Below, piece by piece: positions 1 to 64,000 of a stretch of 64,000 nucleotides of DNA. Location: the IMG/VR virus record IMGVR_UViG_3300011337_000669. The stretch is one strand, 5' to 3'. The DNA is from a virus. Its lineage: Duplodnaviria > Caudoviricetes. Positions within the stretch are counted from its first letter, which is position 1, and each line of letters begins with the position of its first letter. The position numbers and the translations under genes were made by a program. Below the pieces are notes generated by a model that was not told where the DNA came from, searched no databases, and worked only from the letters and a program-made list of their open reading frames with translations.

Positions 1-216
1 CATTAAAGCTACTTGTACAGTAGTAAACCAATCATGACTATCGAAACTTTTAATCCAATTACTAAAGTTGAATGAGGTGTCAGGCCGTAATATACCAATA
101 CCAGTCAAGACTTGTTCATTCGTAATGTTTTCAGTCAAAGTCTTGGACACGTTATAATTCATAATCAATTTTATTCTTTCAAATAAATCGTGACTTTCTG
201 ATATTTTTTTTGGCAT
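1..216 (-). CDS. Partial protein (runs off left edge) with MPKKISESHDLFERIKLIMNYNVSKTLTEN leader
   Basis: Manual translation of the reverse strand; not in ORF track. TATTTAT motif upstream at 236-242. Confidence 0.7.
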   Translation of the reverse strand, partial: MPKKISESHDLFERIKLIMNYNVSKTLTENITNEQVLTGIGILRPDTSFNFSNWIKSFDSHDWFTTVQVALM

Positions 217-264
217 TTTATTTTTATTATTAACTATAAATAGTAGATTTATAAAAAAAAGGAA

Positions 265-579
265 ATGATATCAAGAGGAAGCCAAATTACGAATGTAAGA
301 AATAATACTATCCACATTGTTGACGATATCGAAGTCATCAATGGAGAAAAATTAATATTCACGGAGGATACAAAATGTTTTCCATACCATGAATGTGAAT
401 TAGTCCAAAATTCCTCTATTGAACACACAAATTTCACTAAAAATTTGATTGATAATCTAAAACATTCCGAATTGGATTTGGGGGAATGGTCCCCTCGTGA
501 ATTTATTCCTAAACCAAAAATAAAGAAAAACTTTTTATCCCGTTTTTGGGATAAAATTATTTACACCTTTACCTACTAA
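265..579 (+). CDS. Hypothetical protein
   Basis: 104-aa ORF filling the gap between neighbours. Confidence 0.55.
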   Translation: MISRGSQITNVRNNTIHIVDDIEVINGEKLIFTEDTKCFPYHECELVQNSSIEHTNFTKNLIDNLKHSELDLGEWSPREFIPKPKIKKNFLSRFWDKIIYTFTY

Positions 580-583
580 AAAT

Positions 584-3073
584 TTACTTCTTCAAATGAT
601 TGAACCTGAAGACAATGTTTTCCTCTTCAGGTTTATCTGAGAATTTAGGCCCCAAATATTCTTGGAAGTTGTTTCTCAACTTTGTCTCGATTTGTTTTTC
701 AACCTTTTCGGGAGTAAGGTTCGGTATTTCACCTTTCAAATAATTTTCAGGTGTTGGAACTTGTTTTCCGTCTACCACTTTCAAAACGTCTTGAATATCC
801 ACGTTCACGACGTTCTTGTCGTCAATCTCTTCAACAGAAGAAATTTTGAATTTGATACTAATTTTCGGTTCCACACCATAGGACGAAGATTTTGCGGTAG
901 AAACTTTTTGTGAAATCAATGAAGGTGCCATATTTCTGAATGCCATTCGTTTAAGTTCCATCACTTTCTCGTGAGTGGCGCCTCTCTCAATCATTCCCAT
1001 TTCCTGACGAGACAATAGATAAACTTGAGACTCCAAAGTATCATTCCATCTATATGGTCGGGACGCGTTCATTTGCTTTCCTGTGGAAGAAGAATATCTA
1101 TCTGAGGTTTCATACCACTTTCCATCTTTGAAGATATAAACTGGATACCACCCATAAGACTCGACAATATATATCTTTCCATCCATTGTTGTTCTCCAAT
1201 ATCCTCTCAAGTTTGAACCTTCAAATGGAAGTTGTGCTATGGTATAAATCTTGGCATTATAGTTAGGAGTACGTTTACCTTTCATCTTTCTTGGATCGAT
1301 AAAGTTGTCCTTTGTCAATGATGAATAATCACCATCTTGTCGATAGTTCAAAAGATATAATTCCAAAATATATGGCGCAAAATCGGCCTCGATTCCAAAA
1401 TATGGTAAATAATTTTTGATTGAGGATTGTAAGTCTCTTTTGTTGTTGTAATTAGTTTTTTGAGTATTAAGAAATTTGAACAGTTTGACAATCACCTTAT
1501 TTGGCTCAAGGTCAGTATTAACCGCCTCGTTCATCATATCAAAATCCTCATCATCGTATTCATCTTGACATGTTATTTGGTGAAACCCTAATAATCCGTC
1601 TTCAAACCATTCTTTACACATCGTAATCATTAAATTAGTAGTTTTCACAACGGGCCAATCACCTGAATGAAAATATTCCCACAGTTCGTCTTGAAACAAA
1701 AAATCGTCGACTGCTTTATTTATGACAGCATCTGCATATTCAAACTCATTATCAAATTTTTCACATGGGTCTGTAAACTCTGTTTCAGCGTGATAGATAT
1801 AATCCCGCATGGTCTTCTCATTAAACCTTCTTCTCAACTTTTCCAAAAAAGCGGATTTGTTCTCAACAATTGTTTTGAATTGTGATTCGGTGACAATATA
1901 TTCTTTTTTGATTTTTGTTTCGATAATTTTTATTGGTGGGGTAATTAAGTTTGGTTCGTTCCATCCTTTTGGTGGATAATTTGTGCTTAAATAAATATCT
2001 TTCATCGGGTTCATAGAAAGAGCTGTGTTGAGTTCAGATTCTATATTTTTTTCGTCATTAAAACTAATTCTTATTAGTTTAATTCCGTTTTCCCTACAGT
2101 ATTTGTTTTTTGCCAAATCGTTAAATTTCGTTTCTTCGTACCCCTTTTCACCACCATAATTTGGTTTTGGATCGAAATGTTGTCCCCCATCGAATTCTGC
2201 GATTACGACAGTCCCATCTTCCTTAACAAAGTAAGCATCTGCTTTTAACTTATTTCTGTTCCCCTTACCTTTAGAACTGTACTCTGATAATTTTTTTTCT
2301 TTTTCTACAGTATATCCTGAAAGTTCTAACAAACGTCTCATAGTAGATTCACCTCTGCGCTCCTTCTTGTTACGACAAGCAAATTCCAAGTAGCCCTTGT
2401 ATCCTGCAGCAACTCCATTAGGATAAAGGTTTATTGGATTTTCGTGATTTTTACATTTGATATTTTTTACGAACAATCTAGTTTGATGTGATCCTTCACT
2501 ACGTGGAACTAAGTACCAATCCTGTTCTATATCTTTAATGAAAAGTGGAGAATCTGGATTTTCGGGAACATCAGGAAAAATCAGTGGAGAATCTTCAGGA
2601 ATTGTATTTAGAAAATTTTCTACCTTAGACTTAAGATCTTGAGGATACGTCTCATCATTCGACTCAGAACGACATTTTTCACAGGTGAAATCTGTTAATC
2701 GATTAACTCTAATATCCTTTAACTTTCCATGAACTACTCCTTCTTTATCTTTTTTGGTACAACTTACTCCCTTGATAATTTTATTGTGTTTTTCATCCGT
2801 GTAGTAACTAACATTTTCAAAATCATATTGAGGGAACTCAATTTTAAAATTTTCTGTGAGTTGTTTTTGGTCTTTTACTCTCAATTCAGACAATAGATTT
2901 TGCATCGTAAGACTTTGGTCGCCAGTTCGATTTCTTCTGTTACTAACCCATGTGGATATATCCTTAGAATTGGAATCATTGTAAAAATCATTTAGTGTAT
3001 TAAATCGTGAAATATATTCTTTTATTGAATCTATATCCCATTTTGATTCTCGTCCTTCCAAAATTACTTTCAT
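584..3073 (-). CDS. Multi-module protein with a central Vsr/DUF559-like PD-(D/E)xK endonuclease domain
   Basis: ADAYF...AEFDGGQH...NDLAKNKYCRENGIKLIRISF motif; CxxC upstream; start moved to MKVILE after TATTTAT (3078-3084). Confidence 0.7.
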   Translation of the reverse strand: MKVILEGRESKWDIDSIKEYISRFNTLNDFYNDSNSKDISTWVSNRRNRTGDQSLTMQNLLSELRVKDQKQLTENFKIEFPQYDFENVSYYTDEKHNKIIKGVSCTKKDKEGVVHGKLKDIRVNRLTDFTCEKCRSESNDETYPQDLKSKVENFLNTIPEDSPLIFPDVPENPDSPLFIKDIEQDWYLVPRSEGSHQTRLFVKNIKCKNHENPINLYPNGVAAGYKGYLEFACRNKKERRGESTMRRLLELSGYTVEKEKKLSEYSSKGKGNRNKLKADAYFVKEDGTVVIAEFDGGQHFDPKPNYGGEKGYEETKFNDLAKNKYCRENGIKLIRISFNDEKNIESELNTALSMNPMKDIYLSTNYPPKGWNEPNLITPPIKIIETKIKKEYIVTESQFKTIVENKSAFLEKLRRRFNEKTMRDYIYHAETEFTDPCEKFDNEFEYADAVINKAVDDFLFQDELWEYFHSGDWPVVKTTNLMITMCKEWFEDGLLGFHQITCQDEYDDEDFDMMNEAVNTDLEPNKVIVKLFKFLNTQKTNYNNKRDLQSSIKNYLPYFGIEADFAPYILELYLLNYRQDGDYSSLTKDNFIDPRKMKGKRTPNYNAKIYTIAQLPFEGSNLRGYWRTTMDGKIYIVESYGWYPVYIFKDGKWYETSDRYSSSTGKQMNASRPYRWNDTLESQVYLLSRQEMGMIERGATHEKVMELKRMAFRNMAPSLISQKVSTAKSSSYGVEPKISIKFKISSVEEIDDKNVVNVDIQDVLKVVDGKQVPTPENYLKGEIPNLTPEKVEKQIETKLRNNFQEYLGPKFSDKPEEENIVFRFNHLKK

Positions 3074-3128
3074 ATTCATAAATACTCGATAAAAACAAAA
3101 TCCCTCCATATTGGGGGATTACAAATCA

Positions 3129-3482
3129 TTAATTAGGATATTCAGTTGAAACTTTGCCATTCTTGGAAAATGTGTAATGTTTCACCAAATTATGTTCATG
3201 AAATCTCCAATAAAATCTCCCAACGAATGTTCCATGATATTCCTCCGAAATTTTCATTACTTTATTTACCAATTCTTCATCACATTGGTGGTTCCAATCT
3301 TCAATGTCTCTTCCTGAAAAAATAATGTGACCATTTTCCAATTCAGGAGTCAATAAAACTTTCTGAAGAATTAGACATTCATACGTTTCCTCATCCAACT
3401 CTTGATGAATATTTTTCAACAACTTTGAATTATCATCTGATACAAATTCCAAGTTGATGGCAAAACCAAAATTTCCTGACAT
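3129..3482 (-). CDS. Hypothetical protein
   Basis: 117-aa ORF; TATTTAT upstream at 3513-3519. Confidence 0.6.
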   Translation of the reverse strand: MSGNFGFAINLEFVSDDNSKLLKNIHQELDEETYECLILQKVLLTPELENGHIIFSGRDIEDWNHQCDEELVNKVMKISEEYHGTFVGRFYWRFHEHNLVKHYTFSKNGKVSTEYPN

Positions 3483-3545
3483 ATTTTTCTTATTTAATTT
3501 TTTTTATTGAATATAAATACTATTTTTGTTTTAATAAGTAAAACT

Positions 3546-4322
3546 ATGAATCCACGTCTCAAAAAAATCATATTCAGTAAGTTAAACGATGATTTATCCA
3601 AGGTTGAAATCATTTTGTCTGAAAATCAGTCAATTTGGTTCATCGACCGTGCAAATAAGTATTGGTACTTCGAATTGGAAAAATCAGGTAAATTATGGTG
3701 GAGGTATGAGTTTTTTACCGATTTTTTTATCCTTTTTTCTCTTAAAATCGATGAATTTCAACCACTTCTCTCTGAATGGGTGGAAGGGATACTCAATCGT
3801 GGGGTTGCATCATCCAATTTATTAAACCATGGGGATGTGCAACGGGTGGAAAGAGTACTTAATAGTGGGGTATCCTCAACAAGCCACCCAGGTGCCAATG
3901 CCTATGATCAGGTAGAGGGTATACTCAATAGTGGGGTATCTGCAACCGGAGACCTTGGCATGGAAAGAATTACCACGGTGGAAGGTATCCTCAATCATGG
4001 ATACAGAAAAGGATCTCGTAAGGTAGATGAGGTACTCAATCATAAGGTAGTTACAACAGAATACTGTGGCATTATTCCAAATTATGATTTAGAAGAAGTC
4101 CTTAATCGTGAGATTAACGAAATAGATGGAGGAGAGTTGATAGATAATATTACACTGGAAAAAGTTCTCAATCATAAGGTCGTTTCAATTCTACCTGCAA
4201 ATCTACAAAATGAATTAGTACAACAAATTCTTGTTAATGAATTAATATATGAAGTTGAATCTGCAGATCCTTTGGACACACCAGCATACGATTCGGTGGA
4301 TGAAGTATTAAAAAATAGTTAG
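3546..4322 (+). CDS. Hypothetical protein with C-terminal 22-aa tandem repeats
   Basis: ORF (start MNPRL); V(E/D)xxLNxxV core repeated about 9 times. Confidence 0.75.
   Translation: MNPRLKKIIFSKLNDDLSKVEIILSENQSIWFIDRANKYWYFELEKSGKLWWRYEFFTDFFILFSLKIDEFQPLLSEWVEGILNRGVASSNLLNHGDVQRVERVLNSGVSSTSHPGANAYDQVEGILNSGVSATGDLGMERITTVEGILNHGYRKGSRKVDEVLNHKVVTTEYCGIIPNYDLEEVLNREINEIDGGELIDNITLEKVLNHKVVSILPANLQNELVQQILVNELIYEVESADPLDTPAYDSVDEVLKNS
3780..4322 (+). repeat. In-frame tandem array, mostly 66-bp period, conserved ~27-bp core plus variable remainder
   Basis: Unit starts at 3780, 3846, 3912, 3978, 4023, 4089, 4155, 4218, 4296. Confidence 0.85.
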
Positions 4323-4347
4323 ACACTAAAACTTTCTCCGCATCCGA

Positions 4348-4677
4348 TTAAACCGCGAATGAGGTTCCACAACCGCAGGTTCTTGTCGAATTTGGATTAT
4401 TCCATTCGAATCCTTTACCATTAAGTCCATCTTTATAGTCCAACTCAGTTCCTACCAAGTATAAAAGAGACAACTTATTAATACAGACCTTAATAGAATC
4501 AAGGTCAACGATTGTATCACTTGGGTCATCCTTGTCATCAAATTTCATTTGATAAGATAATCCACTACATCCTCCTCCAATTACTCCGACTCTTAACTTA
4601 TGAGTTTCAGGGGATATACCCTCATTCTCCATTAAAATTAAAAGTTGATTTTTTGCTCGTTCAGAAACAGTTACCAT
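4348..4677 (-). CDS. iscA: A-type Fe-S cluster carrier (IscA/ErpA, HesB family)
   Basis: GGGCSGLSY and C-terminal CGCGTSF motifs; 109 aa. Confidence 0.93.
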   Translation of the reverse strand: MVTVSERAKNQLLILMENEGISPETHKLRVGVIGGGCSGLSYQMKFDDKDDPSDTIVDLDSIKVCINKLSLLYLVGTELDYKDGLNGKGFEWNNPNSTRTCGCGTSFAV

Positions 4678-4702
4678 TATAATAGTTTTTACGATGAATT
4701 TA

Positions 4703-5008
4703 TTAAAGAATACTTAATTCGGCGACTTCTACGCCAGTTAAATCATATACAAGTTTTCTTATTATTTTCTCGACTTCTTTGTCACTGAGTAAAAATAAGT
4801 CCATAATTGAACCGAAAATATTTCCATCAATACTGAAATAATACGCGTTCATTTCAGGTGAATAGTATAACAATGCAGTTTCATGCCCATTTTTGAAAAA
4901 AATTTCCAAATCGGGGATAATCTCATCACGTTTCAACTCACCTAATTTGTCGATTAAGTATTTCGTCGCAATTGTCTGTAATCTTGATTGGTTAATTTGA
5001 TATTTCAT
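4703..5008 (-). CDS. Small MKYII-leader family protein
   Basis: N-terminus MKYQINQSRL; similar to neighbours. Confidence 0.7.
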   Translation of the reverse strand: MKYQINQSRLQTIATKYLIDKLGELKRDEIIPDLEIFFKNGHETALLYYSPEMNAYYFSIDGNIFGSIMDLFLLSDKEVEKIIRKLVYDLTGVEVAELSIL

Positions 5009-5336
5009 CTAAATCGATATGATTAAAGGTTCCAAAATAAATCTTTGTTGGTGGTTCGATGCCAAGGTAGTTAGAGAACCATTTTCTGATTGACTCTTTT
5101 TTTTGTTCATAGTCAAGTGAAAACATATCTACTAATGGATCTGAAATTTTTGCTCTGTCAAAGACTATTTTATCTTCAGGTTTTGACCACATAAAAACTA
5201 TTTCCCCATCTTTCAAGGCAAAATCCCATTCTTTATATAATTTTCCACCTGAAAACGAATCCAAATTATTATAGGTATCATTCAAAAAATATGCCCCCAA
5301 GTCAATCAGTCTCGATTCTGTAATTATTACCTTCAT
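4992..5336 (-). CDS. Small MKYII-leader family protein
   Basis: N-terminus MKVIITESRL; TATTTAT 5 nt upstream of ATG. Confidence 0.75.
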   Translation of the reverse strand: MKVIITESRLIDLGAYFLNDTYNNLDSFSGGKLYKEWDFALKDGEIVFMWSKPEDKIVFDRAKISDPLVDMFSLDYEQKKESIRKWFSNYLGIEPPTKIYFGTFNHIDLDEISN

Positions 5337-5366
5337 AAGTAATAAATATCAACAGGTATTTCTTTA

Positions 5367-5585
5367 CTAACACCCATCCTCACAAAACTTCTCAAGAAGT
5401 TCAAGTTCAATTTGGTTGATGTTTGCCGGAGTATCATCATCCCAAGATATCTCGATGGATTTTTGTTCTCCGGCAGTTTCATTCACCTCCACAGAAAAAG
5501 GGTACATAAACCCCTGATTATCAGTATAATAACCATAGGAGGTTTTCACAACCATAAAATTTTCTTTATCAATAATAATTCCCAT
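5367..5585 (-). CDS. Small acidic hypothetical protein
   Basis: Start moved to MGIIIDK; TATTTAT at 5604-5610. Confidence 0.6.
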   Translation of the reverse strand: MGIIIDKENFMVVKTSYGYYTDNQGFMYPFSVEVNETAGEQKSIEISWDDDTPANINQIELELLEKFCEDGC

Positions 5586-5640
5586 ATCTTTTTTTTTGTA
5601 AAAATAAATAATTTGTTGGTTCTTTCCAAAAAAAGAATAA

Positions 5641-5668
5641 AAAAAACCCACCTTTATGGGGTGGGGAT
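5641..5668 (-). terminator. Intrinsic terminator, CCCACC-TTTATGG-GGTGGG family
   Basis: GC stem with A-run on + strand (U-tail on - strand). Confidence 0.75.
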
Positions 5669-5688
5669 TATATTTTAAATTTGATTGA

Positions 5689-6276
5689 TTATGGAGTTGG
5701 ATAATCCACTTTTGGAACAGGTAGATTACCTGCGCCGGTAGTACAGAAAGTTTGTTTTAATTCTTTGGTCAAAGAAGGTGCGAAAACAGTCCAATGGATT
5801 TTTTTGCTTCCGTCTTTATTGGGTGAATTATCAAATGACATGAACAACTTGTCAGGAATATTACACATGAAGGATGCTTTATCATATTGTTCCTCTCCAA
5901 AAGGCGAATTTTTCATCTCAACTTCGAATGTTACATCATAATTTGTATCGAAATAAACTTTTTTAATTTCAAAAGTTCCGGAATTATTACCTGTACTATC
6001 AGGTTTGTTCTTGTCCTCAATTACAGTATATGTGTTAAATTGTTTACCCACAAATTTTTTCAAAAGATCTGGATTTTTGAATGGATTTGTAGTCGTTTCT
6101 CCACTAGTTGGGATTGGGAGGGTTGGGTTTGACATTGGTGGAGTAGTCTTGGTTTTCACACCAGGATTTTCACCAGTTTGTACAACAGTGGTTTGAGTTT
6201 GTTCACTCATCAGTCGTTTCTCCAATCTTTGGTTGGCTTCTTGAATATGTCTGATTTTACTGAAACTTTTATTCAT
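5689..6276 (-). CDS. Hypothetical protein with MNKSFSKIRHIQEANQRLEKRLMSEQ leader
   Basis: ORF; TATTTAT at 6292-6298. Confidence 0.7.
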   Translation of the reverse strand: MNKSFSKIRHIQEANQRLEKRLMSEQTQTTVVQTGENPGVKTKTTPPMSNPTLPIPTSGETTTNPFKNPDLLKKFVGKQFNTYTVIEDKNKPDSTGNNSGTFEIKKVYFDTNYDVTFEVEMKNSPFGEEQYDKASFMCNIPDKLFMSFDNSPNKDGSKKIHWTVFAPSLTKELKQTFCTTGAGNLPVPKVDYPTP

Positions 6277-6309
6277 AATTTTGTATTTCCAATAAATATC
6301 ATTAAACAC

Positions 6310-6338
6310 AAAAAAACCCCACCTTTATGGGGTGGGGT
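6310..6338 (-). terminator. Intrinsic terminator (same family)
   Basis: ACCCCACC-TTTATGG-GGTGGGGT stem-loop plus A-run. Confidence 0.8.
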
Positions 6339-6363
6339 GAAGTTAACTTCAATACTTAATTTA

Positions 6364-6768
6364 TTATTGAGGTTGTTGAGGCGCTTGTGCCTTTGCAATT
6401 GCTTGTGCCAAAGCATCAAGTGGTGCCAATACGTTGGAAATTGCCGGTAAATATGGTTTGAACGCTTGTGTATTTTGATATTGAGAAATAGCCTTTTTAA
6501 TAGTATCAGGAAGATTACCAAGTTGTCTTCTGATTTTCAAAACGTCATAAATCGCATTTATTTCATTTTGTTGAGCCTGATTTGTTGCTCGGTTTGTTGC
6601 TCTCAAATCTTGTCTTGCGTCTCTTCTTGCATCCTTTGCATCTCGAACACCTGTTCTAGCGGCATCAAGTTCTTGTTGTGCTGCTAGTTGTTGACTAGTT
6701 TGTTCTTGTATTGCCTTTTTAACCAATCTTGATAAATCAGCTTCGGTCATTCTTATAATTTTTCCCAT
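6364..6768 (-). CDS. Coiled-coil protein with MGKIIRMTEADL leader
   Basis: Q/A-rich helical sequence; TATTTAT at 6786-6792. Confidence 0.7.
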   Translation of the reverse strand: MGKIIRMTEADLSRLVKKAIQEQTSQQLAAQQELDAARTGVRDAKDARRDARQDLRATNRATNQAQQNEINAIYDVLKIRRQLGNLPDTIKKAISQYQNTQAFKPYLPAISNVLAPLDALAQAIAKAQAPQQPQ

Positions 6769-6804
6769 GTTATTTTCAGTTTAATATAAATATCACAAAG
6801 AATA

Positions 6805-6837
6805 AAAAAAACCCCACCGAATAAAGGATGGGGGTTT
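6805..6837 (-). terminator. Intrinsic terminator
   Basis: AAACCCC...GGGGTTT stem after the cyclophilin gene. Confidence 0.65.
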
Positions 6838-6841
6838 AATT

Positions 6842-7276
6842 TTAGTCAATCAAACTGATGGAGACAATATTATCTCCTTGTTGGATTTGTTCGATAAGGT
6901 CAAGACCTTCAATTACCTTTCCAAAACAGGTATGGTTCCCATCCAAGTGTTGGGTGTTTTGTCTAGTATGACAAATGAAAAACTGAGAACCTCCAGTATT
7001 TCTCCCTGAGTGAGCCATAGAAAGGACTCCTCTGTCGTGGAATTGTTTTGGCGCGGTTACTTCACAAGGAATATTATATCCTGGTCCACCATCCCCACGT
7101 TTATTTGGACAACCTCCTTGGGCGACAAATCCTGGAATAACTCTATGGAAGTTCAATCCATTGTAGAAACCATCTGATGCCAATTTCTTGAAGTTATCAA
7201 CCGTAATTGGGGTTTCGTTATCATAAAGTTCGACAATCATGTCCCCTTTATCTGTTGAAATTTTTGCTTTGCTCAT
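6842..7276 (-). CDS. ppiA: Cyclophilin-type peptidyl-prolyl isomerase
   Basis: FYNGLNFHRVIPGFVAQGG, GVLSMAH, GGSQFFI, HLDGNHTCFGKV motifs. Confidence 0.95.
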   Translation of the reverse strand: MSKAKISTDKGDMIVELYDNETPITVDNFKKLASDGFYNGLNFHRVIPGFVAQGGCPNKRGDGGPGYNIPCEVTAPKQFHDRGVLSMAHSGRNTGGSQFFICHTRQNTQHLDGNHTCFGKVIEGLDLIEQIQQGDNIVSISLID

Positions 7277-7353
7277 CTTATTCAATTTTCAAAAAGTATA
7301 ATAAAAAAATATGAAATAAAAAACCCCTCCTAATTAAAGATGGGGTTGTATAA

Positions 7354-7683
7354 TTATTCTTGACAAGTTAACACATAAGTTTCCATCAAATCATCACCAT
7401 ACCAGTCACGGCACATAATAAAAATTCTGTCAATAAATTCTTCATAGCTACTTTCGGTAAAATACTCTTCGTTAACAGCAAAAAAATGTTCAATCGCCAT
7501 AGCAATAATGCTATCAGAATATTCGTATTCATCAACAAAGTCTCCACAAAGATCCGGAAATTCCTCCTGTGTTTCACGAATATATTTCTCGAAGGATTTC
7601 TTATTCACCCTTCGTTTCAATCTATTCATTAAGGAGGACTCGGACAATAATTCATATTGTGATTCTGTTATAATATATTTCAT
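7354..7683 (-). CDS. MKYIITESQ-leader protein, paralog of an internal module of the 584-3073 protein
   Basis: Shared L(K/R)RR.N......YI, C..F..E.EY.D..I and MC..W motifs. Confidence 0.75.
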   Translation of the reverse strand: MKYIITESQYELLSESSLMNRLKRRVNKKSFEKYIRETQEEFPDLCGDFVDEYEYSDSIIAMAIEHFFAVNEEYFTESSYEEFIDRIFIMCRDWYGDDLMETYVLTCQE

Positions 7684-7684
7684 A

Positions 7685-8020
7685 TCAATAATCAGTTAAA
7701 ATAACGGAACCATCAGGAGAATACGCTTCAATCCAAAATTGATTGTTATATCGAGGAATTCCCAAATAATATAAAAAATCTATTCCTATATATTGAGATA
7801 TAAGATAATAAGGGTCGAATTCTTTCTCATACATATTTTTTTCAGTAATCGAATCATCATTCAGGTATACGGCAACTTTGTAGTTATCAAGCTTTCTGCG
7901 ACCTTTTCGACCCTCACCGACGTAAGTAATCTCAACACGATCCACCATAGGATAAACATTCTTTAACAAAGAAGAATTCGCAATCTTATTCAACGCCTTT
8001 AATTCTTGATCACTTAACAT
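7685..8020 (-). CDS. Hypothetical protein
   Basis: ORF; TATTTAT at 8025-8031. Confidence 0.65.
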   Translation of the reverse strand: MLSDQELKALNKIANSSLLKNVYPMVDRVEITYVGEGRKGRRKLDNYKVAVYLNDDSITEKNMYEKEFDPYYLISQYIGIDFLYYLGIPRYNNQFWIEAYSPDGSVILTDY

Positions 8021-8039
8021 ATCAATAAATATCTATTAT

Positions 8040-8092
8040 CCAAAAAAGGGGTTGGGGATTAGAACGACCGAAGGGAGAAATCGAATCCGAAT
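8040..8092. repeat. Dispersed intergenic repeat, copy A
   Basis: CCAAAAAAGGGGTTGGGGATTAGAACGACCGAAGGGAGAA. Confidence 0.9.
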
Positions 8093-8143
8093 ATATTTTA
8101 CATACACACAATAATGTACTACATTTGTTCCAAACAAAGAAAA

Positions 8144-8839
8144 ATGAAATACAGAAAGAAACCAGTAATCATTGACGCAGTTCAATGGACAGGAAAGAAT
8201 CGTAGAGAAATGTTTGACTTCCTAACCCAAGATACATTCAAGAATGAAACAATGGAAATAAGTGATAAACACTTTTACATTGACCGTCATAATGACGGTG
8301 GGTTGGTTATTAAAACCCTTGAAGGAGAACATCTTGCAACAATTGGGGATTACATCATCAGAGGTGTTCAAGGTGAATACTACCCTTGTAAAGAAGATAT
8401 CTTCCTTCAGACCTATGAGAAGGTCGAGGATAATCCTATAACCCTATCATTGAAAGATCTTTATGTCCACGGTAATGGTGATAAAAATAGTACTGGGGGG
8501 ACGACAATTAGTGTTCCTACTAAAGTACCTTACCATACAATTTGTAGTTGTAATGGTAGTGGTCTTTGTGGGTGTACTATCGCTAATAATATGGTAGATA
8601 ATCCTAATATTCTTAAGACTACTACTGGTAATATTACTACCGGTGTATTAAACACTGCAACATCATCATCCACATATGGATATCCAAGAACTGAACCTGA
8701 ACCAAATGGAGTCAAATGTCCAAAATGTGGTGAAGAATTAATGGACACTTACCCAAACATGATATTAACCTCCGATCCACCACAAAAAAATGTTCACTGT
8801 CCAAAGTGTGACCATAAAGGATACAGATTTATTTCATAA
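8144..8839 (+). CDS. Phage protein (MKYRKKPVIIDAVQW family) with C-terminal Cys/Zn-ribbon extension
   Basis: GDYII.GV.GE.YPCK motif; CPKC...CPKC at C-terminus; TACATTTG at 8120-8127. Confidence 0.7.
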   Translation: MKYRKKPVIIDAVQWTGKNRREMFDFLTQDTFKNETMEISDKHFYIDRHNDGGLVIKTLEGEHLATIGDYIIRGVQGEYYPCKEDIFLQTYEKVEDNPITLSLKDLYVHGNGDKNSTGGTTISVPTKVPYHTICSCNGSGLCGCTIANNMVDNPNILKTTTGNITTGVLNTATSSSTYGYPRTEPEPNGVKCPKCGEELMDTYPNMILTSDPPQKNVHCPKCDHKGYRFIS

Positions 8840-8840
8840 T

Positions 8841-8869
8841 AAAAAACCCCACCTTTAAGGGGTGGGGTT
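8841..8869. terminator. Bidirectional terminator between convergent genes
   Basis: AACCCCACC-TTTAAGG-GGTGGGGTT. Confidence 0.8.
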
Positions 8870-8872
8870 AAA

Positions 8873-9460
8873 TTATGGATTTCTTCTTTTATCCCAAATA
8901 TCTACGACATGCAAATACATATCATCAAGGTTCTCTTTTCCTGATTCAATTCTTCGAATAACCTCTTCCTTTGTATAAAGAGTATTTTTAACAATATAGT
9001 CAATCATTTCTTCATCTGTGATTCCTTCAGGTTTTTCGGGTTCAGGAATACACTCGTATTCTCTATCTGATGTGCCAATGTCTTCAATAGATAACCCTGA
9101 CTCTCCAACGATTTGTTCGAACTTAGGAACCATCATTTCATCATACCATTCAAGAATTACATGCAGAACATATGATTTCCTTAAGCTCAATGCTGTTGTA
9201 AGAACATCAACAAAACTTTTGGATATCATCAAATAACCTTGGTCAAATCGACCATCCTCAAAATAATAAATTGCGGTAATTACTTCTTTCCCATCAACAC
9301 ACCAATCCTCACGAAGATTTCCGTAATTACGTGCCTTAGGAGTGACCTTACGTTTGCCACCATCAATATATTGATTTATATATTTGACAATAGCGTTGCT
9401 AATAGACTGGCTACTCCTGTTAAGTTTTCTATATTGTTCTTCTGTTATGATGTATTTCAT
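8873..9460 (-). CDS. MKYIITEEQ-leader protein
   Basis: Leader; TATTTAT at 9465-9471. Confidence 0.75.
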   Translation of the reverse strand: MKYIITEEQYRKLNRSSQSISNAIVKYINQYIDGGKRKVTPKARNYGNLREDWCVDGKEVITAIYYFEDGRFDQGYLMISKSFVDVLTTALSLRKSYVLHVILEWYDEMMVPKFEQIVGESGLSIEDIGTSDREYECIPEPEKPEGITDEEMIDYIVKNTLYTKEEVIRRIESGKENLDDMYLHVVDIWDKRRNP

Positions 9461-9482
9461 ATATCAATAAATATCAATTATC

Positions 9483-9535
9483 CCAAAAAGGGGCTGGGGA
9501 TTAGAACGACCGAAGGGAGAACGAACGGATCCGAA
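9483..9535. repeat. Dispersed intergenic repeat, copy B
   Basis: CCAAAAAGGGGCTGGGGATTAGAACGACCGAAGGGAGAA. Confidence 0.9.
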
Positions 9536-9542
9536 CAACAAT

Positions 9543-9572
9543 AAAAAAACCCACCTTTATGGGGTGGGGATT
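9543..9572 (-). terminator. Intrinsic terminator (same family as 5641 and 6310)
   Basis: CCCACCTTTATGGGGTGGGG identical core. Confidence 0.8.
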
Positions 9573-9581
9573 AAACTTTAA

Positions 9582-10319
9582 TTAAAGATGATTTCTTAAC
9601 ATGCTAATGACATCTTCTTCATCTTTATTCCAAATGTCCTTAATTTTATTTTTATCAATCAACATCGGTCGAGCATAATATGTCATTTTTTTCACCCTAT
9701 CTCCAAATCTTTCCTCAAACTTATTCTTGGCATAATCTATCATCTCTTTTGTGAATTGTTTATACTCACGTTCGATATCATTTTCCCATCCCCATTGTTT
9801 ACCAGAAATTAAAAATATTTTTTTATCCTTTCTATCATAATACATGATAAACTTATTTCCGCCAGGAGTTCCCGTGTTGAATGTAACCTTTCCACCTTTT
9901 GATGATTTATCTTCGATTCCCAAAATACCATTACTTGATACAATCAAAAAGTCTGGAGATGCTTTTGACCCAAATGGTTCTTTAATAAAATACACCGAAT
10001 TAACATCAATATCATCGAAATAATTGGACAATGTGGTTGTTGTAAATTTCGATGGGTCGGATGAATTATAAACCGATTTCATTTTGGCAACACATGCCTT
10101 ATTTTTAAGAATAAATTGACCATCATTTATAAAATCCAAGGATATCACCTGATTGAAAATATAATCTTCACGGTCTTTCGATGTCCAGTTATTTCCGATG
10201 TTGTTCACCGTATTTTTCAAAGCATCGACCAAACCAGTCATTTTTTGACGAGCAATATTTTCATTAGGTATTGTCTGAGATAAAACATTTGATACGGAAT
10301 TTCTGATACTTTCTGCCAT
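9582..10319 (-). CDS. Putative type II restriction endonuclease (PD-(D/E)xK)
   Basis: SPDFLIV...GIEDKSSK catalytic-like motif; adjacent to an MTase. Confidence 0.65.
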   Translation of the reverse strand: MAESIRNSVSNVLSQTIPNENIARQKMTGLVDALKNTVNNIGNNWTSKDREDYIFNQVISLDFINDGQFILKNKACVAKMKSVYNSSDPSKFTTTTLSNYFDDIDVNSVYFIKEPFGSKASPDFLIVSSNGILGIEDKSSKGGKVTFNTGTPGGNKFIMYYDRKDKKIFLISGKQWGWENDIEREYKQFTKEMIDYAKNKFEERFGDRVKKMTYYARPMLIDKNKIKDIWNKDEEDVISMLRNHL

Positions 10320-10333
10320 AGACAAATAAATAG

Positions 10334-11431
10334 TTAATATTCAAAATTTAATATTTCGTTCACGGTAATATTGGTGCTATTAAAATAATCTTGGAAGGAT
10401 ATATGTCCCCCGACCATCATTTCATATAGTTCCTTAATCATTTCCTTATTTTCATGAGTAATCACCATAACGTGATTTTCAAACAAGTATGAATCATTAT
10501 TCTCAATCAAAGCAAATTTCATATTTTTTGATATTACCCGTGGCATAACAATACAATCTTTTACTTTGGATATTTCATCAGAAACAATATATTGTTTTTT
10601 TCCCGGAATCTTGCTTCTAAGTTTACCGCCAATTTTGATTTCATTATCTCCAATATTATTTGAATATAACAATATTTTTTGGGAAGAATCATCGGTCAAT
10701 TTTTCTTTCACATTATACCACAGAATATCCCCAATTTTGCATACAAAACCTTTTTCCTTTAAGGTCATGCCATTTGAAACATTTTTGGTCAATGTATAAT
10801 AATTATTTTTCAAACTTATGAATGAATGACCCTCATCGAACTTTTTTTGCAATATCAAAAGACAAACATCGATGGAGACATCTTTGAATGGAATCTGATG
10901 GATAATATCCACAACGGCATATTCATCATAGATTTTTTTCCGAATGTCATTATACCAAGGACTTGATAAAATGGTTGAAGGCAAAAGATACGCCAACACC
11001 CCACCGTCCTTTAACAACTCAAAAGATTTGTCCATAAACAAATGAACCAAATTAATTCTCCCCCTCTTTTCAAAATTAAATCGTTCACGTAATTTACTCT
11101 TTTCATCTTCATCATAATAAGAATAAACCAATTCAATATATGGAGGATTTCCAATAATAAAATCATATTGTTTATCAAAATCAGTTAAAAGAAAATCACC
11201 CAATAAACAATTGGCACCATCAATAGGTGAGAACACCTCAGGGTCAATCTCAAAACAATCAATACTTAAATCGGATTTTTTTAATTCAGACACAAAATTC
11301 CCCGAACCAAAACTTGGCTCCAAAACCCATCCCGATAAATCAAATCTTTTTCTTAATTCTTCAATAGTGAAATTACACTCATTCACGTCAGTATTAAACT
11401 GACCATACTTAGCTCTTTTTGACTTTCCCAT
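10334..11431 (-). CDS. N6-adenine DNA methyltransferase (TaqI/Eco57I-like, gamma order)
   Basis: Motif I VLEPSFGSGNF; motif IV IIGNPPY; C-terminal TRD-like region. Confidence 0.9.
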   Translation of the reverse strand: MGKSKRAKYGQFNTDVNECNFTIEELRKRFDLSGWVLEPSFGSGNFVSELKKSDLSIDCFEIDPEVFSPIDGANCLLGDFLLTDFDKQYDFIIGNPPYIELVYSYYDEDEKSKLRERFNFEKRGRINLVHLFMDKSFELLKDGGVLAYLLPSTILSSPWYNDIRKKIYDEYAVVDIIHQIPFKDVSIDVCLLILQKKFDEGHSFISLKNNYYTLTKNVSNGMTLKEKGFVCKIGDILWYNVKEKLTDDSSQKILLYSNNIGDNEIKIGGKLRSKIPGKKQYIVSDEISKVKDCIVMPRVISKNMKFALIENNDSYLFENHVMVITHENKEMIKELYEMMVGGHISFQDYFNSTNITVNEILNFEY

Positions 11432-11488
11432 ACAGTTATAAATATAATTCATTTATCGTGGAAAATAAAATAATTAGACACAAATATC

Positions 11489-11550
11489 CAAAAAAGGGGT
11501 TGGGGATTAGAACGACCGAAGGGAGAACGGACGGGGCGGTATACGAATAA
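11489..11550. repeat. Dispersed intergenic repeat, copy C
   Basis: Identical to copy A over 40 bp. Confidence 0.9.
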
Positions 11551-11573
11551 CAACAGATAAGATACGAATATCT

Positions 11574-11906
11574 TTAACCTTTATCCACAGATTTAACAGG
11601 AAGTTTTGTATTTTCCTCAAACCATTTAATAAAAATAGATTTCCAATGTTCACCAAACAAATCCGTGAGATAATCATAAGTTTCGTCAGGAAGATAAACC
11701 TTCCCCCTTTTTTTCAAAGCTTTCCATAAGTAATACATATGGTCGTAAGGATTATCCTCATCCCAAAATAAATAAAGTTCACCATAGTCGTCCTCCAATT
11801 TCTCAATATATTCTTCAGGATTCCATCCATCATAGGGAGTGAGATTAGAATTCAAAAAATCAACTATTACTTCTCCCAATCTACTACTTGTAATAATATA
11901 TTTCAT
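11574..11906 (-). CDS. MKYIITSS-leader family protein
   Basis: Start moved to MKYII; TATTTAT 6 nt upstream. Confidence 0.7.
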   Translation of the reverse strand: MKYIITSSRLGEVIVDFLNSNLTPYDGWNPEEYIEKLEDDYGELYLFWDEDNPYDHMYYLWKALKKRGKVYLPDETYDYLTDLFGEHWKSIFIKWFEENTKLPVKSVDKG

Positions 11907-11929
11907 AATTAATAAATACCCAAAACTTC

Positions 11930-11992
11930 CCAAAAAGGGGATGGGGATTCTCACGACCGAAGGGAGAACGGACGAAGCGGTATACGAATAAC
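11930..11992. repeat. Dispersed intergenic repeat, copy D
   Basis: CCAAAAAGGGGATGGGGATTCTCACGACCGAAGGGAGAA; shares GCGGTATACGAATAAC tail with copy C. Confidence 0.88.
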
Positions 11993-11994
11993 GA

Positions 11995-12735
11995 CTATAA
12001 TATCTTATCCCCCTTACTCATATTATCCTCACCCCATAATGGCTGAAGATTTGTATAATGACATAACCCGATTAACTCTTCTTCAGAAGTTGCAGAAGAT
12101 AGGGGAATTATATGGTCAATATGCCAATCACCCCTATTCTCCCAAGACATACCATCAACAAACTTTGATTCCAAATATTCCTTGAACTCATCATATGTCA
12201 TCCCAACAACCTCTTCCGTTGAAGTATCAAATTTCTTATACCCCTGTCTCCTAAATGAATTACGAATTAAATTACGAAGACGAACCTTCATAGCAAACAT
12301 CTCATCTTCATTCCATCTACGCTTCCATCTCTCATATTCACTCTTTCTCTTTTTTTGCCTCTGCATTTCTTTCCACTCATCAGTCTTATAGTATTCCATA
12401 CGTTTTTTCCACTCCAAACTTTTTTGAAGTTTCTGTTCCTTGATAAGCATCCTCTCTTCTTTCCGAACTTCCTTCAATCGATTCAGTTCATCAGTTATTT
12501 TTTTCTTCTCCTCTCTGATAATACGATTCCCCTCCACAATTTTTGACTCATATCGTTTCTTTGAGTCTTTTATCTTTTTCTTCCCCTCCTCAGTTTGTCT
12601 CCATTTTTTATGATTGCCTCTATTAATCTCTACACGACATTTTTTACAAGCACCTTTTGGTTTTCCCTTTTCATAGTAATATTCTGTTAGGGGTAAATCT
12701 AATTCACATTTACAGCATAATTTTGTCTCATCCAT
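11995..12735 (-). CDS. HNH endonuclease with N-terminal Cys motif and K/E-rich coiled coil
   Basis: WHIDHIIPLSSA...LCHYTNLQPLW.EDN..KG; TATATTTG 5 nt upstream of ATG. Confidence 0.85.
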   Translation of the reverse strand: MDETKLCCKCELDLPLTEYYYEKGKPKGACKKCRVEINRGNHKKWRQTEEGKKKIKDSKKRYESKIVEGNRIIREEKKKITDELNRLKEVRKEERMLIKEQKLQKSLEWKKRMEYYKTDEWKEMQRQKKRKSEYERWKRRWNEDEMFAMKVRLRNLIRNSFRRQGYKKFDTSTEEVVGMTYDEFKEYLESKFVDGMSWENRGDWHIDHIIPLSSATSEEELIGLCHYTNLQPLWGEDNMSKGDKIL

Positions 12736-13554
12736 ATAATCAAATATAGGGGATTATCCCCCAAAAATAAATAACTATATAATCAATAGGATTACCTTTT
12801 TTATGAAAAATTTTCCAAAAATTCTAAAAAGGATATACACACCTTTTTCAAACAAGGGGTCGTGTTTATAGAAACTAACACCCCACAATATACGGTAGGG
12901 GGAGAAACCCAAAAAAGGTCATTTTTAGCTGCAAAATTTTATTCGGGTAACATAGGGAATTGATGACCATAATATGACATTCTGACAGGAGGGAAGGGGG
13001 GATTCCTATACGAAGGACAGAAAGACAGGAGGGGGGAGGGGGGTATATCGTATGCCAAACCCCTCCCATCTAATATATTTATTTATCCCCCCCTCCCTAT
13101 GAGTTATCCACCTCCTTATAGTCGGGGATAAATACTTATCCACAAGATATACATTGTTAGCACAATGGTTCCCGTATTCGACCCCGACCATAGATGTGTA
13201 TAAGTTGTGGAGAAATAAATGGTGATATGTTTGGTGGGGTGAATAATAATGACGACCTTTATGTACTTGATGTTCTGTCGTACGGATAGATAAGGAGGCG
13301 GGGTAAGTAATTACTCGGGAGAGTGGACTCCGACACACCCCAAACAAAATAATATATTGTGGATAAGTGGTATGACAGATAGTCAATAATAAAAAGTACG
13401 TAGGGGTAACCGAAGAATGTTCTGTATAACAATACAATTATATCTTGGAATCCTCTGTCCTATTGATCATAATCCAGATTATATAACATGGTTCTATAAC
13501 TCCCCCAACCTTTTATTGTATTATATGGGGAATGTTTAGATGACCCTTAAAAAT

Positions 13555-13989
13555 TTAGATAGACATGAAAGGTTGTTCCCCTGGCTTACGATTGATATGC
13601 CATGTCCCCAATTCAATATTACGATTACCGAACTTAAACTCATCAGGAAGGGTGGGGTTCTCAGATACATCTTTGATGGTTCTCCTTATATCATCACGGA
13701 CTCTCTTGTATTCCTCATACTCCATATCGTTAATAAGGTTGGGGTACGAATAGTCAATATACTTCCCCTCATCAACCAACTCCTGAATCCATTTCTTCGT
13801 CTCATGACCATAAGCCTCAGAAAACTCGGTGGGGTCGAACTCAAAGTTCAAAAAAATTGTTGTATAAAGATCCAAGTCCTCCTGTCTAACGAACACATCC
13901 TTAATCCATGGGAACTCCCTCATCAATGCTCTCTTAATCAACTTGAAAGCATAAACGTTATATATATCTTCAGGTGTTGTCTTCCCCAT
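13555..13989 (-). CDS. Hypothetical protein inside the DnaA-box region
   Basis: 144-aa ORF with composition typical of the window. Confidence 0.65.
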   Translation of the reverse strand: MGKTTPEDIYNVYAFKLIKRALMREFPWIKDVFVRQEDLDLYTTIFLNFEFDPTEFSEAYGHETKKWIQELVDEGKYIDYSYPNLINDMEYEEYKRVRDDIRRTIKDVSENPTLPDEFKFGNRNIELGTWHINRKPGEQPFMSI

Positions 13990-14003
13990 GTCATTACCGT
14001 TTA

Positions 14004-14237
14004 TTATAAATACTCAGCCTTTATCATCTTTTGACATACCTCCACAATTTCCTTGGGGATTATCTCATAATTACTCACCTCATATAATCTCTCAATCTTC
14101 GCATCAACACATACCCAAGCATCCATACTCACAGGCTTACGTTGAAATGTTCTCTTCGCTCTCTCAAAATACAGAGAACCAACCTCTTGATCATTGAAGG
14201 AAATAATGAACCGTATCTTATCATCCACCTTCTCCAT
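14004..14237 (-). CDS. Hypothetical protein
   Basis: ORF; start uncertain (14237 or 14258). Confidence 0.55.
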   Translation of the reverse strand: MEKVDDKIRFIISFNDQEVGSLYFERAKRTFQRKPVSMDAWVCVDAKIERLYEVSNYEIIPKEIVEVCQKMIKAEYL

Positions 14238-15034
14238 TATATATACTAAATCTATCATGTGGATAAATATACATTCGGAACATATAAAAATAAAGGAGAA
14301 TCATTGTGCCAACAATGTATCCACACACTGACATTCTGTCTGTAGGGGGCAACATGGTGAATACCGACCGAAGGTTGGGGAAAACTTTTTCCATTGTGGA
14401 TAAATAAATAGGGGGAAAAACTTGACTTTGTCATAATGTCAGGGGAGCGTTACATGGGGGATAATCCCTTTGAGGGGTTTTGGGTCCCCCACTCTTTACC
14501 ACTTTCCCCCACCATTAGTACTGAATTCATGGCTGGTTATAGTGTAGTGACCACTTTTTTCCCCCTGACGATAGTGTGAAGACCATATTTTTACTATACG
14601 TAAAACCTAGCAAAAAAAGGAATAGTAAGTGTAACCCCGCGTGAGTGAACGTAGTGAACCTTTAACCCCCCCTTCAACGAATCCCATAGGTTATTATGGT
14701 TCATATGACCTGACTATTATTGTCCCCTTCAACGACATATCGTAGATGGTGGGAGAATGTGGGAGTTATACCTGATGGGGTTTAATTGTTTACCGAAGGT
14801 ATTGTTTTGTACCCCATAGGGTATAGGACTATATGTGAAATAATATATGTTAATTCGGATCCCCACCGAATAGGTGGTGCTTATTTAACATCTCACCTTC
14901 ACACAATATCACCATGTCATTCGATGTCCTGTCATTTGGCGGGGGACAATAGTTAGGCGGGGACAGTTTGTCCCCATGTATAACTCTCCAAATGTGTGTT
15001 AAAAAATGAGTTTTGGAAGATTATACAACAAGAG

Positions 15035-15129
15035 AGAGAATGAGGAATTAATGAACGAATGAAATGGTCGGGAACACGACAGTGTTCCTCATCCGACCAT
15101 GGAGTGAGTGAATTAATTCCTCATTCTCT
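15035..15129. other. Long nested hairpin (structured RNA or cruciform candidate)
   Basis: 18-bp perfect outer stem 15035-15052/15112-15129; inner stems ATGGTCGG/CCGACCAT and GAACAC/GTGTTC. Confidence 0.7.
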
Positions 15130-15137
15130 ATAATATA

Positions 15138-15163
15138 AAAACCCCCACCTTTTGGGTGAGGGG
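15138..15163 (-). terminator. Intrinsic terminator
   Basis: CCCCCACC-TTTTG-GGTGAGGGG; same core at 20347-20376. Confidence 0.7.
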
Positions 15164-15172
15164 ATAAAATCT

Positions 15173-15829
15173 TTAGAAACTATAGCCGATTCCGACATTA
15201 ACTGAAGTAAATTTAGAAATAACCAATCCACCTCGGAAGATAAACGAGTCACTTAAATTCTTCATGTATCCGAAAGTAACATAAGGAGTTATTTTCCTCT
15301 CGTTAATATCTTTCGATTCTACATATGTTTCGATATTCGGAGTTGGATTGGTAGAAAGTTTAGGAACCGAAGGTGTTCCAATCGACCCTATCGACCCTTG
15401 GGTAGAAACATAAGTAACATTACTTTGTTGAGGTGTAACTATTTTCTCCATTAAAACATTCTCGAGGCCTAAAGAAAGGCTGGATTGTATTCCCCCTCCT
15501 ATATAAATTCCTTCTTTGTTTTTATAAAACATACCGAAACTATTGGAAACTCCACGCTCAATCCATTTTCCTACTTTTCCATTGATGTAATTTTGTGGAT
15601 AAATGTCATTCGTGACAGTCGCAGTCCTGATATATTCAAAACCAATGTTGTTATACTCTACCCATCCACCATAAGCAAAACCAGTAGACCAATTCATATC
15701 CCCCATCATAAGTGGGGCACCAAACATAGGCCCGATAGAACCTACAGGTGATACAGTAACTGAATGTTGTTGAGAAAAGGATGCGATGGTGATAAACCAT
15801 AGAAGTACAATAAAGAAAATCTTTTTCAT
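15173..15829 (-). CDS. Putative outer-membrane beta-barrel protein
   Basis: Signal peptide MKKIFFIVLLWFITIASFSQ; alternating beta-strand pattern; C-terminal VGIGYSF. Confidence 0.7.
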   Translation of the reverse strand: MKKIFFIVLLWFITIASFSQQHSVTVSPVGSIGPMFGAPLMMGDMNWSTGFAYGGWVEYNNIGFEYIRTATVTNDIYPQNYINGKVGKWIERGVSNSFGMFYKNKEGIYIGGGIQSSLSLGLENVLMEKIVTPQQSNVTYVSTQGSIGSIGTPSVPKLSTNPTPNIETYVESKDINERKITPYVTFGYMKNLSDSFIFRGGLVISKFTSVNVGIGYSF

Positions 15830-15961
15830 GTGTGTTTGTTTATGTTTGAATTACAAAGGAACTAAAAAAATTCGACTAATCCAAAAATTATGAAAAAAAT
15901 ATCGTGGATAATCTTCACAATTATTTAATATGGTGTGAGTTTCTTTATTCTATTTATTGGT

Positions 15962-16660
15962 ATGATAAAAGACTTACTAACAATCGTTATACCTTCTAAG
16001 AATGAATCAGAGTTAATTGATTTGACTTTGAGTTTATTAAACAAACAAGAAGATATATCAGGTACAAAAGTTATTATTGCCGATTCATCTGATGATTCTA
16101 CAAGAGACATTATATTATCAGGAGACCACAGTAATTTGAACATTACCATTATTGATGGTGGCTATCCGAGCGTTGCAAGAAACAAGGGTGCCATGATGTC
16201 CACAACCCCTTATATATTATTCTTGGATGCTGATATATACTTAATTGATAATACCACCATAAGAGAGTGTACGAGTATTATACAGAAAGATTCGTTGGAG
16301 TTGGTAACATGTAAGTTTAGATGTGAAGGAAGATACGCATTTGTTTTCCCCGTTTTTGAATTCTTTAGAGATTTATCGATTAAATATTCCCCTTGTGCTA
16401 TTGGAGGTTTTATGTTATTTGAGTTTGAATCCTTTATGAGAGTCGGAGGGTTTGATGATGAAGATAAATTTGCTGAGGACTTTCACCTCAGTAGTAAAAT
16501 TCCACCTGAATCTTTTAAGGTAGTAAATAAAAAGATATATACTACAGATAGAAGATTTAAGAAGAAGGGATTATTTTATATGGTTAGGGTAGCCATTTTA
16601 TCCATAATGAATAAAAGCAATCCTGCGTTTTTCAGATATGACCACAACTACTGGCTATAA
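15962..16660 (+). CDS. Glycosyltransferase family 2
   Basis: IVIPSKNE, IIADSSDD, ARNKGA, LFLDAD, FAED motifs; TATTTAT at 15951-15957. Confidence 0.9.
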   Translation: MIKDLLTIVIPSKNESELIDLTLSLLNKQEDISGTKVIIADSSDDSTRDIILSGDHSNLNITIIDGGYPSVARNKGAMMSTTPYILFLDADIYLIDNTTIRECTSIIQKDSLELVTCKFRCEGRYAFVFPVFEFFRDLSIKYSPCAIGGFMLFEFESFMRVGGFDDEDKFAEDFHLSSKIPPESFKVVNKKIYTTDRRFKKKGLFYMVRVAILSIMNKSNPAFFRYDHNYWL

Positions 16661-17363
16661 ATGTGTGGTCTTATCCGATCTACACTTGGGTATGAATGAC
16701 TGCAAACCTAAACGTATTCTTGAGTTCCTTGATAAAGTTGATACAGACCTTATCATTCTTAATGGTGATATTATTGATATCGATGCACTTCGTCGTGGTA
16801 GCAAGTGGAAGGATAAACATATGAAGGTCCTTATTAAGTTATTGGATATGTCCCGCCATACAGAGATTATCTATATCAGAGGGAACCACGATAACGATGT
16901 GAAAGATCTATACAACAGCATCCTCGGGAATATTAAATTCATGGATGAATATGTGTATTCTGCTGGTAATAAGAAGTATCTCGTATTCCATGGTGATAAG
17001 ATTGATATCACAACCAAATATAAATTGCTTACTCAAATTGGTTCCATAGGTTATGATATTGCCCTTCGTCTTAATACATGGTATAACAGGTATCGAGAAT
17101 TCACAGGCAAACCATATTACAGCATTTCTAAAGTAATTAAGGAAAACTTTAAGAATGCCGTTTCATTCATTAACGACTTCGAGGTGAATGCCTGTGATTA
17201 TGCTAAGACCCTTAATTGCGACGGTGCTATCATCGGGCATATTCATATACCCTCCATCAAAATAATTAATGGAATGGAATACTACAACTCAGGTGATTGG
17301 GTGGAAAACTTCTCCGCCCTTGTTCTTACTCAGGATAATGAATGGAAGTTAATCAATTCCTAA
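16638..17363 (+). CDS. Calcineurin-like metallophosphoesterase, UDP-2,3-diacylglucosamine hydrolase (LpxH)-like
   Basis: SDLHLG, GDIID, GNHD, FHGD, GHIH, NSGDW motifs. Confidence 0.85.
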   Translation: MTTTTGYKCVVLSDLHLGMNDCKPKRILEFLDKVDTDLIILNGDIIDIDALRRGSKWKDKHMKVLIKLLDMSRHTEIIYIRGNHDNDVKDLYNSILGNIKFMDEYVYSAGNKKYLVFHGDKIDITTKYKLLTQIGSIGYDIALRLNTWYNRYREFTGKPYYSISKVIKENFKNAVSFINDFEVNACDYAKTLNCDGAIIGHIHIPSIKIINGMEYYNSGDWVENFSALVLTQDNEWKLINS

Positions 17364-17406
17364 CCATATCTTGTCAATCTCATTCTTATTCCGTACCTTT
17401 GGAACC

Positions 17407-17760
17407 ATGAAGAAGACCTTAAGACTTAAGAGAGTAATGATGGCGTACTTGGATTCGATGTATCCTGGAATTTATCTATTGAAGTTAGATCGCTTGGGTG
17501 ATGTGGTGGAGAATTTTGATAAAGATCCACAGGGGAATTGGTTTGAGGATAGAAGAGTCGGTAGATCGAGAAATAGTTGGTTTGATATGAGGGAAGAAAT
17601 CATCCGCAGATTGGAATTGATGTTCTCTATAGATTATATCACCGCTGACACCGTATTAAATGATTGGGTGAACTGTAGACCTAAGTATAAGTATGTCAGA
17701 AACTCTATGACCGAGCAAGTCCTTGTTCGCGTGGAGGAAAAAACTCATATGACATTGTAA
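17407..17760 (+). CDS. Hypothetical protein
   Basis: Start moved to MKKTLR, 5 nt after TACCTTTG (17394-17401). Confidence 0.6.
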   Translation: MKKTLRLKRVMMAYLDSMYPGIYLLKLDRLGDVVENFDKDPQGNWFEDRRVGRSRNSWFDMREEIIRRLELMFSIDYITADTVLNDWVNCRPKYKYVRNSMTEQVLVRVEEKTHMTL

Positions 17761-17764
17761 CTAT

Positions 17765-17805
17765 CATATGCCGGGTTCGATTACCCCCGACCCCCTTTTT
17801 TATTT
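17765..17805 (+). repeat. Upstream element, copy E (related to repeat A-D)
   Basis: CATATGCCGGGTTCGATTACCCCCGACCCCCTTTTTTATTT. Confidence 0.75.
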
Positions 17806-17822
17806 TATCGATATTTATTACT

Positions 17823-18134
17823 ATGAAGTATATCATATCTGAACAAAGATTAGGAAGAATAATAAACAGGTACTTAGATGACTTGGGGTTTACAGAAGGA
17901 AATGATGATGCCGATGGGTTTGATATAATGCGCGGTGATAATCAAGTGATGGCTTTCCGTAATGAAGAAGAGAGATTATATATTAGTACTGATTTAATTA
18001 GAGATGTAAGAGACCTTTTTGGATTACCCCAAAAAGAAAGTATGAACTATATCAGGAATTGGTTTCAGGATGAATATAATACACGAGCAAGGACAATGTG
18101 GTTGTTATTTCCTGACGAACCATTCACCTATTAA
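17823..18134 (+). CDS. MKYIISE-leader family protein
   Basis: Leader; TATTTAT upstream. Confidence 0.75.
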   Translation: MKYIISEQRLGRIINRYLDDLGFTEGNDDADGFDIMRGDNQVMAFRNEEERLYISTDLIRDVRDLFGLPQKESMNYIRNWFQDEYNTRARTMWLLFPDEPFTY

Positions 18135-18139
18135 TCTGT

Positions 18140-18181
18140 CATATGCCGGGGTCGATTATCCCCCAACCCCCTTTTTTATTT
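18140..18181 (+). repeat. Upstream element, copy F
   Basis: CATATGCCGGGGTCGATTATCCCCCAACCCCCTTTTTTATTT. Confidence 0.75.
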
Positions 18182-18197
18182 CCTTATATTTATCTAT

Positions 18198-18461
18198 ATG
18201 AAATATATTATCTCCGAAAGCCGACTCGAAGGTATCATGACCGAATACTTGGATTATGATGATAGTTTGGTAATCGCGGATCCGATTTATGATGATAACG
18301 ATCCACATTGGACTGAATATATGTTCTACAACTATGACGATGAAGACTTGTGGGTCAATAATCAATTTATTGATGAATTCAGCTATTTGTTTCATAAAGA
18401 GTATGACGAATCTCTCTCATTTATAAAAGACTGGTTCAAAAAAGAATTCAATCTAAAATGA
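18198..18461 (+). CDS. MKYIISE-leader family protein
   Basis: MKYIISESRLEGIMTEYLD. Confidence 0.78.
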   Translation: MKYIISESRLEGIMTEYLDYDDSLVIADPIYDDNDPHWTEYMFYNYDDEDLWVNNQFIDEFSYLFHKEYDESLSFIKDWFKKEFNLK

Positions 18462-18742
18462 AATACATTATATCTGAAAGCCGACTCGAAAAAATCATGA
18501 CTGAATACTTGGATTCTTATTTTCTAAGTAAGGATATTATTGATAACCAAGCAGGTATTGCTGTGTATGATGATGAGGAGGAATATTTACAGTATTTCCC
18601 AAGAAAAAAAGAGTTATTCATATTGAACGAATTCTTGGATGAGTTCGAATCGGTGTTTAACCTTAGTCGAAACGAATCACTTAGATTCATCACCAAGTGG
18701 TTCGAGAATGAATTTCACGTTAAAGTATACCAATCAGGGTAA
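18458..18742 (+). CDS. MKYIISE-leader family protein (tandem paralog)
   Basis: MKYIISESRLEKIMTEYLD; ATGA overlap with previous gene. Confidence 0.78.
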   Translation: MKYIISESRLEKIMTEYLDSYFLSKDIIDNQAGIAVYDDEEEYLQYFPRKKELFILNEFLDEFESVFNLSRNESLRFITKWFENEFHVKVYQSG

Positions 18743-18749
18743 TTGGTTT

Positions 18750-19679
18750 CTACCCAACATATTTTTTAGCACCACGTGTATATAACGTCACAAACTTCTC
18801 TAACAATTCCTTGTCACTATTTATTAAATTACGAAGTCCGTCTTCTAATTCATTCATCTGTGGAACATGGGTATCAGCATAATCCATAGGTATTACACTT
18901 ACAATCCCCGAGTATATCGCTCTATCTAAGTATGTTTGAAAGTCAGGCATGAATGATGGCATGTACCAATCTGCAGCTAGAATAACTGCATCGATAAGTT
19001 CGGGCATTCTTCTTTTGAGATATGGATTTACTGATTCATCTATCTTTAGTTTGTTTCTCTTTTCGTAGATGGACTTCATCTTCTTTAACAATGTTTCATT
19101 ACTAAGTATGAGTTTTTTCATCATGTCTTCCAAATACTCCAACTTTGTGGTATCAGAATCAAAATAATCTTCAGGTAGTTCAGTTACAATTCCCGAATAT
19201 ATCGATTGTTCCAAAAATGTATCAAAAGTCATGGTGTGCTTGTTGGGATTATAGTATGACGCCGATTCAAAAACCGAATCAATCAATTCAGGTAATCTCC
19301 TTCTAATAGATATTGGAGAATCCCCTTCATTCATTATTTCTAAATCGAGTTTACTAATGAAGATTTGTTTTAGTGTCTGAAGTAATTCCTTATCATTGTT
19401 GATTGTTTTTAATAAGACTTTTTCAATTTCACCTAACTCTTCGCTGGTCAAATCATAATCTTCAATAACATTTCTTATTGAATAAAATATTGTCCTATCT
19501 AAGAAATTCTTGAAATAATTCTCATCGAATTCTCTGTCACTTCTAACAAATATTTCGTTAGCGGTATCAACAACTGCATTAAGAAACTCAGGAAGTCTCC
19601 TTCTTAAATAAGGATTAAGAAAACCTTCATTAATCCCCATGACCTCCTTGATTCTATCTATGTCTTCTTGTAAATTCAT
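18750..19679 (-). CDS. MNLQEDI.RIKEVMG-leader protein with 3 tandem domain copies
   Basis: RRR(L/M)PE.. motif three times; start moved to MNLQED. Confidence 0.8.
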   Translation of the reverse strand: MNLQEDIDRIKEVMGINEGFLNPYLRRRLPEFLNAVVDTANEIFVRSDREFDENYFKNFLDRTIFYSIRNVIEDYDLTSEELGEIEKVLLKTINNDKELLQTLKQIFISKLDLEIMNEGDSPISIRRRLPELIDSVFESASYYNPNKHTMTFDTFLEQSIYSGIVTELPEDYFDSDTTKLEYLEDMMKKLILSNETLLKKMKSIYEKRNKLKIDESVNPYLKRRMPELIDAVILAADWYMPSFMPDFQTYLDRAIYSGIVSVIPMDYADTHVPQMNELEDGLRNLINSDKELLEKFVTLYTRGAKKYVG

Positions 19680-19683
19680 TTGG

Positions 19684-20325
19684 TTAAATGTTGGAGATAT
19701 AGTGATCGTAAATCTCATCGTATATTGAATGATTCTTTACTAACTCCATTATCTTTGGCTCTAGCACTTCACTTATTTTTAACTGTTCTTCGTGTTCCCC
19801 TCCTATTTCATCGGCAACAAAATCTCTTGTTGCTGAGAATATAACCCTTTCTAAAAAATCATCGAAGTTGTTGAATCTACGTGGTGATAACCAGTCATAT
19901 GAAGCTTCGATATAATCAAGTAAAGCATCCATTCTTCTTTTAACAAGAAGTAATTCTTTAGATTCATTTATGTCTTCAGATTCATCTCTTGTTGGATACT
20001 TTTTCGAATCGTAATGTTCTTTGATTTTTCTGAATAACCTTTTATCGTTACGTAATGATACAAAGGCAAATGGGAGTAACTCCTCTATTTCATCTCTTTT
20101 CACAAGAATATCATTAAATTCGAAGAAACCATCTATTGAATGTCTCAATACTAACTTAAGATAGTCTTCAAAACTATCTATGTCTTCTATGAATTCATCC
20201 ATCCACTCGAAAGAAGTAAGGAGAACATCAAGAAATTCATCTTGTCTTCTCTTAAAAAACATATCACGGCTTTCGTTAATCCCCATGACTTCCTTAATCC
20301 TATTTATGTCTTCACGCAAATTCAT
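19684..20325 (-). CDS. MNLREDINRIKEVMG-leader protein with 2 tandem domain copies
   Basis: KRR.D motif twice; TATTTAT upstream. Confidence 0.8.
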   Translation of the reverse strand: MNLREDINRIKEVMGINESRDMFFKRRQDEFLDVLLTSFEWMDEFIEDIDSFEDYLKLVLRHSIDGFFEFNDILVKRDEIEELLPFAFVSLRNDKRLFRKIKEHYDSKKYPTRDESEDINESKELLLVKRRMDALLDYIEASYDWLSPRRFNNFDDFLERVIFSATRDFVADEIGGEHEEQLKISEVLEPKIMELVKNHSIYDEIYDHYISNI

Positions 20326-20346
20326 ATAGATAAATATAAAGAAAAT

Positions 20347-20376
20347 GAAAAACCCCCACCTTTTGGGTGAGGGTTT
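20347..20376 (-). terminator. Intrinsic terminator
   Basis: AAACCCCCACC-TTTTG-GGTGAGGGTTT. Confidence 0.75.
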
Positions 20377-20381
20377 CATTA

Positions 20382-21248
20382 TTATAATTGACTTTCTGCC
20401 GTGACTTTGACGTTGGATAACATCCATCCCGCGTCACATAGTTGGTCACTGTAACAATTTCCCGTGAACCACGGAGTTGATGACGGTCCTTTAGGTGAGT
20501 ATCCTTCCCAATATGAAGGTGTTATCCACCATCCTTTTTCCATACTAGATTTTAATGTGGACATATCTATTGTTGTACCATCTGCTCCACCATCTGCCAA
20601 TACATCATATATTACAGCACTATTTCCGTTTTGTGAAACAGATATTGTCATATTAGTATAATCAGAATTAAACACTATGGTCATGTCAAATGGTTTAGTG
20701 ATATCTAATACATCTACTAAATTATGTGTACCTTTGGATGGGTTATCACTCATATTTGATGGAGTATAACAATCATCATTCAACGCCCCGCTTGTATACG
20801 AATACTCAAATCTTTGTTGATTATTTAAATGAATTGTTTGTTGGAATATTCTATTTCCGTTTGTTTCCATAAAATCAATCTCATTACAATATGGAGAACC
20901 TGCATTTCCTGCATCACAATAGTTAGTTCCTTTAGGTTGAACTGAATTGTTAACCATGTAAAAAGAAGCGTTTAACCAATTGTTCTTTTGTACGCTGTTT
21001 GGTGCCAATCCTGACAAATCAATTGTTGCAGTAATTTTGGATATGTTCTTATATCCATGAGTTGACACAACCCGACCTGGATTAAATGTAACACTTGAAT
21101 CTGTAATAACAGGATCGAGTGTTGGATTACACCAATCACTAACCCAATCTTCTTCAAATGTAACATCATACGTTGTATTCGTAACAGTTTTTGGTTGACA
21201 TCCGAATACCAATAATACCATTAAACCAAGGATAAATAATTTTTTCAT
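20382..21248 (-). CDS. Lipoprotein glycoside hydrolase, GH7-like (clan B jelly-roll)
   Basis: Lipobox LVFGC; WLNASFYMV, GTNYCDA, CNEIDFMETN, LDITKPFDMTIVF motifs. Confidence 0.7.
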   Translation of the reverse strand: MKKLFILGLMVLLVFGCQPKTVTNTTYDVTFEEDWVSDWCNPTLDPVITDSSVTFNPGRVVSTHGYKNISKITATIDLSGLAPNSVQKNNWLNASFYMVNNSVQPKGTNYCDAGNAGSPYCNEIDFMETNGNRIFQQTIHLNNQQRFEYSYTSGALNDDCYTPSNMSDNPSKGTHNLVDVLDITKPFDMTIVFNSDYTNMTISVSQNGNSAVIYDVLADGGADGTTIDMSTLKSSMEKGWWITPSYWEGYSPKGPSSTPWFTGNCYSDQLCDAGWMLSNVKVTAESQL

Positions 21249-21260
21249 AGTTGTGTTTTA

Positions 21261-21599
21261 TCAGAAAACTCTTAAGAAATGTCCTGCGAGTGCTAACAAT
21301 CCAACAATGATTGGAACGTAGGTTTTTGATCCACCCATAAGTGATAAGTGCATTACGACCGCAGCACTCATGAATGATGCGATTAAAATTGCTCCGAACA
21401 ATGATGTAGTCGGAATCAAAAGTAATACAACTCCTAATAATTCACCTAATCCTGTAACAACTCTATACTTCTCTAACTTCATGAATGCGAAGTTCCCCAC
21501 CATTTCTTGTGTTCCAACAAGTTTATCGATTGCACCTTTTCCTAAAAAGAGTGCTGTGATTACGGATAGTACCCATCCGATAATTGATAAAATTTCCAT
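21261..21599 (-). CDS. DoxX-like membrane protein
   Basis: About 4 hydrophobic segments; GELLGVVLLLIP, SAAVVMHL pattern. Confidence 0.75.
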   Translation of the reverse strand: MEILSIIGWVLSVITALFLGKGAIDKLVGTQEMVGNFAFMKLEKYRVVTGLGELLGVVLLLIPTTSLFGAILIASFMSAAVVMHLSLMGGSKTYVPIIVGLLALAGHFLRVF

Positions 21600-21633
21600 A
21601 GTTTTGTTTTTTATATTTTTTTGTTAATTTTTC

Positions 21634-21858
21634 TTATTCTTCGACATCTTCCTCCTCATCTATTTCTCCACTACAACGGTATTCAACCTCATCTCTGTAT
21701 GAAGTGACATCTTGCTGGTGTTCCACACCATCGCATTCGTCCCAAGGACAATCTTCAACTATTTGTAACGCTTCTTCTTCTGTTTCAGCCTCAACGTGAA
21801 GGGTCCACGCCTCTTCCACATATCTCTCTGCAATAATGATAAATTTCTTCTTTGCCAT
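21634..21858 (-). CDS. Small acidic protein (paralog pair, copy 2)
   Basis: MAKKKF.IIAER...AWT...CP..ECD. Confidence 0.7.
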   Translation of the reverse strand: MAKKKFIIIAERYVEEAWTLHVEAETEEEALQIVEDCPWDECDGVEHQQDVTSYRDEVEYRCSGEIDEEEDVEE

Positions 21859-21865
21859 AACTTTT

Positions 21866-22120
21866 TTATTTTTTATATTTTTCTTCTAATTTTTTTAATT
21901 CTTCTTCATTCAAATCTTGTTCGTCATCTAATGAATATTCAATGTCATATGAATCAGTATAAACATTTTCATCATCGTGGTGATAGATATCATCGCATTC
22001 TCCATCAGGACAATTTTCAACTAATTCTAATGCGTCATCGTAATTTTCTGCCAAAACACTATATGTCCACGCGTGGACATATGTCCTTTCCGCAATAATT
22101 GTAAACTTTTTCTTTGCCAT
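21866..22120 (-). CDS. Small acidic protein (paralog pair, copy 1)
   Basis: Same motifs as 21634-21858. Confidence 0.7.
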   Translation of the reverse strand: MAKKKFTIIAERTYVHAWTYSVLAENYDDALELVENCPDGECDDIYHHDDENVYTDSYDIEYSLDDEQDLNEEELKKLEEKYKK

Positions 22121-22178
22121 ATTATTATTTTTGTTTAACTGTAAGAATTTATTTCGGTATTGTCAAATAAACACAACC

Positions 22179-22304
22179 CTATTTTCCTCTTAAGAAAAAT
22201 AATACTATTGCTCCGATGATTAGGTATGTCATAAAGTTTGGGATATTGGTCAGCCCCCAAACAATGATGAATCCTACAATTAAAACATTGATTAGTCGTA
22301 ACAT
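22179..22304 (-). CDS. 41-aa hydrophobic membrane peptide
   Basis: Manual translation MLRLINVLIVGFIIVWG...FFLRGK; TATATTTG upstream. Confidence 0.55.
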   Translation of the reverse strand: MLRLINVLIVGFIIVWGLTNIPNFMTYLIIGAIVLFFLRGK

Positions 22305-22386
22305 GAGTTATTTTTTTTTAGGTATGCCCCAAATATAAAAAAAAATATCCGAATAAAAAAACCTCATCGATGGTGAGGTTTATATT

Positions 22387-22926
22387 TTATTCTTCAGGTT
22401 TGTATCTTTTAGCCGCGTATAATAAGTTATCAATCCCTGACTTATCAGGATTTGTAATTGAAATGTATTTTATTACATCAGGGTCATTTAGTTTCTTCAA
22501 AAAACTATTGTTTCTACTTTGAGCATAAGTAACATCAGATCTCTTCTTACCTTTAATCCTAATTATCTCCAATTGGTCAATCATCTTCTTATACAACCAA
22601 TATGGAATCTTAATGTAATTGAACCCCTCCATATCTTCAACATCTCCTAATACCTCCACTTGTGATTTTGGTAAATTAAACTTTTGAACATTGAGATTAT
22701 ACTCTTGAGCGTTGTCCATAAAAATTCTGTTTTCACGAGCCATCTCTTTGATGTTCATGATTTGGATGCTATCACCATCTTCTCCTGTAATCATATAGGC
22801 CCCAACAATTGATTTATCCTCAGGAATATAAGTTGTCTTATTAAAATCATAAGACGGATTGACATCTTGTTCTGAAATCATTCCCATCACTTCTTTGATT
22901 CTATGTATATCCTCTTGTAAGTTCAT
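22387..22926 (-). CDS. MNLQEDIHRIKEVMG-leader protein
   Basis: Leader; start moved. Confidence 0.75.
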   Translation of the reverse strand: MNLQEDIHRIKEVMGMISEQDVNPSYDFNKTTYIPEDKSIVGAYMITGEDGDSIQIMNIKEMARENRIFMDNAQEYNLNVQKFNLPKSQVEVLGDVEDMEGFNYIKIPYWLYKKMIDQLEIIRIKGKKRSDVTYAQSRNNSFLKKLNDPDVIKYISITNPDKSGIDNLLYAAKRYKPEE

Positions 22927-22927
22927 C

Positions 22928-23374
22928 TTATTTCTTTTTCTTGATACAGTTCGGATATTTTTTACCAAACATTGTCTTCATACCTTTTTGAGTATAACCT
23001 TTCCAACATTTCTCAGTCAACTCACCTTCCATTTGCTCTTGCTTTTGTGTGTCTTTACAACCCCTAACGTACTTTCTTTTCAGATTTGGCTGTATATCAA
23101 AATTACTATCCAATAACATAAAAATGTCATTCATAATATCCTCTTGTACTGAAGTCCCACCAAAAGCATTCGCCATTACTTGAAACGGATCGATATCGAA
23201 AGTTACGGTAACTAAATAACTTTTGTATTCACCAGCCTCTATTACATCGATATCAACATCACATATTTCTTTTTCGTACTGACGAACAATAATCCCATCA
23301 ATCAGTTTTTTAATCAATGGCACTAAATTTTTTCGAGTTTCTTCGTGTAATATTTTTCTGATTAGGTCTCTCAT
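22928..23374 (-). CDS. MRDLIRKILHEE-leader protein with C-terminal KCWKGY...PNC mini-domain
   Basis: Leader; TATTTAT upstream. Confidence 0.7.
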   Translation of the reverse strand: MRDLIRKILHEETRKNLVPLIKKLIDGIIVRQYEKEICDVDIDVIEAGEYKSYLVTVTFDIDPFQVMANAFGGTSVQEDIMNDIFMLLDSNFDIQPNLKRKYVRGCKDTQKQEQMEGELTEKCWKGYTQKGMKTMFGKKYPNCIKKKK

Positions 23375-23395
23375 TGTAAATAAATACCAGAGAAA

Positions 23396-23740
23396 TTAGA
23401 ATAACTTTGACAAAAATTTGAGTTTAATACTGTCCATCTTTGTAATCCCATTACGGGTCCATAGCGCCTTATCAATTAAACTATCATATTTATTGTAAAG
23501 GTAATGTCTTAGAAACAAAAAATCCCAATGGTCAACAACAAACCTCCTTACATTAGTTTTATTTGGTAACCTGAAAGAAAAAGATAATAATGAACTCTTT
23601 TTAAGTTTATTGAGGACTGTGAAAACTCTGAAGTTAAATGAAGAAGAATCTCCATAATACCCAATAGTAAATAAATTAACTTTGAACCTAACTCTATGTA
23701 GTTTCCACGAAACTTTCTCTAAAAACGTATTTATATCCAT
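23396..23740 (-). CDS. Hypothetical protein
   Basis: 114-aa ORF. Confidence 0.55.
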   Translation of the reverse strand: MDINTFLEKVSWKLHRVRFKVNLFTIGYYGDSSSFNFRVFTVLNKLKKSSLLSFSFRLPNKTNVRRFVVDHWDFLFLRHYLYNKYDSLIDKALWTRNGITKMDSIKLKFLSKLF

Positions 23741-23822
23741 ATTATAAAAATAAGAAAAAGTTTTTGATTATAAAGAAAGTGAATAGATTTTTCCAATCTT
23801 ATTTTTGTTTATATTTCTTAAT

Positions 23823-24086
23823 ATGACAACCATCGAAAAACATATTGTGAAATACATTGATGATAAATTTGGTTTCCCCTATCTTCATTATAACCGAGAA
23901 GAACAAACATGGGTAAATGAGTTTTTTCTATTTGATATAAAACCACAAACGATGTTTATCTCTGACATTGCACGAAATGAACTATACAAAAGATTTGGAA
24001 AAGGTTATATTGATAATGTCCTTTTGACCGTAGTTTCTTATTGGTTCAAAAAAACATATAAACTTGAAGTAAAGGAAGTCGAATAA
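23823..24086 (+). CDS. Hypothetical protein
   Basis: C-terminus (WFKKTYKLEV) resembles that of the MKYII family. Confidence 0.6.
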   Translation: MTTIEKHIVKYIDDKFGFPYLHYNREEQTWVNEFFLFDIKPQTMFISDIARNELYKRFGKGYIDNVLLTVVSYWFKKTYKLEVKEVE

Positions 24087-24098
24087 CTATTTACCAGT

Positions 24099-24752
24099 AT
24101 GAGTTACTTAGTTGCAAATGTCCCACCCGTAGAAGTTTTTATAGATAAAAAGTTTTTATACGATTTTCAGAAAGATGAGTCAGGAAAATATTTGGGTGAT
24201 GGTGAATGGGAAAAAGGACATTGGGTCAGTGTAAAATCTATTCCAAATCGAGCCTTGTTATTTGAAACTTATGTTGATAAATTCGGAGCAGTTTACGATA
24301 AATTACCAATACATGCATTTCGTTGGAGGGAACCACAACCGAACGATAAGGTGTTTCCTTTGGATTTCTTACAACTTTGGGATTGCCTGTCATACAACAT
24401 ATCTGTAATTGAGAAACGTGTCCTGAGAGGTGTTAAAACCTACACTACGATGAAGGACCAAAGTATTGTTGAAGGTGAATATTTGTTCACAATCGACACA
24501 GCTCATTCAGATCCAAATGAGATTGATTGTGGATGGAGTGAAACTCCAAACGAACACAAATGTTACAACATATCCAAATTGGAAAATGGACAGATTTGTG
24601 CTCAACCTAACAACCGAACAAGATGGTACCAACCGAGTAGGACTTCGGATATTACACAAATTCCATATTTCAGGTATTCAACAAAAATTTGGAAGTCTGA
24701 AGACTATAGTAAATGGCGTCCCTCAGATGAAAATTGGGATTATACTCCCTAA
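24099..24752 (+). CDS. Hypothetical phage-type protein
   Basis: 217-aa ORF rich in W/H/C; TATTTAC upstream. Confidence 0.65.
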   Translation: MSYLVANVPPVEVFIDKKFLYDFQKDESGKYLGDGEWEKGHWVSVKSIPNRALLFETYVDKFGAVYDKLPIHAFRWREPQPNDKVFPLDFLQLWDCLSYNISVIEKRVLRGVKTYTTMKDQSIVEGEYLFTIDTAHSDPNEIDCGWSETPNEHKCYNISKLENGQICAQPNNRTRWYQPSRTSDITQIPYFRYSTKIWKSEDYSKWRPSDENWDYTP

Positions 24753-24755
24753 AAA

Positions 24756-25559
24756 TTATATCTCACCAATCAATACAACTGGAGTCATTCCTATTGCCGC
24801 CGCTGTTGATAGTCTTGTATTACCCGCAACCAAGTAATATCTATTACCAAACTTAAGTATCATCGGTCTATGATAATCTCCTCCTAATAGTGCTTTGGCT
24901 AATTTAGTTGGATTGGTTTTGTTGAATTCTTTAGCAATTTTTCTTACCTTATCCATTTCTCCCACCTTGATTTCGTTGGAATGCGTGTTTTCCAATTTTC
25001 TCCACACATCAAAAGGAATTTCAATTTCAACACCGTTTCTGAAAGCCTTTACAATATCTTCAACTGATGTATTAACCCCATAATTCCTCGATAAATCCTC
25101 CACCGTTCTTTCGATTTCTTCTATTTCATCATCGATTGAATCCTTTTTTTTCCCTTTCTTACCTTCGTAAAGTCTATCTTTGAAATCGGGATTTTGTTTG
25201 TCAAACTTCTTAATAAAAATACCTGAGAGAACGTTACTCATGTTCTCCTCAGGTCCCCCTATGTCTTGTATTTTTTTCTTGTCGTCCAATCCCATCTCTT
25301 GATATTGATATTCATGAACCCATTCATGAGATATGGTTCTCAAGATGTCAATTAACATTCTACCTTTAGCCAAGATATACATTTTACTTCCTGGCATTCT
25401 AACACCTGTAGTAACTGTGGTAGATCTATCACTTGTGAGATTTACCTCTACATCTGACGATAGCGGAAGTTGGCTTTGTAGAAACTTGATAAATGAAGAA
25501 ATAACTTCGAGTTGTTCCTGATTAACTTGTGACTTTGGACTTTTGATACAAACTTTCAT
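24756..25559 (-). CDS. HExxH zinc-metallopeptidase-like domain fused to a ParB/Srx-like domain
   Basis: ISHEWVHEYQ; C-terminal RPMILK.GNRYYLVAGNTRL. Confidence 0.65.
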   Translation of the reverse strand: MKVCIKSPKSQVNQEQLEVISSFIKFLQSQLPLSSDVEVNLTSDRSTTVTTGVRMPGSKMYILAKGRMLIDILRTISHEWVHEYQYQEMGLDDKKKIQDIGGPEENMSNVLSGIFIKKFDKQNPDFKDRLYEGKKGKKKDSIDDEIEEIERTVEDLSRNYGVNTSVEDIVKAFRNGVEIEIPFDVWRKLENTHSNEIKVGEMDKVRKIAKEFNKTNPTKLAKALLGGDYHRPMILKFGNRYYLVAGNTRLSTAAAIGMTPVVLIGEI

Positions 25560-25614
25560 CAGGTATAAATATTATAAAATATCGATATTTTCTAAGTAAC
25601 TTACTCGATATTTG

Positions 25615-25749
25615 TTAAGAGTTGACTTCTTGTCTTCTTCGGTCTGTCTTTTTACATACGTTAGATACAATTTTGACTAATTCTCCCATTGGATTGTTAG
25701 CTAAAAAAAATCTCATTCTAGTGTCCGATTCTAATCTTCTTTGTTTCAT
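25615..25749 (-). CDS. 44-aa basic peptide
   Basis: Manual translation MKQRRLESDTRMRFFLANNPMGELVK... Confidence 0.45.
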   Translation of the reverse strand: MKQRRLESDTRMRFFLANNPMGELVKIVSNVCKKTDRRRQEVNS

Positions 25750-25800
25750 ATTGTTTCGTTTATTTTGTTATAAAAATAAATAGTCGTAATTAACCAAATA

Positions 25801-26055
25801 TTATTTGGTGTGTCCCAATTTGTCAATTGCTTTGACGCATTTTTTAATCGCTTCGAACTGTCCATACGATAAATGTATTTGGCGTTCCCCTTCGGAATCG
25901 TAAATATGAATATCATATCCTTCACAATTTGACCACTCAGTAACCTCGAGGAAATGACCTTCTTTTTCTTTGTCCTTTCCCATTGACCCGACACAATAAT
26001 CTTTAAGTTCTACAAATGTAGATTTTCTGTTTGTAACTTCGATTTCTTTTTTCAT
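25801..26055 (-). CDS. Hypothetical phage protein
   Basis: ORF in operon; EVTEWSNCEGYDI. Confidence 0.6.
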   Translation of the reverse strand: MKKEIEVTNRKSTFVELKDYCVGSMGKDKEKEGHFLEVTEWSNCEGYDIHIYDSEGERQIHLSYGQFEAIKKCVKAIDKLGHTK

Positions 26056-26420
26056 CTTTGGTTGTTATCATAAGATTTTACAGATGGTAACCCACTATAC
26101 TCACAAAACAATTCTTCTCTCTCTTTTTCCAACTTCTCTTTTACTTCATTAGAAAAATACATACCATCCGATTCCATATCAGCAATAGTTCTATCGAGAG
26201 TTTTGATTAATTTAACCTTGTCTTCTTTCGTATGTTTAGTATCGTCAAACAATCGTTCCATCATATCATACACTGCGTCTCTACCAAACTTTTTCCGAAT
26301 TGGAGTGTATGTGTATTCTTCTTTTTCCATTTTAGAGAATTCTCTAAAGCAGCCTACAATAAAGATTAAAAATCCAGTTGCTACAAATGCAGATAAGATT
26401 ATTACATCAAGATTTTCCAT
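26052..26420 (-). CDS. Membrane-anchored hypothetical protein
   Basis: N-terminal transmembrane segment. Confidence 0.6.
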   Translation of the reverse strand: MENLDVIILSAFVATGFLIFIVGCFREFSKMEKEEYTYTPIRKKFGRDAVYDMMERLFDDTKHTKEDKVKLIKTLDRTIADMESDGMYFSNEVKEKLEKEREELFCEYSGLPSVKSYDNNQR

Positions 26421-26592
26421 TTCTACCCTTGAGATTAAAGATTATTACAAAAAGCAAAATGGTAGGACACCACAATCCAATGAAGATTGCCTTGAGAGGG
26501 TCGTCCAAAACTACGAAATAATATTCCGACACAGCAATCAGACTCAATACAATCACCAGGAGCGCTAACTCCGATTTTTTAAATTTATTCAT
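26407..26592 (-). CDS. Small 2-TM membrane protein
   Basis: Two hydrophobic segments; TACCTTTG upstream. Confidence 0.6.
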   Translation of the reverse strand: MNKFKKSELALLVIVLSLIAVSEYYFVVLDDPLKAIFIGLWCPTILLFVIIFNLKGRNGKS

Positions 26593-26660
26593 GTTCCCTT
26601 TTTTTAGTTGATTACAAAGGTAAATGAAATAAACGAGTTAAAAAAGTTTTGATATAAAAT

Positions 26661-27053
26661 TTATTCCCAAGTTCCTTCAGAGATGATTGTTGGTTTCTCG
26701 TTCCTGTCAATCATTGCCCATTCCGCTTTAACTAATCCAAACGGTTTAAAACATTCCATGACCTGTTCCAAAGCGAAACACTTACAACTATAGATGTCAA
26801 ACTGTATCATTGGTAATTCCAAATTATCCCAACAATGAAGACTACAATGTGATGTTGCTAGTGTTACCGTACCTGTCAACCCTTCATTACCTGGATCCGA
26901 TACATATACACTTGTTGGACCAGCAACAACCTTCATCCCCACCGTTTCAACCAAGTTTATAAACCATTTGTTTAATACCTCCTCTTCTTTGGGAGGATTA
27001 GTTACCCAACATTTAACCAATAAATGTTGGTGATAGGGATTGAATTTTTCCAT
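26661..27053 (-). CDS. speD: S-adenosylmethionine decarboxylase proenzyme (class 1B-like)
   Basis: GLTGTVTLATSHCSLHCW; FDIYSCK motif; 130 aa. Confidence 0.8.
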   Translation of the reverse strand: MEKFNPYHQHLLVKCWVTNPPKEEEVLNKWFINLVETVGMKVVAGPTSVYVSDPGNEGLTGTVTLATSHCSLHCWDNLELPMIQFDIYSCKCFALEQVMECFKPFGLVKAEWAMIDRNEKPTIISEGTWE

Positions 27054-27183
27054 CAATATTATATGTAATTTTTTTACATATATATCAGGATTTTGGAAAA
27101 AATTAATTAATCACAATTATCAAGATGAAAACAAGTTTGTCCCGTGCCTTCAATTTTTCATTATTGAGATATTTATATAATAA

Positions 27184-27969
27184 ATGAGTAATATGTCCAA
27201 AAAATTATGTATAAAGTGTAATATTGAAAAGAATTTTTGTGAATTTCATAAATCAGTAAAATCTAAAGATGGGTTGGTGACTTATTGTAAAGAATGTAGA
27301 AAATTAATCAGTGCTGACTATAATAAAAAATATTCTGATAAGATCTCAATAAAAAGAAAAAAATATAAAGAAGAAAATCCCGAAAAAATTAAAAATATTA
27401 ACAAAATATCAGGGAAAAAATATAAAGAAAATAATAAGGATAAACTAAAACTTCAAAGTAAATTGTATAGAGAAAAAAATAAAGACAAAATAAAAGAACG
27501 GCACAAATTATATAAAGAAAAAAATAAAGACAAAATAAAAGAATATAATTCAAAAAATGCTGAATACATTAAAAATTACAAAAAAAATCACTATCAAAAA
27601 AATAAAGTAATAATAAATGAAAAAATGAATGAAAAATACCATTCTGATTCAACATTCAAATTAATATGTTTAATTAGAGGAAGAATAAATAAGTTCTTAA
27701 AAATAAAAAATGTAGGAAAAAATAATTCAACATTTAATATGATTGGATGTTCTCCTTTAGAATTAAAAAATCATTTAGAAATTTTATTTACTGAAGGAAT
27801 GTCTTGGGAAAATCATGATTTATATGGATGGCATATTGACCACATAATTCCTTTATCTTCAGCTAAAACCGAGGAAGAAATATATCAACTTTGTCATTAT
27901 ACAAATCTTCAGCCACTTTGGGCTGAAGATAATTTGAAAAAGGGTGATAAGTTAGATTATTTCTTATAA
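27184..27969 (+). CDS. HNH endonuclease, paralog of 11995-12735
   Basis: GMSWEN..WHIDHIIPLSSA..LCHYTNLQPLWAEDN.KKG; YKEKNKDKIK repeats. Confidence 0.85.
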   Translation: MSNMSKKLCIKCNIEKNFCEFHKSVKSKDGLVTYCKECRKLISADYNKKYSDKISIKRKKYKEENPEKIKNINKISGKKYKENNKDKLKLQSKLYREKNKDKIKERHKLYKEKNKDKIKEYNSKNAEYIKNYKKNHYQKNKVIINEKMNEKYHSDSTFKLICLIRGRINKFLKIKNVGKNNSTFNMIGCSPLELKNHLEILFTEGMSWENHDLYGWHIDHIIPLSSAKTEEEIYQLCHYTNLQPLWAEDNLKKGDKLDYFL

Positions 27970-28268
27970 CAATCTTCACATAATTGTCCAGACCCTTCCA
28001 CATAAAAAAACCTCATATCAATATGTGTAGAACGTAAGTATGAAGTCTTCTTACCACACACAACACAAGTATCATAGTCATCAGGACGATTTATAGCGGT
28101 CACCAGTCCATCTTCGTTGATAGTTAGACCAACATGTTCATCATCAATTTGAGGACCTTCTAAGTCCCTCTTTGCTTGCCAAAATCTATCATGGACTTTC
28201 TTACCCATATCATAGTAATTTGATGTAGATAAAATCTCTTCTTCAGTAAATGTAACTTTGATTGACAT
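27957..28268 (-). CDS. Hypothetical protein with Zn-binding CxxC motifs
   Basis: CVVCG...GSGQLCEDCY. Confidence 0.65.
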   Translation of the reverse strand: MSIKVTFTEEEILSTSNYYDMGKKVHDRFWQAKRDLEGPQIDDEHVGLTINEDGLVTAINRPDDYDTCVVCGKKTSYLRSTHIDMRFFYVEGSGQLCEDCYKK

Positions 28269-28330
28269 AATATGTTTTTTATATTCAAAACATAATTAGA
28301 CAAAAAGAAAAAATAAATGTATTTATCAAT

Positions 28331-28696
28331 ATGATTGACACAAAAAAACTATCAGAGAAATTAAAATATTTAATGGAACAAGAATCAAATCGACAATTCG
28401 AAATATTTGATTTGGATGTGGATTTTTATGACGGAAACAGTGGATATCAATTATTCATTAAGTTTGACTACTTTGGGGTAATCGATTCTCAGATGCCAGG
28501 CTTTGCCACGGATATATCTAAAATGATAGGAAAAATAGAAAAAATTGTATCCAAAGTTACAATCACACCTGAAAAAAAATTATCTTTGTCTCAGGAAGTT
28601 GAGGTCGAATCTTTTATCGATCAAATTGATTATAAGATTGAAGATAGACATATTTTTACTCTTTCTTTTTTAGTTCACTATCTTGATAATAATTAA
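28331..28696 (+). CDS. Hypothetical protein
   Basis: ORF; TATTTAT 5 nt upstream. Confidence 0.65.
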   Translation: MIDTKKLSEKLKYLMEQESNRQFEIFDLDVDFYDGNSGYQLFIKFDYFGVIDSQMPGFATDISKMIGKIEKIVSKVTITPEKKLSLSQEVEVESFIDQIDYKIEDRHIFTLSFLVHYLDNN

Positions 28697-28699
28697 TAT

Positions 28700-29530
28700 A
28701 TGAACGAGAAATTAAAAAAAATCGTCCTAAAACTTGAGGACTCAATCAAAAAATTTGATTCAATACAGGACTTGTATTTCAAATTGAAGATAATTGCTAT
28801 ATCTCAGTCAGATTATTTTTCCTATTTAGGTCCAGACAACTTAATTAAATTAACCTTATACATTTACTCATACAAAATGACAAAAGGTTTTGATATGGGT
28901 GATAAAATGATAAACAATTTATCATTTGCCGAATTGGCAACCCCATATGAACAACAATACTTGAAAACTTGCGAACAATGTGAGGGAGATGGAGAGATGA
29001 AATGTCTATATTGTGGTGGAACCCATGAAATCAATTGTAAAAAGTGTAAAGGAGAGGGAGAAATAGATTGTGAATATTGTAACCCTGAAGTATATTCATA
29101 TGAGTGTGATGAATGTTTTGGTGAAGAGAGGGTCGATTGTGACGAATGTTATGGTAGAGGAGTTGTAAAATGTGAGGAATGTGATGTAAATGGAACAGTC
29201 GAATGTGATGAATGTGAAGGGCAAGGGGAAATCGAAACGGATGAAGTTGTAGTACGATTTGTTTTTATCGCAACTTGGAGCAAGAGAATCAAAGACCAAT
29301 GTGAACTAAGTGTTGGAACAAACACCCCAATTATGTCTGAAGAGGAATTTTTGTCATTGGAATCTGACTTTATAATATTATCTTCCGGCGAAGGTCATCA
29401 AATTTTAGATGTTGATCCATATCAAATGTATTGTTTAAGTTATTCTGATGAACCAGCAATAAGTCTACATTCACATTCGATGAACATACTACCTACCAAC
29501 AAAACGAAAAACGCAGAATATTGGAAATAA
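28700..29530 (+). CDS. Protein with DnaJ-type CxxCxGxG zinc-finger repeats, no J domain
   Basis: About 8 CxxC motifs (CEQCEGDG, CKKCKGEG, CDECYGRG, CDECEGQG). Confidence 0.75.
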   Translation: MNEKLKKIVLKLEDSIKKFDSIQDLYFKLKIIAISQSDYFSYLGPDNLIKLTLYIYSYKMTKGFDMGDKMINNLSFAELATPYEQQYLKTCEQCEGDGEMKCLYCGGTHEINCKKCKGEGEIDCEYCNPEVYSYECDECFGEERVDCDECYGRGVVKCEECDVNGTVECDECEGQGEIETDEVVVRFVFIATWSKRIKDQCELSVGTNTPIMSEEEFLSLESDFIILSSGEGHQILDVDPYQMYCLSYSDEPAISLHSHSMNILPTNKTKNAEYWK

Positions 29531-29532
29531 AA

Positions 29533-29554
29533 AAAGGAGACCGAAGTCTCCTTT
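29533..29554. terminator. Bidirectional terminator
   Basis: AAAGGAGAC-CGAA-GTCTCCTTT perfect 9-bp stem. Confidence 0.85.
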
Positions 29555-29594
29555 AATTGGGCTCACAGGTTTGTGAAGCGTCCACCACCAAGTT

Positions 29595-29894
29595 TCATCT
29601 AACTTGGAAATCATCGTTTCTGAAAAGCACATTGGCAAAATCCTCCAAGTCTTTTCCACTCACATAACCAACAACATCATCCCCATTTTCAGGAAAAAAG
29701 AACTTGGTAATGAATCTATGGTCTTGAGAATCAAATACCGCAATCTCGAAAGTTTTTTCGAAATCCCCATAGAGGCCCCGACCACCTCCAACAATAGATA
29801 ACTCGTATTTACGGTTGAATATATTTGTCACCCTACCGTCTTGCGTCGAAGGGTGAGGTTTTGACCATTTTTTTATGTCCTTGATTGTAATCAT
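29595..29894 (-). CDS. Hypothetical phage protein
   Basis: ORF; SIVGGGRGLYGD..TFEIAV. Confidence 0.6.
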   Translation of the reverse strand: MITIKDIKKWSKPHPSTQDGRVTNIFNRKYELSIVGGGRGLYGDFEKTFEIAVFDSQDHRFITKFFFPENGDDVVGYVSGKDLEDFANVLFRNDDFQVR

Positions 29895-30172
29895 TTTGTT
29901 ACTTCCGCCTCGATTTTAGATTTGTTAATAAGATGCTCCGCTAATGTATAAGTATCCACATTCGTGGTAATGATGGATTCAACCAAATGTTTGTAAGGGA
30001 CGTGAACAAAGAAATCCACACCATTGAAAAACGTCAAATCATTTTTTAATTCGATACTTCCTTGAACCATTTTGAGGAAAAGTTTGAACTGAGTCCCATT
30101 CACAAAGGTCTCATTCAAAAGGACTCCAAATTTTTCGTGTTGAATCTTGATGTTGTGGGATGCCATGTTCAT
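29891..30172 (-). CDS. Hypothetical protein
   Basis: ORF; TATATTTG upstream. Confidence 0.6.
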   Translation of the reverse strand: MNMASHNIKIQHEKFGVLLNETFVNGTQFKLFLKMVQGSIELKNDLTFFNGVDFFVHVPYKHLVESIITTNVDTYTLAEHLINKSKIEAEVTK

Positions 30173-30249
30173 ATCTTCGTCGTTTGTCTTACAAATATAA
30201 TTAAATTCCGAACAATAAAAAAAAATCCCCTACTTTTTTTAGTAGGGGA

Positions 30250-30500
30250 AGTTAGAAAAATAAGAAGAGGGTTTACGACCCTCCACATTGATGACCGAAC
30301 TTATATATTCAGTCAGATATCTTAAGTTGAATAACTTCTAAAAAAAAGTCCCACAAACTCCTTCTCTCTCGAACTCTCATTTGTGGGACAAATGTTTCAC
30401 AAACATAGTAAGAATATTTTATTATATCAAACTAAAATGAAACTTTTTGTGGGGGTGTTGAATCTCTCGACTCAGTTTTATAAATATAAGTAAGTTTAAT
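30250..30500 (-). ncRNA. Candidate small RNA(s) in an ORF-free gap
   Basis: Two promoter-like motifs and several hairpins (GTCCCACAAA/TTTGTGGGAC, GACTGAA/TTCGGTC, GAGGGT/ACCCTC). Confidence 0.3.
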
Positions 30501-30506
30501 AAAAAA

Positions 30507-30920
30507 TCAAACTACCTCGAAATATTTTTTTAATATTGTTTGTAAATTGGATTCCAATCCCAATTTCTTTGTTTCTTTGAACGTAAAATATCCACATTTT
30601 GTGTGCTCATGACCATCTACCGCCGAATCCAAGTCAGGTAATATTTCATCAGTGAGTTCAGATATGAACACATAGATAAAGTCCTTGTCGGACTTAACAC
30701 CATTGTCGATTACAGGAATTGTTCCAATGAAATCTATATCATTCTCTGACAATTCAAAGTCAGTCTCTTCATAAAGTTCACGAACAGCCGCCTCGCGTGG
30801 AGTTTCCCCTCTTTCAATTTTACCTGTAGGAATGAACCATTGGTTAGGATGCGAATCCTCACCATTTCGTTTACACAGTAAACACTTATCCTTGTATTTT
30901 AATATTACACCTGAGTACAT
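30507..30920 (-). CDS. Nudix hydrolase
   Basis: Nudix box GKIERGETPREAAVRELYEETD. Confidence 0.92.
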   Translation of the reverse strand: MYSGVILKYKDKCLLCKRNGEDSHPNQWFIPTGKIERGETPREAAVRELYEETDFELSENDIDFIGTIPVIDNGVKSDKDFIYVFISELTDEILPDLDSAVDGHEHTKCGYFTFKETKKLGLESNLQTILKKYFEVV

Positions 30921-30947
30921 TTCAACTTAAATTGTATTTATATAATT

Positions 30948-31295
30948 ATGGACGTATCAATAAATAATCACAGATTCGAAGTTACAACATTAATCGACCC
31001 AAAATCTCAAAGAATTGGAATGATGGGTAAAAGATTTTCACACATCAAACAAGGTATGTTGTTTTTGATGGGTGGAAAAGAACAATGTTTTTGGATGCTG
31101 AACTGTATAATTCCCCTCGATATAATCATAATAAAGAATAATATTATTGTCAACATCCATCACGATTGTCCTCCGTGCCAACAAGATGATTGTCCCTCTT
31201 TCTGTGGTAACGGAAATATTGTGTTAGAATTACGTGGAGGTGCTTGTCTGAAGTTAGGTATCAAACCAGGTGATACTATCAATTACTTGTTTTAG
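30948..31295 (+). CDS. DUF192-family protein
   Basis: GMM.....GMLF.......FWMLNCIIPLDII...VLELRGG pattern. Confidence 0.8.
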   Translation: MDVSINNHRFEVTTLIDPKSQRIGMMGKRFSHIKQGMLFLMGGKEQCFWMLNCIIPLDIIIIKNNIIVNIHHDCPPCQQDDCPSFCGNGNIVLELRGGACLKLGIKPGDTINYLF

Positions 31296-32682
31296 ACAAC
31301 TCAATCTTTTCTTTCAATACTTTTTGAAATTGATTAGCAATCATTTTGGTAAACTTGACAGTTGGCGAATCTTCCGACTCTCCGTATCTTGTTCCACCAC
31401 TTGGAGGTCTTGTACTTCTCCCAAGATAATTTAACCCTGAAATGTTTGTTATACATTTGTGGCCTCCCGAGTTGGCTTGTATCAAGTCCCAAGCATTTAC
31501 ACCGATTTTGTCCAAAATCTTCATTTCATCTTCAGTCAAACTTTTGAAAGATTTTTCCATCATGGTACCAATCTTGTCTAAGATTTGTTCACCATTATCC
31601 ATAAACATTATTTTTTCACCATATAGGGCTTTGAAATCTTTGAATGTAAATCCAATACTTTCAGGTCCAACACTAGTTTCACTTACCCACTTTATTGTTG
31701 ATAGTGGTACAGTTTTTTGTTTCAATTGGTCTTCCCATTTACTTAAAACTTCTTGTGCGATTTCCCCTAAATTAACACCTTTAAGTTCTCTATCTTTCTT
31801 AAACGGATTACAGGATGCTTGAACGAGTCCCATAGGCCATGCCATAATTAAAAAGTCTGCCTCAGGATTATTTTTATAAGGAGTGTATCTATCATAAGAA
31901 CCTGGCTTGAACATACTACCTCCTCCATATTGGAAAATAATATTATCAGTTACAGTTGGGAAAGATTTCATTTGCCCGATATAATCTTCAGCATTTTTCT
32001 GTAATTGTTCAGGTGATGGTGATCCCGTATTTCTCATCCAATTTTTTATATTGTTCAGTATTGAAAGCAAAGATGGTTCTGAATCCATTACTAACATTTC
32101 TAAAAATCCTGGCTTATTTTTGAAGGCCAACAACAGTTTGTTGATAACTAACCCCAATAACATTTTATTTGACTGAAGGGATTTTTCCTTGTCAATTCGA
32201 AATAAATAATTTACAACATCATCAGGTGTTAAATTTTTTCTTGCAAAGTCAGCAGAGTCAACAGTACTAATAAGTAAAATGTCTGGAGATGGGAACAATT
32301 CTTTTGGAGAAACAACTTGAGACAAAGTTTCCACGTTGGATCGGGACTGTCTAAATGAAGTTGATTTAGTATCTTCGGCACCAGCCTGTCTATCATGGTG
32401 GTCAGTGTGAATAACAAACATTGGTTTACCATGCGCAAAATCCACGAGAACTGGCATTGTGTCACCAGTCGCATCGTTTTTTTTCACAGCAAATTCTTTG
32501 TCTCCATATTGAATAATATGAGCATCAACAACTTTGATACCATTGTCTTCCAAATACTTTTTCATCGCGATGGCGGTTGTTACACCGTCCAAATCCTGAT
32601 GGAAGTAGATTTCTGCCTTGGGATATCGTTTACTTAATTCTTTAATATCCCGAATACCACTCTCTTTTAATATTTTTTTCAT
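31279..32682 (-). CDS. DHH-superfamily phosphoesterase-like protein with MKKILKE leader
   Basis: HQDLDG, LVDF and TDHHD motifs. Confidence 0.7.
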   Translation of the reverse strand: MKKILKESGIRDIKELSKRYPKAEIYFHQDLDGVTTAIAMKKYLEDNGIKVVDAHIIQYGDKEFAVKKNDATGDTMPVLVDFAHGKPMFVIHTDHHDRQAGAEDTKSTSFRQSRSNVETLSQVVSPKELFPSPDILLISTVDSADFARKNLTPDDVVNYLFRIDKEKSLQSNKMLLGLVINKLLLAFKNKPGFLEMLVMDSEPSLLSILNNIKNWMRNTGSPSPEQLQKNAEDYIGQMKSFPTVTDNIIFQYGGGSMFKPGSYDRYTPYKNNPEADFLIMAWPMGLVQASCNPFKKDRELKGVNLGEIAQEVLSKWEDQLKQKTVPLSTIKWVSETSVGPESIGFTFKDFKALYGEKIMFMDNGEQILDKIGTMMEKSFKSLTEDEMKILDKIGVNAWDLIQANSGGHKCITNISGLNYLGRSTRPPSGGTRYGESEDSPTVKFTKMIANQFQKVLKEKIELSKTSN

Positions 32683-33041
32683 TGGAACTGTTTTTTGACC
32701 CAATCGAGAAAATTTCCCCAAAGATCTTCGTGTACACCATACTCATTAGCAACTATGTTTTTCAACATAATTTTGTCCTTCTCAGGCATTTTGTTGTAAG
32801 TTTTATCACCCCAGACTCCATCCGTAGGATATACACCAATCATTTGTTGATATTTAGCGATTGCGTCTGCAGTCTTGGAATTTCGTCCAGTCCTCCCATC
32901 CAATTCCAAACCAGCGTTGATTCTTTTGTTCAGAAAAGCCTGAATTCTATAAACATGCTCTCGGTGATACATTTGTTCGTTAATTACTCTTTTAACAACT
33001 CTTGTCAAGTCGGACTCAGTCAATTTAATTATTTTTGCCAT
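32679..33041 (-). CDS. Peptidoglycan-binding-domain protein with MAKIIKLTESDL leader
   Basis: IQAFLN..GLELDG..G..TA.AI..YQ....DGVWG.KT. Confidence 0.7.
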   Translation of the reverse strand: MAKIIKLTESDLTRVVKRVINEQMYHREHVYRIQAFLNKRINAGLELDGRTGRNSKTADAIAKYQQMIGVYPTDGVWGDKTYNKMPEKDKIMLKNIVANEYGVHEDLWGNFLDWVKKQFQ

Positions 33042-33043
33042 AA

Positions 33044-33415
33044 TTAGTACTTTAGGGTTAATAAGTATTTTGATTTATTTATTGTCGCCAACATTTCATC
33101 ACGGATATTCAATAAATCTGTGTCATATCTTGTATCCAATTGGTCTGAAAAACTAACTAAAAATTCGGTAATTCCATCCATAAAATTTTGTATACTGATG
33201 GAGGAGATGTCTTGGAACATCAACGCAAATTCAGGTTCGAATTCTGGCCTTCCATATTTTCCCATCATGACTTCAGTAAATTCATCAATTAAATCACCAA
33301 GTCCGTCATATAATTCTCCATAAGTTCTGTGTTTAGCATCTCCGTATGTTTGCCAATGTAAAAACTTCCATTGAAGTTGTACTTGTACCAATTTTTTAAT
33401 TAATTCTTCTTTCAT
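33044..33415 (-). CDS. Ferritin/Dps-like four-helix-bundle protein (DUF5856-like)
   Basis: LHWQT..AKH...GELYD...D.F.E.MMGKYGR; LNIRDEML. Confidence 0.75.
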   Translation of the reverse strand: MKEELIKKLVQVQLQWKFLHWQTYGDAKHRTYGELYDGLGDLIDEFTEVMMGKYGRPEFEPEFALMFQDISSISIQNFMDGITEFLVSFSDQLDTRYDTDLLNIRDEMLATINKSKYLLTLKY

Positions 33416-33480
33416 CTTCATAAATATAACAATAACCAAAAAAAAGGTCTCAAGGACCTTTTTAAGTTTTATTTTCAAAA

Positions 33481-35007
33481 TCAAGAACCCCTTGTTTTTT
33501 TTGATTCCATATGAGATGTAACATCATCCAATATATTGTTTCTCTTGGCGTATGTATAAGCTCCCATACTACCTAATCTAAAAGCCTCTCTGTTTTGATA
33601 TTTAAGTGCCTCTTGTTTAACCGATTCGTCATCCCAAACGTTTCTTCTTTTCATATGTTTAGTAACATCATTTATCCAACCGTATTTTATTGCCGCATCA
33701 TAGGCAGTCTTATTGTTTTTTCTAAAGTCGACATAATTATCATATTTTTTTGCAATATCATTAACCAAATTTTTAGTCCAAACAAATTGTGACTCCATAT
33801 GTTTTGTAACTTCATCTAACCAATTATTTTTTACCGCAGAATTATAGGCACCAGGCGAATTTTGTTGGAATTCCCTTCTCATTTTATATTTTTCAGCTTC
33901 TTTTTTAACATTATCAAAATCCATCCAAGGAAGTTCTTTCCTTTTCAAATTTTCAATCAAGTCGAACCACCTGTTTTTTAATATTGCGTTGTATGCTGAT
34001 TCTTCATTTTTCCTAAAGTTTGCTAAAGTGTCATAGTTGATAATTATTTTTTGTAAAATCTCTCTAGTATATTTTTTAAATTTAACATCTTTTTCCAAAT
34101 CTTTAACTACATCCTCATACCACCCATTGTTTACTGCCGCTTCCCAAGCATTTTTTTCATTATTCCTAAAATCTTTCAGTTTAGTATATTTTTTGGCAAT
34201 ATTCATGACTTTTTCTTTAGACCATTTTTGTAAATTACCACCTAAACCACCTGTTTTTACTTTATTCAATGGTGTCCAACCATTATTAATATACTGATTT
34301 AATATCTCATTTTCTTTTTGTACAGATTCCTCATTAGTAATAAATTCTGTAATTTTTTTCAAAACCGGTGTCAATCCAGTTTTTAATGTGTGCTGATACA
34401 CAGAACTTTTTACATCCCTTAAATGGCTGTACTCCCTTTTCTTTTGATTATATGTTAGTCCAACATAAAAATAGTTATCAGGAAATTCATACACATAAAT
34501 CATTCTGTTATATCTATTCCCCAACAATTCCATATGTTGTGTAACATCATCCATGATGCCCATTCGTAAAGCGGCATTATACGCATTTTGGTCATTTTTT
34601 TCAAATTCACTTCGATATTTATATTTTAATGCAATATCATGTATTTTTTTTTTATCCCATCGCGTATTTCGTTTCATATGCGAAATTATGTCATCAATAA
34701 ACCCATTTCTTTTAGCGAATAAAAAAGCTCCATTTTCATTATTTCTGAAATCTATAAATCTATCATAATTTTGTGCAATTCGAAATATATCATCATATGT
34801 CCAATTATTATTTCGTTTTATTACCATATGGGTTGTGACATCATCTATCCACCCGTTACGTCTAGCGGCTTCATACGCGTTTGAGGATTTTTTTTGAAAT
34901 TCTCCTCTATTCCCATATTTTTCCGCTTCTTTTTGAACCAATTCTTTAGTCCACTTGACTCTTTCAGTAATAATTTTTTTTATTTCGGCAAGAATTATTT
35001 GTTTCAT
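33481..35007 (-). CDS. GIY-YIG-like nuclease flanked by 8 tandem ~47-aa repeats
   Basis: IYVYEFPDNYFYVGLT...RE..H core; W......A.KY....F......AY..A....W.D...HM repeats (3 before, 5 after). Confidence 0.8.
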   Translation of the reverse strand: MKQIILAEIKKIITERVKWTKELVQKEAEKYGNRGEFQKKSSNAYEAARRNGWIDDVTTHMVIKRNNNWTYDDIFRIAQNYDRFIDFRNNENGAFLFAKRNGFIDDIISHMKRNTRWDKKKIHDIALKYKYRSEFEKNDQNAYNAALRMGIMDDVTQHMELLGNRYNRMIYVYEFPDNYFYVGLTYNQKKREYSHLRDVKSSVYQHTLKTGLTPVLKKITEFITNEESVQKENEILNQYINNGWTPLNKVKTGGLGGNLQKWSKEKVMNIAKKYTKLKDFRNNEKNAWEAAVNNGWYEDVVKDLEKDVKFKKYTREILQKIIINYDTLANFRKNEESAYNAILKNRWFDLIENLKRKELPWMDFDNVKKEAEKYKMRREFQQNSPGAYNSAVKNNWLDEVTKHMESQFVWTKNLVNDIAKKYDNYVDFRKNNKTAYDAAIKYGWINDVTKHMKRRNVWDDESVKQEALKYQNREAFRLGSMGAYTYAKRNNILDDVTSHMESKKTRGS

Positions 35008-35030
35008 ATCTAGTAAATACTATTAAATAA

Positions 35031-35054
35031 ATAAACCCCAAATATGGGGTTTAT
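35031..35054. terminator. Intrinsic terminator
   Basis: ATAAACCCCA-AATA-TGGGGTTTAT. Confidence 0.8.
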
Positions 35055-35914
35055 TTATTTTTTTCAAAATCTAATATTTGTTGTCGTTTACTTTCAACAA
35101 ATAAGTTAACTCGTTTTCTTGCAACTTCACAATAATTCGAACTGAGTTCGATTCCAATCCATCTGCGTCCTAACGTTTCTGCCGAGGCCAAACTAGTTCC
35201 GCTGCCTGTGAATGGGTCCATAATTATATCATTCTTGTAGGTAAGAATTTTTATCGCTTTCGTTGGGATGTCCATTGAAAAAGTTGCCTTTGTTTGTTGT
35301 CTTGTATCCGCAAAATATTCCCATTGACCATATACCAAACTCATAAAGTCCTTCTTATCTTCATCTTGATACATGGTTTTTTTCTTTATTGTTCCGTCTT
35401 CTTGTTCAACATCAACAACTTCCCCAACCCACTGAGGTTCCCCTTTAACTTTCTTAATCCTATCTTTCTTGTAAGCAAGGATTACACACTCTTTTGGATT
35501 GTAAATATATGGACTGGATGGACTCATCCAAGAACCCCAAGCGGTGGTCTTACTTCTATGTGGCGCATTCTCATCAAGGTCAACAAGTCCATAGAATTTG
35601 AACCCAACCTTTTTCATTACAGACCAAAATTCAGACATAAATAATACTCTACCACCTCTATCTTGGACATTGATTTCATAAGGAATATTAATCGCAACTC
35701 TACCATCTTCTTTCAATATTCTGAACGCCTGAGTTAACCAATTCTCAGTGAATTGCCAGTAATCATCCATAGATTGATTGTCATCGTGAGTATCATAGTC
35801 AATACCGACGTTATAAGGTGGAGAGGTAACAATTAAATCAATTATTGACTCAGGTAATTTACCCATCTCAACAACACAATCTCCATTTATAATCCTATTT
35901 GTTTCTAACATCAT
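35051..35914 (-). CDS. N4-cytosine/N6-adenine DNA methyltransferase (beta class)
   Basis: VTSPPY before DPFTGSGT. Confidence 0.92.
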   Translation of the reverse strand: MMLETNRIINGDCVVEMGKLPESIIDLIVTSPPYNVGIDYDTHDDNQSMDDYWQFTENWLTQAFRILKEDGRVAINIPYEINVQDRGGRVLFMSEFWSVMKKVGFKFYGLVDLDENAPHRSKTTAWGSWMSPSSPYIYNPKECVILAYKKDRIKKVKGEPQWVGEVVDVEQEDGTIKKKTMYQDEDKKDFMSLVYGQWEYFADTRQQTKATFSMDIPTKAIKILTYKNDIIMDPFTGSGTSLASAETLGRRWIGIELSSNYCEVARKRVNLFVESKRQQILDFEKNK

Positions 35915-36312
35915 AATTTACCTTCGTTTCTTAATTGTTCTCTAATCTTCGTCGCAGATATATCTGAAACTTCTTGAGGTGGAATATGTTCTATAATATC
36001 ATAACCAACACCTCTTCCGAAGTTTATCGATTCAATATCAGGTATTATCATAACTTTAACTCTACCCTCCTGAATTAAGTCTATAAGTTCTCCAGTGATT
36101 CTATTCTCAACCTCTTGTGAAGTATAAGGATTTTTATCGTCAGGTTCAATGTCCCTAATACAAATTAGAACATTTTTACCATCGTTCAAGATTTCATTCA
36201 CAATCCATCGATGACCCCCGTGAAATGGCTGGAACCTCCCCACAAACATAGAATACTGTTTACCTCCAGTATTTTTCAATTTTGGATCTCCCTCAACGTG
36301 TGTCTTTTTCAT
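35911..36312 (-). CDS. HIGH-type nucleotidyltransferase (cytidyltransferase/NadM-like)
   Basis: GRFQPFHGGH and ISATKIR motifs. Confidence 0.8.
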   Translation of the reverse strand: MKKTHVEGDPKLKNTGGKQYSMFVGRFQPFHGGHRWIVNEILNDGKNVLICIRDIEPDDKNPYTSQEVENRITGELIDLIQEGRVKVMIIPDIESINFGRGVGYDIIEHIPPQEVSDISATKIREQLRNEGKL

Positions 36313-36320
36313 TTTTGTTT

Positions 36321-36764
36321 TTAATTTGTTTTTATGAACTCCAAAATAATATTTACAGAATCCTCAATTGAGACATTGGTCGTATCAATATCTATGTAAT
36401 TCTCTGATGGTCTTCCATATTCTTTAACGAAATATCCTTCTCTTCCCCTAACTTCGGTGGTGTGGACATAAACTTCGATAAGATTATGTCCCATCTTTGA
36501 TTTGAACTTATCTCTTTGGTCTTTATATGGAGACACTAAAGAAACAAATACCTGTTTACCTTTATTATGAAGATATTCTGAGATTTGTTGCGCAAGTTCA
36601 ATATTCTTTCTACGTCCAACTTCAGAATAATCTTTATTATCAAATAAATCTCTCAAATCATCTCCATCAATATGAAATACATCCGAACCCATATTTAACA
36701 TCATTTGTTTACATAGGGTTGTCTTGCCTGAACCAGGTTGTCCTGTTAACCAAATTATTGACAT
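36321..36764 (-). CDS. cysC: Adenylylsulfate kinase-like P-loop kinase
   Basis: IWLTGQPGSGKTT, IDGDDLR, R..NI, VSLVSPY..R. Confidence 0.8.
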   Translation of the reverse strand: MSIIWLTGQPGSGKTTLCKQMMLNMGSDVFHIDGDDLRDLFDNKDYSEVGRRKNIELAQQISEYLHNKGKQVFVSLVSPYKDQRDKFKSKMGHNLIEVYVHTTEVRGREGYFVKEYGRPSENYIDIDTTNVSIEDSVNIILEFIKTN

Positions 36765-37072
36765 TTCTCTAAGTTTTTGATTTTTCTGTCTAAATAAAAT
36801 GCAGCTTTTTTGAGGTCTTCTAATTCCTTTGTTCGGTCTTTTATACCCGCTCTTGCAACATATTTTACTACGTTAAACAAATAAGCATCGTGGTCTAATC
36901 CCCAAGATTCACAAACCTTAATAACTTCGTACGGATTCTCTTCACCTCCATAATGGTTCGGGTGATTTATCATTTCTTTATTCATTATTTTTACCCCATT
37001 TTTTTCCGATGTATTCATTGTATCTATCATACTTGCTTGGACTATACAACATCCAAACAAAATAGATATCAA
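36755..37072 (-). CDS. DUF3310-family protein
   Basis: INHPNHY....EVI.....NVVKYVARAG.K...EDLKKA.FY; start uncertain. Confidence 0.85.
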   Translation of the reverse strand: MISILFGCCIVQASMIDTMNTSEKNGVKIMNKEMINHPNHYGGEENPYEVIKVCESWGLDHDAYLFNVVKYVARAGIKDRTKELEDLKKAAFYLDRKIKNLEKCQ

Positions 37073-37101
37073 TGACCCATTCTATCTTTTTTAGAATTTT
37101 T

Positions 37102-37314
37102 TTAATTTTTTCCAAAATATTTTTCGATTGATTCAAGTCGGTCATCAGCGTCTGTCAACATTCGAAGTGCCTCTTCAGCATTCTCATAAAAATCTTTTGT
37201 TGAGTGGTCTCCAATACCAACTCCTGTATTACCCAATAGGTCCAAAGTTAGTAATGCTTTTGCTTTGTCTGCCTCAGCCGAGGTCTTTAACATTTTGATT
37301 AAATTTTTATTCAT
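37102..37314 (-). CDS. Hypothetical protein
   Basis: GVGIGDHS motif; in operon. Confidence 0.65.
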   Translation of the reverse strand: MNKNLIKMLKTSAEADKAKALLTLDLLGNTGVGIGDHSTKDFYENAEEALRMLTDADDRLESIEKYFGKN

Positions 37315-37325
37315 AACTTGTATTT

Positions 37326-37511
37326 TTATAATTTGATTGATTTTAGAATTTCTTCATCAGTTTTTCCCTCAAGATATAGATTATAAATCAATAAACAAAT
37401 GGCATCCCCAAAATGTAACATTTCACTTTTACCATAATATTCTTTTAATTTACCTTCTTTTAGGGCTGAGACACATTGGTCAAGGGTCACCCATCTCTTG
37501 TTAAAACTCAT
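37326..37511 (-). CDS. Hypothetical protein
   Basis: Start moved to MSFNKRW. Confidence 0.5.
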   Translation of the reverse strand: MSFNKRWVTLDQCVSALKEGKLKEYYGKSEMLHFGDAICLLIYNLYLEGKTDEEILKSIKL

Positions 37512-37530
37512 TTTGAAAAAAATAAGAATT

Positions 37531-38310
37531 TTAGTTGGTAGAGTCAAGGTTGTTTGTCTTCTCAAAATTAACCATTTGAAAAATATAAGACATAACTTTT
37601 CGTTTGATAATCGGAATCATTGTTTCTTGAAACGGGAAATTCTGAGAACATTTAATTTCAAATATAGGTAACTGTTTGTAAAATTCTGTTTGATTCCACT
37701 TCGAATTACTATCTATAATCTCTGTAAGTGTTTTCTCATCGACTCCTCCCTCAGAGATTAAATTCAAATATGTCCGATTTGTGGATTTATCTTTTTTATC
37801 AGATTTTATTTCATATTCCCACACATATAACTTTTCTTCGGACTTTCGATAGAAAAAAATATATCCTGAACCTGATACTAAATTGTTTTTATTTTTACGA
37901 AGATACAAATCAATTGATTCGAACGCTATATTCCAAATTGATTTGGCAATACTGAAAGCGTCAAATAATTTTGGACCCGAAAACTTTAGAGTTTTATCTA
38001 ACTCACTCTCTTCTTGTTCAGTTAATTGTCTTGGTTTTTTCGGAGTTAATTCTTTAACAAGTATCTCATCATCAGGAGATTCAAATTTCTTGTTGGTTAA
38101 CAAAAGTGTATTCTCCTTTGATATTGACTGAATATTTGCCAAATGTAATGACAATTCCACAAAATTTGGGTATAACTCAAACTTATCAAAACTCTGGTCA
38201 CATTTCTGTAGATAGTCCAACAAGGTATATTTGTTGTACTCAAAATCCAATGGTTCTTTGAACATCCATTCTGGATTTAATTTGAATGATATCTTTTTCT
38301 TTCTACCCAT
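37531..38310 (-). CDS. Hypothetical protein
   Basis: 259-aa ORF. Confidence 0.7.
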   Translation of the reverse strand: MGRKKKISFKLNPEWMFKEPLDFEYNKYTLLDYLQKCDQSFDKFELYPNFVELSLHLANIQSISKENTLLLTNKKFESPDDEILVKELTPKKPRQLTEQEESELDKTLKFSGPKLFDAFSIAKSIWNIAFESIDLYLRKNKNNLVSGSGYIFFYRKSEEKLYVWEYEIKSDKKDKSTNRTYLNLISEGGVDEKTLTEIIDSNSKWNQTEFYKQLPIFEIKCSQNFPFQETMIPIIKRKVMSYIFQMVNFEKTNNLDSTN

Positions 38311-38336
38311 AGGGAAATTATAATAGTTATTAACTA

Positions 38337-39182
38337 TTAATCAATTCTCATTATATAAAATAAGTCTCCGTCAGCATAAACCTCGTGAGCTTCTCCATCG
38401 TAGGTCGCAAGGTAATGTCCGTAACCGTCCATGTCTATCGCTTCCTCTATTAGACTATCAATATCTATAAATTGCTCATAGTCTATGTCTAAATTTCCTA
38501 TAAACTCCCAAGGATCATCTTTGGCCTCTAGTAATTTGGTTTCAATCATATCATCGATTAATTCATCGGGGAATTCTCCTTGAGGATCGGATCTTATTTC
38601 CAAAATTTCTAAAGTATATTCGTCAATTAATTCTTCAAACTCAGATATTTTGGATGCATAAAAATCTTCATTCCCTTTCTCCATAAAATTTTGAAGTTGT
38701 TTTACACTATTTTCTAATCTTTTTTGTTTGTTTGTCAAGATTTCGACTTGTTCTTGTTGTTTAGATGACAACATCCTTTGTGAATCTTCGAAATACCCTT
38801 CAGCGTAATTATAAACATCATCAGTATAATAATCTTGGGCGTATTCCATAACTCCTCTAATGTCCAAGTGACTTTTGAGGAAATCTTGATTGAAGACAGA
38901 TACCCCTTCGGAATCTATCATATCTCTGATATATTGTTCAGCGGATTTTTGTGTTTCATCTTCATCACCCACCGAATATTCAGTTCCCTCTACACTAAAC
39001 CTATCCAAATCGTAGAAATCACCAACGAAAATAACATCTTCCAATGTAGTGTCTTCGTCCACCTCTCCAACATCTTTCAACCAACTCAAAAGAAGTTCAG
39101 CTCTCAATTTTAGTGAGGGATTATTTTCCATGTATAATTTGGTTCTATCTTCAGCGGATTGATTTTGTTCTAAAAAATTCAT
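38337..39182 (-). CDS. Acidic hypothetical protein
   Basis: 281-aa ORF; TATTTAT upstream. Confidence 0.7.
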   Translation of the reverse strand: MNFLEQNQSAEDRTKLYMENNPSLKLRAELLLSWLKDVGEVDEDTTLEDVIFVGDFYDLDRFSVEGTEYSVGDEDETQKSAEQYIRDMIDSEGVSVFNQDFLKSHLDIRGVMEYAQDYYTDDVYNYAEGYFEDSQRMLSSKQQEQVEILTNKQKRLENSVKQLQNFMEKGNEDFYASKISEFEELIDEYTLEILEIRSDPQGEFPDELIDDMIETKLLEAKDDPWEFIGNLDIDYEQFIDIDSLIEEAIDMDGYGHYLATYDGEAHEVYADGDLFYIMRID

Positions 39183-39237
39183 CAGTTTTTATTTAATAAA
39201 TATCTAAAGATTATTGATTTTGTTTATATTTATAATT

Positions 39238-39831
39238 ATGGGATGCGGTATTTACAGGATTACAAATGAAGTAGACAATAAAGTATACGTTGGTAGTTCA
39301 TTGAATATTAAGAATCGAGAATATAAACATTTTTGGTTGTTACGTAACAATAAACACGATAACTCTTTTTTACAAAATTCATTCAATAAAAATGGCGAAT
39401 TAAAATTCAAGTTTCAAATAATTGAACTTTGTAATTCTTCCGAATTGATTGATAGAGAAAATTATTATATTGATTTATTGAAATCAAACTTTCCTGAATT
39501 CGGATATAATTTAGCGAAAGTAAACGAATTCAGACGAAATACATATAACGATGAAGTAAAAAAGAAGTTATCTAAATACAATTTACAAAAAAATTCCAAC
39601 TTCAATCTATTTTACTTACAAAATATTTTATCAAATGAAATAAAAACATTTGACAATTTGGTAGATGCTGCTAATTATTTAATAGATAATGGGTTTACCA
39701 ATGGAACCCCAAGAAATGTTAGGATGAAATTATCAGTTGCCTTACGAGGTAAGAAAATAAATAATGGGAAAAACAATAATGGGTCAATTAGAAAAACTTG
39801 TTATAAACATAAATTTGAAATAATAAACTAA
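39238..39831 (+). CDS. GIY-YIG homing endonuclease
   Basis: GIYRITN...YVGSS..I..R...H...L; E..YI..L; GYN motifs. Confidence 0.9.
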   Translation: MGCGIYRITNEVDNKVYVGSSLNIKNREYKHFWLLRNNKHDNSFLQNSFNKNGELKFKFQIIELCNSSELIDRENYYIDLLKSNFPEFGYNLAKVNEFRRNTYNDEVKKKLSKYNLQKNSNFNLFYLQNILSNEIKTFDNLVDAANYLIDNGFTNGTPRNVRMKLSVALRGKKINNGKNNNGSIRKTCYKHKFEIIN

Positions 39832-39848
39832 ATTAAATAACAAAAATC

Positions 39849-40007
39849 ATGGCGTGCGGATGCAAAAACAATAATCAATCACAGCCTCAAGCTCAACAGC
39901 AGCAAGCAACAACTCAATTAGCTAAAGAACAACAAAATGAGAGTGTTAAAGCCGCTATCAAAAAAACTGTAGAGAAGTATTATAACGTAAATAAAACTTC
40001 TAAATAA
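39849..40007 (+). CDS. 52-aa MACGCK Gln-rich peptide
   Basis: Manual translation; not in ORF track. Confidence 0.65.
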   Translation: MACGCKNNNQSQPQAQQQQATTQLAKEQQNESVKAAIKKTVEKYYNVNKTSK

Positions 40008-40069
40008 GTTTAAGTAAGAGGGATATATGAGAGGGACAATTTTTTTGTCCCTTTTTTGTATTTATTAAT

Positions 40070-41065
40070 ATGGATTTTCAAGAAATAATAGATGATTTCA
40101 ATAATGGAGAGTTTGACGCCGAACTTTTTTTCGGTGATTGGGACACATTTTTTAGTGTATTGGATAAGAGAGGATTAATTTCTCAAATCGATCTTGAAAA
40201 CACGGAAGTACAGAATTCGTTGTTAATTTGGCTTCATGGACGAGACCGCAAAAGATTTCATGAATTTGTTGTAGATAAATTGTCCGATGTTGACATGGAC
40301 GAAAACGGTGTAATTTATTTAGATTTGGACGACAGGTCTGAATTATCAAATTTTTTCTGTGAAAGTTCCCGTAACGGTCTCTCAAAAGGTTATGTTGAAA
40401 ATATTCTTTCGGGTGAAAGCGATCTTTACCACTACGACTACACAACTGATAGTGTTTATCGTGATGTTATTGAAGGGCTAAACCCAAAAAATATGAAACA
40501 CCTTAGAGAATATGTTGTCGAAAATCTAAAAGGTCAAAAAATAGAAACTGGAACTATAGAATTAGAAGATATTGCTAGAGAACAAGGTCATCCCGAATAT
40601 GTGACAGTTGATAATCCTATGACAGCACAGACTATCATAGACGACAAGGAGTCAATGAATCACCTTTTGGATACTTATCTTGAAGACTTAAAATCCGAAT
40701 TAGAATCCATTCACAGGAATGCTTATAACCAAGCATATGAGAGTGAAACATATGAAAACATTTTTAGTGAATTACAAGAGTATATAAACGGTAATGGTGA
40801 ATATTATTCTCAACCTCACCGTTTCAAAAAAGATACCATGACACAACGTTTCAGAGTTCCTGTTGCATCAAACTTTGACGAAATAATCTTAGACTATTTA
40901 ATTTCAAATAAGAATCGAGGATCTCGTGGATTATTAGAATATTGGGGCGATTACATACCAATAGTTCAAGATGAACAAGATTGTTTAACGGTTAATTCTC
41001 CCGACTATCCTGATTTCAGAAAGATCGAAGAAAATATTAATGAAATTTTCACTGATTACATCTAA
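40070..41065 (+). CDS. Acidic hypothetical protein
   Basis: 331-aa ORF; TATTTAT 4 nt upstream. Confidence 0.72.
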   Translation: MDFQEIIDDFNNGEFDAELFFGDWDTFFSVLDKRGLISQIDLENTEVQNSLLIWLHGRDRKRFHEFVVDKLSDVDMDENGVIYLDLDDRSELSNFFCESSRNGLSKGYVENILSGESDLYHYDYTTDSVYRDVIEGLNPKNMKHLREYVVENLKGQKIETGTIELEDIAREQGHPEYVTVDNPMTAQTIIDDKESMNHLLDTYLEDLKSELESIHRNAYNQAYESETYENIFSELQEYINGNGEYYSQPHRFKKDTMTQRFRVPVASNFDEIILDYLISNKNRGSRGLLEYWGDYIPIVQDEQDCLTVNSPDYPDFRKIEENINEIFTDYI

Positions 41066-41122
41066 TTATTCTATTCTTTTTGTAAGTGTAATTTATTATC
41101 ATTCAACAAATCAGTTAATTAA

Positions 41123-41869
41123 ATGATATTAAAGAAGACTAACAGTAGGGTTTATACAATAAATTTATTTTCAGACTATCTCCTAAACAAAATCCCAAAC
41201 ACAGAAGAATCAATTTTCTCTGTAGCAGATTGTAAAAATTTCATAATTATAAAAGGTAAGACCTCCCATAAAGAAATTTTAGATATCAGTTCAATAACAA
41301 AAGAGTTCAACGAAAAATACGAACCTGAGACACCAATCTCCCATACAATAGATTTAATTGAATATGATTGTAAGTTATCCAAAGTAAAAAATTTGGAATT
41401 TATCTTACATAAGTCTGAGAATTGTTCTTACCATAAAACCCAAATTGAAAAATTCTTATTGAATGAGTCATCATTTGATTTCAGCGGTTATTCATTAGAA
41501 GTCTCTGATGATAAATTGATTGTTACATCTGAATTCCCTCATGGATATTCACTGAATCAGGGAAGACTTATCTATCTTTACGGAAAACATATTTTTTATA
41601 GTATCCCAACTAACTACACAGATTCATCCATTATTTTTAATCTGTCTTTGAACAAAGATGATGAAAATGACAATATTATATCAATCTTTAATGTAGATAA
41701 AAACTCTGAAGATGAAACCTTGAAATCAGCAATATTAGATGTATTCGATTTCAATATGTCTTGGCTATCATCTGAAATGAAAAAAGTGGATTGGAGTATC
41801 GAACTCACAAATCCACTCGAAGATTATTCTTTTGTTAAAAAGAAAAATAAAGATTTTGTTATTTTTTAG
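41123..41869 (+). CDS. Hypothetical protein
   Basis: 248-aa ORF. Confidence 0.65.
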   Translation: MILKKTNSRVYTINLFSDYLLNKIPNTEESIFSVADCKNFIIIKGKTSHKEILDISSITKEFNEKYEPETPISHTIDLIEYDCKLSKVKNLEFILHKSENCSYHKTQIEKFLLNESSFDFSGYSLEVSDDKLIVTSEFPHGYSLNQGRLIYLYGKHIFYSIPTNYTDSSIIFNLSLNKDDENDNIISIFNVDKNSEDETLKSAILDVFDFNMSWLSSEMKKVDWSIELTNPLEDYSFVKKKNKDFVIF

Positions 41870-42171
41870 ATTATACCGATATTTTTTCGGTGTTCTTTAA
41901 TTATTTGAATAGCTTCAGTCAACTCATTATAATTTTTATCGGGAGTATATAGGAAAGACTTATAATTCTTCCCATCTCCCTCAATAATAAGTAACGCTGG
42001 TATTAAATCATTGTCTGTTATTTCACTGAACACATCATATTCATCTTTATGTTCATCGATATCTCTATCGAAAAACTCTATACCTTCTTCATTTAACATT
42101 TTTTTGAAGTCAACGCAGAAAGGGCATCCTTTCATAGTATAGACAATAACATTCAAATCTTTCATATTCAT
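41866..42171 (-). CDS. Glutaredoxin-like protein
   Basis: VYTMKGCPFC...IP. Confidence 0.85.
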   Translation of the reverse strand: MNMKDLNVIVYTMKGCPFCVDFKKMLNEEGIEFFDRDIDEHKDEYDVFSEITDNDLIPALLIIEGDGKNYKSFLYTPDKNYNELTEAIQIIKEHRKNIGII

Positions 42172-42488
42172 TAATCTAATAATTTAAGAAGTTGGTCTGG
42201 TGAAATCACGCCCGGTCTTGAAAAAGTTTCTTCTCCATTCTCGAATATTTTAATCGTCGGAACTCCCCTAACATTCCACTCTTTCATAAGGTCCATATCT
42301 TGTTCAATGTCAAATTTATAAACACTGTATTTTGGTGTTCCTTTTTGCATTAAAGATTCATTAACTTTTTCAAGGTTCCCCAACATTATTTTGCACGGTC
42401 CACACCAAGTCGCAAATAGGTCAAGTACGAAGTTTTCCTTGTTGTTAATTTTTTGTTTTAGTTCTTCACTTGTTAGTTGTTTTGTCAT
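42171..42488 (-). CDS. trxA: Thioredoxin
   Basis: LDLFATWCGPC; VRGVPT. Confidence 0.9.
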   Translation of the reverse strand: MTKQLTSEELKQKINNKENFVLDLFATWCGPCKIMLGNLEKVNESLMQKGTPKYSVYKFDIEQDMDLMKEWNVRGVPTIKIFENGEETFSRPGVISPDQLLKLLD

Positions 42489-42810
42489 TGTTAAATTGTT
42501 TTATAAGTTGTCTTAAAAAAATTGTTAATTCACTTTCTTGATTTTGTTTATAATAAACAACTAAATTCACATCGGTAGTATTCAATAATAAATACAAATA
42601 GAATCCTTGTTTTGTTTTGAAAATTATTTTTTCGAGTATAATTTTTCCTGAACCTGCATCTACATCAATTAGTCCTTTACTCCAAACGACTTCGAAACTT
42701 CTACCATTCAAGAATTTGAAAATAGAATCGTCAGGAAAATTGATTTGGATCGATGACAAAACCCCTAAAGATTTTTCATTATTCTTTATAAATTTTGGTT
42801 TTTTTATCAT
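42466..42810 (-). CDS. Hypothetical protein
   Basis: ORF in operon. Confidence 0.55.
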   Translation of the reverse strand: MIKKPKFIKNNEKSLGVLSSIQINFPDDSIFKFLNGRSFEVVWSKGLIDVDAGSGKIILEKIIFKTKQGFYLYLLLNTTDVNLVVYYKQNQESELTIFLRQLIKQFNNDKTTNK

Positions 42811-42815
42811 AGTTA

Positions 42816-44495
42816 TTAAAAGTCTAATGTACGAGGTCCCTCGAGTATTTTATTATCCCATTTCAAAAAACCATCCTCATCCCAATATGAGCTGGATTCA
42901 AAGAATGTTCCATTATAACACTTTTTGGTTATTTTTACAGGTTCAAATCTGTCATCGTTTACGTAATATAACATTTTCAAATCCAATTTCAATAGCCAGT
43001 GTGTCCATTCATCTGATAATTTCCCATTGTATTTCCCCAAACTTTGTACTCTACGACATTTAACCTTATCATCCTCTCGATATAGCTGATATTCAATAGT
43101 TGCCCTTTCCTCAGAATTTCTTGACCCCTTTCTTAAAGATATAATTATATTTGACGACTTTCCAATATAGGTTTTTACACAATTTGATTGGGTTGAACTC
43201 TCTTCATTATATGATGTTGAATCATCCAATAATACAGGATAATACTCTCCCAATGGTTGTTCCAAATGTTCGTAAGAATAGATGGGATAAATCCTTTCAT
43301 AGTGACCATTTTTATAGAATGTTAATTTATCCGACCAATCCAAATGTTCATTTCTAAAGGTATCCACTTCATTACTCATCCACCTCAAATCAGTTTCACC
43401 ATACATTTTTAATTGGGTGTAAATTTCAATGTGGTCGATGAATGTATAGGTGTCAAACATTTCTTCAAAATATACTTTCTTGAAAAGATTGAATACCCTA
43501 CGTAGTTCATCTTTACCAATTACATTTACAAACTCAGCGGGAATATCCCTATCTTTGATGTTGAATTCAGAATTCAAAGTTTGTAAAATAAAATCATCAT
43601 CCTGATTAATCCAATCATCCCCGAATAATCTTCTTGCCATCAAGTACAAGTCCAAGTTAAGTGATTTACAACTATGAAGACATTTTTTTAATTTCTTTCC
43701 AGTTAATCCATTATGTATCATAAACGCGTCCACCAATCGATTGTCATTCTTTTTGAGTATCTTTCTAAAAATCGGACCAACTAATTTAGAAGAATACAAA
43801 CGGAAATTGTTTGGATACTTAATCCCTTTTTTATCTAAATAAAACTTGAATAATCTCTTTTCGAAGTTGAATTCGTATGGTTCTTCCCTACCGTCAATCT
43901 CATGCATGAATTTTGATACCGCGTCATTAGCAATCTCGGAACTATTGTGTGAGTATGACCACCCTTTGTCTCTAATGGTATACATTACTTGTGCTATTGG
44001 TTCATTCAAAAAAAAGTTTTTGTTAAGTTTTTTCCGTACCTTCTTTTTATTTTGATAATTGTGTAGAAATCCTGAATATACATCACCAGTTTTGGTGTTG
44101 ACAGTAATGTAGTCCACGTTCCGAACAACTTTGAACCATTTGTTTCCCATTTTCCTTTCCCTATACCCATTAAAAACCTTCATAGAGACCTTATCTCCAT
44201 CTCGTTCGACCACAACCATCAAATAAGATTTAAGTACCCTGGATAAAGGATTTCCGTAGTATAAAACAAAATCCTGTTCAACATTCGAAACATAGTTTTC
44301 TATAAACACATCAGAGGTTTTAGACAAATTAACTTGGTCATATGCTATTTTATAGAAGTCTTTTTCCCAAATATCCCCATCATCATCATCGAAAAAAAAT
44401 TTGTTTTTTGGATGTGGAAAAGATATAGGAACAGTGTCGTGAAATACAACCGTTGTGTAGGACTCATAATTAACTTTGAAAATTTCTTCTTTCAT
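42816..44495 (-). CDS. PcfJ-like domain protein
   Basis: C-terminal EESSTQSNCVKTY...SLR...ATIEY...Q..GKYN. Confidence 0.65.
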   Translation of the reverse strand: MKEEIFKVNYESYTTVVFHDTVPISFPHPKNKFFFDDDDGDIWEKDFYKIAYDQVNLSKTSDVFIENYVSNVEQDFVLYYGNPLSRVLKSYLMVVVERDGDKVSMKVFNGYRERKMGNKWFKVVRNVDYITVNTKTGDVYSGFLHNYQNKKKVRKKLNKNFFLNEPIAQVMYTIRDKGWSYSHNSSEIANDAVSKFMHEIDGREEPYEFNFEKRLFKFYLDKKGIKYPNNFRLYSSKLVGPIFRKILKKNDNRLVDAFMIHNGLTGKKLKKCLHSCKSLNLDLYLMARRLFGDDWINQDDDFILQTLNSEFNIKDRDIPAEFVNVIGKDELRRVFNLFKKVYFEEMFDTYTFIDHIEIYTQLKMYGETDLRWMSNEVDTFRNEHLDWSDKLTFYKNGHYERIYPIYSYEHLEQPLGEYYPVLLDDSTSYNEESSTQSNCVKTYIGKSSNIIISLRKGSRNSEERATIEYQLYREDDKVKCRRVQSLGKYNGKLSDEWTHWLLKLDLKMLYYVNDDRFEPVKITKKCYNGTFFESSSYWDEDGFLKWDNKILEGPRTLDF

Positions 44496-44542
44496 ACTTT
44501 AATTATAATAAAAAAAATGGGGAGTATAAACCCCCCACTTAA

Positions 44543-45292
44543 TTAACAATAAGACTCTGCCAACTCCCAAAGATTAGTATTAATCTTGTTGATTGATTGG
44601 AAGTTTTTTAATTCCTTCATTGAAGTGAATCTTCCTTTTTCGGATTGGTACCTCAAACCTCCACGAACAAACTTCTCTTGAATTACGTTGAACGTAGTCC
44701 AAACTGAACTTCCTGAATCCTCATGTCTGATAGGATGAAGGAAGTCTTCAAATTTGATTTTAGGGATTGACCCTTTTTCCCAACGGATTGAGGTGGCTTT
44801 GGTGACAAAGTCAACCACTTTTTCTTCATCCAAGAAGGTAGTCTCCATCTTACCTACAGACCTTTGGATTACTGGCAGTCTTTCCGCGAATTGGTCTGTG
44901 ATTTGTTTCACTGTTCCCATGTCAAACTTCATGTGTTTAACAGAAATTTTATCCGAAAGGGATGTTGGTACTGTTAGACCATTGGAACAAACTAATCGAT
45001 GAAGTCCAGCACTTACTGAGAACGTACTCATTCCGTTGTGAGAGTTTCTGATAATCGCCTCTACCAAAGAATCACCTACCTGTGGAAATTCAACATTACG
45101 TAGTCTTAACTCATGCTGAGCGTAAGATCCTCTACCATTTTGGTTAGCGGAGAATACTTTCCATCCTTCATTCTCAAAGTTTTCGAGAATATCCATTGTC
45201 GGTACAAAAGTGTACTTGTTCGACATTTTTGGAGATGGAGAGGTGGTGAATACTGAGGGAGCGATTCTCTTGAGGTAGTCTGTCGTTATCAT
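44543..45292 (-). CDS. DUF932/DUF945-family protein
   Basis: HELRLR, IRNSHNG, GLHRLVCSNGL, WTTFNVIQE motifs; TATCTTTG upstream. Confidence 0.88.
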   Translation of the reverse strand: MITTDYLKRIAPSVFTTSPSPKMSNKYTFVPTMDILENFENEGWKVFSANQNGRGSYAQHELRLRNVEFPQVGDSLVEAIIRNSHNGMSTFSVSAGLHRLVCSNGLTVPTSLSDKISVKHMKFDMGTVKQITDQFAERLPVIQRSVGKMETTFLDEEKVVDFVTKATSIRWEKGSIPKIKFEDFLHPIRHEDSGSSVWTTFNVIQEKFVRGGLRYQSEKGRFTSMKELKNFQSINKINTNLWELAESYC

Positions 45293-45345
45293 GTCTTATT
45301 GATTTAGAATTCAAAGATATGATAAAAAATTTAATTTACCAAAAC

Positions 45346-45615
45346 TCAATTCAAAAAAAGATCACCAAAAATAGTTTTTTGTGTTGCGTTAATTTTAGTT
45401 TCTTTAGGCTGATTAATTTCTGAACACAAATGAAGTAATTGAGATTGGGTGAGGCTAACATCCTCACCCTTTTCATAATTTTTAATTGCAGCTTCTTTGA
45501 TTTTGATATAAAAAAATTCTTCCTTGTCTTTAGAAACTAAGTTCAATAAATCATTAGGATTTTCTCTGAAAAACTTAATGACATTGTTCATGTATATTTC
45601 AATATCAAGATTCAT
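45346..45615 (-). CDS. Hypothetical protein
   Basis: 89-aa ORF. Confidence 0.55.
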   Translation of the reverse strand: MNLDIEIYMNNVIKFFRENPNDLLNLVSKDKEEFFYIKIKEAAIKNYEKGEDVSLTQSQLLHLCSEINQPKETKINATQKTIFGDLFLN

Positions 45616-45632
45616 AAGACATCATTTAATAA

Positions 45633-46958
45633 TTAACCCCCCAAATCCCACATACCAGGTTGCATCTCTTCACCCTTATCAGTAATTGAACTTGGAATTT
45701 TTGCATTGGGACTTTCCTTAAGATTCAAGAACATTAGACTTGGTAAATTAGCAATACATTCAGGTATTGTTGTCAACTCAGGATTTTTCATAACCGCTAA
45801 GAATTTCAATCTCGGTAATTCACAAACTGATTCTGGTATACTTTTGAATGAAACATTATCAGTAATAATATGAACCAAGTTTTTGAATTTACCTATCTCT
45901 TGAGGAAGGTCTATTTTGATAGCATCTTTGCTATCTCTATTTTGTATCGAGAAAGATTCTAATGTATCAGGTAAACTTCCAATCAAGTCATCCAATCCAT
46001 ATAAAGAAATAAATTTACCTACCGCGCCAGAAGATAAACCATCAACTTTGAACTCTTTCCCTGAGGTACCCGTAAGACCTTTTGCAAACTCGGGTTTGAA
46101 GAAGGTTTTAAGTTCATTCATAGGTCCATTCAATAGTCCTACTAAATCCTGTTGACGATCATCCTTATCCATAAATTGATTGGATGGGAAGTGAAACTGA
46201 TATCTATTTTTAGGTAATCCTGTATTTGGACTAACATCAGTATCATTTGGATCGAAAATAACGTATAATGGTCCATCTTTAATATATCTATCAAACCAAC
46301 TAGCACCTGGTGCCGATGTACACCATCTTGTTTCAACGTTGTTACCACCATAAAAACATGCCGCCTCTTTTCCAACTTGTCCTTTATCTTCGATTTCTAC
46401 AACTCTCCAATTAGGACCATCAAAAACCAATTTAGCCCCAGGATGGACTGGCGCAGATTTTCGTTCTGCTTTGGTTGTAGTCGCCATGGTTAAATCAAAA
46501 TCCTTAACCGCGTCATATAGTTGGTCAGGTGTCAATTTATTAATGTCTCTCATTTCTTTAGGGAGACGCACCTTAAATCTCTCAAACTTTTTGAGATCAT
46601 CAGTTACTTTATACAAATCTTCTAAGAAAACCTCTTTAGCCTTCTTCAACTCTCTTTCGTATGAATAATCACCAACAGAACTTTCAGTCTTAGGTAGTAA
46701 ATAATTTTTTACCAACCATGGTACATAACTACCGGCTTTGATTTTACCTAATTCTTCAGGAGTTGCAGTTTCAACATCTACATTGTTCAACCTAGTTGTC
46801 GGGTCAGCTAAAACTAAATCCAAAAATTCTTTCTTAGAAAGTTTTGGTTTTATCTTCTTGCCCTCTTTATCCTCACCAGATTTTGTTAAAGCATTCAATA
46901 ATACCTCAAATCTTGATTGTTCAACTATGATTGATTTTAATAACGAAGTAAATTTCAT
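45633..46958 (-). CDS. Leader-bearing protein with C-terminal leucine-rich repeats
   Basis: LPQEIGKFKNL / IPESVCELPRL / IPECIANLPSL; central TRWCTS motif. Confidence 0.75.
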   Translation of the reverse strand: MKFTSLLKSIIVEQSRFEVLLNALTKSGEDKEGKKIKPKLSKKEFLDLVLADPTTRLNNVDVETATPEELGKIKAGSYVPWLVKNYLLPKTESSVGDYSYERELKKAKEVFLEDLYKVTDDLKKFERFKVRLPKEMRDINKLTPDQLYDAVKDFDLTMATTTKAERKSAPVHPGAKLVFDGPNWRVVEIEDKGQVGKEAACFYGGNNVETRWCTSAPGASWFDRYIKDGPLYVIFDPNDTDVSPNTGLPKNRYQFHFPSNQFMDKDDRQQDLVGLLNGPMNELKTFFKPEFAKGLTGTSGKEFKVDGLSSGAVGKFISLYGLDDLIGSLPDTLESFSIQNRDSKDAIKIDLPQEIGKFKNLVHIITDNVSFKSIPESVCELPRLKFLAVMKNPELTTIPECIANLPSLMFLNLKESPNAKIPSSITDKGEEMQPGMWDLGG

Positions 46959-47002
46959 CTATTTTTAATTTATTAATAAATATATTGTTATTACAAAAAT
47001 AA

Positions 47003-56279: not shown

Positions 56280-57051
56280 GACTTCTTACGTAACTGAGTC
56301 TTTTCTTTTCGGTATCATTAAAATTTGGTTCATCTTCCAATCCATCCATAATTGTATCCAAGTCGGAAAATTCATCCTTTAGCTCTTCATAATTTTCAAC
56401 TATCTCAGGTTGTAGTGGTCCAAATTTTTGTTCGTTCAGTTTTCTCAATTCATCTTCCAACTTTTCCAATTCTTCTTTGGTTGGTGTATATTTTTCTTGG
56501 TCAATCTGAGCTTCCATCTTACCTGCCTGAATACTCAATTGGTCAATATCTAAAACCTGCTGAGGTTGTGGTGTTGAAACTTTTTTCTTCTCGTCTTCTT
56601 CAAATTTTACTAACATGTGTAAGAATGAAAGAGAGATTATTGGTAACATTCCACCAGCAAACAAAGATAAAAATCTCTTATGACCAACATAATCACCTGA
56701 TTCAACTCCCAAGTATGAAACCAATGGGTCAACTAAATCAACCCAATCCTTAAACGCTGGTGAATTAATATCAATGTATTGATAAGCAAAGAAGATATTT
56801 CCAATGAATTGTATAAGAGTTACAATACCAAACGGGAAATATACCTTAGACCCCATCTGAGCAGATATTGCCGCAAGTGCTGACAAAGCAGCAATTTCAA
56901 TACCAACAGACAAATATATTGACCAACTAACAGGATTTGACAATCCATACCAAGAAGTAACGTGAGATATGGAAACAAATGCCACAGTTAAAATTGGAAC
57001 AAGGAATGAAATATAAATTATTGCTTTGAAATTCTTCTGAACCCAATTCAT
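56272..57051 (-). CDS. Multi-pass membrane protein with charged tail (holin-like candidate)
   Basis: About 4 TM segments; SISHV..WY; next to amidase. Confidence 0.55.
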   Translation of the reverse strand: MNWVQKNFKAIIYISFLVPILTVAFVSISHVTSWYGLSNPVSWSIYLSVGIEIAALSALAAISAQMGSKVYFPFGIVTLIQFIGNIFFAYQYIDINSPAFKDWVDLVDPLVSYLGVESGDYVGHKRFLSLFAGGMLPIISLSFLHMLVKFEEDEKKKVSTPQPQQVLDIDQLSIQAGKMEAQIDQEKYTPTKEELEKLEDELRKLNEQKFGPLQPEIVENYEELKDEFSDLDTIMDGLEDEPNFNDTEKKRLSYVRSHG

Positions 57052-57335
57052 TTTCTCTGTGATTTAAGTTTCTTTATCTCATCTTCGATTTCAGTTTGTC
57101 TTCTAACATCGAATAATTTTCTGTCAGTTGCCTGAATCATTCTTTTCTCGGCTTCTAATCCTGAAATTTGTAATTCAATATTTAATTCTTGTTTGGTGTA
57201 TGTCGAGTCTTTGATTGCGGTTACTTCCTGTCTCACTTTGGTCAATTCTCTTGAATCTCCACAGGACTTAAATAAGGTAAGTAAAGTAATTACCAATACG
57301 ATAATCACGAAGTTGTTTTCTATAAATTTTTTCAT
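57048..57335 (-). CDS. TM plus coiled-coil protein
   Basis: N-terminal TM ending in FKSCG (possible lipobox). Confidence 0.6.
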   Translation of the reverse strand: MKKFIENNFVIIVLVITLLTLFKSCGDSRELTKVRQEVTAIKDSTYTKQELNIELQISGLEAEKRMIQATDRKLFDVRRQTEIEDEIKKLKSQRK

Positions 57336-57404
57336 GTCGATTTTATTTTAATTTATCCTTAAAATATAAAAGGTGTACTTAATAAATACACCCTTTATCA
57401 CATT

Positions 57405-58202
57405 TTACAAATAATCGAACAGAGAAGCCGTTTCGTTTCTTAATTTTCTCAAAGCCTTTTCTTTAATCTGTCTTACTCGTTCCTTAGTCAAATCAAAGTC
57501 ACTACCGATGTCCTCAAGAGTTCTGGTTGAACCAGATAACCCAAAATAATCTTCGATGATAACCTTTTCCCTTTCATCCAAAACATTTAACATGTTCAAA
57601 AGTTTTTCTTTCAGGGTGTCATCTGTAGATAAATTTTTATCCGCCGAATCTGCATTAGGGTTAACCAAAATGTCCAACAGTGTATCCCCTTCTTCATTGA
57701 GGGGATTATCCAAATTAATTGTATAAGGTAAACTCACCATTTTATCGGGTAATGCGACTCCAGCTTTTTCAAGTTCCTTCTTAGCTTTATGAAGTTCTTG
57801 AACAACGTTTACTGGTAGACGAATAGTACGAGCATTCTCATTCAATGATTGCAAGATAGATTGTCTAACCCACCATACCGCATATGAAATAAATCTAAGT
57901 CTTTTCGTCCAATCGAAATTCTCAATCGCCTTCATTAGACCAAGATTACCCTCAGCAATCAAGTCACTCAAATCTAAACCTTGATTTTGATATTGTTTTG
58001 ACACTGTAATCACAAAACGTAAGTTTCCTACCAACAATTCTTTTTGGATTTCTTTCTTCTCTTCTTCTGTGATAACACCTGACAACATTCTCTCAGCTAG
58101 CTCACGCTCCCTCTCAGGAGTCATGACTCTAATCTTTCTGATGTCTTTCAGATAATGACTAATCTCTTCTTGATTGATTGGAATTGATGATTTTTCTTTC
58201 AT
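57405..58202 (-). CDS. Sigma-70 family factor, short Bacteroidota RpoD-like
   Basis: YLKDI; NLRFV..V.KQYQNQGL.L.DLI.EGNLGL; RFISYAVWWVRQSILQ; TKERVRQIKEKALRKLR. Confidence 0.95.
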   Translation of the reverse strand: MKEKSSIPINQEEISHYLKDIRKIRVMTPERERELAERMLSGVITEEEKKEIQKELLVGNLRFVITVSKQYQNQGLDLSDLIAEGNLGLMKAIENFDWTKRLRFISYAVWWVRQSILQSLNENARTIRLPVNVVQELHKAKKELEKAGVALPDKMVSLPYTINLDNPLNEEGDTLLDILVNPNADSADKNLSTDDTLKEKLLNMLNVLDEREKVIIEDYFGLSGSTRTLEDIGSDFDLTKERVRQIKEKALRKLRNETASLFDYL

Positions 58203-58203
58203 A

Positions 58204-58779
58204 TTAGTTATTGCTGTAGTTTTGAAGTAGAGTTAATTCGTGTTTGGTAAGGGAGTCCATTCCTAAGACATTTATCTTATCCAAGATGGTATCCAAAGTT
58301 GTTTTAGTTGCAGGAGTACCCATCCATTGTGAAATCTTAGCCTTAATCTCTGAATGCAAGTCGTTTGGAAGATTTATTTCGTTTGAAAAACTTATGTCAA
58401 TATCGTCATCCTCATCATAGTCACTATATAAATCAGTATTCTCAACAACACCTTTCATGTCGATTGAATAGTCATTATTCTGACCAGGATTATCTAAATC
58501 AAATAAATGTCCAGATCTTTCGTAAGGGACGTGAACTGACACTTTGTCAGATACTTCTGTCAAAATTAGTATTTCACTATCAACATGGATAAGCCCAATG
58601 ATATATTCAAAGATTTCGTCTTTAGGAACCTCTGTTGCGAAGTGCATCATTATAATTCCTCCTCCGAATTGATACTTCATGTTTGGTGAATCCACCAATG
58701 GCGCGACTGCCATTACCAGTTGATTACAACTTTCGTCTGTAATAAAATTACCAATAACTGTGGCTAAGTAGTTTTTCAT
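58204..58779 (-). CDS. Hypothetical protein
   Basis: C-terminal LD.ILDKI...G..SLT..E...L; TATCTTTG upstream. Confidence 0.65.
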   Translation of the reverse strand: MKNYLATVIGNFITDESCNQLVMAVAPLVDSPNMKYQFGGGIIMMHFATEVPKDEIFEYIIGLIHVDSEILILTEVSDKVSVHVPYERSGHLFDLDNPGQNNDYSIDMKGVVENTDLYSDYDEDDDIDISFSNEINLPNDLHSEIKAKISQWMGTPATKTTLDTILDKINVLGMDSLTKHELTLLQNYSNN

Positions 58780-58795
58780 ATTTTACGTTTAATTT

Positions 58796-59296
58796 TTACA
58801 AAGATACTAATTTTCTATTACTCTCAAAATAAACTCTTCCTTTTGTTCCTGAATGTTGCTCGTACCACTTACCCTCTTTATCTTTCCAAACATATGGATT
58901 GGTCGGGTCAACACTCCACCTATACTGAGAATAGAAGTCGAAGTCTTTTTTTAATAGATTGGATTTGTGTGAGTCATGAAACTTTTGGTTACCAAACCAA
59001 TCAGGATAAGTCACCTCCTCATCGATATCCTCCTTATCCATTGTGTTCTTGAATCCACGACTAACCCACTCATCAATACTCGCATTCAAGTACATCTTAA
59101 GAAGTGGTACATGGTTTCTCCACATAACAGAGCATGGATGGTTAATCCACCCTTTGTAGGGGGTACCATCCAACTTTAATCTGCCAGTGATTGCACTAAT
59201 AATTTGATAGGTTTCAACTCGTTGTTTGCCAAGTCTCTTGTTATCAAGGACTCTGAGTGATTCGATTAAATCTGCGTATGGTAGAAATGTTTGCAT
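58796..59296 (-). CDS. Pyrimidine-dimer DNA glycosylase (DenV-like/MSMEG_6728 family)
   Basis: MQTFLPY..LD.KRLGKQRVE..QI; NHP...MW; H.SH.SNLL.KD. Confidence 0.88.
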   Translation of the reverse strand: MQTFLPYADLIESLRVLDNKRLGKQRVETYQIISAITGRLKLDGTPYKGWINHPCSVMWRNHVPLLKMYLNASIDEWVSRGFKNTMDKEDIDEEVTYPDWFGNQKFHDSHKSNLLKKDFDFYSQYRWSVDPTNPYVWKDKEGKWYEQHSGTKGRVYFESNRKLVSL

Positions 59297-59323
59297 ACCA
59301 CAAAGATATGGATTAATTTGATA

Positions 59324-59803
59324 TTAGCTCAACATTAAATTCGATAATCCATCTATTTTAATTTTACAAGCCAAATAACTCTCGTAATTCAAATATGTTG
59401 GATTTTGTTTTGCAACAACTGTAACCTTACTATGCTCATGTTTCGATAACTTAACAGTAGAGCAATACTTTTTCAAAATTTGGATGAACTTACTCAATTC
59501 CATATTCTCATCCCTATCCAACTCAGAAAAGATAAATTTCATTGCCTTACTTCTTTGAATGAAGTGGTCATCAACCAACTCAGATAACTCAATATTTTTT
59601 GCGGACTCAGACATTAACCCAGTCTTGAAAAATTTACAGTTAGTTACATCCCAAATCGGATTTCTGTTTCTAACAAAAAACTGTCTTAACTTAGTTTCAT
59701 CACCTTTAATACTTCTATAACGTATCAGTAATACCTTGAAATCTTCCAAAGTTTCCTCGATTTTGAATAATTGATTATGATTTAGATCTCCTTTCATAAA
59801 CAC
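59324..59803 (-). CDS. Hypothetical protein, possibly HNH-like
   Basis: VDDH...TVKLSKHEH; TATCTTTG 5 nt upstream. Confidence 0.55.
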   Translation of the reverse strand: MFMKGDLNHNQLFKIEETLEDFKVLLIRYRSIKGDETKLRQFFVRNRNPIWDVTNCKFFKTGLMSESAKNIELSELVDDHFIQRSKAMKFIFSELDRDENMELSKFIQILKKYCSTVKLSKHEHSKVTVVAKQNPTYLNYESYLACKIKIDGLSNLMLS

Positions 59804-59836
59804 AAAGATAATGGTTTTATTTTATACTGTCAAATT

Positions 59837-59863
59837 AAAAACCCCACCGTTGAAGGTGGGGTC
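59837..59863 (-). terminator. Intrinsic terminator
   Basis: ACCCCACC-GTTGAA-GGTGGGGT. Confidence 0.8.
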
Positions 59864-59868
59864 TATTA

Positions 59869-60792
59869 CTACTTCTTCAAGAAACCAAGTTCATACACCA
59901 ATGGTCTCATTCTATCTTCAAGGTTCTTATACAACTTACGGAACTCTTTGAAATCTTCTTGAAAATATTCTTTCCAAACTAATTTGAGTTGAGCATATCC
60001 TGCGTCCCACGAGTTAAGGTGGTTTTCTTCGTTTGCCATAACTTGACGAAGTTCCATAGATTTCTCAACAAGTTCTGTAGCTTTATCCAAAACTAATTTT
60101 GCATCAGGAGAAAGTTTACCATAAATTCTTTCTTCACCAAATAGAAGTTTGTGAACATAACGATCGGGAGATGTTCTCGCGTCGTTGTAAAGTTCATCAT
60201 ATCCGTTTTGGTCCGCAAGTTCTTTCATCTTGTCCACAGACATCCAAAAGAATTCGTTTTTGATGTCCCATAGTCTATGCTTGTATTCCACTTGACGTAG
60301 AGAGGATTGTTCTGACGAGTTATTGAATAAGGAGTAAATCATAGAATCAACCATAAATTGATTGTATCTTTCATGATTTTCATTAGGTGCAAAATACTCA
60401 TCTTTATCATTGAGCCAATCTCCATTGATAGATTTTCTTGCACAGAATAAAACCAAAACCTTTTTTAGATTTTCTTTAGTGATAGATAAACCTGATTTAT
60501 TACTAAAGGCTGAAGAAAACAACGAAACATTAGTTCCGTTATAATAAACATTATTACCCGCATTGAAAAAATATCCAAAGGCTCCTTCACAAAGTTTACT
60601 ATAACCCTTTTGTTTAACCTTCAAAGCCGAACTCAATTTCGGAAAATCGAGATTACTTTTTTTCCCTTTAATTTCCTTTCTAACCCAAGTTGATGCGGTT
60701 ATTTTGCCATCTACATTGTAAATTGATTTGGTTCCAAGATTTTCAATATCTCCAAAACCTTTATTCTCTAAAATATCAAATTTGTATTCCAT
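59869..60792 (-). CDS. Probable C-terminal/specificity part of a split type IIG-like R-M enzyme
   Basis: Directly follows the MTase ORF; RKSI...W.ND.DEY.AP and NEFFWMS segments. Confidence 0.55.
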   Translation of the reverse strand: MEYKFDILENKGFGDIENLGTKSIYNVDGKITASTWVRKEIKGKKSNLDFPKLSSALKVKQKGYSKLCEGAFGYFFNAGNNVYYNGTNVSLFSSAFSNKSGLSITKENLKKVLVLFCARKSINGDWLNDKDEYFAPNENHERYNQFMVDSMIYSLFNNSSEQSSLRQVEYKHRLWDIKNEFFWMSVDKMKELADQNGYDELYNDARTSPDRYVHKLLFGEERIYGKLSPDAKLVLDKATELVEKSMELRQVMANEENHLNSWDAGYAQLKLVWKEYFQEDFKEFRKLYKNLEDRMRPLVYELGFLKK

Positions 60793-60811
60793 AACGCTAA
60801 GGTATATTAAA

Positions 60812-62299
60812 TTATTTAATTTTCAAAATGGAAAAAGAAACCCCCCATTTAGTTGAAACATCATCAAATTCAGAGGCTTTGAATATAAACCCCTTTTCGA
60901 AAGTGAATTGATTTAAGGTTTTGTTTCTGAAAATTTCAAAATCAATTCCTGAAAACATAAGTGGTTTACTAAAAACCGCAATATTCATCTTTCCTAATTT
61001 TGTAATCCTATAAATAAATTGGGAGTATAGGTTTTTAACTGACATACCCATCTTTTCTTCGTTCATACTAATTTTTACTTTAGTATTTTCTACTTCGTTT
61101 TTTGAAGACCCACCATCATTCACAATGTTTTTGAAATCATTTACAGTCGCATATGGTGGATTCATCAAAACAATAATATCTTTACCTTCTTCAATCGCTC
61201 TCTTTAATCCGGTTGGAAGTTTTTCATAGTCATCATTCAAAAAGTCATATTGAAACTTGACCGCCTCAGTATTATATCCCATTTGATTTGCAGTATCAAT
61301 ATCGGATTGATTAAGAGTTGAAACATAAAGTTCTTTGAACTTGTAATCACGGGTAAGATTACCTGTTCCCCAAGCTGGGTCCCATACTACATATTTCTCT
61401 TTCCAATCTTCACCAAAAACCGATGCAACATACTCATGGGCTTTGTCCACCCAAATTGCAGGTGTGAAGAACTCACCTTGTTTACGACGAGTAGTATCTT
61501 CAACAATACGGTCAACCACCGCAGCCAACTTGTGCTTTTGTGATGGTGTATAAGAAGATGAGAAGTGACCGAAAAACGATTCAAAAGCATCCCTCGATAC
61601 AATGGATACTTCACCAAATGATTTGGTTACAACGGTCTTTCTTTTCTTCACAGGATGAAGATAATTATCATCTTTGTTCACCAAAATTTGAACGAATAAA
61701 TTTGCTCTTTCATTCGTAGTCAATTTGTTTTTACCCAATACTTTCTCATCAAAGTAACGGAATACCTCAGTGATATTTTTATCAGTAACAAGAACTCTTC
61801 GTTGAACATTATCGGTCAAGTCTTTAACTTTTTGAACACATTCCATAAAGTCGTCAGAACTGTAAACAAATGGTCTGATTGACTCATCTTTCATCATAGC
61901 CAAAACTAATTCAGCAATGTTATGAGCAGAAGATGGTGCGGTATTCCAATTCAAGTCCATTTCAAGATACTTGATTACATCATTAACGTGTAACGTGAGG
62001 CATTCATTTCTATCCCCAATGAAAATTGTGGTAGGTGGAATAATTCCCTTGTCATAAAAACGTTTAATATAAAACACAGATTGAGCAAGGACCTTCACCA
62101 AATCTGACTTGTTAGAGAGATTGATGTCATCCTTGTACTCCATAAGAACTCTTACCTTATCAGATTTGGAAACACCAAACCCATCACATCCAAATGGAGA
62201 AGTAATCTCCATATCCTTGAATTTCTTGAGGAAATTGTGACGGTAGGTGTTCTCTACATCTTTTTCGTTTATAGCGGAAGTCAATACGTTTGTCATCAT
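60812..62299 (-). CDS. Type IIG-like endonuclease-methyltransferase, N-terminal part
   Basis: N-terminal CDG...LMEYK nuclease-like motif; QGEFFTP, WDPAWGTGNL, LMNPPY. Confidence 0.8.
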   Translation of the reverse strand: MMTNVLTSAINEKDVENTYRHNFLKKFKDMEITSPFGCDGFGVSKSDKVRVLMEYKDDINLSNKSDLVKVLAQSVFYIKRFYDKGIIPPTTIFIGDRNECLTLHVNDVIKYLEMDLNWNTAPSSAHNIAELVLAMMKDESIRPFVYSSDDFMECVQKVKDLTDNVQRRVLVTDKNITEVFRYFDEKVLGKNKLTTNERANLFVQILVNKDDNYLHPVKKRKTVVTKSFGEVSIVSRDAFESFFGHFSSSYTPSQKHKLAAVVDRIVEDTTRRKQGEFFTPAIWVDKAHEYVASVFGEDWKEKYVVWDPAWGTGNLTRDYKFKELYVSTLNQSDIDTANQMGYNTEAVKFQYDFLNDDYEKLPTGLKRAIEEGKDIIVLMNPPYATVNDFKNIVNDGGSSKNEVENTKVKISMNEEKMGMSVKNLYSQFIYRITKLGKMNIAVFSKPLMFSGIDFEIFRNKTLNQFTFEKGFIFKASEFDDVSTKWGVSFSILKIK

Positions 62300-62350
62300 G
62301 ATGCTAATGTAATCATAATTAATTTAGATACAAAAAAAAAAATCTCACAA

Positions 62351-64000
62351 TTATTGTGAGACTTTTGAAATGTTGTCAATCTTGGTGATTCTGACCGTGT
62401 TATTTGCCCAATTATTTACTAAAGGGTTGTGGGTAATAACGAATATCTTTTCAAAATAGTCTTTCATCTTTGTAAAAAACTCGCCTACCATTTCCAAATT
62501 ATCATTCGATATCTTTCCGAAGACCTCGTCCCAAACAATTACATTTGCCTTTGGTAAAGAACATACCTTAGACAATACGGCTCTCAATGCCATTGCCGCA
62601 ATTGTTCGTTCGTAACCAGACCCTGAAACCATAAGTTTTTCAACACCAGTCGAGTTATCGATCATTATGAACTCAACCTCATTCTTGTCATTGATTCGAA
62701 TCTCCAAGTTAAAGTAAGCCGAATCCTGTAAAAGTCTTTGAAGTTCAGAATTAATTAGAGGAATCAAGGTCTTCATAATCACTTTGGTGATTCCATTCTT
62801 ACCGTATACTTCAACATAGATTTTATAAATCTTCTCTCTTTCGAACTCTTCAGCAATTTTCAAGATGAGGTCTTTATTCTTTTCGATTCTTGATTCAATA
62901 GTTTCAATATGAGTTGAGTTTGTATTTTGAACTTTTTCGTAACCTCGTTTCTCATTAATCAATTCGTCAATACGTAATCCCGCCTTTAACAACTGAGCAT
63001 CAATCTCATTGTTCTTCTTGATTTTGTCTTGGACTTCCTCATATCTTTTGAGTTTATCTTTGACTTGTTCCAATTTGAGTTGAGTGGATTCCAAAGATAA
63101 CTCATATTTTTCTTTTATGAGCTTGTTTCTCTCATATTCATCGAAGTCCTTCTTGAGTTGTGTAAAGGATTGTTCTTTCTTTTCGTACCCATCAATTTCT
63201 TCTTTAAAGTCTTGAACAAGTCTTTTGAATGAATCGAGTTGTTTAATTTTCTCGTTGGTCAATTTAGCTTCCATCAACTTGATACCACAATGGTCACATT
63301 GAATTCCATCACCATACTTTTCAATAAGGTCTTGAATTTCCTCAACTTTATTCTCGCAAGTAACAAGTTCAGCGAATCTTGATTTGATAACCTCTTTTAC
63401 GTTATCATGTTTATCCTCATGATAAAATTCTTTGGGTTCAACTATCTTAATACTCTTGATGTCCTGTTCGGTCTTTTGTTTCGAGTCCTCTAAGTTGCTT
63501 ATCGAAGATTGTAATAACAATGGATTCAAGGTAATGAGTTCTTTATCCAAATCAGTGAATTTGGATTTCAACAAATTATCTTTATAATCCTGCCCCTTCT
63601 GAAGTCTTTTGTCGACATCTGAGATGTTTTTGGACATCTCGATAATCTCATCCTTCATTCGGATAATCTCCTCACCAGAGGTCTGATTATCCTGTTTAAG
63701 AGACTCTGTATTATACACATTAGAAATCATTCCTTTGGAGAATTCAGAATAAAGTTCTTTACCAGTCTCTTCCTTTTTCTTAAGGAATTCTAAGCCCAAG
63801 AATCGAGTTAATACCTGTCCACGAGCAGTTGGTTTTGCGTCCAACAAATCCTCAAGGTTGGATGCTGTTGTAACAATGGTCATCAAAAAGTCTTCCATAC
63901 TTCCGATGGATTTCTTCATGAAGTTTTCTGTCTCACGTCTTTGTTCACCAGTGAAGTTTTGAAGTTGACCATCAGCAAGTTTCTTGAAGAACTCAAGTTC
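62351..64000 (-). CDS. SbcC/Rad50/T4 gp46-like recombination ATPase (5' end outside window)
   Basis: Coiled coil with CDHC zinc hook; SGSGYE signature; Walker B VWDEVFG; VITH. Confidence 0.9.
   Translation of the reverse strand, partial: ELEFFKKLADGQLQNFTGEQRRETENFMKKSIGSMEDFLMTIVTTASNLEDLLDAKPTARGQVLTRFLGLEFLKKKEETGKELYSEFSKGMISNVYNTESLKQDNQTSGEEIIRMKDEIIEMSKNISDVDKRLQKGQDYKDNLLKSKFTDLDKELITLNPLLLQSSISNLEDSKQKTEQDIKSIKIVEPKEFYHEDKHDNVKEVIKSRFAELVTCENKVEEIQDLIEKYGDGIQCDHCGIKLMEAKLTNEKIKQLDSFKRLVQDFKEEIDGYEKKEQSFTQLKKDFDEYERNKLIKEKYELSLESTQLKLEQVKDKLKRYEEVQDKIKKNNEIDAQLLKAGLRIDELINEKRGYEKVQNTNSTHIETIESRIEKNKDLILKIAEEFEREKIYKIYVEVYGKNGITKVIMKTLIPLINSELQRLLQDSAYFNLEIRINDKNEVEFIMIDNSTGVEKLMVSGSGYERTIAAMALRAVLSKVCSLPKANVIVWDEVFGKISNDNLEMVGEFFTKMKDYFEKIFVITHNPLVNNWANNTVRITKIDNISKVSQ

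What the first reader, a model, noticed from the sequence alone, without database searches (positions are those of the whole stretch)
3780..4322. In-frame repeat/variable-spacer array at a protein C-terminus
Seen: nine units, mostly exactly 66 bp, each with a conserved core (GT(G/A)GA.....T.CT.AAT..T...GT; V(E/D)xxLNxxV) and an unrelated ~12-aa variable part. The frame is preserved even in the odd-sized units (45, 63, 78 bp). Units 1-4 are most alike and distal units are more decayed, a polarity reminiscent of sequential acquisition. Unit 1 is the natural end of a domain whose WxE...V tail also ends the small MKYII-type proteins. Inference: a C-terminal tail diversification device that adds or swaps variable tails by recombination at the conserved core.
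Basis: partly seen in the sequence, partly recalled or inferred. Interest (0 to 1): 0.72.

Follow-up and report, generated by a model that had tools for sequence, protein, structure and literature searches.

The report
Translated CRISPR-type array in phage gene
The tail of this small phage gene is an old, partly decayed CRISPR-style repeat-spacer array (36-base repeat + 30-base insert = 22 codons) that is read in frame as protein; in sister phages the same array is pristine and gains unrelated 30-base inserts next to the gene's N-terminal domain, a way of changing a protein that I found in no paper searched.

Summary
In detail: nine in-frame units at 3779-4319, of which six are 66 nt. The unit is a 36-nt repeat plus a 30-nt spacer (12 + 10 codons).

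In relatives, repeats identical at 36/36 flank spacers no more alike than chance. One relative has five identical repeats. Arrays differ by whole units, almost only at the end next to the N-terminal domain, and the distal units keep their order. Public contigs show an exact 66-nt skip and a swapped unit.

A DNA pattern for two such repeats found 59 arrays in IMG/VR. All 59 lie in one ORF with the same N-domain. None of 130 spacers has a stop in the coding frame; 34-82 have one in each other frame. Spacers are more GC-rich than the phages. dN/dS is below 1.

A pattern from the repeat's ends and geometry retrieved Bacteroidota arrays; all eight adjacent large ORFs tested matched Cas13b. The window's own repeats are decayed, lack the Cas13b hairpin, and match only at the termini.

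I found no protospacer and no cas gene, so foreign origin and host Cas1-Cas2 insertion are inferred.

This scan has already reported the same phenomenon on other DNA, including 46 kb upstream in this genome.

The parts
3512..3519 (+). TATAAATA, a T4-late-promoter-like box 27 nt upstream of the ATG
   Evidence: Read from the sequence. It is conserved at the same distance (-34) in 10 of 20 homologous loci. The motif is not enriched in the window: 14 matches against 8.7 +/- 3.1 expected. This is weak evidence of function.
3546..4322 (+). Whole gene: N-domain plus in-frame array, 258 aa plus stop
   Evidence: The identical protein occurs on two further contigs from other samples. There are 438 homologues, with lengths stepping by 22 aa.
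3546..3779 (+). N-terminal domain (aa 1-78), a virus-specific small alpha/beta domain of unknown function
   Evidence: AF2 model with pLDDT 93 and pTM 0.81. No PDB relative: Foldseek finds nothing at E <= 0.001 and the best VIA Z is 4.9. ESM Atlas gives three clusters of hypothetical Uroviricota proteins at TM 0.84-0.86. There are 344 cluster representatives. dN/dS is 0.17.
3779..3814 (+). Repeat 1 (VEGILNRGVASS). Its first half completes helix 3 of the N-domain. Its 3' end is decayed (…GTTGCATCATC).
   Evidence: 29/36 identical to the pristine head repeat.
3815..3844 (+). Spacer 1 (NLLNHGDVQR), GC 0.40
   Evidence: Shared, with 2 changes, with distant homologue L015, so it is an old unit. Contigs of run X13 skip exactly 66 nt here.
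3845..3880 (+). Repeat 2
   Evidence: 29/36.
3881..3910 (+). Spacer 2 (SHPGANAYDQ), GC 0.53
   Evidence: The commonest head spacer: 41 of the 77 homologue clusters that share the anchor spacer.
3911..3946 (+). Repeat 3, the best-preserved repeat
   Evidence: 33/36.
3947..3976 (+). Spacer 3 (GDLGMERITT), GC 0.50. This is the 'anchor' spacer shared by 77 of 120 homologue clusters.
3977..4021 (+). Unit 4, 45 nt: repeat remnant with no spacer (VEGILNHGYRKGSRK). The basic motif is nearly invariant.
4022..4087 (+). Unit 5: decayed repeat plus old spacer (EYCGIIPNYD), GC 0.30
   Evidence: Spacer dN/dS is 0.10 across 10 variants.
4088..4153 (+). Unit 6: decayed repeat plus old spacer (DGGELIDNIT), GC 0.33
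4154..4216 (+). Unit 7, 63 nt: decayed repeat plus a 27-nt spacer
   Evidence: Contigs in X10 and X11 carry a variant 66 nt longer across 4138-4166.
4217..4294 (+). Unit 8, 78 nt: barely recognisable repeat (13/36) plus 42 nt
4295..4322 (+). Terminal partial repeat (VDEVLKNS) and stop. Most relatives run on for another 20-30 aa.

Best explanation
Shown:
- The last two thirds of gene 3546-4322 are a repeat-spacer array with CRISPR geometry: 36-nt repeat plus 30-nt spacer, exactly 22 codons.
- The array is fused in frame to a small virus-specific N-terminal domain.
- Across the gene family, arrays grow at the end next to the N-domain. Each gain is an unrelated 30-nt piece plus an exact new copy of the repeat.
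- Arrays shrink by deletion of whole units.
- Every array seen is open in the coding frame.
- Older units drift, lose repeat identity, fall toward the phage's low GC content, and evolve under purifying selection as ordinary protein sequence.
- The window's copy is such an aged array: three recognisable head units and six decayed ones.

Inferred:
- The inserts are foreign (non-phage) DNA.
- They are put in during infection by a CRISPR integrase acting in trans on the phage array. The likely enzyme is a host Cas1-Cas2, as the type II-C enzyme does for Cas1-less type VI-B arrays of Bacteroidota.
- Phages whose new insert closes the frame are lost.

What the variable peptide tail does is unknown. 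My guess is a surface or partner-binding tail whose distal conserved part must still be made.
For: **Geometry**
- The conservation profile drops at column 36 of 66.
- Relative L170 has five identical 36-nt repeats with unique 30-nt spacers, then a slightly decayed and a strongly decayed repeat.

**Insertion rather than duplication**
- Repeats are 36/36 identical while the flanked spacers share 4-13 of 30 positions (mean of all pairs 8.3) in L001, L004, L006 and L016. L150 and L153 show the same.
- Pairwise identity among 130 spacers is bimodal: at most 19, or at least 24, of 30.

**Polarity**
- 77 homologue clusters share the anchor spacer. Upstream of it there are 0-3 whole units, carrying 11 unrelated spacers in 15 architectures. 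Downstream there are only 2 classes.
- L012 and L013 share spacer 2 and differ in spacer 1.
- The order NLL < SHPG < ETMS < anchor is kept through deletions.

**Public contigs**
- An exact 66-nt skip.
- Units 1-2 replaced by one unit with a different 30-nt spacer.
- A variant 66 nt longer.

**Link to the gene**
- A DNA-only pattern of two repeats found 59 arrays in IMG/VR. All 59 lie in one ORF with the N-domain, E <= 1e-28.

**Translation under selection**
- Stops occur in 0 of 130 spacers in the coding frame, against 34-82 of 130 in each other frame.
- dN/dS is 0.17 for the N-domain, 0.28 for repeats and 0.45 for old spacers.

**Foreign composition**
- Young spacers have GC 0.449 (n = 23) and 0.412 (n = 130), against 0.33 and 0.32 for the phage DNA. 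P < 5e-5.
- In the window, head spacers are 0.40-0.53 GC and distal ones 0.30-0.33.

**Kinship with CRISPR**
- A pattern built from the repeat's 3' end, its 5' G.TG and the 36/30 geometry retrieved at least 120 loci. Nearly all are Bacteroidota arrays, including those of Bergeyella zoohelcum and Flavobacterium columnare.
- All 8 large adjacent ORFs tested match Cas13b NF038190, 7 above the cut-off.
- The repeat of homologue L004 matches type VI-B repeats at 17 of 24 unconstrained positions; no shuffle out of 2000 reached this.
- The variable end lies on the GTTG side of the repeat, as in type VI-B arrays.

**Precedent**
- The type VI-B array of F. columnare is filled in trans by type II-C Cas1 and takes many host-genome spacers (PMC8092290).
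Against: - **No protospacer found.** Exact scans of 1 spacer in genome contigs and 5 in viral contigs gave nothing beyond the spacer's own array. BLAST of array DNA against about 1,950 Bacteroidota genomes gave only chance-level hits. Foreign origin therefore rests on composition alone.
- **No Cas1, Cas13b or other cas gene.** None in the window's ORFs tested or in three partial relatives' records. The integrase is inferred and the host is unknown.
- **Weak repeat similarity for the window type.** Beyond the termini, window-type repeats are not significantly like type VI-B repeats: 11-12 of 24 free positions, P 0.19-0.57.
- **No crRNA hairpin.** Phage repeats give z +1 to -2, against -2.6 to -4.6 for true type VI-B repeats.
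- **No leader-like signal.** There is no extra synonymous-site conservation before the junction.
- **The window's own array shows no recent gain.** The identical protein is found in three samples.
- **Expression is untested.**
Confidence: 0.62

Rival explanations
1. A phage-encoded, non-Cas insertion or templated-synthesis system builds the arrays as a dedicated tail-diversification device. The CRISPR-like geometry would then be ancestral or convergent, and the host's adaptation machinery plays no part.
For: - The arrays are strictly tied to one phage gene family: 59 of 59.
- Every array keeps the reading frame: 0 of 130 stops.
- The repeats have lost the crRNA hairpin.
- Window-type repeats resemble type VI-B repeats only at their ends.
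- No host link or protospacer was found.
Against: - No candidate enzyme (recombinase, reverse transcriptase or integrase) lies near the gene in the window or in relatives.
- The exact 36 + 30 ruler, duplication of the first repeat and leader-end polarity are what Cas1-Cas2 does.
- The L004-type repeat is significantly similar to Cas13b repeats.
Confidence: 0.13
2. The array works mainly as RNA, and its translation is secondary. It could be a mimic of host Cas13b repeats (an RNA anti-CRISPR), or a phage-borne guide array that uses the host's Cas13b.
For: - The geometry and termini are those of type VI-B arrays.
- The mRNA carries the repeats in crRNA sense, downstream of a promoter-like box.
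- Phage repeat mimics are known (PMC10651486).
Against: - The repeats lack the type VI-B hairpin: z +1 to -2 against -2.6 to -4.6.
- Differences between repeats fall mostly at synonymous sites, and dN/dS is 0.28-0.45.
- 0 of 130 stops in the coding frame shows selection on the protein.
- The window's repeats are too decayed to be processed uniformly.
Confidence: 0.1
3. An ordinary protein tandem repeat. A 22-residue helix-loop unit expands and contracts by unequal crossing-over, and its loops diverge quickly.
For: - The period is a whole number of codons.
- The repeat half is predicted helical and the spacer half coil, at low confidence.
- Whole-unit indels occur.
- The window's own copy looks just like this.
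Against: - Duplication copies the loop along with the core. Yet repeats identical at 36/36, synonymous sites included, flank spacers at chance identity.
- Spacer identity is bimodal, with no intermediates.
- Spacer GC is foreign to the phage.
- Variation is polar.
Confidence: 0.06
4. A multi-core ribosomal peptide (RiPP-like) precursor. Conserved recognition sequences would flank variable core peptides that are cut out and modified.
For: - The layout is a leader-like N-domain followed by repeated conserved and variable segments.
- The AYDQ and AYDS ends of two units recalled cyanobactin recognition sites. This is from memory only and was not tested.
Against: - No protease, cyclase, YcaO or radical-SAM gene lies nearby in the window or in relatives.
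- The 'leader' is a folded 80-residue domain.
- The AYD motif occurs in only two units.
- This reading does not explain the identical DNA repeats.
Confidence: 0.03

Closest known systems
Type VI-B (Cas13b) CRISPR arrays of Bacteroidota, which lack cas1/cas2 and are filled in trans by type II-C Cas1-Cas2 (F. columnare; Hoikkala et al. 2021, PMC8092290)
   Same: - 36-nt repeat and 30-nt spacer.
- G.TG…GGGTA….CAAC repeat ends.
- Growth at the GTTG-side end.
- A decayed terminal repeat.
- No integrase gene of its own.
- The type VI-B array readily takes non-viral (host) DNA.
   Different: - The phage array lies inside a phage ORF and is translated.
- It has lost the repeat hairpin.
- It has no Cas13b next to it.
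- Its 'leader' is a coding domain.
- Window-type repeats match only at the termini.
- No protospacers were found.
Cas-less or orphan CRISPR arrays of huge phages and virus-borne mini-CRISPR arrays (Medvedeva et al. 2019, PMC6858448; Al-Shayeb et al. 2020, cited from my own knowledge and from earlier notes, not read here)
   Same: - Carried on a virus.
- Short.
- No adaptation genes.
- Presumed to depend on host machinery.
   Different: - The known arrays are non-coding guide arrays, with spacers against rival viruses or host genes.
- Here the array is the coding 3' part of a gene, with 0 of 130 in-frame stops.
- Five young spacers scanned in IMG/VR matched no other viral contig.
RNA anti-CRISPRs (Racrs): phage-encoded solitary repeat units that mimic host repeats (Camara-Wilpert et al. 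2023, PMC10651486)
   Same: Phage copies of host-type CRISPR repeats.
   Different: - Racrs are small non-coding RNAs that keep the repeat structure.
- These repeats have lost the structure, are translated, and carry spacers.
Diversity-generating retroelements, the established way for phages to vary the C-terminus of a protein (from my own knowledge)
   Same: A phage protein whose C-terminal part is made variable by a DNA-level mechanism.
   Different: - DGRs rewrite existing codons through a reverse transcriptase and a template repeat.
- Here whole 10-residue cassettes are inserted between repeats, and no reverse transcriptase or template repeat is present.

Membership tests
CRISPR array (generic) | Direct repeats of fixed length alternating with unique spacers of fixed length | tested here: met
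   36 + 30 nt. In the window, six of the nine units are 66 nt.
CRISPR array (generic) | Repeats within an array (nearly) identical | tested here: not met
   In the window, R1-R3 share 27-28 of 36 positions with each other and the distal repeats 18-26 of 36. The feature is met in relatives: L170 has five identical repeats, and L001, L004, L006 and L016 show 36/36. The window's copy is therefore a decayed member.
CRISPR array (generic) | Polar growth: one variable end, a conserved old end, and a degenerate terminal repeat | tested here: met
CRISPR array (generic) | Spacers are copies of foreign DNA (protospacers exist) | tested here: inconclusive
   No match in exact scans or in about 1,950 sampled Bacteroidota genomes. 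These samples cover only a small part of the candidate hosts. Spacer composition is foreign to the phage.
CRISPR array (generic) | Non-coding; transcribed and cut into guide RNAs | tested here: not met
   The array lies in an ORF with dN/dS below 1 and 0 of 130 in-frame stops.
CRISPR array (generic) | cas genes nearby or elsewhere in the genome | tested here: not met
   None in the 64-kb window (39 ORFs scanned; tblastn). No Cas1 or Cas13b in three partial relatives' records. The window's whole genome is not held.
Type VI-B (Cas13b) array | 36-nt repeat with GTTG…CAAC ends and about 30-nt spacers | tested here: met
   The window type reads GGTG…GGGGTATCTGCAAC. A pattern built from these features returned type VI-B arrays.
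Type VI-B (Cas13b) array | Overall repeat sequence similarity | tested here: inconclusive
   Window-type repeats: 11-12 of 24 free positions, P 0.19-0.57. The L004-type repeat of a homologous gene: 17 of 24, with no shuffle out of 2000 reaching it.
Type VI-B (Cas13b) array | Repeat RNA folds into the conserved hairpin bound by Cas13b | tested here: not met
   z +1.0 to -2.0 for phage repeats, against -2.6 to -4.6 for five true type VI-B repeats.
Type VI-B (Cas13b) array | Variable (leader) end on the GTTG side of the repeat | tested here: met
   The phage arrays vary at the 5' (GGTG) side. Type VI-B polarity is taken from PMC8092290 and from the cas13b-array order in L076.
Protein tandem repeat made by duplication | Variable parts of neighbouring units are related by descent | tested here: not met
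   Spacers are at chance identity between identical repeats.
Diversity-generating retroelement | Reverse transcriptase and a template repeat near the variable region | tested here: not met
   No reverse transcriptase among the ORFs scanned. No second copy of the region in the window.

The most novel reading that the evidence does not exclude
CRISPR spacer integration is used, or tolerated and then selected, as a protein-writing device. Each captured 30-bp piece of foreign DNA becomes a new 10-residue cassette, framed by a 12-residue repeat-encoded helix, in a phage protein. Selection keeps only in-frame, stop-free captures. This gives large lake phages a heritable, modular and fast-changing protein tail. 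The window's gene is a fossil of that process.
Probability: 0.4. Interest if true: 0.95.

Novelty: new variant of a known kind. Interest (0 to 1): 0.8.

Why it matters
CRISPR arrays are known only as non-coding stores of guide RNAs. Here an array of the same build forms the coding tail of a phage gene family, and there is strong evidence that the reading frame is under selection.

If the insertions are made by a CRISPR integrase, this would be:
- the first natural case of spacer capture writing peptide sequence, and
- a new route of protein diversification in viruses, alongside diversity-generating retroelements and cassette recombination.

It would also show that phage DNA can serve as a substrate for host adaptation machinery. 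It offers a natural template for recording DNA into a translated product.

A practical point: such genes will be called CRISPR arrays by array finders and hypothetical proteins by gene callers, and both calls are incomplete.

Tried and rejected
**Family and repeat searches**
- Pfam and PHROGs on the protein: no family.
- Rfam on 3400-4500: no CRISPR-DR or other family.
- Tandem Repeats Finder: nothing.

**Spacers against phage DNA**
- Spacers against the window and all locus flanks: only 11-16-nt chance matches.
- L001's array against its own 162-kb record and two relatives: no protospacer.

**Protospacer hunts**
- Exact scans: L016 spacer 2 in genome contigs, 0 hits. Five spacers in viral contigs, nothing but the array itself.
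- BLAST of L006 head spacers against 401 Flavobacteriales genomes.
- BLAST of L170 against 401 Flavobacteriales, 401 Chitinophagales, 381 Cytophagales and 41 genomes of one family.
- BLAST of three L207 arrays against 331 genomes of the family of G005, a Crocinitomicaceae MAG.
- Three leads were followed and dropped as chance:
  - a 24/30 hit in a PF18989 protein; only 4 homologues exist and none has the spacer's peptide;
  - a 25/30 hit in a hemN-like gene, with no better match in its family;
  - an AT-rich hit at a gene junction.
- rRNA as the spacer source: no.
- Bacterial spacers from 120 type VI-B loci against the phage DNA: none.
- These samples cover a small fraction of possible hosts, so the negative result is weak.

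**Other dead ends**
- Leader-like synonymous constraint before the junction: none.
- Homologue in cultured phages (INPHARED, tblastn): none.
- AF2 of the full protein: pLDDT 40.6, not used for fold search.
- N-domain fold searches gave no function: PDB Foldseek nothing at E <= 0.001; VIA best Z 4.9; AFDB only two uncharacterised proteins.
- RiPP-precursor idea: dropped, because there are no maturation genes and the AYD motif is in two units only.

**Tools unavailable**
- The whole genome of the window is not held.
- The 320-kb relative's record is not held.
Full report
**1. What is there**

The + strand ORF 3546-4322 encodes 258 aa. After 78 residues the sequence becomes periodic. Units start at 3780, 3846, 3912, 3978, 4023, 4089, 4155, 4218 and 4296, with lengths of 66, 66, 66, 45, 66, 66, 63, 78 and 24 nt.

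- The repeat finder sees 5-6 copies at 66-nt spacing.
- Tandem Repeats Finder sees nothing, because only half of each unit is conserved.
- A degenerate repeat pattern matches twice in the window and never in 100 shuffles.
- There is only one such array in the 64-kb window.

**2. The unit is 36 + 30**

I aligned 41 distinct 66-nt units from the window and 24 related loci. Columns 1-35 are conserved and columns 37-65 are not.

The last column is nearly always G in young units. The DNA repeat therefore most likely starts one base before the codon boundary, at 3779 in the window. The consensus is GGTGGARGGNRTACTCAATNGTGGGGTATCTNCAAC.

In protein terms the unit is 12 repeat residues (VEGILNRGVSAT) plus 10 spacer residues.

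**3. Relatives show insertion, not duplication**

The protein has 438 homologues, with lengths stepping by 22 aa. At DNA level:

- L001, L004, L006 and L016 carry neighbouring repeats identical at 36/36, while the spacers between them share 4-13 of 30 bases. The mean over all pairs is 8.3.
- L150 equals L006 plus one extra unit.
- L153 has a new head unit in front of a conserved spacer, with R1 = R2.
- A more distant family member, L170, has five identical 36-nt repeats with unique 30-nt spacers, followed by a slightly decayed and a strongly decayed repeat.

Duplication followed by divergence cannot keep synonymous sites of the repeat identical while randomising the adjacent 30 bases.

**4. 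Polarity**

Of 120 homologue clusters, 77 share the spacer that encodes GDLGMERIxT, which is spacer 3 of the window.

- Upstream of it there are 0-3 whole units, carrying 11 unrelated spacers in 15 architectures.
- Directly downstream there are only two classes.
- The order NLL… < SHPG… < ETMS… < anchor is kept. The window lacks ETMS, P0007 lacks NLL and P0065 lacks SHPG. This is the pattern left by internal deletions.
- L012 and L013 share spacer 2 but differ in spacer 1.

Logan contigs of public runs show three variants:

- an exact 66-nt skip of unit 1 (X13);
- replacement of units 1-2 by one unit with another 30-nt spacer (X16);
- a form 66 nt longer further down (X10, X11).

The window's own protein is identical in three samples. 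This copy is stable.

**5. It is translated and under selection**

Pooled Nei-Gojobori dN/dS values are 0.17 for the N-domain, 0.28 for repeats and 0.45 for shared old spacers. Individual spacer classes range from 0.05 to 0.92.

A DNA-only pattern of two repeats 30 nt apart found 35 stretches in IMG/VR, holding 59 arrays.

- All 59 lie in the same ORF as an N-domain, at E <= 1e-28.
- Among 130 unique spacers, none has a stop in the coding frame. Between 34 and 82 have one in each of the other five frames.

The frame has to stay open through the array. This implies that the distal part of the protein matters.

**6. Spacers look foreign**

- Young spacers have GC 0.449 (n = 23) and 0.412 (n = 130), against 0.33 and 0.32 for the phage DNA around them.
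- Stop-free phage 30-mers reach only 0.346, giving P < 5e-5.
- In the window, head spacers are 0.40-0.53 GC and distal ones 0.30-0.33. This fits gradual drift toward the phage's own composition.

I could not find a source sequence. Exact scans and BLAST against about 1,950 sampled Bacteroidota genomes gave only chance-level hits. Three leads were followed and dropped. Foreign origin is therefore inferred, not shown.

**7. Relation to CRISPR**

I built a pattern from the repeat's 3' end (GGGTA….CAAC), its 5' G.TG and the 36/30 spacing.

- It retrieved at least 120 loci in species genomes. Nearly all are Bacteroidota CRISPR arrays, including those of Bergeyella zoohelcum ATCC 43767, Flavobacterium columnare and F. 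covae.
- All eight large neighbouring ORFs tested match the Cas13b model NF038190, seven of them above its cut-off.

Beyond the positions fixed by the pattern, the picture is mixed:

- The L004-type repeat, from a homologous gene at 41% identity, matches type VI-B repeats at 17 of 24 positions. No shuffle out of 2000 reached this.
- Window-type repeats match at only 11-12 of 24, with P 0.19-0.57.

True type VI-B repeats fold into a strong hairpin (z -2.6 to -4.6). The phage repeats do not (z +1 to -2).

The variable end lies on the GTTG side, as in type VI-B arrays.

Hoikkala et al. (PMC8092290) showed that the Cas1-less type VI-B array of F. columnare is filled in trans by the type II-C Cas1, and that it takes many host-genome spacers. 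That is the nearest mechanistic precedent.

No cas gene, reverse transcriptase or recombinase was found:

- not in the 39 window ORFs scanned;
- not by tblastn with ORFs of the type VI-B loci;
- not in three partial relatives' records, for Cas1 and Cas13b.

**8. The protein**

The N-domain alone models at pLDDT 93 and pTM 0.81. It has helix 3-16, four strands, helix 54-63 and helix 68-83. The last helix contains W78-V79-E80-G-I-L-N84, so repeat 1 begins inside the domain's last helix.

A paralogue with the same domain ending in WVES, followed by an unrelated C-domain, has no array.

The fold has no informative relative:

- no PDB match;
- two uncharacterised AFDB clusters;
- three ESM Atlas clusters of hypothetical Uroviricota proteins at TM 0.84-0.86.

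The family has 344 representatives at 50% clustering. Of the best 150, 77 show 22-aa periodic tails, each with its own repeat variant. Function is unknown.

A TATAAATA box 27 nt upstream of the ATG is conserved in 10 of 20 homologous loci, but the motif is not enriched in the window.

**9. Reading**

The window's array is an aged member of a family of translated CRISPR-type arrays.

Shown:
- the geometry;
- insertion-type growth at the head;
- loss of whole units;
- the exclusive fusion to one gene family;
- selection for an open frame;
- decay toward ordinary coding sequence.

Inferred:
- foreign origin of the spacers;
- insertion by a host Cas1-Cas2 acting in trans;
- any benefit of the variable tail.

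Rivals are scored in their own section. They are a phage-own insertion device, an RNA-level decoy or guide function, a plain tandem repeat, and a RiPP-like precursor.

**10. Literature and earlier notes**

Four full-text searches found no description of a translated CRISPR array.

The scan's own earlier notes report the same phenomenon in at least ten places. One set is three tandem genes 46.5 kb upstream in this genome. Some of those notes claim exact bacterial protospacers.

I used those notes as leads.
- Reproduced for this gene family: the geometry, the growth at the domain-proximal end, and partly the type VI-B resemblance.
- Not reproduced for this gene family: a protospacer match.

Noticed in passing
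window 3512-3519: A TATAAATA box (T4 late-promoter consensus, from my own knowledge) lies 27 nt upstream of the ATG. It sits inside a conserved TTGAATATAAATA context found in 10 of 20 homologous loci. The other loci carry a different conserved upstream block (ATTGTTATATTGAAAAAAAAACAATATATTTG).
   Followed up: partly
window 3977-4021: The 45-nt unit encodes HGYRKGSRK. This basic motif is nearly invariant across 46 aligned homologues, although it sits where a spacer has been lost. It may be a functional site of the tail.
   Followed up: no
L047, L049-L052, L079, L087, L091, L092, L121 (genome contigs): MAGs labelled Thermoguttaceae, Planctomycetaceae or Planctomycetia carry 36/30 arrays. Next to one of them (L047) lies a Cas13b match (NF038190, 393 bits). 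So type VI-B-like systems occur outside Bacteroidota. The 3' half of their repeat (TCGTGGGGTATGTGCAAC) is 17/18 identical to the window-type phage repeat.
   Followed up: partly
L165-L167 (IMG/VR records of relatives): A 156-aa paralogue has the same N-domain ending in WVES, followed by an unrelated C-terminal domain and no array. This shows that the domain is a module that accepts different tails.
   Followed up: partly
L199, L201, L204, L205, L207, L213, L183 (IMG/VR): Two to four array-bearing paralogues sit in tandem within 2-3 kb. Each has its own set of spacers.
   Followed up: partly
L004 unit 2 and L014 unit 1: Two spacers from distant arrays encode similar peptides (LCNDHPIFLL and FELNHPIFAL) and share the block CATCCNATTTT. 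This could be the same source gene, selection on the peptide, or chance.
   Followed up: no
window 4703-5008 and 4992-5336 (-): Two small MK…-type proteins align in register with the C-terminal part of the N-domain (FSL…W.E..L), but only weakly (hhalign probability 9-12%). They may be very distant members of the same domain family.
   Followed up: partly
window 57405-58202 (-), 48362-49279 (-), 18750-19718 (-): The phage encodes three notable proteins: a full sigma-70-type factor (regions 1.2, 2 and 4), a complete DnaJ, and a protein with a terpene-synthase metal-binding domain (PF03936, E 1.8e-6).
   Followed up: no
window 10334-11452, 35051-35914, 47003-47842 (-): Three different DNA methyltransferases lie within one 64-kb stretch: Eco57I/N6_Mtase type, N6_N4_Mtase, and D12 class.
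   Followed up: no
window 584-3109 (-): An 841-aa ORF carries a homing-endonuclease (HNH-type) core at about residues 240-365. It also has an internal …KKEYIVTESQFKTI… stretch resembling the MKYIITESQ N-termini of many small proteins in this genome.
   Followed up: no

Follow-up and report, generated by a model that had tools for sequence, protein, structure and literature searches.

A repeated, locus-restricted candidate promoter module marks the joints of gene exchange in uncultured T4-like giant phages

The window analysed here (the whole stretch of DNA, 64,000 nt) contains four direct copies of an intergenic repeat, and from comparison with related sequences we conclude that the repeat is a portable regulatory module where related phages exchange entire genes. 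It is a variant of the PeSL cassettes known from T4-type phages, as opposed to an integron. Alignment of assembled contigs has shown the copies to be joints where gene units are exchanged. The explanation we consider probable is that of a PeSL-like, locus-restricted candidate promoter module, belonging to a clade of T4-like giant phages, that would serve as homology for recombination.

A first-pass annotation of the window had described a 40-bp repeat in four direct copies, each close to the start of a minus-strand gene, and this was borne out, including the complete identity of copies A (8040-8079) and C (11489-11528) across 40 bp. The alignable repeat (family D1) exceeds that first description at ~73-75 nt, and its copies lie 20-70 nt upstream of the ATGs at 8020, 9460, 11431 and 11906. 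Its 16-mer ACGACCGAAGGGAGAA was counted 4 times where 0.32 are expected; 0 of 100 shuffles reached 4. The two related elements reported earlier also exist, at ~17761 and ~18136 on the plus strand, and the same syntenic site is kept in three relatives; this variant has the same C-tract, T-run and TATTTAT geometry at a site that is not shuffled. The copies, the variants and the intrinsic terminators near the repeats are as follows.

8034-8106, minus strand: repeat copy A (core 8040-8079); precedes gene 7685-8020; nhmmer E 1.4e-16
9476-9548, minus strand: repeat copy B (core 9483-9521); follows terminator 9550-9568 directly and precedes gene 8873-9460
11482-11554, minus strand: repeat copy C (core 11489-11528); precedes the methyltransferase gene and bounds a mobile 1,991-nt block on the right
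11923-11995, minus strand: repeat copy D (core 11930-11968); precedes gene 11574-11906 and abuts the stop of gene 11995-12735
17761-17822, plus strand: variant element, TCGATTA-C5-GA-C5-T6, 10 nt, TATTTAT; precedes an MKYIISE gene
18136-18197, plus strand: second copy of the variant element, syntenic in three relatives
8845-8869, minus strand: intrinsic terminator, ends the unit with gene 8873-9460 and also closes plus-strand gene 8114-8839
9550-9568, minus strand: intrinsic terminator that follows gene 9582-10319; the mobile methylase block has its left-hand boundary (9540) here

The genes bracketed by the copies are much as originally described, except that a complete R-M pair had been claimed and only the methyltransferase could be identified. 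Sequence searches of Pfam, PHROGs, NCBIfam and PDB matched its 245-aa neighbour to no nuclease family or solved structure, and the attempt to identify that protein as the restriction enzyme failed in the same searches.

7685-8020, minus strand: cargo, 111-aa ORFan; homologous block 7668/7682-8022/8032 in other contexts elsewhere
8114-8839, plus strand, opposite to the other cargo: protein with a phrog_419 domain and a C-terminal CxxC zinc ribbon
8873-9460, minus strand: cargo, 195-aa protein of family F11 with an MKYIITE leader; block 8830/8838-9462/9481 found again in more than 15 contigs
9582-10319, minus strand: cargo, 245-aa protein, co-mobile with the methylase; putative restriction enzyme
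10334-11431, minus strand: cargo, N6-adenine DNA methyltransferase (Eco57I / N6_Mtase type); likely start ATG 11431, 6 nt after TATTTAT
11574-11906, minus strand: cargo, 110-aa protein with an MKYIIT leader
11995-12735, minus strand: endonuclease VII-like protein (PHROG match phrog_1035), upstream neighbour of copy D

Searching beyond the window found 130 copies of the element in 101 distinct contexts, spread over 80 metagenome contigs and 4 IMG/VR phage contigs that are for the most part of lake origin. The lineage is T4-like, with gp23 capsid, portal and prohead protease; the carriers are a clade of uncultured T4-like giant freshwater phages of ~300 kb, and their host is probably Bacteroidota. 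No related cultured phage was found by blastn against INPHARED. Among 185,579 prokaryote genomes there were 0 copies of the element, which gives no support to an origin from a host or prophage. The complete 326-kb relative holds only 6 copies and 1 variant, all in one hypervariable island, so that the repeated regulatory element is restricted to a single locus of that genome; the 6 copies sit within 7 kb in a single orientation with 0 reverse matches, and the right half of the element was found nowhere else in this genome except in one syntenic variant. In five phages conserved anchors flank this island, whose cargo genes are for the most part ORFans. At 6 copies per genome, the element is not a general promoter class. 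An apparent excess of copies near the ends of loci (26 of 130 within 150 nt) was too weak to count.

That the repeats are boundaries of gene units swapped between relatives, as had been proposed, was confirmed by flank clusters, block alignments and replicated combinations. Flank analysis gave 51 upstream and 57 downstream context clusters in 69 combinations, where one upstream context pairs with 11 downstream genes and one gene with 7 upstream contexts. Twenty combinations were seen in at least 2 datasets, including U1 with D3, D5 and D11 and U2 with D4, D7 and D20. All of the shuffling evidence comes from assembled contigs, drawn from natural populations in 46 datasets, and the replication of junctions across datasets argues against chimeras. 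The methylase gene pair is a mobile 1,991-nt block between its terminator and the repeat: window positions 9540-11527 are 91% identical over 1,991 nt to contigs L040 and L095, whose flanks differ, and the block also occurs as a stand-alone 2,024-nt contig in a run of another study. Contigs from four runs end or switch at 8051, 9540-9566 and 11499-11529, and most joints in those runs, having sides of <30 nt at 90% likeness, were counted as weak, with uncovered parts not used. A joint going back from 11909 to 9485 is accounted for by the near-identical copies. Where related phages differ by an insertion, deletion or replacement, the breakpoints lie within elements, and we also found a degraded 'half' copy (L040 5061-5088) and a deletion variant (L024 12129-12180).

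Synteny among relatives had been set beforehand as the comparison that could refute shuffling, and the genes between repeats proved not to be syntenic, a result favouring shuffling. The same comparison bears on whether the repeat is merely a locally duplicated promoter or terminator with no role in gene turnover, which would agree with its position upstream of genes and with the terminators nearby; since the genes between copies are non-syntenic and homology between genomes stops at the element, we find this highly improbable.

Where within the element exchange takes place could be read from its linkage to the flanks. Linkage to the upstream flank fades in the left arm of the element and linkage to the downstream flank begins only past TATTTAT; the internal NNN reaches 74% identity if both flanks match, versus 31-38% otherwise. 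From these alignments we conclude that crossovers are spread to both element edges and not placed at one point. The integron-like mechanism suggested in the first-pass annotation, with promoter-associated attachment sites, a dedicated site-specific recombinase and circular excised cassettes, did not hold up and has in our view hardly any chance of being correct. It would explain the unrelated one- or two-gene units bracketed by direct repeats in one orientation, and the unidirectional arrays of unrelated single-gene units with a repeated site between them are indeed like those of integron attC and IntI. Unlike in an integron, linkage is lost at both edges of the repeat, and neither tyrosine nor serine recombinases (Phage_integrase PF00589 and Resolvase PF00239) were found when the complete 326-kb relative and three partial ones were searched, with controls positive. 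No attC-like hairpin or imperfect palindrome was found, nor any stable or conserved fold on either strand. Integron cassettes are also promoterless and depend on one common promoter, whereas each unit here has its own element and TATTTAT, several with a terminator. RNAalifold on 40 copies, together with single folds, both strands, gave no structure or covariation (alifold energy ~0, z -0.25 to +1.6). The CC-GAA-GG 'mini-hairpin' described earlier is present as sequence, and its folding found no support. Pairing of an upstream GGGGAT with ATCCCC as a giant-loop terminator was tried and rejected, as a minority of copies fit and folding was no better than in shuffles.

In gene orientation, the element begins with a variable left arm (ATTCG-palindrome-CCGC...) followed by three blocks, namely TTCTCCCTTCGGTCGT (a 16-mer), AATCCCC, and CCCC with a T-run (T6-7), and the gaps of 3 nt and 2 nt between them vary freely in sequence. 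Copies were collected with a pattern demanding an exact match of all three blocks. The phage's own -10-like motif, TATTTAT, lies 10-11 nt beyond the blocks and usually 4-6 nt before the ATG. The offset from element to TATTTAT is 22-24 in 58 of 88 copies; this distance is fixed, while that from TATTTAT to the ATG varies (4-6 nt or 15-25 nt).

8025-8031, minus strand: TATTTAT -10-like motif, 4 nt before ATG 8020
9467-9473 and 11912-11918, minus strand: TATTTAT equivalents
11438-11444, minus strand: TATTTAT equivalent of the methylase gene
10326-10332, minus strand: TATTTAT equivalent of gene 9582-10319

TATTTAT followed by 4-6 nt and an ATG occurs 22 times in the window, with varied sequences upstream, and other ATGs have host-type TAnnTTTG motifs at that distance. 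In a relative, TATTTAT also stands before the portal and prohead-protease genes, which makes the candidate late-type promoter claimed earlier plausible. The usual 4-6 nt to the ATG implies leaderless or near-leaderless messages, and no Shine-Dalgarno sequence was found before any gene. A sigma-70-type promoter scan of the elements gave as many matches as shuffles, and the element fits neither the sigma-70 consensus nor the Bacteroidota TTTG/TAnnTTTG pattern. The blocks may be the upstream half of a phage-factor-dependent promoter driving small accessory genes in one hyperplastic island; for this candidate promoter, we infer the start site, the timing and the reading factor alike. The lineage encodes a sigma-70-family factor of 275 aa.

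The element could instead work at the RNA level, with transcription starting upstream: a trans-acting RNA might target it, or it might be a processing site or a conserved C/U-rich 5′ leader. We regard this as quite unlikely, even though copies placed after a terminator have, immediately before the element, a sequence close to the Bacteroidota -7 motif (TTTATTTG), as such promoter-like sequence is missing from many copies and the lack of conserved structure or covariation on both strands speaks against it. Rfam families gave no match to the repeat either (a scan of 5-21 kb at E<=1 returned three sub-threshold chance matches elsewhere), antisense copies in the complete relative number 0, and it is the distance from element to TATTTAT that is fixed, not that from TATTTAT to the ATG.

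Blocks that stay invariant next to positions that vary freely suggest that a factor reads this sequence specifically, and that factor could be other than RNA polymerase, although the collection pattern itself demanded exact matches in the blocks. The blocks might be the recognition site of a sequence-specific phage protein, a homing-type nuclease or other DNA-binding factor, whose breaks start recombination, with expression being secondary. With ~27 block positions interrupted by gaps of variable sequence and fixed length, the element resembles the long asymmetric sites of homing endonucleases, and its confinement to one island would suit such a role, as would the endonuclease VII-like gene abutting copy D, the further HNH-type nuclease genes in the window, and Mosig's proposal, as quoted in PMC2839356, of a sequence-specific protein that initiates targeted recombination in T4. 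We still think it unlikely that cleavage is the primary function, since a consistent nuclease neighbour of the arrays in relatives was looked for and not found, linkage decays at both edges rather than around one cut site, and the fixed spacing to TATTTAT fits a promoter and not a cleavage site.

With the element read as a candidate promoter module, the comparison with PeSLs made in the earlier annotation is apt because the lineage itself is T4-like. PeSLs and PmSLs are the promoter-early and promoter-middle stem-loop cassettes of the T4-type phages RB49/phi1, T4/PST and KVP40/nt-1 (Arbiol et al. 2010, PMC2839356; Comeau et al. 2014, PMC4122927). As in those phages, a repeated intergenic regulatory module stands before small ORFans in hyperplastic regions of T4-like genomes, breakpoints of insertion, deletion and replacement between relatives lie in the modules, degraded 'half' copies occur, and no dedicated recombinase is involved. 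The differences lie in the module itself. The candidate promoter is of neither the host sigma-70 early nor the Mot-box middle type and lacks a Shine-Dalgarno sequence, its conserved part is longer (~45 nt of blocks plus the left arm) and off the host promoter consensus, and its -10 element is the phage's own TATTTAT adjoining the ATG. A terminator tail lies <=75 nt upstream in 27 of 115 copies (~23%), within the window at copy B only; the other copies lack a canonical stem-loop. The composite of terminator and promoter by which PeSLs are defined is therefore seen in only part of the copies, about a quarter having a stem-loop terminator. PeSLs and PmSLs are moreover spread over many hyperplastic regions, whereas the copies here lie in one island (6 in 326 kb). 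Recombination between flanking PeSLs yields excised mini-circles (PMC2839356, PMC4122927), while the present evidence is from assembled contigs, in which no circle or recombination intermediate was seen.

Exchange would most likely proceed by homologous recombination of the T4 type, carried out by the phage on the 60-85 nt that the copies have in common. With crossovers at both module edges, the promoter-gene(s)-terminator unit between two copies would be deleted, inserted or replaced, and exchange would be confined to the island because the module is present only there. The lineage encodes a gp46-like nuclease and a weak RecA/UvsX-like ORF.

With these results, modular shuffling of the PeSL type, known from cultured T4-like phages of enterobacteria and Vibrio, is extended to an uncultured freshwater clade of ~300 kb, with evidence from natural populations and junctions replicated between datasets. 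In this form the shared module is a long, phage-specific and locus-restricted signal as opposed to a host-type promoter. Candidate promoter elements (TATTTAT and the upstream blocks) are hereby defined for a phage group that has no genetic system, and the exact 26-nt pattern provides a sequence handle for fishing the accessory-gene pool of the clade from metagenomes.

At least 31 cargo families were recovered via the element, the methylase gene pair among them, and a second T4 parallel was considered for their products. In the T-even internal-protein (IP) loci, repeated elements were proposed to confine shuffling to small loci, and the cargo consists of unrelated small proteins with a common N-terminal capsid-targeting leader that ends at a prohead-protease site, I/L-x-E (Repoila et al. 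1994, as cited in PMC2839356). The island might, though we put this forward tentatively and think it rather doubtful, be the counterpart of those loci in a Bacteroidota-infecting T4-like giant phage, encoding late, leader-tagged proteins that are packaged and injected, with the ~45-bp tripartite element read by a specific phage factor (sigma, activator or nuclease) that times expression and targets recombination. If this were true, lake phages would trade anti-host effectors at one addressable locus. The likeness lies in the locus-specific repeated elements, the T4-type prohead protease and the candidate leaders; unlike in the T-even loci, the cargo includes enzymes that have no leader (a DNA methylase, a SET domain protein and a SAM methyltransferase), and there is no sequence relationship between the two systems. 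Within the first 12 residues, an [ILV]xE motif is seen for 20 of 31 cargo families compared with 20 of 104 other genes, and a strict leader motif is found in 10 of 31 versus 5 of 104 (p = 1.5e-4).

A repeat search of the window recovered a 73-nt family at the four sites where direct copies had been reported by the first-pass annotation, and sequence comparison bore out the claimed 40-nt identity of copies A and C.

Copies of the repeat in the window (73-nt family, repeat search)
8034-8106, minus strand, repeat copy A
9476-9548, minus strand, repeat copy B
11482-11554, minus strand, repeat copy C
11923-11995, minus strand, repeat copy D

The copies also lie just upstream of gene starts as claimed, with an ATG 20-70 nt downstream of each (8020, 9460, 11431 and 11906), and the 16-mer ACGACCGAAGGGAGAA occurs 4 times in the window against 0.32 expected, a count reached in 0/100 shuffles. 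Since all but one of the genes around the copies are on the minus strand, the element is best read as the reverse complement and is described here in gene orientation.

The element begins with a variable left arm of the form ATTCG-(GTATAC / GGATCC / ...)-CCGC...GTCCG, after which come three blocks set apart by gaps of free sequence. Block 1 is TTCTCCCTTCGGTCGT; the 3 nt behind it read TCT in 46/88 copies, GGG in 19 and one of ten further triplets in the others. Block 2 is AATCCCC, and two free positions lead on to block 3, CCCC then six or seven T. TATTTAT follows 10-11 nt beyond block 3. It is important to note that the invariance of the blocks is partly by construction, as the collecting pattern demanded an exact block match; even so, searching the longer loci with a profile turned up only a few degenerate copies. 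Measured from block 2, TATTTAT is at offset 22-24 in 58/88 copies and at offset 15 in ten, and its distance to the ATG varies from 4-6 nt in most copies to 15-25 nt in others, which ties it to the element and not to the start codon alone. In the left arm, a 6-8-bp palindrome usually follows ATT(C) (e.g., window 9528-9540 and 11532-11548, and many loci), and its variants CGTATACG, CGGATCCG and TTCGAA change the sequence while keeping the symmetry, a pattern that may mark a site bound by a dimer or may have arisen by chance. The right half (AATCCCC-AA-CCCC-T6 on the gene strand; window 8043-8060 etc.) resembles the 5′ arm of this phage's standard terminator (AATCCCCACCCC...) fused to the T-run, as if by deletion of the loop plus 3′ arm (compare the terminators at 5640, 6311, 8841 and 9543).

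The exact pattern of the two joined conserved blocks was found at 6 loci in four IMG/VR contigs (88-326 kb) and in 80 metagenome contigs, which come mainly from lakes and in a few cases from estuarine or marine samples, giving a total of 130 copies in 101 distinct sequence contexts. A search of 185,579 genomes of bacteria and archaea gave zero matches, and there was nothing similar among cultured phages. The lineage is T4-like, carrying a gp23-type major capsid protein, a portal and a head-maturation protease. In the complete 326-kb relative the six copies sit in one island, in a single orientation and inside 7 kb; partial relatives have three copies each, spanning 1.1-2.6 kb. Outside the copies, the right half (C-tract, gap, C-tract, T-run) occurs at one further site only in the 326 kb, the variant also seen at window 17761 and 18136. 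This variant has the same geometry through to TATTTAT and a syntenic position conserved in three relatives; its conservation without any shuffling seen speaks for a working expression signal made up of the right half and TATTTAT.

When the window was mapped gene by gene against four relatives, it showed conserved anchors (gene families F9-F1-F1-F10...F3-terminator-F2 on one side, F8-F4-F12-F5-F6-F13 on the other) flanking a stretch with different content in every genome, and the repeats sit within this variable stretch. The flanks of all copies (50-330 nt upstream, 45-325 nt downstream) fell into 51 clusters on the upstream side and 57 on the downstream side, which pair in 69 combinations, with a single upstream context joined to 11 downstream genes, a single downstream gene joined to 7 upstream contexts, and two ‘four-gamete’ squares. 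Across 46 datasets, 20 combinations were replicated in at least two independent datasets, among them upstream cluster U1 with downstream clusters D3, D5 and D11 and U2 with D4, D7 and D20, and therefore assembly chimeras cannot explain the pattern. The units also have sharp boundaries. Window 9540-11527, which starts at a terminator, takes in the 245-aa gene and the methylase and stops where block 1 of copy C ends, matches the contig loci L040 and L095 at 91% identity over 1,991 nt with different flanks, and the block of gene 8873-9460 (8830/8838 to 9462/9481) was found again in more than 15 contigs. In four other runs from four studies contigs end or change over at 8051, 9540-9566 and 11499-11529, and one of these runs has the methylase block by itself as a 2,024-nt contig. 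In X11, another of the four runs, which has 78% of the region's words, 9461-9561 (copy B and surroundings) is swapped for 273 other letters, with gene 8873-9460 on one side and the 9561 terminator on the other. Taken from sequence comparison, the differing gene content, the reshuffled flanks and these boundaries support the proposed shuffling of gene units at the element.

The integron-like mechanism proposed alongside the shuffling did not hold up. Pairs of copies sharing only their upstream context had a per-column identity near 0.9 until the left arm begins and background identity thereafter, and pairs sharing only their downstream context exceeded background only beyond TATTTAT. This loss of linkage at the left arm and its return after TATTTAT indicate exchange on both sides of the core with no single fixed point, which does not agree with a site-specific crossover. 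Pairs sharing both flanks had the same 3-nt gap in 74% of cases, against 31% for same-upstream, 38% for same-downstream and 32% for unrelated pairs, so the free positions are stable within a lineage yet separated from both flanks by exchange. The exchange pattern fits homologous recombination or gene conversion across the shared 60-85 nt. Searches of the complete relative and three partial relatives turned up no gene for a tyrosine or serine recombinase (controls positive). The lineage encodes a gp46-like SbcC nuclease and a weak RecA/UvsX-like ORF. Unlike an integron, the element has no integrase, attC folding, promoterless cassettes or single crossover point.

PeSLs, the promoter-stem-loop cassettes of T4-type phages, are composite terminator / sigma-70-type promoter / Shine-Dalgarno modules that flank ORFans in hyperplastic regions, inter-recombine and yield mini-circles (PMC2839356; PMC4122927), and in nt-1 there are middle-promoter versions too. 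The element shares with them the kind of phage, region and breakpoint, as well as degraded half-copies: a variant at L024 12129-12180 (= L025 9214-9265) is missing the 16-mer, apparently through a deletion between two TTCT repeats, and a left half-copy at L040 5061-5088 lies 174 nt from the methylase-block boundary, both much like what Comeau et al. 2014 call ‘degraded PeSLs’. The element differs in its length, its blocks split by free gaps and its confinement to one island. It also departs from two features that define PeSLs: the putative promoter does not match the host type, and a stem-loop accompanies roughly one copy in four. By analogy, the repeats of T-even internal-protein loci are the closest behavioural counterpart.

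The first gene after the element belongs to at least 31 families, mutually unrelated at E<1e-5 and mostly without a Pfam or PHROG match. Exceptions are the N6-adenine methylase in the window, a DUF6576 protein, and a class I SAM methyltransferase, a SET-domain protein and a protein with a peptidoglycan-binding domain, each at one of L057 463-855, L083 284-784 and L092 1645-2463 in other phages. The motif [ILV]-x-E, typically within MKYIITE, MRIIISE or MKKVxRLTE, is present in the first 12 residues of 20/31 cargo families versus 20/104 genes elsewhere in these phages, and a stricter motif in 10/31 versus 5/104 (p = 1.5e-4). Otherwise unrelated small proteins with the common leaders MKYIITE(S)Q, MKKVxRLTE and MNLQENIxRIxE were also seen in the window (genes 4992, 7354, 8873, 11574, 17823, 18198, 18458 and others) and at loci L022-L105. 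Since the phage has a T4-type prohead protease, leader proteins may be capsid-targeted and processed.

The element does not appear to act as an RNA structure or host promoter. With RNAalifold on 40 diverse copies the consensus energy came out near zero and compensatory pairs were absent, single folds of both strands had z-scores of -0.25 to +1.6, and Rfam had no match to the element. In a sigma-70 scan, sites were no commoner than in shuffles and none fell in the elements on the gene strand. In the window, 22/61 occurrences of TATTTAT have an ATG 4-6 nt after, behind diverse upstream sequences and often directly behind a terminator T-run, and in the complete relative it also precedes portal, prohead-protease and further structural-region genes. 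From these positions we read TATTTAT as a phage-specific -10-like element that would give leaderless or very short-leader messages, plausibly of a late class. Candidate readers of TATTTAT or the repeat promoters are a 275-aa sigma-70-family protein conserved in the clade (region 2, E about 1e-16; relatives' contigs G004 281697-281903, G003 84558-84755 and G001 82824-83030) and a 251-aa protein with a second, weak region-2 match near 126.9 kb of G004.

Ahead of other genes the host-type TAnnTTTG, a Bacteroidota -7 motif, takes the same place a few bases before the ATG. Motifs of this type (TATCTTTG and similar) stand 3-5 nt ahead of the ATG of minus-strand genes in the window, for example:

58796-59296, minus strand, gene start with -7 motif
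59324-59797, minus strand, gene start with -7 motif
58204-58779, minus strand, gene start with -7 motif
44543-45292, minus strand, gene start with -7 motif

They prevail at 42-64 kb of the window and TATTTAT at 3-40 kb. A Shine-Dalgarno sequence is absent from every gene in the window, which together with the closeness of the -7 motifs suggests that leaderless or near-leaderless messages are widespread; TAnnTTTG and the missing Shine-Dalgarno sequences also fit a host that is probably a member of Bacteroidota. In the methylase unit (window 11431-11500), the short offset of 15 from the repeat that is usual for the motif is taken by a degenerate TATTTGT, and a perfect TATTTAT follows as the second motif, 6 nt ahead of ATG 11431, a layout shared by L040 and L094, and the longest methylase ORF (start 11452) probably over-extends the gene.

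Follow-up and report, generated by a model that had tools for sequence, protein, structure and literature searches.

The window, the whole 64-kb stretch of viral DNA that was analysed, contains a conserved module that alignments with relatives placed at 12747..15162 (-). The functional orientation of the module is the minus strand, and in this direction it consists of an upstream non-coding block (14438..15030 (-)) recognised by its sequence conservation, a first cluster of DnaA boxes (cluster 1), genes for proteins of 84 and 144 aa, a second cluster (cluster 2), and a tail of G- and C-run hairpins. The two sub-clusters flanked the two small minus-strand ORFs, and 12736-15172 was otherwise poor in ORFs, as the preliminary description had noted. 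The GC content of the module was 0.37-0.40 compared with approximately 0.33 for the window, making it the GC-richest part of the window, and 16 of the window's 43 runs of at least five G or C residues fell in 12736-15172. Searches of the region found no canonical G-quadruplex motif, no enrichment of GATC and no tRNA, and a scan of the window region with the sigma-70 consensus gave an overall result at chance level.

Cluster 1 comprised four sites, U1 to U4, starting at 0, 19, 57 and 95 bp and separated by spacers of 10, 29 and 29 bp, the third site being inverted. U1 (14395..14403 (-)), a perfect TTATCCACA that was invariant in 28 unique related sequences, adjoined a promoter-like element on the downstream side of the element. 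In many relatives this element consisted of TTGTCA or TTGACA, 17 nt, and CATAAT or TATAAA; the window had a TATTTAT motif. The -35-like hexamer upstream of U1 was held, in relatives, by a palindrome, TGACA-N3-TGTCA, corresponding to TGACATTATGACA (14429..14441 (-)) in the window. The U2 position (14376..14384 (-)) was occupied by TTTTCCACA in 27 of 28 relatives and by TTTTCCCCA in the window, because a 21-nt insertion (about 14358-14378) splits the site. Between U2 and U3, the 13-mer TGACATTCTGTCT (14329..14341 (+)) represents a conserved near-palindrome, AGACA-N3-TGTCA. U3 (14317..14325 (+)), inverted relative to U1, U2 and U4, was perfect in 22 of 28 relatives and had the one-mismatch form GTATCCACA in the window, since an inserted palindrome, CATTGT-N4-ACAATG (14302..14317), abuts it. 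This insert is an optional mini-element that was also present in relative L026, and the window held two copies when only 0.02 would be expected. A 19-nt AT-rich block between U3 and U4 (CTTTATTTTTATATGTTCC on the minus strand, 14277..14295 (-)) was identical in all 28 unique sequences. The last site, U4 (14258..14266 (-)), is a perfect box situated approximately 10 nt upstream of a TATTTATA-type motif, and it shares bases with the first ATG of the 84-aa ORF; its counterparts in relatives were TTATCCACA (n = 17), TTATCAACA (n = 9) and TTATTCACA (n = 2). The forms TTATCAACA, TTATTCACA, TTGTCCACA and A/GTATCCACA are known natural variants of the DnaA box.

Cluster 2 (D1-D4) starts with a strong site. 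A weak CCACA site comes next, only 2 bp from the second strong site, and the third strong site, which is inverted, follows after another 9 bp; the spacers are 27 and 9 bp. D1 (13358..13366 (-)), the first box of the cluster, and D4 (13136..13144 (+)), inverted relative to D1 and D3, were both perfect copies of TTATCCACA and were assigned by alignment with relatives. At the D3 position (13195..13214 (-)) the window had two adjacent degenerate boxes, the one-mismatch TTCTCCACA (13206 (-)) and TTATACACA (13195-13203 (-)), and the remnant of an insertion, approximately 140 nt long, lay between D1 and these boxes. The combination of D3 and D4 in relatives was TTATCCACA-N9-TGTGGATAA. The second copy of the CATTGT-N4-ACAATG insert (13152..13167), present in L017 and L036 as well, adjoins D4. 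There was also an extra, duplicated D4-like box with one mismatch, TTATCCACC (13104..13112 (+)), followed by a G-run and a ATAAATAAATAT tract, and the conserved tail of the cluster (12975..13100) consisted of the 13-mer TGACATTCTGACA and then G-run and C-run hairpins.

All coordinates in the preliminary description, whether of perfect, near-consensus or one-mismatch boxes, were reproduced. Perfect copies of TTATCCACA numbered seven in the window, six of them inside 11.6-15.6 kb. Two more than previously listed flanked the range first described, one at 11581..11589 (+), 1.5 kb downstream of the module, and the other at 15594..15602 (-) within a 218-aa ORF, a position shared with the syntenic relative L006; the remaining copy, at 47577, was the sole one elsewhere in the 64 kb. 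Dinucleotide-preserving shuffles gave an expectation of 1.15 perfect boxes per window and none of 100 reached seven, confirming that the clustering exceeds chance. The 9-mer was not common genome-wide either, as the complete relative G001 (326,291 bp) had 11 perfect boxes, six of which fell in one stretch of 1.06 kb (240,101-241,162) with the other five scattered. No second box cluster was found in G001, and the reversed control pattern occurred twice. If a DnaA-box cluster is taken to be several matches to TTATCCACA (or, relaxed, TTWTNCACA) lying within a few hundred bp in excess of chance, the counts of perfect boxes in the window and in G001 place the locus in this class.

The enclosed genes

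The 84-aa ORF (14004..14258 (-)) was kept in all relatives, and translation may in fact begin at its second ATG (14237). The 144-aa ORF (13555..13989 (-)) had 99 homologues with 45-100% identity. An alpha/beta fold was predicted confidently for the 144-aa protein, and a fold search of this model against PDB and AFDB clusters gave no match better than E 0.2. The AF2 model of the 84-aa protein, a sheet-plus-helix, was of low confidence (pLDDT 70; four of the five models scored under 50). Pfam and PHROG contained no family for either protein or for the products of the optional inserted ORFs. When 50,697 GenBank phage records were searched, no match was obtained by tblastn with the 144-aa protein, by tblastn with the neighbouring 495-aa protein, or by megablast with the region.

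Both small genes carry a phage-specific TATTTAT(A) motif close upstream. A 174-nt contig from a metatranscriptome mapped with full identity inside the 144-aa gene, in a comparison made with contigs only, and three of the four RNA-labelled runs were probably DNA. In E. coli, DnaA regulates the transcription of dnaA, mioC and nrd, and host DnaA might similarly gate the two small genes, repressing or activating them as a timer of copy number or host state. The conserved placement of the boxes relative to promoter-like elements is consistent with such a switch, as U1 lies at about +1, U4 reaches into the first ATG and comes shortly before the TATTTATA-type motif, and the TATTTAT(A) motif precedes both genes; the metatranscriptome contig agrees weakly with it. 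Eight sites in two arrays, together with more than 1 kb of conserved non-coding DNA, however, far exceed what the repression of two small genes requires. Moreover, cluster 2 is located downstream of the genes, at their 3' end, and the promoter element before U1 varies among relatives, whereas the box itself stays fixed. We regard a promoter switch as unlikely, and the same applies to the idea that expression shifts with the titration of DnaA by replicating phage DNA or with its ATP/ADP state.

Conservation of the module and the probable binder

The loci compared were 12 fetched by protein identity and 35 further metagenomic loci, the latter containing 133 perfect boxes in 105 kb. In about 50 related metagenomic loci both sub-clusters had the same order, orientation and spacing, and among the loci keeping both clusters the enclosed 144-aa protein went down to 45-50% identity. 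The boxes and both small genes always occurred together. In the alignments the boxes were invariant and the spacers variable. Indeed, the entropy of box columns was 0.068 bits compared with 0.322 bits for the other non-coding columns in cluster 1, and 0.297 compared with 0.773 bits in cluster 2. The DNA identity to distant relatives was 81-92% in the non-coding parts and only 63-70% in the 144-aa gene. The module formed an island amid variable flanks, and its place in long contigs differed. The alignments indicate that the box sites are under purifying selection. Elements of the form TGACA-N3-TG(A/T)CA, three to four in number, were dispersed over the module with no tandem array. In the upstream block, a structured RNA was unsupported by covariation (RNAalifold, 16 sequences), with 0 compensatory pairs and a covariation term of -0.66, and Rfam yielded zero matches at the gathering score and two chance-level ones at the E-value threshold.

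The phage of the window was present in river and lake samples. The clade is one of uncultured freshwater T4-like giant phages, which possess gp23, gp32, a DnaB-type helicase and PolB, and have a T4-type replisome of their own. The nearest cultured relative as judged by the capsid protein, Flavobacterium phage immuto, infects Flavobacterium and has no perfect box; the module is therefore no general requirement of such phages. The Bac_DnaA_C domain was absent from the complete relative, and the same search was positive in 10 bacteria examined as a control. Because the clade has no DnaA-type DNA-binding domain, DnaA of the host is the most likely binder, and the conserved sites make it highly probable that host DnaA occupies the boxes during infection.

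A phage protein, for example the 84-aa or 144-aa product, could instead recognise the 9-mers, and the agreement with the DnaA consensus would then be a coincidence. In favour of this, genes and boxes accompany each other in every locus and neither product matches a family, and the palindromes TGACA-N3-TGTCA and CATTGT-N4-ACAATG hint at other DNA-binding factors. A match to the consensus in nine of nine positions at six to eight sites, accompanied by DnaA-typical variants, is nevertheless hard to ascribe to coincidence. Neither model contains a helix-turn-helix or other DNA-binding fold, that of the 84-aa protein being of low confidence, and unrelated phages bear arrays of the 9-mer without these genes. 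Recognition by a phage protein thus appears quite improbable.

Possible functions of the boxes

The sequence evidence makes it most likely that the locus acts in cis as a conserved module to which the host initiator DnaA is recruited by two groups of predicted high-affinity boxes. Our best single guess at its function, a tentative one, is a locus for DnaA-assisted initiation or control of replication. In the proposed mechanism, transcription from a promoter would cross U1 and enter the array of boxes and the invariant 19-mer of AT-rich sequence, and DnaA bound to the array would bend or open the DNA or stabilise a priming transcript. From there the helicase and polymerase encoded by the phage would take over. 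As a side effect, replicated phage copies would automatically titrate DnaA. Such a locus would have a parallel in T4 oriE, and others in P1, lambda and iteron plasmids, whose origins are assisted by DnaA. The presence of the promoter-like TTGTCA-17-CATAAT directly before U1 speaks for an origin. The fixed geometry, the coincidence of boxes with promoter-like elements and the palindromes conserved along with them suggest that a structured complex of DNA and protein forms, which argues against a mere sink.

The preliminary description had proposed either an oriC-like origin dependent on host DnaA or a datA-like sink that titrates it. This was supported in part. Its DnaA reading was strongly upheld by the conservation of the boxes in position, orientation and spacing, and each of its two functions may still apply; a classical oriC-type origin is made less likely by the missing trio array, AT-rich element and skew switch and by the phage's own T4-type replisome, and the fixed geometry disfavours a locus acting only as a sink. 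The readings as a promoter gated by DnaA, as a DARS-like element and as a counterpart of the T5 array are additions of the present analysis. An oriC-type origin was defined here as a box, at most 16 bp ahead of at least three DnaA-trios on the correct strand, followed by an AT-rich DUE (PMC8287927). A hand check of the eight sites in the consensus of relatives found no box, GC spacer and DnaA-trio in the bacterial-origin orientation, the nearest candidate being a loose NTN run after D1 that fitted the trio consensus poorly. The module had no AT-rich unwinding element, its AT tracts not exceeding 19 bp, the length of the longest invariant one, and it was GC-richer than the genome. The GC-skew check gave no sign of an origin at the cluster, as the cumulative skew of the complete relative tracked the coding strand without an extremum at 240-241 kb. 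Further points against an origin are that both enclosed proteins are without a recognisable initiator fold and have no homologue in cultured phages, T4 included. No adjacent Rep initiator of a known family (P1 oriR, F or pSC101 type) was found by Pfam and PHROG searches with both proteins and a structure search with the confident 144-aa model. To our knowledge, no requirement for DnaA has been described in T4-type phages. A review of T4 replication makes no mention of DnaA (PMC3016281).

The module might also manipulate the host initiator, either as a datA-like sink or hydrolysis site that halts host initiation or as a DARS-like site that changes the nucleotide state of DnaA. Each genome copy would offer six to eight predicted high-affinity sites within about 1.2 kb, which is the scale of datA, and each cluster has an opposed pair beside a same-orientation neighbour, like the three-box core of DARS (PMC6868365). 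Phage contigs unrelated to the clade contain this inverted pair too. The opposed boxes, however, are 9 bp apart compared with 5 bp in DARS (PMC6868365), a plain sink would need neither fixed geometry nor conserved flanks, and what a phage equipped with a replisome would gain is a matter of speculation. Manipulation of this kind seems improbable to us, and there is likewise only a small chance that the phage copy number amplifies either effect. Taken more broadly, it is conceivable, if rather doubtful, that the clade has a DnaA-control locus of its own, whether a viral datA/DARS element or a DnaA-dependent origin, which reprograms the availability or nucleotide state of the host initiator.

Replication that does without the host initiator has its textbook example in the T4-type phages, and we know of none among them in which DnaA is recruited or manipulated. 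The conserved boxes suggest that the present clade does recruit or manipulate the host replication initiator. Eight perfect DnaA sites kept in fixed geometry through deep divergence would mean that the initiator has been co-opted for phage replication, or that DnaA is targeted as a control point of the cell cycle. A precise set of candidate DnaA sites is now defined, and the 84-aa and 144-aa proteins are abundant, highly conserved candidates for DnaA-linked functions. Unrelated IMG/VR contigs hint that arrays of DnaA boxes recur among phage genomes, and because these phage contigs bear similar dense arrays, the principle of DnaA control may be widespread.

Comparison with known systems

The module resembles bacterial oriC in having perfect boxes, some of them 2 bp from a weak site, and G-rich clusters by a box (PMC8287927). 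Unlike oriC, it has no dnaA/dnaN neighbourhood, trio array, extended AT-rich element or skew switch. In P1 (oriR), lambda and iteron plasmids, DnaA serves as a helper to a system encoded by the element. As in these origins, the boxes edge a core of small genes and repeated protein-binding sites, but the module has no recognisable Rep initiator or array of 17-22-bp iterons. At T4 oriE, the small genes repEA and repEB are found with an early promoter and with repeats at even intervals (PMC3016281). The likeness to oriE lies in the T4-type phage, the locus of non-coding DNA and small genes, the early-type promoter and the even spacing of repeats; the iterons of oriE are, in contrast, 12-nt phage-specific repeats and not DnaA boxes (PMC3016281).

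Like datA, DARS1 and DARS2 of E. coli, which lie outside the origin, the module has non-coding clusters of a few predicted high-affinity boxes; those loci are chromosomal and not viral (PMC6868365). Compared with datA, which has about five boxes in about 1 kb, an essential IHF site and DnaA-ATP hydrolysis, the box number and span were comparable. In the three-box core of DARS, box I faces box II across a spacer of 5 bp (PMC6868365), and the corresponding spacer in the module measured 29 bp in cluster 1 and 9 bp in cluster 2.

The nearest known parallel is the array of DnaA boxes in the non-coding injection-stop (iss) region of T5-like phages, the function of which is unproven (Davison, bioRxiv 10.1101/866236). 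By extension from T5, membrane-associated DnaA could anchor the incoming or replicating genome, pausing injection or organising the DNA. The commonest box variant in the T5-like iss is TTATCAACA (Davison, bioRxiv 10.1101/866236), a variant common to both, and contigs of several relatives end at the module. Contig breaks are expected, however, because a conserved block meets strain-variable flanks, and the T5 model itself is only a proposal. In addition, no terminal repeat was found in the complete relative, which carries the module at 74% of its length, and the position of the module varies among long contigs. Packaging in T4-type phages is normally of the headful kind and gives no fixed ends. 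An anchoring role of this type is very improbable for the module. The T5 boxes form pairs 3 bp apart within the terminal repeat beside the first-step-transfer genes; neither a terminal-repeat location nor 3-bp pairs in inverted repeats were found here, where the groups bracket two genes in a T4-like phage and show no sequence homology to T5. The two systems are alike in that a virulent phage has a large, repeat- and palindrome-rich untranslated region that is better conserved than coding sequence, with eight or so conserved boxes (DnaA/DnaA* boxes in T5-like phages) in two groups associated with inverted repeats. With the clade described here, the DnaA boxes of T5, themselves unexplained, gain a counterpart in another, independent group of phages.

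Concentration of perfect DnaA boxes at one locus

The pattern search of both strands detected seven perfect copies of the DnaA-box consensus TTATCCACA in the 64 kb, which were located at 11581, 13136 and 47577 on the plus strand and at 13358, 14258, 14395 and 15594 on the minus strand. The expected count was 1.15 per window and none of 100 dinucleotide-preserving shuffles reached seven, in agreement with the preliminary description, which had judged the cluster unlikely to arise by chance. The four perfect boxes reported there (13136, 13358, 14258 and 14395) were all recovered, and the one-mismatch sites at 13104, 13195, 13206 and 14317 were confirmed. These four central boxes indeed flank two small genes, an 84-aa ORF (14004-14258, minus strand) and a 144-aa ORF (13555-13989, minus strand), within an ORF-poor stretch at 12736-15172. 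The GC content of this stretch was 0.37-0.40 when compared to approximately 0.33 in the rest of the window. Of the 43 runs of at least five G or C in the window, 16 were located here. The perfect box at 15594-15602 (minus strand) lies within a 218-aa ORF adjoining the conserved module, and was found at the same position in the sole syntenic relative (L006, 2363).

The complete relative G001 (326,291 bp, CheckV 100%) was used for the genome-wide k-mer check proposed in the preliminary description. It harbored 11 perfect boxes, six of them in 240,101-241,162 and the remaining five scattered; no other 1.5-kb window held more than one, and the reversed control pattern occurred twice. The total of 11 was within the range of composition-matched 9-mers (median 4, 95th percentile 14). 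The motif is concentrated at a single locus and is not commonplace genome-wide. General abundance of the motif had been named as evidence against the oriC-like reading, and this objection therefore falls away.

Conserved order of the module and its rearrangement in the window

Public metagenomes contained 99 homologues of the 144-aa protein with 45-100% identity, and the loci compared were 12 from exact protein look-up, 35 JGI metagenome contigs and five from IMG/VR. Perfect boxes were present at the same two places in nearly every locus reaching far enough: an upstream group approximately 280-580 bp before the start of the 144-aa gene, just ahead of the 84-aa gene, and a downstream group approximately 620-1000 bp past that start. 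The 35 metagenome loci included 133 perfect boxes in 105 kb. Box columns varied less than other non-coding columns both in cluster 1 (0.068 vs 0.322 bits) and in cluster 2 (0.297 vs 0.773 bits), and the substitutions seen at variable boxes were TTATCAACA, TTATTCACA, TTGTCCACA and A/GTATCCACA. The non-coding block and cluster 1 of distant relatives were 81-92% identical to the window, whereas their 144-aa gene was just 63-70% identical at the DNA level. Since the flanking genes vary from relative to relative, the module forms a conserved island within a variable region.

In gene orientation (the minus strand of the window), the consensus starts with the palindrome TGACA-N3-TGTCA including a -35-like hexamer, followed after 17 nt by CATAAT or TATAAA (a TATTTAT motif instead in the window and other relatives) and by box U1. 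After 10 nt comes U2 (TTTTCCACA), and then a second near-palindrome of the TGACA type, U3 in inverted orientation, an invariant AT-rich 19-mer, and U4, which overlaps the first ATG of the 84-aa ORF. Behind the 84-aa and 144-aa genes are D1, a weak site NNNNCCACA after 16 nt, D3 after 2 nt and D4, inverted, after 9 nt. The order ends with a G-run, ATAAATAAATAT, C/G hairpins, a TGTCA-N3-TGTCA element and a GGGGGGATAATCCCC hairpin. Successive boxes start 19, 38 and 38 bp apart in cluster 1, and 36 and 18 bp apart in cluster 2. As U1 and U4 sit on promoter-like elements, the module might act as a promoter switch operated by DnaA, which we consider rather unlikely.

The non-coding block of approximately 600 nt upstream of cluster 1 (14438-15030, minus strand; 81-88% identical, the neighboring protein gene 63-70%) contains many G5-6 runs. 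RNAalifold analysis of 16 versions detected no compensatory change or RNA covariation in this block, and Rfam had no match for the module, this block included. Contigs from different samples (L002/L003, G002 and G003) end in or right behind the module, namely 59.5-kb and 2.9-kb contigs in ENA and 183-kb and 142-kb contigs in IMG/VR. The assemblies probably broke where a block common to co-occurring strains gives way to variable flanks, a physical genome end being the alternative.

The window carries the consensus in a somewhat rearranged form. In this phage only, an insertion of 21 nt (14358-14378), which includes a TTCG mini-hairpin, interrupts the otherwise invariant U2. A palindromic insert, CATTGT-N4-ACAATG, adjoins U3 (14302-14317) and D4 (13152-13167), giving two copies in the window vs 0.02 expected. 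With approximately five flanking bases, it also occurs sporadically in three other loci (L026, L017 and L036), directly beside a box of either cluster. It may serve as an optional operator or represent a miniature mobile element that inserts beside boxes. The D3 position is occupied by two degenerate boxes, and an additional D4-like copy is present at 13104. The segment between D1 and the D3 position (13215-13350) corresponds to the 3' flank of a larger optional ORF, intact in L006 and L013. Some relatives (L006, 4597-5094; L013, 4945-5412; L004, 4567-4869) carry optional ORFs of approximately 100 and 160 aa, which had no Pfam family, between cluster 2 and the 144-aa gene. Selfish inserts apparently use the conserved module as a landing site. 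The gene directly downstream of the module (11995-12735, minus strand) matched the PHROG families of endonuclease VII (E 9e-17) and, weakly, HNH endonuclease, and is bracketed by two copies of a 73-nt repeat with 86% identity (11482-11554 and 11923-11995).

Phage identity and encoded proteins

No close DNA relative of the window was found among 50,697 GenBank phage records. The window encodes an SbcC-like nuclease subunit, homing-endonuclease-like proteins and, all on the minus strand, a full-length DnaJ with J, zinc-finger and C-terminal domains (48362-49279), an RpoD-like sigma factor with regions 1.2, 2 and 4 (57405-58202) and a D12-class (Dam-like) adenine methylase (47003-47842). The IMG/VR relatives with the same module (G001-G004) encode the T4-type major capsid protein Gp23 (E 1e-62), gp32, a DnaB-type helicase and a family-B polymerase, and lacked a Bac_DnaA_C domain in a search that was positive in 10 control bacteria. 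The closest cultured phage by capsid was Flavobacterium phage immuto (45% identity), and the runs containing the window sequence were river and lake metagenomes. Judging from these T4-type genes, the capsid relative and the source of the runs, the element is assigned to a T4-like giant freshwater phage with its own replisome, and the host is possibly in Bacteroidota.

With 99 clusters, the 144-aa protein is abundant in freshwater metagenomes; it has 28 invariant residues and was confidently predicted to adopt an alpha/beta fold (pLDDT 88), for which no match was found in PDB or AFDB clusters. It gave no tblastn match in GenBank phage records, and neither it nor the 84-aa protein, whose structure model was weak, belonged to a Pfam or PHROG family.

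Possible functions of the box array

The data support the view that the sites are putative DnaA boxes kept for DnaA binding, because six to eight sites match the consensus exactly and the boxes that vary take forms typical of DnaA boxes. In addition, the phage lacks a DnaA-like domain, and the same arrays occur in unrelated phages without the 84-aa and 144-aa genes. That a phage protein reads the sites instead of DnaA is accordingly given little credence and seems quite improbable.

Ten stretches of IMG/VR contigs from unrelated phages (45-55% GC; L080, L081, L083, L086-L089 and L091-L093) also contained the inverted pair TTATCCACA-N9-TGTGGATAA, each with further perfect boxes. L087 and L089 had 8-9 boxes within approximately 230 bp, the L087 array lies approximately 0.7 kb upstream of a terminase operon, the L091 array adjoins a terminase gene, and a three-box unit occurs in at least five copies on one 133-kb contig (L088/L092). 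DnaA-box arrays may be a recurrent feature of phages. DnaA boxes are already known in the genomes of T5, P1 and lambda. The full-text literature search found no paper connecting DnaA boxes with jumbo or T4-like phages, and a review of T4 replication does not mention DnaA (PMC3016281).

A role of the module as an origin or replication-control locus is the most favored of the readings and a real possibility, though we would not call it probable. The genome has only one such locus, the module's non-coding DNA shows deep conservation, and a predicted promoter reads into the box array. DnaA acts as a helper at the origins of P1, lambda and plasmids, which also counts for this role. A further point in its favor is the resemblance to T4 oriE, where small rep genes accompany an early promoter and repeats at even spacing, and whose mechanism is likewise unresolved (PMC3016281). 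Against this role, the module lacked an AT-rich unwinding element, no DnaA-trio arrangement was found under published rules (PMC8287927), and GATC was not enriched. The GC skew, proposed in the preliminary description as a check, only followed gene orientation in G001, which also counts against an origin.

The number of sites and the opposed box pairs would also suit a manipulation of DnaA in the manner of datA or DARS, an explanation to which we assign a low probability. DARS has an opposed pair and a third box, but the spacer of the pair is 5 bp there and 9 bp in the module (PMC6868365). In T5-like phages, two groups of conserved DnaA and DnaA* boxes, eight in all, lie within the non-coding injection-stop region, where TTATCAACA is also the commonest variant (bioRxiv 10.1101/866236). 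A comparable entry or anchoring role is very unlikely here, as no terminal repeat or fixed end was seen in G001.

Follow-up and report, generated by a model that had tools for sequence, protein, structure and literature searches.

A predicted GH7-like glycoside hydrolase lipoprotein encoded by a very large uncultured freshwater phage

The window analyzed here, a 64,000-nucleotide stretch of DNA, comes from a very large uncultured freshwater phage, and its minus strand carries, at 20382..21248, an ORF whose 288-aa translation reads as a GH7-like glycoside hydrolase lipoprotein with a mature domain at about aa 18-288. The putative signal peptide (21198..21248, minus strand) comprises (i) a positively charged N-terminal MKK, (ii) a hydrophobic LFILGLMVLL core, and (iii) a VFG-C17 lipobox, in which Cys17 is the predicted lipidation site and lies within positions 15-35, as expected of a lipobox Cys. 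The ORF, the lipoprotein signal, and all of the motifs listed in a first-pass annotation of this DNA are present in the translation, namely LVFGC (aa 13-17), IDLSGL...WLNASFYMV (aa 76-99), GTNYCDA (aa 107-113), CNEIDFMETN (aa 121-130), LDITKPFDMTIVF (aa 181-193), and KGWWITPSYW (aa 238-247). More than 150 close homologues and a dN/dS of 0.08-0.18 show that the gene is real. Its assignment to a phage likewise holds: PHROG matches occur across the window, which also carries a sigma factor; the nearest Atlas clusters of the family are 100 % Uroviricota; and near-identical genes are found on IMG/VR contigs. Related contigs of 117-199 kb are 48-66 % complete by CheckV, and a phage terminase is present on one of four partial related contigs.

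The GH7-like gene is the last of a small operon, situated behind a gene for a DoxX-like small membrane protein and before a strong terminator. This intrinsic terminator (20349..20377, minus strand), located 5 nt past the stop codon, has a 12-bp stem with six GC pairs and a T-run; a terminator scan of the region found seven sites against 1.6 expected. The DoxX-like gene (21261..21599, minus strand; 112 aa; Pfam DoxX_2, E 1.1e-9) has its stop 12 nt upstream of the GH7-like start, and two small acidic paralogous genes of 74 and 84 aa (21634..22120, minus strand; one cluster, f571) form the head of the unit. Downstream of another terminator (22381-22359) lies a tentative candidate promoter zone (22138..22337, minus strand), which consists of consensus matches only, namely (i) a TAnnTTTG element (22337-22330) and (ii) a sigma-70-like TTGACA-17-TACAGT (22166-22138), both on the minus strand, as is a hydrophobic 41-aa ORF within the zone (22179-22304); the sigma-70 promoter scan as a whole stayed at chance level (27 found, 28 expected). 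Contigs from RNA libraries of two studies cover 20342-21883, including both the GH7-like and the DoxX-like gene, and leave out the flanks; such libraries can contain DNA, and these contigs are no proof of transcription, of transcript ends, or of strand. Moreover, a loose end at the 20342 contig boundary identifies it as a strain difference rather than a transcript end.

One DNA variant lacks the two acidic genes (joint 21595 to 22117), and two further joints (20374 to 21235 and 20374 to 21268) identify variants that are missing exactly the GH7-like gene, which is thus a presence/absence cassette in river populations. The gene lies in a phage genome, outside the core modules, is dispensable, and has expression signals of its own, as is characteristic of auxiliary (moron-type) genes.

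The candidate catalytic residues reside in the E-x-D-x-x-E motif C121-N-E123-I-D125-F-M-E128 (20865..20888, minus strand), which is invariant and aligns, together with its preceding Cys, to the catalytic motif of GH7; E123 is the predicted nucleophile, D125 the helper, and E128 the acid/base. The YCD part of the GH7-type G-x-x-Y-C-D motif, Y110-C111-D112 (20913..20921, minus strand), is invariant in our alignments A1 and A3, and pairs both with YCDA of the PDB entry 8POF and with the GH7 profile. H140 (20829..20831, minus strand), a conserved His 12 residues after the acid/base Glu, is invariant in A1, A2, and A3, and is presumably the counterpart of His228 in T. reesei Cel7A; similarly, the Cys preceding the nucleophile and the YCD Cys may correspond to the Cys172-Cys210 disulfide pair of that enzyme. 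Across the family alignments, E123, D125, E128, H140, Y110, C111, D112, and C121 are all invariant, and the catalytic signature is found in 196 of 206 unique family matches. The phage protein contains six conserved Cys besides Cys17, all of them C-terminal to it, and its AF2 model has a pLDDT of 91 and a pTM of 0.88.

The pairing of these motifs with GH7 that the first-pass annotation had proposed was reproduced both by phmmer and by hhalign. In the phmmer search against the PDB, aa 101-193 aligned, via YCDA and CNE.D..E, to 8POF (RsSymEG1, a small GH7 endoglucanase; E 7e-4), which was the only significant sequence match in that database. The family profile, searched against 1.8 billion representative proteins, gave 275 matches and reached Pfam GH7 proteins at E values down to 1e-25; when 60 distant matches were scanned with Pfam, 54 were GH7 and none was GH16. 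Consistent with this, hhalign of the family against the GH7 profile scored 99.9 % (E 1.6e-32) over 209 columns (aa 61-286), pairing DLS, NA.Y.V, YCDA, C.E.D..E, Q.T.H, ID..KPF, SQ.G, S.W, and SN..V with their GH7 equivalents. On these alignments, the motif agreement with GH7 is far beyond chance. The AF2 model pointed the same way: VIA-align placed 8POF on top (Z 18.1, 228 aligned residues, rmsd 3.2 Å, 19 % identity), the top 46 PDB entries were all GH7 (Z 16.5-18.1, about 230 aligned residues), and Foldseek against AFDB ranked protist GH7-like proteins first, so that the predicted clan GH-B β-jelly-roll superposes on experimentally determined GH7 structures along the greater part of its length. 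The resemblance to GH7 is homology, and the profile searches, hhalign, and the structure ranking together bear out the earlier reading of a compact GH7-like, rather than GH16, enzyme. The comparison of an AlphaFold model with GH7 and GH16 structures, proposed at that stage as a check, put GH7 on top.

The claim of GH7 identity nevertheless stands only in part: homology and fold are upheld, whereas membership in GH7 as now modeled is not, because the Pfam GH7 model is silent and the family forms a sister clade. PF00840 did not match the window protein even at E <= 10, and only one of 22 family and intermediate sequences reached it, at 8e-5; scans of the window protein with Pfam, NCBIfam, and PHROGs gave nothing usable. 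In an unrooted, quick-method tree, a branch with 100 % support has the phage and MAG members, along with a few protist sequences, on one side, and 58 of the 60 distant profile matches (the set of which 54 are Pfam GH7-positive) on the other, the remaining two falling on the family side. On this unrooted tree, the family was not placed inside the GH7 radiation. Nested within the phage side are a sequence from a dinoflagellate and others from eukaryotic metatranscriptomes, and the nearest relatives outside the family are protist sequences, from Biecheleria cincta, Tara eukaryotic metatranscriptomes, and Symbiodinium and E. huxleyi models. The phage family thus appears, from sequence comparison, to be a separate sister clade of GH7, which we call GH7-like; given the silence of PF00840 and the fully supported branch, its function is extrapolated over a large distance. 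GH7 has been described as restricted to eukaryotes (PMC5766984, PMC7571853), and the literature covered here, the description of 8POF aside, contained no account of a GH7-like protein from a prokaryote or a virus.

Uncultured aquatic phages carry the family widely, bacteria only rarely: it occurs on 75 IMG/VR viral contigs, including those of huge and T4-like phages, and in only five of about 185,000 prokaryotic species genomes (five MAG loci), and a tblastn search of 50,697 GenBank phage records with three divergent members found no match. In four MAG genomes, PF00840 gave no match, but neither did the control of that search. On the T4-like contigs, the family gene lies within nrd clusters, at a varying insertion point and outside the structural modules. 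A second secreted partner often accompanies the gene and is sometimes fused to the family protein; the partner protein designated 'FCGAS' has no Pfam domain and no meaningful PDB match, its AF2 model has a pLDDT of only 58, and its Atlas leads, all below 0.9, are Bacteroidota lipoproteins. A sulfatase gene is directly upstream of the family gene in two lineages only, namely one phage lineage and a Halioglobus MAG, and dockerin or FG-GAP-like N-termini occur on distant, non-viral members, including planctomycete-type ones. These sulfatase neighbors and appended modules lend the relatives a catabolic flavor.

As for the host, Shine-Dalgarno motifs precede just three of the 88 window genes, which equals background; their absence, together with a modest excess of TAnnTTTG, suggests that the presumed Gram-negative host is probably one of the Bacteroidota. 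The settings in which family members occur include T4-like phage genes, a porin gene of Gram-negative type, and a helicase that shares 55 % identity with the one of a Flavobacterium phage. The family as a whole spans phages with differing inferred hosts, some of the Bacteroidota type lacking Shine-Dalgarno motifs and others of a proteobacterial type using them.

Taken together, the protein is very probably a single-domain exported lipoprotein with a compact clan GH-B jelly-roll hydrolase domain of about 270 residues, belonging to an undescribed sister clade of GH7; this identity in conjunction with the enzymatic mechanism that follows is, in our judgment, still likely. Sec would export the protein, lipid would be added on Cys17, and the six further conserved Cys would pair into disulfides, the candidate pairs being C111-C121, C265-C271, and C40-C160. 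The enzyme would cut a β-linked, probably β-1,4, glycan by retaining double displacement, with E123 as the nucleophile, E128 as the acid/base, and D125 and H140 assisting. Since the protein does not have the long loops of cellobiohydrolases, an endo-acting enzyme with an open cleft is expected.

The protein would be tethered in the envelope of the infected Gram-negative host, most likely at the periplasmic face of the outer membrane. The first-pass annotation had called the protein a lipoprotein displayed on the surface of the infected host. The lipoprotein part of that claim is supported by the predicted signal with its lipobox, which agrees with the PROSITE PS51257-type rule, as it does (by a PS51257-like rule) in 112 of 171 complete family members. 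Surface display was not borne out: the +2 residue of the lipobox is never Asp, 94 of the 112 members are without D/E at +2 to +6, and the acidic post-Cys surface-export motif of Bacteroidota occurs in no family member, a combination for which the sorting rules indicate the periplasmic face of the outer membrane. The hydrophobic leader or the Cys is lost in about a quarter of members, including relatives of the window protein at 70-79 % identity, which is a poor fit with an obligatory envelope location.

With regard to its role, we tentatively favor, at somewhat less than an even chance, an auxiliary moron-type enzyme whose substrate would be a polysaccharide or oligosaccharide that has entered the infected cell's periplasm and whose activity would profit the phage. 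The main alternative, rather unlikely in our estimate, is a remodeling of the glycans of the host's own envelope (its capsule or EPS, an exopolysaccharide resembling cellulose that is in transit, periplasmic glucans, or a glycan that serves as receptor). Such remodeling would keep out superinfecting phages, prevent progeny from adhering to debris, or make their release easier. It would suit a protein predicted to be exported and membrane-tethered, encoded by an accessory presence/absence gene that sits outside the structural modules, in early-type nucleotide-metabolism clusters on T4-like contigs, and frequently has a second secreted partner, at times fused to it; furthermore, lipoproteins with which phages protect infected cells, such as T5 Llp and Cor, are a known theme. 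However, those exclusion lipoproteins are not enzymes, the cellular homologues look catabolic (sulfatase operon, dockerin-like modules), and the enzyme is conserved over phages of dissimilar hosts, whose capsule and O-antigen substrates vary greatly.

Compared with cleavage of a glycan that reaches the periplasm, we consider it improbable that the target is the murein strand, cut as a β-1,4 glycan by a peptidoglycan-directed lysis or entry enzyme. Peptidoglycan is the sole β-1,4 glycan common to all of the inferred hosts, an outer-membrane lipoprotein would be well placed beside it, and some members have no signal peptide, like holin-dependent endolysins. Yet the gene is not in a lysis cassette, its neighbors being a DoxX-like gene, nrd genes, and a sulfatase; a murein hydrolase under constitutive Sec export would lyse cells early; and no muramidase is known in clan GH-B. 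Moreover, the natural phage variants without the gene make an essential lysin unlikely. A non-catalytic jelly-roll lipoprotein, either a lectin or a receptor-masking protein that merely keeps GH7-like motifs, is also quite improbable: many jelly rolls of the ConA type are lectins, and folds of the legume-lectin and LamG kinds do appear lower in the structure list (Z 11-12), but even members at 23-30 % identity retain all four candidate catalytic positions (nucleophile, helper Asp, acid/base, and His), which GH7 has too, a degree of invariance that, on the alignments, would be expected for catalysis and not for binding alone.

A giant protist virus (or eukaryotic contamination) as the source of the gene, with acquisition from an alga that has GH7, is highly improbable. 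The protist affinity of the nearest non-family relatives and one carrier contig labeled GVMAG would accord with this, but most members have a bacterial lipobox, the Atlas taxa are Uroviricota, the window contains phage PHROGs and a sigma factor, and the contexts contain the T4-like genes, terminase, Gram-negative porin gene, and Flavobacterium-phage-like helicase mentioned above. The NCLDV capsid model PF04451 had no match on four large related contigs, but its control had none either. An ordinary GH16 of the laminarinase or lichenase type, of which Bacteroidota have many, would have the same clan fold and an E-x-D-x-x-E-type motif, and GH16 clusters are listed in the Atlas feature search at 0.84-0.85 (a lead only), but it is exceedingly improbable given the GH7-type YCD...C-x-E signature. 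GH16 membership was rejected on the absence of a PF00722 match and an hhalign score of 3.3 % against an alignment of nine Pfam-verified GH16 domains (the GH7 versus GH16 control gave 29 %), and GH16 was also rejected as the closest structure, with VvEG16 at Z 15.8-16.1 over about 180 aligned residues and other GH16 at 13.6 or less, all below GH7. Among the viral structures in BFVD, only weak GH16 or LamG-type jelly rolls were found (best E 1e-6). A best HMM and structural match to an ordinary GH16, which the first-pass annotation had named as refuting its reading, was thus not obtained.

GH7 is among the most studied and industrially important cellulase families. A sister group that is clearly homologous yet much smaller, present in phages and a handful of bacteria, widens clan GH-B and opens the question of where GH7 came from to direct testing. 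An unlikely but consequential possibility is that this clade supplies the prokaryotic and viral branch that GH7 has so far lacked, with eukaryotic GH7 derived from a compact phage or bacterial ancestor, or with phages having carried the gene between protists and bacteria. If so, an enzyme family of key importance for cellulose breakdown would have phages as both its reservoir and its vehicle, and the 270-residue protein would represent a minimal GH7 scaffold. For structure and function work, the phage protein offers a scaffold of about 270 residues that is predicted to be disulfide-stabilized. With this family, the known gene content of freshwater and marine phages also gains an abundant, unannotated predicted glycanase that is exported; because Pfam, NCBIfam, and PHROGs are blind to it and no homologue was detected in GenBank phages, surveys of viral CAZymes and auxiliary metabolic genes that use these resources would miss it. 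Its lipoprotein form and recurrent secreted partners, some of them fused, hint at a small envelope-located phage system.

Among known enzymes, RsSymEG1 (8POF), from a termite-gut protist, resembles the phage protein in its YCDA...C-x-E-x-D-x-x-E signature and its compact, loop-poor form. It differs in being eukaryotic and secreted, in not being a lipoprotein, and in its length (321 aa, compared with about 271 in the mature phage protein); moreover, it is recognized as GH7 by Pfam and CAZy, whereas the phage protein is unseen by PF00840 and falls in a separate clade. The canonical GH7 enzymes compared (T. reesei Cel7A and Cel7B, Humicola Cel7B, and Daphnia and Limnoria Cel7) have the same jelly-roll fold as the phage model (Z 16.5-17.6, about 230 aligned residues) and share the catalytic Glu-Asp-Glu and His, as well as the DLS, NA.Y.V, ID..KPF, SQNG, and S.W motifs. 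They are, however, 370-440 aa long, with loops that form a tunnel or cleft, and are only 14-20 % identical to the phage protein. The GH16 enzymes (VvEG16, bacterial laminarinases, and lichenases) share the superfold and a similar catalytic motif and are common Bacteroidota lipoproteins, but they show no profile-level similarity, have neither a YCD motif nor a Cys ahead of the nucleophile, and provide about 180 equivalent residues rather than about 230.

Among virus-encoded proteins, the GH75 chitosanase of soil viruses is an example of a carbohydrate-active auxiliary metabolic gene (PMC9485262). As in the present case, a phage carries a glycoside hydrolase that belongs to neither the virion nor the lysis modules and might change how the host uses carbon; the phage GH7-like protein differs from the chitosanase in fold and family, and in being a predicted lipoprotein with recurrent secreted partner modules. 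Unlike viral GH75, the phage GH7-like family has no characterized cellular counterpart from which a function could be transferred. T5 Llp, Cor, and the o-spanins, too, are exported to the infected cell's envelope, where a lipid anchors them, and are often non-essential morons, but they are small and non-enzymatic, whereas the phage GH7-like protein is predicted to comprise a full glycosidase domain with conserved catalytic residues.

The GH7-like ORF (288 codons; 20382..21248, minus strand) encodes a protein whose N-terminus consists of MKK, a hydrophobic core, and then VFG-Cys17, and all of the strings quoted in the first-pass annotation occur in its translation in the order claimed. With >150 homologues in metagenomes (E ≤ 0.01) and a dN/dS of 0.08-0.18 (against five orthologues with 67-92% amino acid identity), the gene is real. 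The mature protein is ∼271 residues long, and the smallest solved GH7 is ∼50 residues longer. E123, D125, E128, and H140 are invariant in all family alignments, as are Y110-C111-D112 and C121, and 196 of 206 unique family hits carry the C-x-E-x-D-x-x-E...H signature, the remainder being mostly fragments. By their GH7 counterparts (in T. reesei Cel7A, Glu212, Asp214, Glu217, and His228), we take the four residues to be the nucleophile, the helper Asp, the acid-base, and the assisting His of a retaining mechanism, respectively.

Pfam, NCBIfam, and PHROGs scans of this protein returned nothing meaningful, and neither Pfam GH7 (PF00840) nor GH16 (PF00722) matched it even at E ≤ 10. Nevertheless, its GH7 resemblance is homology, as established by (i) a PDB sequence match, (ii) a family-profile search, (iii) profile-profile comparison, and (iv) searches with an AlphaFold2 model. 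The sole significant match among all PDB sequences was 8POF (E 7e-4), the 321-aa "smaller GH7 endoglucanase" RsSymEG1 from a termite-gut protist; the match passes through GT.YCDA...C-N-E-x-D-x-x-E-x-N. A profile built on the family alignment (28 members) retrieved 275 proteins at E ≤ 0.001 from 1.84 billion representative proteins, and among 60 distant ones (E 1e-25 to 1e-6) run against Pfam, 54 had Glyco_hydro_7 and none had GH16. In profile-profile comparison, the family matched a GH7 alignment with 99.9% probability (E 1.6e-32; 209 columns, residues 61-286), against 3.3% for an alignment of nine Pfam-verified GH16 domains from gammaproteobacterial genomes; the GH7 versus GH16 control gave 29%.

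The AlphaFold2 model from the family alignment was confident (pLDDT 91.2, pTM 0.88). In an exhaustive VIA-align search of 48,161 PDB representatives, 8POF ranked first (Z 18.1, 228 residues, rmsd 3.2 Å), followed by two more GH7 enzymes (Z 16.9 and 16.5), then the GH16 enzyme VvEG16 (Z 15.8, 180 residues), with the remaining GH16 structures at ≤13.6. Over Foldseek's 1000 best chains, entries 1-46 were all GH7 (Z 16.5-18.1, ∼230 residues aligned), directly followed by the best GH16 (Z 16.1, ∼180 residues), and the top Foldseek matches in AlphaFold DB clusters were GH7-like proteins from Symbiodinium, Emiliania huxleyi, and the transcriptomes of marine protists. An ordinary GH16 enzyme is thus essentially excluded by the missing PF00722 match, the 3.3% profile-profile probability, and the 46 GH7 structures ranked above the best GH16. 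Accordingly, the first-pass proposal of a compact, phage-borne GH7-like lipoprotein, for which a best match to GH16 had been named as the outcome that would speak against it, is borne out by homology, fold, catalytic signature, lipoprotein signal, and phage context.

The family nonetheless stands apart from canonical GH7, with only 1 of 22 family and intermediate sequences reaching the Pfam GH7 model. In an unrooted IQ-TREE tree of 115 sequences (quick method), a branch of length ∼0.9 (SH-aLRT support, 100%) separates all phage and MAG members and a few intermediates from 58 of the 60 distant profile hits (54 of the 60 are Pfam GH7-positive); the other two hits fall with the family. Given the Pfam result, the tree, and the short length of the window protein, the group is aptly labelled a GH7-like sister clade in clan GH-B; in CAZy terms, it may form either a divergent subfamily of GH7 or a family of its own.

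The carriers are predominantly viral. A motif-seeded scan of 185,579 prokaryotic species (one genome each) yielded five loci, each of them in a MAG (four from Halieaceae, of Halioglobus and Haliea, and one from a planctomycete), in genuine chromosomal contexts of 50-58% GC beside uvrB, purEK, and regulators; IMG/VR, scanned in the same way, yielded 75 viral contigs (29-52% GC). On the tree, the Halieaceae genes are nested among T4-like phage versions. Carrier contigs of 117-199 kb reach a CheckV completeness of only 48-66%, and one has a phage large terminase. The nearest three ESM-Atlas clusters consist entirely (100%) of Viruses/Uroviricota, and the next is a haptophyte GH7 cluster. None of three divergent family queries matched GenBank phage records, and BFVD had nothing nearer than generic GH16 or LamG folds. 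Beyond the core family, the nearest sequences include a Biecheleria cincta (dinoflagellate) transcript and Tara eukaryotic metatranscriptome proteins, which fall on the phage side of the unrooted tree. A giant-virus origin of the window gene is essentially excluded.

One sub-family (L094-L096, 7001-7897; 298 aa, with a signal peptide and no lipobox) lies on marine contigs as long as 333 kb with densely packed ORFans, and these probably represent another very large marine virus. Its neighbourhood contains long same-strand ORFan arrays, a ClpB-like ATPase, a ferritin, and a protein ≥1998 aa long, and the sub-family has entries in 199 blocks of the collection. Another carrier contig, L070 (IMGVR GVMAG-S-ERX556045-73, labelled a giant-virus MAG; gene at 7623-8717), encodes a protein that is extended by 127 aa at its N-terminus and lacks a signal peptide, and the contig may be NCLDV or a misbinned phage.

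The window itself is phage-like, with a coding density of 90%, no tRNA in its 64 kb, and genes for HNH and GIY-YIG nucleases, an SbcC-like protein, endonuclease VII, DNA methyltransferases, a sigma factor, and several function-unknown PHROGs; its cultured relatives are distant and mostly jumbo phages. A 508-aa GIY-YIG-type protein (33481-35007, minus strand; phrog_20046, E 1e-93) is probably a mobile nuclease, since phages of Vibrio, Burkholderia, and Rhizobium have it in multiple copies. The GH7-like gene is the last of a small unit on the minus strand, comprising two small acidic paralogues (21866-22120, at its head, and 21634-21858) and a DoxX-like membrane protein (21261-21599; Pfam DoxX_2, E 1e-9), 12 nt past which the GH7-like gene starts. 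A strong intrinsic terminator (20377-20349, minus strand) lies 5 nt past its stop, and therefore the 247-aa ORF overlapping the 3′ end must start at its internal Met. Upstream, a hydrophobic 41-codon ORF (22179-22304, minus strand) separates the first acidic gene from a TAnnTTTG element at 22337-22330. The genes flanking the unit (17823-18742, plus; 18750-20325 and 22387-22968, minus) belong to paralogous sets sharing short conserved N-terminal leaders (MKYIISESRL..., MNL.EDI.RIKEVMG...) with otherwise different bodies; among them, a protein of 322 aa contains internal repeats and gives a borderline match to Pfam Terpene_synth_C (27.9 bits; cut-off, 26.3).

Several studies have metagenomes, from rivers, fresh water, and estuaries, in which the exact stretch recurs. 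Contigs of three metatranscriptome libraries (two studies) cover 20342-21883 and not its flanks, whereas a DNA run covers all, which hints only weakly that the unit is transcribed. In one DNA and one RNA run, the joints 20374->21235 and 20374->21268 swap exactly the GH7-like gene for 12-14 other nucleotides, at about half the depth of the gene-bearing form in the DNA run, and the gene is therefore a dispensable, accessory cassette in natural populations. In a separate DNA variant (joint 21595->22117), both small acidic genes are missing; gene-sized indel cassettes make up this part of the phage genome.

In ∼35 T4-like IMG/VR contigs, the gene lies within the nrdA-nrdB-glutaredoxin cluster (e.g., L017:3920-8259, L043:3780-8912, and L073:6954-10494), with a PAAR-type spike-tip gene close by. 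The gene orders vary (A-X-B, A-B-X-grx, B-X-A, and B-A-X, X being the GH7-like gene), which suggests repeated insertion into a hot spot. A second secreted family (FCGAS; Cys-rich secreted or lipoproteins of ∼200-245 aa with an invariant FCGAS...PTGK...EGCAICP region and no Pfam domain) lies beside the gene in at least 15 viral loci (e.g., L006:9690-10385, L030:6727-7443, and L047:8262-8861) and is fused to the enzyme C-terminus in three (L053/L054, 533 aa, L053:3070-4668; L062, 511 aa, 8001-9533); it is absent from the 64-kb window. The fusions are a Rosetta-stone link to a putative partner function. Other fused modules occur in L074 (427 aa) and L027-L034 (465 aa), and distant non-viral members, planctomycete-type included, have dockerin or FG-GAP-like N-termini. 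A sulfatase (PF00884) lies directly upstream in the huge-phage L027 lineage (L028:5722-7332; also L027, L029, L031, L034, L051, and L064) and, independently, in the Halioglobus MAG L002 (1428-3716), where the two genes are 16 nt apart and both products are lipoproteins. The substrate may thus be a sulfated glycan.

Shine-Dalgarno-like motifs precede 3 of 88 window genes, equal to the shuffled background (4%), compared with 5-12% in related low-GC contig groups and 49% in the GC-43% T4-like group; initiation without such motifs is typical of Bacteroidota. TAnnTTTG, the -7 element of Bacteroidota, shows a modest excess (112 vs 88 ± 8), one copy being that at 22337-22330, directly downstream of the terminator preceding the unit. 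From these two signals, we infer a Bacteroidota host for the window phage. Among the other carriers, NrdA of the GC-43% group shares 54-59% identity with Xanthomonas, Ralstonia, and Stenotrophomonas myophages, a T4-like contig has a Gram-negative porin gene a few genes from the GH7-like gene (L017:11355-12260; Pfam Porin_4, E 4e-21), and a GC-32% group helicase is 55% identical to that of Flavobacterium phage vB_FspM_immuto.

The PS51257-type lipoprotein rule selected 112 of 171 N-terminally complete unique members; no member tested has Asp at +2, and 94 of the 112 lack acidic residues throughout +2 to +6. Asp at +2 is the Lol-avoidance signal of proteobacteria, and an acidic surface-export motif has been described for Bacteroidota lipoproteins. 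The family thus carries neither signal, and by sorting rules its predicted location is the outer membrane, on the periplasmic face; the display on the infected host surface proposed in the first pass finds no support. The six conserved Cys after Cys17 would fit an oxidising compartment. In the sub-clade closest to the window protein (70-79% identity; P0014-P0048; loci L010-L013 and L015, gene at ∼8001-8864), a short amphipathic leader of the MKKLFNLIKKLFKG type, rich in Lys, takes the place of the lipoprotein signal; it lacks a hydrophobic core and often the Cys as well, and the catalytic residues and putative disulfide Cys are retained.

The protein would be exported by Sec and then lipidated at Cys17, and it would cleave a β-linked, probably β-1,4, glycan within the envelope of the infected cell in a retaining, endo-acting manner. 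We tentatively favour an auxiliary glycan-processing role, because cellular relatives look catabolic, the gene's site in T4-like phages is one where morons and AMGs collect, and CAZyme AMGs are already known from viruses (PMC9485262). Remodelling of host envelope glycans, for exclusion or release, is a somewhat unlikely but plausible purpose for such cleavage. A murein-directed enzyme is highly improbable, and so is a non-catalytic binder, in a family with invariant catalytic residues. The literature searched, which excluded the 8POF paper and CAZy, contained no account of GH7-like proteins from viruses or prokaryotes. The protein belongs to a compact, lipoprotein, phage-borne sister clade of GH7.
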